A stretch of DNA of 40,058 nt from Reclinomonas americana ATCC 50394 (taxonomy: Eukaryota), in the NCBI GenBank assembly GCA_048213135.1, contig PS015426.1, positions 1 through 40,058 of the forward strand, written 5' to 3'. The notes under the pieces were generated by a model, which saw nothing but the letters and a program-made list of their open reading frames with translations, did not search any database and had not been told where the DNA came from. Both the position numbers and the translations under genes were made by a program. Below are positions 1 to 40,058 of the stretch, piece after piece; the stretch's first letter is position 1; the number at the start of each line of letters is the position of its first letter.

Positions 1-11747: not shown

Positions 11748-13487
11748 TCTTCTTCTTCTCTCCTCTTCTTCTTTATCTTCTTCTTCTTCTTCTCTCGTGT
11801 TCTTCTTCTTCCTCTTCTTCTGCTTCTCCTTCTTCTTCTTCTTCTTCTCCTTCTCCTTCTTCTCCTTCTCCTTCTTCTTGTTCTTCTTGTTCTCCTCATC
11901 GTGGTTCTCCTCCTCCTCCTCCTCCTCCTCCTCCTTCAGTTGTCTCCTCCTCGCACCTCTCACGTCTCCCCCTCCCTCAGATCAACAACTGGTGACCGAC
12001 CACGTGGCCAAGAACGCCCAAGCCACCTATCGCATGCCACAAGGCCAGCTCAAGTACCCCTATCAAGTCCCTGCCGGTCCATACGACCAGTTACTTCTCC
12101 CCCTTCTCTCCCTTCACTCCTCTTCTCCTACTCTCCTCTCCTGCTCACCTCATCTCTCTCGCTTGGCAGACTGTGGGACTGGGATAGCGTGTTCCTCGGC
12201 ATCGCCACTCTTCCCTTCGGCAGCAACACCTACTTCCAGGGCTCGATGATGAACTTTCTCAGTCACACCAATGTCACCAATGGCGAGCTGCAGGGGTGTC
12301 TCACGCCGAGCGGAGGCACCGGTGTGCTGCAGCACGCCAAGCCGATCATCATTCAGGGCGCGTACCTCGCGGCCAAGGCCAACAACGGGAACTTTGCGGC
12401 CTTTGCGCAGTTCCGCGCGCAGATGGAGGCCCTGCTGCAGTACTGGGAGGAGCCGGGGCGTCGCTTCGACCCCGCCACCGGCCTCCACATGTGGTATGAT
12501 CAGCTAGAGACGGGCGCCGACGACCTGGTGCTCTCCGAGTGCCCCTCGCACTACTCGCCGTGCTGGAACGAGAAGCGCGATGCGTACACGCTCGCGTCGC
12601 CCGACCTCATGGTGTTCCTCTTTCGTGAGCACGCCGCCTACGCGCTCTTCTTGGCGCACTGGGGTGCGGAGGAGGAGGCAGTGGAGAAGCATGTGCGCAA
12701 GATGGAGCAGCTGCGCGATGCCACCGACAAGTATCTGTGGCAGTGGGAGGACGCGGCGCACACGGTGGGCTGGTATGGCGCGTGGAACGTGAGCGCCATG
12801 TCGCCGATTCGCAATCGCACGTATCAGATGGCGTGGCCGTTGTGGGCGGGAATGCAGGTGAGAGAAAGGAGAAGGGTGGTGAGAGGGAAGAGAGGGAAAG
12901 GGGGGAGGGAAATGGGGAAAAGGAAAGAGGACAGGGAAACGAACATGGCTCTCTCTTCCGCTGTACTCTGCGTCTTGCGCTGCCTTCTCTCCGCCGTCCT
13001 TATTTCTTTTTATCCTCGCTACTGTCGTACTGCCTGCAAGTCGTCTCTTATGTTCGCTTCTCTTGACTTCTTTATTTGTCGTTCTCGTTGTCTCTCCCGT
13101 TCTCATTCTCTTTTGTTACTTGCATTCTTCTTGCTGTCTCTCTGTCGTTCTGAGAGAGGCACTCACTGGGCAGGCAGAAGGCGACATGCATGTCTCGCGC
13201 TTGCGGATATTCGATGCGCGTGTTTACTTCTTTTGTGTGCAGTAGTGGCATTTCAATCGCTTTCTTCTTGTTGATTTTCTCCCTGCTTCTTGCATTCTTT
13301 CTTTCGCTTGCGTCCCACGTTGCTTCTTTCTCACTGTCATTCTTCCTCTCTGTTTTATTTTGTGGCATTCGTTCTCATTCCCTTGCTCGTGCATGCGTTC
13401 TTTCTTTCCTCTCTCGTGCACATGCGTCTTTCTGTGCCTTTGATGTCCGCTCATTCTCTTGCTCCGACATTCTTTCACTCTGCCTCT

Positions 13488-13520
<33 letters not shown>

Positions 13521-14151
13521 GTCTTCCTTCCTCTCTGCTTTCTTTGCTCCTTCGTCCTTCCTTCTTCCTGCCTTCCTGTATTCTTGACTTTCACTCTTAT
13601 CCTCTCTCCCTCCCCTACTCCCTCTACTCTCTCTCTCTCTCTCTCGCCCTCTCCTTTCTCTTCCCCTCTCCTTTCTCTCCCCTCCCTCATCCTTCTCCCC
13701 CTCCCCCTCCCCCTTCTCCCTCCCCCTTTCCCTTTTTTTTTCGCAGACCTCCCCCGCCCAATCCACCGCCGCGCTCACCGCGCTCCTCGCCCCCGACATG
13801 CTCTCGGCGTACGGCATCCGCTCCACCTCCCGCGACGACCCGCGCTACACCAACGAGAACGTGATTGTGCCGTACTCGAACTGGCGCGGCCCGATCTGGA
13901 TCAACGTGCAGACCATCATGGCCAACACGCTGGTGGCGCTCGGACGCCAATCGGAGGCCGTCGAGCTGGCCAACGCCACCGTCAAGGTGCTGGCCGACGA
14001 CTTGCGCCGCACGCAGGCGTGGCACGAGTGTTACGACGCGGAGAACGGCAATGGGTTGGCGGCGCCCGGGTTCCTCTCGTGGAACACGCTGGGAGCGACT
14101 CTGAAGGCCAATGTGCAGAACCACATTGACCCGTTGGCGCTGCTGCCGTAA
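11221..14151 (+). CDS. Secreted (alpha/alpha)6 glycoside hydrolase, GH63/MGH1-like or trehalase-like; exons 11221-11314, 11981-12089, 12170-12857, 13747-14151
   Basis: Signal peptide MLRAHHALALCVALLLCLATCSLA. Motifs YDQLWDWDS, ETGADD, SPDL, YGIRSTS, NWRGPIWIN and WHECYDAENGNG. Confidence 0.85.
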
Positions 14152-14412
14152 AGAATGGGGACAAGGATGGGGTGATGTAATGAATGTGCAAGAAGCATGT
14201 ACACTTGTTTTGTTACTATACTGCATTTTTCCCCCCACCCACCCTCTTTTTTTGTTGCATTGTGTCACTTTTTCCCTCTCCTTTCTCCTCCTTTCTCTTA
14301 TCACACACAACCCACACAGCTGGCGACACAAACGCACCGACTGTGGGCCTACACAGCTGACGACAATGGTATTTTTCTGCTCCCCCCCAAAAAAGTGGAA
14401 AAAATGAGTAAC

Positions 14413-16073
14413 CTATCGCAGGTACTGTTGGGGTGACGCCCACCTGTTGAGACACGAGAGTGGGTGAGTGAGTGAACGGGTGGCAGAGTGAAGAGGGAGC
14501 ACTTGCGCAGGCTGGCACGCACCAGTTGCAATCGGTCTGTGTCCTCGATACAAAATCGCTGCACTCCTCGGACTTGCCGTTCATCGTGTGGCAGCATCGA
14601 TGGCAGCGCTTGAGGCACTTGGCTCGCCAGTCGCGGCAGCGGAGACTGCAGAGATGGAGGGTGAGTGACTGGTGCAGAACTGAAAGAGTGAGAAATGAAT
14701 CAACACGCACCCCATGCGGTCCAGCTTGAACTCCGGAGGGCTCTTGGCACACTGCACAGCGAGACAGCATTCTCTTTAGCGTCGACGAAACACGAGACAG
14801 GCTTTGCGTACAAGCACACACACCATCTCAAATGCCCACTCCTTGTTCCTGTCGCGGCAGTGCGACATGCACGAGTTGCGGGCCTCTTGCTGAGCCTCGT
14901 CGGTCAGCGTCTCTGCGATTCACATGTCAGCGTCTCGTCAACGCGGGTATGTGTGCGCGTGCAGACGTAACTAAACACTTCCGCGATGCGCTCGCTGTCG
15001 CCACCATTCATGCCGTCCTGGTTTGCGGCCGCGGCAGCTTGGAGGGCGTCTCGACGTGCGCGGATGATCTGCGACACCAAGTGAGAAGCCGTGCCAACAC
15101 CTCCCGTGGCTTGAAGAACGTCTCACAACGCACCGCGCTATCGTCAGCCGCCAGCTTGGCCGAGGAGCCGGCCTCCCAAATCTTCATCAGATCGGCCTTA
15201 TTCTCCTTGGTGCGCTTCTTGACCTCCTCGCTGGCCATACGAATGTTGCGCTCCACCTCCTCCGTGCTGAGCGCCGCTGAGTCATCCTGTGCGGCCATCG
15301 TGCGCTGCTGCTGCTGCGCAGACGGCGGCGGTGGCGGCGGAGGCGGCGGCGGCGGCGAAGCATTGTTGCTGACTGGCGGACGCGGAGCACCGGCGTTCAT
15401 CGTGTTCTGCTGCGTTCGCGGTGCCTGCGGCGACTCTTGCGGGGGAGCCCGGCGAGGCGGCTGCGGTGGCGCCTGCTGCTGCGGCTTCACCGGTGGCGGT
15501 GGCGGCGGTGCCTGTGCAGCGCGCTGCAAAAAGAGACCACACACACACAGTAAGGCTCAAGTCGCACAACAAACGAACGACCTCGTCTCTTCTTGCGCAC
15601 CTGCGGAGGAGCCGGCGGCTTGGCCTGCGGTGGCTGCGGCGGGGCCTGCGCGCCCTTGTACGCCTGCTGCGGAATGTTAGGGTTGCGCATGGGCGGTGCC
15701 TGCGGGATGTTGTGTCGCTGCTGCTGCGGCGGAGGCGGTGCCTGCTGCTGCTGCTGTCGCGATGGTGGTGGTGGCTGATATCCTCGGTTGTTGGTGGGTG
15801 GCGCTTGTGCGCGTGGCGGTGGAACAGGCGCTCGCACATTGTTCATGGCTCGCTGCTGCGCATCACCACACACACAGACAACGAATGACATGAGCTTGTG
15901 CGCGTGACACGACTCGCTCTCTTCCAAAGGAGTCGCACCTGGCGAGCCATGGCTTCTGCGGCTGCGGAGGTGCGTGCGGGTGCTCCATACGCTGCTCCAC
16001 ACAGTGCGAGGAGCAACACGAGCAACAGCACAGGCGACAGCTGCAGCGCCCATCGATCGTGGCGCACTCGCAT
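14413..16073 (-). CDS. Secreted Pro/Gln-rich protein with Cys-rich C-terminal domain, unknown function
   Basis: Signal peptide LSPVLLLVLLLALCGAAYG, then long PPP/QQQ exons, then CMSHC...CAKSPP...CRDWRAKCLKRCHRCC...ECSD...DCNWWASPQQYLR*. All junctions are in-phase GT-AG. Confidence 0.7.
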
Positions 16074-16501
16074 TCTAACAGACGCGCTCTCTTGCTTGCT
16101 CTCTGTGTGTGTGTGCGGAGCACAGTCAGAGAGTGTGTCGTGCGACAGAGTGATGATACCACTACGCATGGATGAAACAGCCGTTGCACGCTCTCACTCA
16201 CACGCACGCACACAGGCACACACATTGTTCGCGCGTGTGTGTGTGTGTGTGTCGCTGTCTCACTCACCGATCACAGTGTACGTGTTGCGCTGAGAAGAAG
16301 AACAAACCAAAGTACTCTGTGTCTGCCTTGTGGTGCGTACGTGTGTGTATCTGTGCGGGGCACTAAACAGACAAAAAAACGCGTGCCTATGCACACAAAA
16401 GTGAATTTTGCCCCTTTTCTCGCGCGATACGAGAAAAACGTTTCAACGGTCACATTTTTCTGCTTGTATTGCCTCGTGCGTNNNNNNNNNNNNNNNNNNN
16501 N

Positions 16502-16550
<49 letters not shown>

Positions 16551-16714
16551 GGGGGTGTGGGAGGGCAGAAGGAGGAGGGAGAACTGCAGGATGCATGCAT
16601 TTCGGAACAGGCATTGCTTGTTCGTGTTCTCAAAGTGTGTGTGTGTGAGAGAGAGAGAGGAGGAAAGACAGCAAGGAAGGGAGACAAGAGCATAGAGAGA
16701 TAGCAGGAGAACAA

Positions 16715-16990
16715 GAGTGACTTGTATGAGGGATGTGTCTCTATTCGAGTGAGTGAGAGGAGGGTGAGAGAGAGAGAGACGGGAAGGATGGGAGGAAAAG
16801 AGAGACAAAGAGAAACACAGCACGAGGTACCTGATATGAGGGATGTGTCTCTGTATTCGAGTTAGAGAGAATGAGTGAGAGAGAGAGACACGGAGGGAGC
16901 AAGGGAGAGAAAGAGACATGCAAGAAAGGCAAAGGAAGAATAGGAACAAGAAGTGACTGTGAGGGACGCTGTTTGAGATATAGAGAACGA
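16715..16990. repeat. ~110 bp direct repeat, 2-3 copies
   Basis: tatgagggatgtgtctct..attcgagt near 16725 and 16835, and a degenerate copy near 16958. Confidence 0.7.
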
Positions 16991-17296
16991 CAGGGAGAGA
17001 GGGAGCACTGAATGCATGTACGACTGCTAGGAGCATGCAAGTCGAGAAGGTGCATACAACGAGAGAGGAGAGACTTTGGGAACTCAGACAGAAGAAGAGA
17101 GGAACAAGGGAGTGAGAGCGCGCGCTTGTGCTCCCCAGTTTCCTGTCTCTTTGTCTTGCATGTCGTCGACCTTTCCGAGAGTGAGTTGGAAGGTGGCACA
17201 GAAGACAGAGAGAACTGTTGTTCGTAGCCTGCAGAAAGACGCATCTCATTCACCCCTTNNNNNNNNNNNNNNNNNNNNCCCCTTTGCCTTTTTCAG

Positions 17297-18770
17297 TGGC
17301 CACCGCCGTCACCCAAGTCGAGGAAGAACGACGCCTTCCGCTGGCACCACCGCGCGGCAAAGTCGGCCGCGGACCCGACATTCTCACGCAGTTCAGCTCT
17401 GAGATCACGGGCGGCATTGTGCGGCAGTCGGCCCTCAGCTACCTCGGCCCACACGAGTCGTTCACCACAGAGACACTACAGGCGGGTCTCCTCATTGTGG
17501 CACATCCGCGTCGCGATGTGCGGCGGCGCTTCATTGATCGCGTGTGTCAGGCGGCACTGGAGAAGAGTGCGCTGGTGTATGCGATTGCGCCGAGTGGAAG
17601 CGCGTCGGTGCGCACGCCGGGGGTGTACCAGCTGCGCACGCATCCGACGCTGAGCAGGCGCGCTATTCTCAGTGCGCTGCTGCGGCACGGAGCGCACTTG
17701 TTGGTGTTTGGCACGATTAGCAATCGCGAGGATATCATGCAGCTGACCGAGGCTGTGTACACGGTATGATGGGCAACTGAGCGAGAGAGAGAGAGAGAGA
17801 GAGGAGGGAGGGGAGGAGGAGGAGGAGGGAGGAGGGAGGGAAGGGGAAGAGGAGAAGAGAGAGACGGTGAATTAAGAGGAGAGAGAATGCTGTAGAAGTG
17901 GGCAGCAGTGGCGGCGAAGACGACTAGGAGATGACAGAGAGACAGACAGACAGACAGACGGACAGACAAAAACGACAGAGACAGAGAGACTGCGAGAGAG
18001 GGAGGCCTCTCTCTCTCACTCTCTGTGTCTGTCTGCCTCTCCCTCTCTCCTTCTCCTTCTCCTTCTCCTTCTCCCCCTCCGCACCTCTGTCCCTGTCCCT
18101 CGCTCCCTTTCTCTCTCTCTCTCTCTCTTCCCTCTTTTCTCTGTCTCCTTTTGTCCCTCTACATCTCTCTATCTCTCTCCGTGTATCTGCCTCTCTCCTC
18201 TCTTTCACTCGCTTTCTCTTTCACTCTCCGCTCTTCCTCTTCCTCTCTCCCTTTCTCTCTCCATTTGTCCCTGTCCCTCGCTCCCATTCTCTCTCTCTCC
18301 CTCCCCCTCTCCCTCCCCCTCCCCCTCCCCCTCTCCCTCTCCCCTCTCACCTCTTCCTCTCCCCTCTCCNNNNNNNNNNNNNNNNNNNNTCTCCACTTTG
18401 TCCCTCGTCCCTCCGCTCCCACTTCTCTCTCTCTCCCTCCCCCTCCTCCCTCCCCTCCCCCTCCCCCTCTCCCTCTCCCTCTCACCTCTTCCTCTCCCTC
18501 TCCCTCTCCCTCTCTCCCTCTCCCTCTCCCCTTCCCTTTCCCTTCACCCTCTCCCTCTCCCTCTCTCACCCCCTGTTCGCCTCGCAGGGCTACCACTGCA
18601 TTGCGGAAATGTATGGCGAGAATGCAAACGACGTGCTCTCACGACTGGAGGCCGTTGGTGTGGATGCCAGCACGCTGCCGCAGAATCTGCGCATTGTGGT
18701 GCCGGCCGAGGGCGCGGGCGCCACTGACGAGTCGTCTTCCTCATCCACGACCGCCACCACCACGACTTGA
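17297..18770 (+). CDS. GspE/PilB secretion-ATPase C-terminal-domain homologue with degenerate catalytic motifs (candidate mitochondrial T2SS GspE-like); 5' end not located
   Basis: Exons 17297-17763 and 18588-18770 give LSYLG...AGLLIVAHP...PGVYQL...ILSALLRHGAHLLVFGTISNRED...EAVYTGYHCIAEMYGENANDVLSRLEAVGVDASTLPQNLRIVV. This is colinear with the GspE/PilB consensus (GLILVTGP...PGINQ...LRSILRQDPDVIMVGEIRD..AALTGHLVLSTLH.NDA..AITRL.DMGV). Confidence 0.75.
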
Positions 18771-18799
18771 GCGCGCCTCGCACATTATACAATTTGTGT

Positions 18800-21700
18800 T
18801 CATTGTGGAGGCATTTGCAAACTCAGCGACACGACGGGCACTGGAGGTCGGCCGCTGCCGCCAGGCCGTGTTTGTTGCGCCGGACGATGACGTCCACTCA
18901 TTTGGCCATCGTCATCACCGTCGTCGTCATCATCGTCGTAGTAGCCGTCGCCCTGCCCGAAATATTCGTCGTCGTAGCCGCCCTTGGACGAGGGCGGTGT
19001 CAGGTACGACTCGTCGTGCATGCTGGCCACCACTTGCTGCGCGGCTGCCATGGCCGCCGCAGTCTCATTCGATTGCTGCAATTCCTCCACCGCCGCCATC
19101 AGTCTCTCCATGTCCTCCTGGAGATGATGTAAAAATACAATACACGCGTTGAGACCATCACACCCCCGCTGCCTCTCCATCCTCTCCAAGTCCGCACTGA
19201 CCTCCAGTACGCGCATTTGCTTGCGCACCAGTCGATTGTGGTTGCGGAGGCGGCGATTCTCCGACACCAGGTCGGCCACTTGAGCGCGCACTGCGCACAC
19301 GCCACACCATAGTGAGCGACAGAAGCGAGAGAAGGGAAAAATAAAAAAACACGCAACATTGCACGACTTCTTCGGTCGGCGCCGCTGCTGCTGGTGGGGC
19401 TGGAGTGTGTCCGTTCGCGAGTGCGATCCGCCGCGCAGCAGCTGGCTGCAGCGGCGGAGCGGCTGCCTCCTCGCCTCCCTGCGCATCGTCAAAGGCGGCG
19501 CGGACGGCGGCCTCCACCAGTCCACGATACTCATCGTCGTCACGCCGTTGCTTCTCCAGTCGAGCCAACTCAACACGCATCGCCACCAAGTCGTCTTCCT
19601 CGTCGCTGTGATACGCACCACTGCGGTCCATCATGCCGCCGCCACGCCCATCCTCCTCCTCGTCGTTGCCTTCCAGATCCACCAGACGGACCTCCACGAC
19701 TCGCCGCTGCTGCTGCTGCAGTGGGTTTTGCAGGGCCGGTGGGTCGCTGCGAGGACTGCCGTCCATCGAGTGCCCCTCGCTGCCGAATACGGAGCCGAGA
19801 CCCGAGTCGAACGTGTCCTGTGAGCCCGCGCGCACCAAGTACCCGCGTGACGGGAATGGTGGCGGACGGTGCTCGGTCTGAATGCGCTGCAGCCGCGGAG
19901 ACCGTTCGGGTGCCGACGAGGCCGACAGGGTGGAGGCGGAGGAGAGTCGAGGTCCGTCGGATCCCGGATGCGCCGACGGGTGGAAGGGAATGTAGTCGCG
20001 ACGACGGACACTGCATTGAGGGAGGGGGAGGAATGTGAGTCGGTGGCATTCTCACGCGGCAGGACACGTGCACGCGCAACAGTGGATCCTGCACGCGCTC
20101 TGGTGTGGCCTTGGCGGCACCCGCACTGCCACTTCCACCACCAGCAGCGGCGGCGGCGGCGGCGATCGACAATGATGACGAGGGTGGTGAGGAGCCGGCC
20201 GAGTGCGAGGTCGGTCGGCCAGTGCTGGAATTGATGGCTGGACTCGACTTGCCGCGTTGCCGCCCCGGAGTCCACGGTGATGAGGTGGCCTTGGGGACGA
20301 CTGCCGCTTGCCTACGGAGGAGAGCAGCACGCTGTGAGACTGACTGCTCATGAGGTGCGTGGCGAAGACGAGTGAGAGACGCACGTTTTCTCGCGATAAA
20401 AATGCGCCGCCTTTTCAAACGCCAACAGCCACTTGATGAGCGTGGTCACTGGCAACACGAGCTTCACCGAGGGGTTGTGGAGGTGCGCCTCGAGTCGCAC
20501 AGCCGCCTGCTTCAGGGTGCCCATTTGTGTGGTCGACAGGTCGTGCGGGCGGATGCGCAGCAGGCAGGCGCGCAGGTCCTCACGGAAGACCACAGTGCGG
20601 GCCACTGCGGGGGAGGGGGAAGGATAAGGGGGAAGGAAGAGGGGAGGATTGAGAAACGGGGAAGGGAGGTGGAAGGAAGAGGGGGAAGGAAAAGGGGGAA
20701 GGAAAAGGGGAAGGAAGAGGGGGAAGGAAAAGGGGGAAGGAAAAGGGGAAGGGAGGGAGGGATGGAGGGGGAAGGGGAGGGGGAAGGGAGGGGGAAGGGA
20801 GGGGAAGTGAAATGAAAGAAACAAAACGGGGAGACGGGAGAGGATTGTCGGACGAGGATGGAGGCAGGATGGCGGAGTATCGAGGGAGGAGGATGGGGGA
20901 GAGCAAGAACGGATAGAAAAAAGAAAGAGTGAGGGAAAAGAAGGGAAGGAGAGAATGAAAACAGGGAGAGAGAGAGAGAGTGAGAAGATGAATTGAGGAC
21001 AAAAAAGGGACGGGAGGAAAATGTGTAGAAAGAAGAAAGGAACAAGTAGGGGGGAGCCATACGAGATAAGATACATAGAGAACGGAGAAGTAACGAGGAA
21101 GAAAAAGAAGAGAGGGAGAAGGGAGAGAGAACAGGATAATAACATAGGGACGGGAGGATGAGAGCAAGAAGAGATGAAAAAATGGAGGAAAACGTAGGAA
21201 GTGGCAATGAGGGGGAACACGGAAGGAGGAAGAAGGAAGGACGGAGAGAACTCATGAAAACGCAGAGAGAAGATTGAGAGCACGAGAAGAGACAAACACA
21301 GATCAGCCCACTCACCCGTCCACGATTTCGGCGGCGTCTCGCTCAACAGCGAGCACAGGCAGTCAAGAATCAGCGGCAGATCGGTAGGCGGGTGCGTAAA
21401 ACCGCGCAGCTGCCGGACTTGGTAGTCGGTGAGCTCGCGCAAAATATTGCTGTGTGGGTAACAGGTGAGAATGCCGTGGCAATTGACTCACGCGGCTATC
21501 TTGTGTGCCGCAACTCGGAAACCTCCAGCATGCGATCGAGACCCTGCTTCAGCTTGCCGCTCAGCGGACCGTTTGGTGCTGCATTACGGTTTCATCAGTC
21601 AATGCATTTTCCTCAAACACCGAAGGGGAGGGCGGAAAACCAAACTGTCGACGGGCACCGGCTGCGGAACACAGATGCTGGACGTCGGGGATGAATCTGC

Positions 21701-24700
21701 AAGCACGACGGTGAGTGAGTGCACTTCAGGCACATCAGAGCAAAGCACGGAAACGCAACCAGTCTCCGCCACCACATTCGGCGGGACGCGAATCTCGCGA
21801 ATCACGTGGTTGTCCGAGTCGGCCACCAACAATGCGCGCTTCCTGCTCGCAGTGAATATGAGGGGGAGAGGCATCGCAAGAGAACAAGGGTCGCGCGCAC
21901 CGTCGATTCCAGAACACTCCAGTGGGGAAACTGAAGCGTGCGCTTGTTGATGGGCCGTCTTGGAATCCCGCCTTGCCGGTGCCCGCCAGCGTGTGCACCA
22001 CTCTGCACATCCGCAGCAGAGGTCAACATGAGACCAACGAGTGTGCCACATAACAGAGACTTCGATCGCTCGTTTCTTCGCATCTCGATACACTGCAATC
22101 TAAGCAGAATACTTCTCTATTCACCAACATCTCGCACCTAAGTCCTGTCTGTCAATTCCATCTCTCTCACACACTCACTTGCACATACACACACGCACAC
22201 ACACGGTGTCCGAGCCATTCTTCTTTCTCTGTCGCACAAAGAACGCAAGAGTGCAAATGCATACTCCTCTCTACTCACAACCACATGCAGGTCTGTCAAT
22301 CTTCTCACGGTTCAGTGTGTTAGTATGCGTGCGAGCAGGTGAAGCTTAGAACACTGCTCTCAGGTTCTCGCCTCTCCTGTCCTCTACTCTCCTCCTCCCT
22401 CCCACACACACCCTTGATTGAGATCAACGACGCGGATGCAGTCGTTCAGTTCCGACACGAAAAGCCAGTTGAGCACGGGATCGTGGCAGATCTTTTGTGG
22501 ATACCTACAGCCGCTCAACGGTGAGTGCCACAAGACAAGAAACGAGAGACAGAGAGAGAGAGAGGCTGCGCAACTTGAACTTGGCGTCCTTGGCCAGACC
22601 ATTGACAAAGCCGCTCTCTCCAGTTCCCGCCACGGTCAGCGTGAAACCGTCCGACACACGCACAGAGCGGATGCGGTGATTCATGGTGTCGGCCTGTTGG
22701 GTTTGGCGTCCGTGAAATCGATCATGGTAATGAACACATGCGCTCGCACACGAACCACAAAGAGCCGGTCGCCGACCAGCACAATGCCATCGGGGCAGTG
22801 GAAACGCGCATTATGGCCACGAATATCGTCGCTAAAGCCGGACTCCTCCGACCCAGCAACCACGCGCATGGTCTGCTCCGGCATGTCCAGCGCCACAACA
22901 CCGCTCTTGACGCTCACGTACACTACCGTGCCTGTGTGCAGCCAGGTGAGAGATTGAGATGAAAGAGGAAGACAATGGAGAGAGCATACAAACCGGCAGC
23001 ATTGGCACAGACGCCCCTCGGCTCACACAAACGCGCATCGCGCCATGAACCGTGCTCCAGACCACTGCACCACAGTGAGCTTCACACCGATAAGAGGTGA
23101 CAATAGAAAAAATCGCACCGTTGTTTCTTGCCGCCGACCAGCGTCTGCACCGTAAGCTCCTCGACGGAGATGAGGCGAACGGCGTGATTGGAGGTGTCGG
23201 CGACGAGAATGTTGTCGTTGACGACACACAGGCCGGAGAGGAAGCCGAACTTGGCGGAACTGATCGGGCCGTCGACCAACTCGAAGCTGCCGACATTGGC
23301 GCCGCACAGGGTGAACACGCTGCCGGTTGGGTCGAGGCGACGGATGCATTGGTTGCCGCTCTCGGCTGCGAGGGGGAAGGGGGAGGGAAAAGGGGGCAGG
23401 GTGAGGCGAATCAGATTTCGTGAAGGCGGGCCAGAGGAAGGAGAGAGAAAGGAGAGCACAGTGAGATACAAAGAGTGATGTGAGTGAGATTTTGATAGGG
23501 AGAAGAGCAGCGACGCTGAGAGCCGGGTGAGTAATAACTCAGAGCATGAGAGGAATCAGGGAGGATGAATATAGAAGAACGAGATTCCGCATTGCCACAA
23601 CAGAGAGCCGCGGTACGGAACCGAGACAGAGCGAAAAGTGAGCAAGATGAACAGAGGTGCACAAGAGTGTCGTAGAACGAATGCAAACGACCACGATGAG
23701 ACGCACGAAGAGCACAAGCAGCAGATCGAGAAGCAAAGGCCGCGCATGAAAGTGCGAGAAAGAAACAGGAGATGCAGACTCAAGTCAGGTACGTCAGCGC
23801 GAAGTAGAAGGAATGAGGAGCGAGACGAGAAAGACGGCTGAGAATTGCCACGAAGGCCCTTCGTAACGCCTGTCTTCCTCTTCTCTTCTTTTCCCTCGTC
23901 TCTTGGCATGCAAACAAAATGCAATAAAGAGCTGTCGATACGCCTGCCTTCCCTCTTCTCTTCTTTACTCTATCCCTCTTCGCATACAAAATGCTGCACC
24001 GAAGACCTTCGATACGCCTGCCTTCCCTCTTCTCCTTTTTCCTCATCTCTTGGCATGCAACCAAAATGCAATTAAAGCCCTTTCTTTCCATCCAGCTTCT
24101 CTCTCAGGATGCAAGAGCCTTCGACATGCCTCACCCCCTTCCCCTTTACCCCTTCCCCCTTCGACTCACCAATCAACAGCGATCCCTTGGCCATCATCCC
24201 CAAATCACACGGATTGGCAAACATGGTCTCCTGCGCCGTCCCATCGCGGTGCCCCTCCTGTCCCACACCGCACACCGTGCGCACCTCCAGATGCATCATG
24301 TTCACCCGCGGCGACGTCGCAGCCAACAACGTCGTCGTCGTCGTCGTCGCCGATGCATCAGTCGCCTCCACAGCCGAGGAGGCAGAGGACACGGGCACGG
24401 TCCTGCGCGCTGGCGATGCCGAAGCCGTGCGCTGGTGGTGAAGTTGAGCGGCGGCGGCCACGCGAGGCGTCGGACGAGCCGAAGTCATTGATGGCGGTGG
24501 TGGTGGTGGAATGAACGCAGGACCCGCACTCACCAGTGACGGTGGCTGCTGAGTCACCAATGGAGGTGGAGGAGGAGACACTGCGGTGGCGCTGGGTGGA
24601 CGAAAGAGTTGCTGTTTGTATTGTGCTGGTTGAGGGGAACCGCGCGCAGCTGCTGCTGCTGGTGAGGGCGATGCCGAGTCCATCATGTATGCGGAGAGAC

Positions 24701-24858
24701 GAGGAGGTGCGAGGAGAGAGGGGTTGTGACCGGCACCAGTGGGCGTCATGCTGCGAAGGAACTCCTCCACGCCTGTGTGCGCGAGTGTGAGTGTGTGTGT
24801 GAGTGTGTGAGATACAGAATGTATTGACGAAACCAATCGGCGATGCTGTTCGCTGCAT
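18800..24858 (-). CDS. Large multi-exon NHL-repeat beta-propeller protein with dynein-stalk MTBD-like domain and C-terminal coiled coil
   Basis: NHL repeats: GHRDGTAQETMFANP, AESGNQCIRRL, ILVADTSNHAVRLI, AGTGKAGFQDGPSTSARFSFPTGV and LVADSDNHVIREI. These are followed by LRELTDYQVRQLRGFTHPP...SW...LIKWLLAFEK, a Ser-rich linker and coiled coil LRAQVADLVSENRRLR. Stop at 18800. Confidence 0.8.
23860..24140. repeat. ~73 bp tandem repeat, about 4 copies, intronic
   Basis: acgcctgccttccctcttctc and aaaatgc recur at about 73 bp spacing. cttggcatgcaa occurs near 23902 and 24049. Confidence 0.75.
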
Positions 24859-25170
24859 GGCGAGGCGAGGAGTGGAGGAGGAAGAAGGAAGGAAGGAAGC
24901 AAGCAGAGATGTGTGCGCGTGAGTGAGGTTTTCGAGTGGAGAGGTGCCTTGCAATCCGTTGACCGGTTCGACCGTTGGATGAAAAATGTGTCGTCGCGAT
25001 TGGAGTGGCTTGCAGTGGCGGAAGCCTCTCTGCAGTACGCACTGAAAAGGGAGCGTGCAAGCGGCTGGTGTCGTTGCGTTTGCGTGACATTTTGTGTAAT
25101 GCATCTACAGTCGAAATCGACTTGAAATTTCACGCAAACGCACAGAAACGCACTCGCTGACGCGCGCACT
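24859..25170. promoter_or_regulatory. Probable compact bidirectional promoter
   Basis: About 310 bp between the divergent inferred ATGs at 24858 (-) and 25171 (+). Inferred from gene geometry only. Confidence 0.45.
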
Positions 25171-28097
25171 ATGGTCTCACGGCGTGATGCCGGCTCGCCC
25201 TCCTTTCTCACCGAGGTGGCGCACCTGCCAGGTAACGCACATTCACACTCACACACACACTCTTCTTTCCTCGTGAATTCACGTCCTGTTCACAGATGTG
25301 ACTCGCGAGTCCATTCCTCCGCGCCCGCCTCCTTCGGCACACGAACCGTTTGTGCTGCCGACGCCAGGCGCACAGAGTGGCTCGTTTCGACGCACAAGAG
25401 GCACGGCTGCGTCGAGTTCCGCTCTCGATCTGCGCTTTCCACCCGTGTCGCCGGATCGAGCAGGCTCGGACGCCGCCGCCACCACACTCTCGCGCTTTAC
25501 TGACCTGCGCAACACCAAGTACGACTATCTACTTTATGTTCTCGACAAGCAAGAGGTAATCAGGCTCTACAATCATGCCTGCTTGCACCCAGTCTCATCC
25601 ACGGCGTGCAGGAGGACGCCGAGGGAGAGAAAAAGGCCACCACTGCGGTTGCTTCGCCGTCTCCCATGTCGCCGTCGCGTCGCGATCCTCGTCTCGATCA
25701 GCTGTATGTGTCGTTGCTGGAGCCGGTGCCATCGGCCGACACGCAGGCCAATGGCGGTGCTGGGGATCGAGGTCGCGGAAGGGCACAGCAAGGTCAGCAA
25801 TGGTCATCAGATGCTTGTGTATTCCTTTCTTTTCCGCGTCTCACACGCGTGCATGCATGTACAGCGGCGAGTTCCTTTGTGACCAAGAAGCGGCGCCTGA
25901 ACAGCCAGAGTGTCAGCTCGCATGAGAGCTTGTCGACGCTGCGCAATCTGGAACGACGGCTGACCAAGCTGGCCAGCGACAGCAAGGAGCGGAGAGATTT
26001 GGAGATTCGCGTTGGTGAGCAGAAGTGTGTGCAGGAAAAGCCGCAACAGGAGGGATCGATTCTCATTGTGTCCACTCCCAGCCGAGTACTTGCGCGAGAG
26101 ACGACACTCGGACGGCACACTGAGTATTCTGGAGCGCAACAAGAGGGCGCTGATCGAGTCGGCGCCAGATGCCAAGGCTGAGCGGCTGGAGAACAAGGTA
26201 AGCTCGTGATGTCGCGCGCTGTCCATTGTCTGTCGAGGTAGTCCTCCTCCTCACGCCACCAATCATGCAGGCGCGGTTTTTCGTGGAGCACCAGCACGAA
26301 GTGCTGCAGCGCAGTGTGGAGGTGTTTGCTGAGCGACAGGAGCGATTGGCGGAGAAGCTGGCGCAGCAGGAGCGGGTGCGTGTGTATTCTTGTTGCGCGA
26401 CATATCTATAACATTTTCATCTCATCCGTGAGACCACAGACGCAACGCTCCAAGGAGGACATTCTGGCGGAGATGGTGCAGCGCAATGTGCTCACCATTG
26501 TCATCACCACGGCCAGTCGGCTGCTGGTTCTTTCTCGGGCTCTGATGGTCAGTGACCAACCAAGTGAGTAAGAGAGTGTGCACTTGTCTCTCGCTCACTC
26601 CCCATGCGCTGCAGAACGACCGTGCTTGCCGACAAGTGCGCGTCAAACTGCACACCAAGGCCGCCCTGCTGCAGCGCAACATGCAGATGTGGTATCGTCG
26701 GCTCGTCACTCGGCGCTTCTCCAACGGCATGCGCGTGTTCACTCGGTACTGGGACTGGAGTTTGTCAGCATTCAATCGCGTTGTTCCTCACTTCACCACC
26801 AACACAGAGTCTTCAACGCGTACCTATCGAAGAGGAGGCGTCGTTTCAGGGTGCAGGCTGTGAACTGGATCATCGAGTTCCTCAACGCGCAGCGTGAATC
26901 CACGAAACTGGTCATCATTGTTCGACGCTTCCGCAATGCCGGTCTGTGACTGTTGTGTATCGCGTCACACACCGTTGTCAGGCACACTCACAGCCGAGCG
27001 TGCAGTCCGCAAGATCCAGTCGTTCTTCCGACAACGTCAGTTCCAAAACGTGACACGCTACGGTCTCAGTATGCAATCCTGGGAGCGTTCGGCGTCCAAC
27101 ATCATCGCCGCGTACGACTATGCCTTGCAGGTTAGATGTCGACAAGCAATTCTTCCTTCATCCCTATTTGTACCTCACACTTCCTTGCCGCAGTATCAAC
27201 GCGCGGCAGCCCGCAATCCCAACTTCCAGATGCCGCGCCCTCCTCCCGACAACTACATGCGTTCTCTGTTGCGTGCACTCCAAGTTGTTTCGACAGTCGA
27301 GCCAGCAGTCTGTCTGATGTGCCCCACCCTCTTGCAGTTCACTATTCCCCAACGTCACCTTGTCGATCGCCGGCAAGAAGGAGCTGCTGAAGCGCATGTC
27401 CAGGTTGGTTTATCATTCATTGCTTATGTACCCGTGCCACACCGCCGCTGAACTTGTGTGCGCACACAGAGAACAAAAGATGGCGGTGCTGCAGGAACAC
27501 TGGCGCGAACAGCAGCGCCAGTTCCGGGAGCGCCTGCGGCAGTATCACGAGGACTTCAAGGCCTTCCAGAAAATGGCGGCCTACATCAAGATGCGCCGTG
27601 TTGTCACTGGCCGGGCCGCCGAGAACATTGACCTCGATCCGCCTGCACTGCCGACCATGCGCATCGTCATCTCGGAGGAAGAGGTATTGCGGTATACTTT
27701 CGCGCTCTCCCCATCATCGTGCACTCACCTTGGAGTGCCCGTGCAGATCATGCGGTTGATTGATCGTGCAATCACCGACGCCGCCATGAAACTGCGTGCC
27801 TCGTTCCACCGATCCTCATCTCCGTTGCGTTCACTCCATGTGAAGCACTCTTCTCTCGCTCCGCTGACTCACCCCATATCCAGTGAGCGGCCAGTGTCGC
27901 CACCGACCACAGAAGATGTCCCGCCTCCACCTTCCACGCCACCCTCCGAAACTGCTCCTGCAGACGACGACGACGACGCCGCCTGCTCGCCAGATTCCCA
28001 GCCACAGGAAACTCCAGTCGTTGCACCCGGTGCCAGTGAGAGCACCGAGGAACGACCACTGGTGCCGATTCTGCCTCCCACTGCGTTTAGGAAATGA
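25171..28097 (+). CDS. Multi-exon coiled-coil protein with IQ-like motifs, unknown function
   Basis: MVSRRDAGSP...|DVTRESIPP... followed by a chain of in-phase short exons. IQ-like segments AALLQRNMQMWYRR and AVRKIQSFFRQRQ, coiled coil EQQRQFRERLRQY, stop at 28097. Confidence 0.7.
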
Positions 28098-28375
28098 AAT
28101 CTGTTTGCAATATGCTCATTTCACCACAGCGAGGTGGGCGTGTACACTACTCACTTGTTCTCGGCAGCGTAGCACCAAAATGCCTTCTCACATAAACAGA
28201 TCAACATACACACAAAATGCAAATCGCGAAAACTATACATGTCTTTTTCTCTCTACTCCTTCTCCTTATCCCGTCACTCCATAACTCACTGCACCTCAAC
28301 AAACACATACAAAAAAATCATGTACGGCCGAGCACGTACCTCTCTCTCTTCCACTGTCTCTACTCTTTCAGGTGA

Positions 28376-31300
28376 TCACGGACTGAACGACAGCTCAAAG
28401 GTCACTCGGCAAAACACGAAAAAGATGACGGCCATGATCGCCTGCAGCAAGAACCAGAAGCCCATCACCGACGGACCCATGATGCCGGACGAGCGGTTGA
28501 TGACAAACGGCGGCGTCTGCGAGAACGACTTGCGCGGCACGACATTTTGCGGCGGTGGTCGCACCGGTGGTCGCAGATCGGCAGCCGCACGTAACCGCTC
28601 GTCAGCCGACATGGAGGCCATGGAGACGCGCTCACGAGGTGGGCTGGCGGCAGCGGTGTGGTGCTTGCGACGGCGGGATGCGGGAGGCGACGGTTGCTTG
28701 GGCGAGGCGTCCACCAGCGCAAAGCAGTCGACACGCGTGATATCGCGAGTCACTGCACGCTCGTCCACTTCGTCCACAGCCTCAGTCGTGGCGGCGGTCG
28801 CCGCCGACACTGGCGATGGTGACTGAGGCGATGCGCTCGCCGCTGCATTGACCTTGCCGTGCACCGACTCGAGCAGCTCGACAATGCGTTCCTGGCGCTG
28901 CGATTCGACCGACGACTCTTGCTGACGGCGCAGCGAAGCAGTGACTTTCTTCACCGCCGAGGCCGCGGCCTCCTCGGCCACCGACACCATCTCCTGACGC
29001 ATGGCCTGGCGCATGTCCAGCATGGCGGCTGTGACGAAAAAGGACAGAATGAGCTAAAGGAGGGCAAGAGAAAAAAAAGAGTGCGGACACACACGCACCC
29101 TTCATCTCGCGCGCAAGCTGCGCCGCAAGCTCAGACACTGCACTCTCCACAACCTTTTGGGGGTTGGACGCCTGCGGGATGGCGTCGAGGCGTTCGGCCA
29201 CTTGCTGCACCACGGCGTCGTGCTTGTTCTGCACTGTGCGAATGTCGCCAATCTGTTCCTCGATGCGGGTGATGCAGTCTGCGTGCGGCGGAGAGGGTGA
29301 GCTGCTGCAGATTCAAGTCACTAGGGGCACAGAGGGGGAGACAAACCGTGCCAGTTGGTCTTCTCGACGGTGTCAACAGTCTCGCCAGCAGTAGCAACAA
29401 TGCCTGCGCACGTGCAAAAGGCGGTGAGGAGTGGGAGGGATAGAGAGAAAGGAGTGACTGCTCATTGTGCGCACCACCAGCAGACTTGACGAAGCGGGTG
29501 GCCACCAGGTCGGTCACGCTGTCGCTAATCTGCGACGCACGCTGCAGCAGCGGGGTCACAGTTGACGAGGGAACAGCATTGGCCGTGCGGTGGAGAGCGG
29601 CGATAATGTCGGTCTCCAGGTGCTGCGCAAAGCCTGTGTGGTGTGGTGTGACGGAGGTGAGTTTCATGTGTGTGCTTGGAGAGTTCCTCGGAAATGTGCG
29701 AATTGCACGCACCTTCCATGCGCTTGCTGAGTTGGCCTTCGCGGTTCTGAATGGCCTCCTTGGTGGCGGCGCAGGCCTTTTCAGCCAGGCGCTCCGACAG
29801 GGTCGAGAATTCCTCTGTGCGAAAGGGGGAGGTGAGTGAGGGGGCGGAGAAGGAAGGGAGGAGAGGGAGCAAAGATAAGAGAGAGAGATAAGGGAGAAAG
29901 AGACAAGGGAGAGGGAGATAAGGGAGAGGAAGCTAAGGGAGAGGAAGCTAAGGGAGAGGGAGATAAGGGAGAGGGAGATAAGGGAGAGGGAGATAAGGGA
30001 GAGGGAGATAAGGGAGAGGGAGATAAGGGAGAGGGAGAAGGAGAGGGAGAGGGGGAGACCGAGAAAGAGGAGGAGAAATTGAGGGAGAGAGGGGAGAATG
30101 AGCAGGAGAGGGAGGGAGGCGAAGGTGTGAGAGGAAGAGGGGAAGAAATAGACAAGGTAAAGGAGAGCGAAGTGGGATCGAAGAGCAACAGCGAATGAAG
30201 GGAGGAGGTGGGATCCGAGAAAAGAGGCAGACTGAGACAAAGCAGACTGGGAAAACGGCACTCAACTCTCAAATTTGTCCTGCGCCAGCTCGCTGGCAGT
30301 GCGCTTGGAGACGGCCGACACAGTTCGGTCAATCATCTCACTGACGCTGTCTTGCGTGGAGCGGAACCACTCTGCGTGACATGGAGTTGAGAGGCACGAA
30401 TTTCAACGACCGGTCAAGGCAATAAAGGTCTCACGAACCAGTCATGTGGTCGCTGAGTGCAGCGCGCAACTGCTTCGAAAGCAGGCCAAAGGTGCCGACT
30501 CGAAGGCGAATCGACTCGGCCTCCACCATGTTGTCGGCGTCTGCCATGCAAAACAGTCAGCGCAAAGAAAGTATTGGCCTGCATGTTATTCTGACGCACC
30601 AGCCACTGCCTCGGCCACCGCTTGGCGAGCCTCGTCGGGCGAGTAGGATGTCGCAAACTTGCCGTTCTCCAGCTGCTGGTTGACCACGGCAATGGCCGCA
30701 AAGCACTCGTTGATGCGCTCCGCGTTGCCGGCCGTCGCTTGTATGATCTCTGCGCGAAGATGTGTTTCGAAATCAGCACCCTGCATGACGACGACGAGAG
30801 ACATGAAGAACATGCGCCTCACTCACCCTGCAAGTGAGCCAGCACCACGTGGTGCTCCTTGGCAGACTCGAGACGCAGCACTTTCTCTGCACGAGCGAAA
30901 GCGAGAGAAATCATAAGCAAAGGAGACGAGACGGAGAATGCACGAGGAGGGCAAGGACCTTGCAGGCGCTCCAACTCGGAGAACAGACGGCGGTAGTAGG
31001 TGGGAGCTGCGCGCATTTCAGAGTGAGGCAAAGTAAGTTGAATGGAAGGAGAGGATGATTATTACTCACAAACAGCGCTGCGGGTGCCGCCCGGCGACAT
31101 GGAGTGGAACGATTGCTCGAGCGACCCAGAGCTGGTGTTCAGCGCCGGTGGAGCCGGGAGGGTGCGGAAACGGACCTTCTCGCGCTGCTCGCGAGTGACA
31201 CGCGTCATCTCGGCGTGCTTCTGGCGCATCTGGTCAATGGCGTCGCACACTTCGCTCGGGTTCGATGCCGTCGACGTGGTGGTGGTGTCGGCGGCCGCGG

Positions 31301-33679
31301 TGGTGGTGGTGGTCGCGGAGGCGACAGTTGTCGCAATGCTCGGCTCGCTTTGCATGCGCTGAAGGAGTGGCTTGACGGCCTTGAGCATCGCCTCGTGGTG
31401 CTTCAGGATATCTGTTGTAGGGAAAGGGGTATGAGGGAAGTGAAGGGAAAGGAGGCGAAGGGAAGGGATAATGGATGAGGGAGGAAGAGGGAGGAAGAGG
31501 GAGGAAGAGGAAGGAAGAGGAAGGAAGAGGAAGGAAGAGGAAGGAAGAGGGAGGAAGAGGGAGGAAGACGGGGGAAGAGGGAGGAAGAGGAAGGAAGAGA
31601 GTGGAAGAGAGTGGAAGAGAGTGGAAGAGAGTGGAAGAGGATGGAAGAGGGTGAAAGAGGGAGAAAGAGGGTGAAAATGAAAGAGAGTGGGCGAGGGTGG
31701 AAGAGGGTGGGGGAGGGAGGAAGAGGGAGCAAGACGGAGGAAAGAGGGAGGAAGAGGGGAAAAAGAGAAAAGAAAGGAAGCGAGGAGAGAGATGCAAGAG
31801 TGAGAAGAGAGACGGGAGCAGAGGTGGGAAGGAGGCGTGAACGGGAAGGTAAATAACAGTGAGATGGCAGACATTATACGCCGTGTGGTGGGTGATGGAT
31901 ATAGAAGAAAGAAAGAAGCGGCAAGGAGAGGAAATATCAAGACAAGAAAGTGTCTGAGAAAGGCCCATTCCCTTTCCACATACCTCGCTGCTGCTCGCTA
32001 ATGGCGCTCTGGCTGCCGCGAATCGTGTCGAGGTCGCCGGCAAACTCCTGCAGCAGCTCGTTCATGAACGCGGTAAAGTGTGCGCGCATGTCCACCTCCT
32101 CTGTCTGAGCAGGCATCGCCAGGGCCGCTTGCGCCTCGGCGGTGGCCGTCGACATGACAGAGGTGCTGGTGCCGCGAATGCCCTCCATGAGGTCGTGCAG
32201 CTGGTCCTGGATGAAGAGGATTTGCGTGCGCAAATCGTCGGCCACTGTGCTGAGCTCCTGGCCAGTGACAACATCGGCGGGGAGACCACTCATGAGCGAC
32301 GAGTTGAGCGAGCCGCGACGAGCTGTTTTTTTCGAGCAAGAGAGTCAGGCAAATGATGAAAACAGGGACTAAATGAGACCAGTACACACCACGAGCGACC
32401 GAGGACGGCGTGCCGAGGTTGAGCACTGCGGGGGAGCGCAGACCAGCAAACAGGTCGCCGGCTGTGCACGGAGTAATCGGCAGCACGTCGGGCTCCACCA
32501 GACCCTCGGTGAGGATGCTGACCGAGCCGCGGCGGTGAATCGACATGGGCGTGGTGGCGGCAGCAATGACGGCGGCCACCGCGCTGCTGCTGCTGTTGCT
32601 GCTGCTCTGCTTGATCTCCTTCTCCTTCTCGGAGAGACGCGCCTCCAGCTCACGCATCTTCAGGTAGTTCTCGTTGATCTCGTGCAGCCACTCCTGCTCC
32701 TTGTGCATGTACTCGAGCTCGACCTGCTGCAGCTTCTCGCAGTCTTGCATCGACTCGGTGATCTGCAACGACGAACATCAAATAAGCTTGCGCGCGTCAC
32801 AACAAGAGTGGGTCTGCGTGAAAGGCACACCTGTCGCTCCAGATCACGAATGCGCGTCTCCTTCTCCAGCAACTCGCGATTGAGATCGCGCATGTCGGTC
32901 GGCAGCTGGAACGAGGGGCGACGAGTGGCGGAGAGCGGGGTGTTGCTGCCACCGACGCTGGTGTTGAGCACGGCGCTGCCAGTTGACATGGTCGCGCGGT
33001 GTCGCGACACCACCGACGACGGAGGAGGCACGGCCGGCGATCGAGTCGACGACAGGAAGCAGTGCAACGCGTCGCACGAGTCGTCCAGAGGCGATCGCTC
33101 CGAAGCCGGTTCAGGCGCCGGTGGCGACGCGCCCAGGAACGAGTTGCTGGGCGACATGCCTACGAAGAGAGAGACACACCAATGAGAATATGACAAACGG
33201 TTTGTGAGGCAACAATGCACGCACCTGGTCCAAAGCTGCACGGTGACGGAATGTGCTCATCGTCCAGCAATGCAGCCGCGCTGTTCTTGCGCTGCATGCA
33301 CCATCGTGTGTGAGTGAGCGCGAAAGACAGAGAGGCAGAGAGACAAAGAGGGGACAGCACTCACTCGTGTCGACAAGGCGTGAATGGGCGAGTCCAGTGG
33401 CATGAGCTCCCCGCCCGTGGGCGACAACTGCAGTGCCGACGAGAGGCTAATGACCGACACCTTGCGCGCACTAGCATCATACGAGGCATACAGTGGCGTG
33501 GTCTCCTCATCGTCGCCTCCAATCTCCTCGGCCTCCTCCACACGCGGAGGTGACGAGGCCTCAAAGAGATCATACGCGCCCTGCTTTTGCACGGCCAGGC
33601 GCACTGAGCGCCGCACAATCTCCTCTGCCGAGGAGGAGGAGTCGCCCATCAACGGCAACGAGTTGTCGAGGTAGTCCAT
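28376..33679 (-). CDS. Long coiled-coil protein with a single C-terminal transmembrane helix (tail-anchored); start may be further upstream
   Basis: MDYLDNSLPL..., heptad-rich exons (LNRELLEKETRIRDLERQ; LKMRELEARLSEKEKEIKQ), and last exon ending VMGFWFLLQAIMAVIFFVFC-RVTFELSFSP*. Confidence 0.7.
29885..30035. repeat. 15 bp minisatellite (gataagggagaggga)n, about 9 copies, intronic
   Basis: Directly visible tandem units. Confidence 0.9.
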
Positions 33680-34478
33680 ACTGGTGGCCGTTGAGTGGCG
33701 CAAGGCACGTGCCTGCTCTGCAAATGATGCAATTGCCGAGCAGACTCGTCGGGGAGAAGAGGAGGAGGAAGAGGAAGGTGGAGAGAGTGTGCGGAACGAG
33801 GGCAGTGCGTGTGAGCGCGAAGGAGAGTGGTGAGAGAAAGAAGAGGAGGAAAGAGGTGGAGTGGTGGTCCTGGCGCTCTGACGGCGGAGAAACGAGTCAA
33901 AGCCGCGCATAACGGTCGGATTGTGGCCAATTGCGGAGGGTGGATTTGTGTTGGCAGGCGGTTGTGTTTTGTGTGTGTGAGGGAGAGAGAGAGAGAGTGC
34001 GTGCGTGCAAGTGCGTGTGTGGTGGAATGCTTGAGTGAAATGCTGGTTGAGGAGGGAGTGAAGATGATGAAGAGGGCGTCATTGCCAAAAATTTATTGGT
34101 TTTCTTGGATTGCGCGCGCCAGAATCTCTGAATCTGTGGCCGGCGAATAAAAGGACGGGGTCGCAACGTGGAGAGTGAGAGGGGGATGAGGTGCGTGAGA
34201 GGAGAGGGAGGTGGAAGGGGGGTCACAGAGGGGGCCGTGTGTTCAGTTGTCCGGAGAGTGCGCAAGCACGCGTTTGTTGTGTGTTTTTCCTTCGATATGT
34301 TGAGTGGTGAGTGGTGAGTGGAATCCGCGTTATTGCACCAATAGCAACAGCACGCCAAAGTGCCAACTCCAATCATCTCCAACGACACCAATCACGACTG
34401 CGGCGAGGAACGGCTTCGCTCAACGGCTAATCTGCCGTCACATTTCTTTGCTTCCCTTCCCACAAAAATGGCGTTCAC

Positions 34479-40058: not shown

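What the first reader, a model, noticed from the sequence alone, without database searches (positions are those of the whole stretch)
17297..18770. Intron-containing GspE/PilB-type pseudo-ATPase: marker of a mitochondrial type II secretion-derived system
Seen: a spliced nuclear gene aligns by eye along the whole C-terminal domain of bacterial T2SS/type IV pilus ATPases, but every catalytic motif is lost. Walker A GPTGSGKT becomes HPRRDVRR, Asp box EDPVE becomes APSGS, Walker B GEIRD becomes GTISN, and His box TGH..TLH becomes TGY..EMY. Known: T2SS-derived mitochondrial components with a split GspE and a divergent GspE-like paralogue are reported in heteroloboseans, jakobids, malawimonads and hemimastigotes. 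Inference: this is the inactive GspE-like subunit. That places the organism in, or extends the system beyond, those lineages. The N-terminus (possible targeting peptide) is hidden near the gap at 17259-17278.
Basis: partly seen in the sequence, partly recalled or inferred. Interest (0 to 1): 0.8.

Follow-up and report, generated by a model that had tools for sequence, protein, structure and literature searches.

The report
Known inactive GspE-like gene, Reclinomonas

Summary
Window 17297-18770 (+) carries two exons (17297-17763, 18588-18770) split by a GT..AG intron. The 215 residues they encode belong to a small eukaryote-only family, 59-70% identical to 18 homologues.

The protein is identical over 207 residues to the Reclinomonas americana GspEL in Supplementary Data 1 of Horvathova et al. 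2021 (PMC8134430). Only 5 of the last 8 residues differ. The gene, its lost ATPase motifs and its link to the mitochondrial T2SS-derived system are therefore in print, and the organism is one of the jakobids already listed as Gsp-positive.

Independent checks here agree:
- A family profile matches bacterial T2SSE ATPases (hhalign 98.7%, E 2.3e-16).
- All 17 non-family hits among 1.84 billion representatives are PF00437 proteins.
- An orthologue model superposes on PilB and GspE (Z 14.5 and 14.0).

The 5' exon is absent from the window, probably lost in the gap at 17259-17278. Novelty: already known. Interest: low.

The parts
17259..17278 (.). Assembly gap (20 N). It is the likely place of the missing 5' exon or exons, which encode about 52 residues.
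   Evidence: N runs listed. The N-terminal part of the published protein was not found in any frame of the window. tblastn with homologues gives no upstream exon.
17280..17296 (+). Pyrimidine tract and AG acceptor at the end of the upstream intron.
   Evidence: The sequence CCCTTTGCCTTTTTCAG is read directly. The published protein continues upstream of this point.
17297..17763 (+). Exon A of GspEL. Residues ATAVTQ..EAVYT are P0001, translated from 17299.
   Evidence: Identical to the published R. americana GspEL.
17503..17526 (+). Walker A-equivalent HPRRDVRR. There is no Gly and no Lys. R71, R75 and F78 are invariant in 19 of 19 family members.
   Evidence: column counts. Placed by the strand-loop-helix order in the orthologue model and its superposition on GspE and PilB. 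Not placed by any confident sequence alignment.
17587..17601 (+). Asp box-equivalent APSGS, with the register uncertain by 2 residues. There is no acidic residue in 17578-17619.
17710..17724 (+). Walker B-equivalent GTISN. The catalytic Glu position holds Thr.
   Evidence: hhalign confident block and column counts (T in 12, E in 1 of 19).
17764..18587 (+). Spliceosomal intron, GT..AG, phase 0, rich in C and T. It holds the gap 18370-18389 and splits the His box after Thr.
   Evidence: A relative's gene call, P0025, reads through at the same point.
18588..18770 (+). Last exon (P0002, 60 residues, plus TGA at 18768-18770). It carries the His box-equivalent GY (18588-18593) and EMY (18606-18614).

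Best explanation
Identity (shown). The locus is the nuclear GspEL gene of Reclinomonas americana or a very close strain. GspEL is a paralogue of the nucleotide-binding C-terminal domain of the secretion ATPase GspE.

Fold and lost chemistry (shown). The protein keeps the GspE/PilB fold but has lost the residues that bind and hydrolyse ATP: the P-loop Gly and Lys, the Asp-box acids, the Walker B Glu and both His-box histidines.

Conservation (shown). The family is nevertheless under strong constraint, at 59-70% identity between this jakobid and the 18 homologues, which include heteroloboseans. The former P-loop itself is conserved in a new form.

Mechanism (inferred, following the authors' published hypothesis). 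GspEL is a non-catalytic structural or regulatory subunit of the GspE motor of the mitochondrial T2SS-derived system. It probably pairs with the N2E-like protein GspEN2B to make an inactive GspE-like unit that mixes with, or docks on, the active GspE hexamer. It retains the Arg that aligns with the Arg of the bacterial LRQDPD block.

Window (shown). The gene is incomplete here because the 5' exon fell into an assembly gap.
For: - Identity: P0001 and P0002 match the R. americana GspEL row of Supplementary Data 1 of PMC8134430 letter for letter over 207 residues.
- Family: 23 proteins at E <= 0.01 among 117 candidates. They include the N. gruberi protein P0016, whose C-terminal part equals the protein labelled GspEL in Supplementary Data 2.
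- Spliced product against the HMM of 18 homologues: 311 bits.
- Homology to T2SSE: hhalign 98.7%, E 2.3e-16, 94 columns.
- Family profile against PDB sequences: PilF at E 0.009.
- Pfam: 18 of 19 alignment members match PF00437 at E <= 1, best 1.8e-8. P0026-P0029 score 26.5-31.1 bits against the cut-off of 24.9.
- Profile against 1.84 billion representatives: 31 hits at E <= 0.001. Fourteen are family members and 17 are longer proteins, and all 17 are strong PF00437 proteins.
- Fold: the orthologue model (pLDDT 75.8) gives Foldseek E 3e-7 to PilF. VIA gives Z 14.5, rmsd 3.0 over 144 residues to PilB 5tsh_D, and Z 14.0 to GspE 4pht_B. Of rows 1-34, 33 are secretion, pilus or archaellum ATPases and 1 (row 9) is an archaeal RuvB-like helicase. 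Other P-loop folds, such as thymidine kinase, first appear at Z 10.8.
- Motif loss and new conservation.
- Eukaryotic gene: two GT..AG intron boundaries and the same G+C as its surroundings.
- Published description and hypothesis: passages read.
Against: - Exon A alone gives no T2SSE hit in Pfam (best hit Glyco_trans_1_3, E 0.14) and none in PDB sequences.
- The model of exon A alone is poor (pLDDT 67.4) and finds nothing by Foldseek (best E 0.17).
- Sequence homology to bacterial ATPases is significant only for the C-terminal half. The Walker A and Asp box equivalences rest on a predicted structure of an orthologue that is 63% identical, not on the window's own protein.
- No experiment shows that GspEL binds GspE or GspEN2B. 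The paper states that all other tested G. okellyi Gsp interactions were negative, and I did not check whether GspEL was among those tested.
- Localisation is unsettled: N. gruberi GspEL fell in the putative peroxisomal cluster, and no targeting signal is predicted in the R. americana row.
- The last 8 residues differ at 5 places from the published sequence, so this assembly is not the very sequence in the table.
Confidence: 0.9

Rival explanations
1. GspEL acts outside the mitochondrion, at or in peroxisomes, in a step downstream of the miT2SS. On this reading it is not a subunit of the matrix-side motor.
For: [quoted passage not shown] The R. americana GspEL row shows no predicted mitochondrial signal ('OTHER', 'no', 'cyto: 13', column headings not seen).
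Against: The authors say the separation of peroxisomes and mitochondria may have been incomplete. The Andalucia godoyi row shows 'M' and 'mito: 16'. The window's C-terminus..TTATTTT, is not an SKL-type signal (the PTS1 rule is recalled). A protein that keeps the fold and subunit-interface block of GspE is most simply a partner of GspE.
Confidence: 0.2
2. The gene is a decaying pseudogene or an assembly artefact in this genome, since it has no start codon or 5' exon in the window.
For: The N-terminal 52 or so residues are absent from the window. Two N gaps lie in and next to the gene.
Against: Both exons are open. They are identical to the curated published protein over 207 residues and 59-70% identical to the 18 homologues, including heterolobosean ones, with 39 invariant columns. 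The splice sites are canonical. A 20-N gap directly upstream of the acceptor explains the missing exon.
Confidence: 0.03
3. It is still an NTPase that uses a non-canonical site.
For: The former P-loop is strongly conserved in a new, Arg-rich form (R71, R75 and F78 invariant). That could bind an anion or nucleotide. One of the 19 family members keeps Glu at the Walker B position.
Against: There is no Gly or Lys in the P-loop stretch, no acids in the Asp box stretch, Thr in place of the Walker B Glu, and Tyr in place of both His. The authors reach the same conclusion of lost ATPase function.
Confidence: 0.05

Closest known systems
GspEL of the mitochondrial T2SS-derived system (Horvathova et al. 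2021, Nat Commun 12:2947, PMC8134430)
   Same: It is the same protein. It is identical over 207 residues to the R. americana entry, has the same abrogated motifs, and is 62% identical over 189 residues to N. gruberi GspEL (P0016).
   Different: Five of the last 8 residues differ. The window lacks the 5' exon. Here the intron is mapped: it splits the His box and holds an assembly gap.
Bacterial GspE / PilB / PilF C-terminal ATPase domain (Pfam PF00437 T2SSE)
   Same: The fold is shared (Z 14.5 to PilB and 14.0 to GspE for the orthologue model). There is profile homology over the stretch from Walker B to the His box and beyond. The Arg of the LRQDPD block is kept.
   Different: Only the nucleotide-binding domain is present, with no N1E or N2E domains and no zinc-binding Cys cluster. 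[quoted passage not shown] The gene is eukaryotic, nuclear and has introns.
Eukaryotic GspE, the active paralogue in the same organisms
   Same: Both derive from the C-terminal domain of bacterial GspE, and they occur in the same species.
   Different: The R. americana GspE row keeps GPTGSGKS and GELRN/TGH-type motifs (passage seen). GspEL does not.

Membership tests
GspEL (miT2SS GspE-like protein) | Sequence orthology to the published GspEL proteins | tested here: met
   Identical over 207 residues to the R. americana GspEL row. It is 62% identical over 189 residues to N. gruberi P0016 and scores 311 bits against the family HMM.
GspEL (miT2SS GspE-like protein) | Homologue of the nucleotide-binding domain of GspE with Walker A, Asp box and Walker B abrogated | tested here: met
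   The definition was read.
GspEL (miT2SS GspE-like protein) | Occurs in an organism that also has GspD, GspE, GspF and GspG | not testable with these tools
   No genome is held for this window. The paper names R. americana as having all four. None of the 52 long ORFs scanned, out of the 80 listed in the window, hits a Gsp family in Pfam.
GspEL (miT2SS GspE-like protein) | Mitochondrial localisation or targeting peptide | not testable with these tools
   The 5' exon is absent from the window. Published predictions for this protein are negative, and N. gruberi GspEL was in the peroxisomal cluster.
T2SSE secretion ATPases (PF00437) | Profile-level sequence homology | tested here: met
   hhalign 98.7%, E 2.3e-16 over 94 columns. 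18 of 19 family members match PF00437 at E <= 1. Exon A of the window on its own does not, because the matching block spans the intron.
T2SSE secretion ATPases (PF00437) | Fold of the C-terminal ATPase domain | tested here: met
   Tested on the orthologue P0011, which is 63% identical to the window's product: VIA Z 14.5, rmsd 3.0, 144 residues aligned. The window's exon A alone was inconclusive.
T2SSE secretion ATPases (PF00437) | Walker A GxxxxGK[ST] | tested here: not met
   The stretch LLIVAHPRRDVRRRF has no Gly or Lys.
T2SSE secretion ATPases (PF00437) | Asp box acidic residues, Walker B Glu, His box histidines | tested here: not met
   There is no Asp or Glu in AIAPSGSASVRTPG. GTISN stands for GEIRD, and TGY and EMY stand for TGH and xLH.

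The most novel reading that the evidence does not exclude
GspEL may be a non-catalytic subunit that still supplies interface residues to neighbouring active GspE subunits in a mixed ring, as the alpha subunits do in F1-ATPase. The candidate residues are the retained Arg of the LRQDPD-equivalent block and the invariant TLSRR..LLRHGAH stretch. Its rebuilt, invariant Arg-rich ex-P-loop may have gained a new ligand. The shared intron inside the His box and the variable Ser/Thr tail would then be only strain-level detail.
Probability: 0.3. Interest if true: 0.5.

Novelty: already known. Interest (0 to 1): 0.15.

Why it matters
The miT2SS is a striking relic of the bacterial ancestry of mitochondria, and GspEL is one of its markers.

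The gene, the species and the interpretation were all published in 2021, so nothing changes for the field. The practical value is small:
- This assembly lacks the 5' exon of the gene.
- The intron position, which splits the His box, is now mapped.
- The C-terminal tail differs from the published one.

Tried and rejected
- Whole-genome search for GspD, GspF and GspG: no genome is held for the window.
- Pfam and PDB sequence searches with exon A alone gave nothing relevant.
- The structure of exon A alone was poor, and Foldseek found nothing at E <= 0.001.
- Forcing hhalign to extend over the N-terminal half (-mact 0.01 and -glob) gave two different alignments with zero confidence. I do not use them for Walker A or the Asp box.
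- Search for the 5' exon used tblastn of 23 homologues against the window and scans of translated frames for ten short motifs of the published N-terminus: four in all six frames and six in the three + strand frames. Nothing was found upstream of the gene; the few 4-residue matches lie elsewhere and in unrelated context.
- RNA evidence: the look-up of sequencing runs listed 24 runs, none holding more than 0.09 of the sampled words. My query included the low-complexity intron, which probably drew these small shares. I did not lay reads, so splicing and the 5' end are not confirmed by transcripts here.
- Earlier findings of this scan: none.
- The PDF supplements of PMC8134430, including Supplementary Fig. 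4F with the GspEL alignment, could not be read.

Full report
**What is in the sequence**

On the + strand an open frame begins at 17297, right after a pyrimidine tract and AG (CCCTTTGCCTTTTTCAG, 17280-17296). It runs to 17763 and is followed by GTATGA. A second open stretch starts after CTCGCAG at 18588 and ends with TGA at 18768-18770.

Joining 17763 to 18588 keeps the frame (phase 0). This gives 155 + 60 residues (P0001, P0002).

The intron (17764-18587) is rich in C and T. It holds a 20-N gap at 18370-18389, so its length of 824 bases is only that of the assembly.

A further 20-N gap at 17259-17278 lies just upstream of the first acceptor. The window has eight N runs in all.

**Is the splice real?**

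tblastn of 23 homologous proteins against the window places them on the two exons without a break. For example, P0003 residues 57-184 fall on 17377-17763 and residues 185-225 on 18588-18710.

The spliced product, made inside a script, scores 311 bits (E 1.8e-97) as one stretch against an HMM of the 18 homologues. It is 59-70% identical to each of them.

A gene call from a relative (P0025, 84% identical over 17578-17766) reads through the intron at exactly the same point. The intron position is therefore shared.

I could not confirm splicing with RNA. No public run holds more than 0.09 of the sampled words, and I laid no reads.

**What it is**

A search of the paper library led to Horvathova et al. 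2021 (PMC8134430). I read passages of the main text and parts of Supplementary Data 1-4.

Supplementary Data 1 has a block headed GspEL. Its Reclinomonas americana row (accession 'N.A.') prints a protein whose residues from ATAVTQ to DESSSS equal P0001 plus P0002 letter for letter, 207 residues in all. Of the last 8 residues, 5 differ.

The row also shows about 52 further N-terminal residues. I could not find these in the window, either by tblastn with homologues or by ten short motifs in the translated frames. The 5' exon is therefore missing from this assembly, most simply in the gap at 17259-17278.

The paper says that partial genome assemblies of R. americana were used. It names R. americana as one of two jakobids with GspD, GspE, GspF and GspG.

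It describes GspEL as a divergent homologue of the nucleotide-binding domain of GspE with Walker A, Asp box and Walker B abrogated. A 2023 review repeats this (PMC10128026, passages read).

**Independent tests of the homology**

Exon A alone finds nothing: no T2SSE in Pfam, no PDB sequence, a poor model (pLDDT 67.4) and no Foldseek match. The reason is that the block most like bacterial ATPases spans the intron.

With the family the picture is clear:
- The search for homologous proteins gave 23 proteins at E <= 0.01 among 117 candidates. They include N. gruberi (P0016) and Acrasis kona (P0011), and most carry a precomputed PF00437 hit.
- Scanned singly, 18 of the 19 members of alignment A1 match PF00437 at E <= 1, best 1.8e-8. 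The one miss is exon A.
- The A1 profile finds PilF in the PDB sequences at E 0.009, over the stretch from Walker B to the His box.
- Against 1.84 billion representatives the profile finds 31 proteins at E <= 0.001. Fourteen are family members or fragments, and 17 are longer proteins at 1.8e-5 to 9.6e-4.
- All 17 of these are strong PF00437 proteins, with E from 1e-41 to 1e-229.
- Profile against profile (family versus ten of those bacterial ATPases), hhalign gives 98.7% probability and E 2.3e-16 over 94 columns.

**Fold**

I modelled the full-length orthologue P0011 with the family alignment, giving pLDDT 75.8. P0011 is 63% identical to the window's product.

Foldseek puts PilF, PilB, BfpD, FlaI, DotB and GspE on top, at E 3e-7 to 1e-6.

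VIA-align gives Z 14.5, rmsd 3.0 over 144 residues to PilB 5tsh_D, and Z 14.0 to V. vulnificus GspE 4pht_B, covering model residues 20-187. Of rows 1-34, 33 are secretion, pilus or archaellum ATPases and one (row 9) is an archaeal RuvB-like helicase. Unrelated P-loop folds such as thymidine kinase begin at Z 10.8.

**The motifs**

In the confident hhalign block, the bacterial DVIMVGEIRD aligns with HLLVFGTISN. TGH aligns with TGY, and the second His with the Tyr of EMY (read onto the window through alignment A1). The Arg of the bacterial LRQDPD block is kept (LLRHGAH).

For the N-terminal half no sequence alignment is reliable. In the model, however, the order strand, short loop, helix, strand, strand, helix, Walker B strand matches the canonical domain. 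The Asp-box register may be off by two residues.

Whatever the register, the P-loop stretch has no Gly or Lys and the Asp-box stretch no Asp or Glu. Across the 19 family members R71, R75 and F78 of the former P-loop are invariant, and the Walker B position holds Thr in 12 and Glu in only 1.

The catalytic residues are thus replaced by a new, conserved set. This points to a retained non-enzymatic role rather than decay.

**How it most likely works**

Shown here: the identity of the gene, the fold class, the loss of catalytic residues and the strong conservation.

Inferred, following the authors: GspEL is a non-catalytic partner of the GspE motor of the mitochondrial T2SS-derived system. It perhaps pairs with GspEN2B into an inactive GspE-like unit that joins or regulates the GspE hexamer.

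Against a simple mitochondrial picture, N. gruberi GspEL fell into the putative peroxisomal cluster in proteomics. The R. americana row also carries no predicted targeting signal (I did not see the column headings). I put the peroxisome-side reading at about 0.2.

**Surroundings**

Of the 80 stop-to-stop ORFs of 180 residues or more, I scanned 52 against Pfam. Two had hits: a TRM13 methyltransferase at 8956-9726 (+) and a protein-kinase fragment at 36172-36921 (-). None is a Gsp family. The G+C content of the gene matches that of its neighbours.

**Verdict**

The finding is a rediscovery of a published gene in a published species, so novelty is 'already known' and interest is low.

The PDF supplements of the paper, which hold the authors' GspEL alignment (Supplementary Fig. 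4F), could not be read here.

Noticed in passing
window 18744-18770: The last 8 residues (STTATTTT) differ at 5 places from the tail of the published R. americana GspEL, while the 207 residues before are identical. This is probably a strain or assembly difference in a Ser/Thr-rich tail.
   Followed up: partly
P0025 (relative; matches window 17578-17766): A gene call from another source, 84% identical, reads through the intron at the same place after ..EAVYT. The intron inside the His box is therefore shared with a relative.
   Followed up: partly
window 8956-9726 (+): An open frame matches the TRM13 tRNA methyltransferase family (PF05206, E 1.4e-38).
   Followed up: no
window 36172-36921 (-): An open frame carries part of a protein kinase domain (PF00069, E 9.4e-17, profile positions 119-175 only). 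It is presumably one exon of a kinase gene.
   Followed up: no
window, whole: The window has eight N runs (3546-3770, 5395-5502, 6172-6233, 11604-11623, 16482-16501, 17259-17278, 18370-18389, 34925-34944). Long GA- or CT-rich simple sequence lies between and within genes. The assembly is fragmentary where low complexity occurs.
   Followed up: no
P0011 and P0021 (family members): The Acrasis kona orthologue is named 'protein transport protein HofB' by its source, although it lacks the ATPase motifs. One of the 19 family members (P0021) keeps Glu at the Walker B position (FGEI).
   Followed up: no
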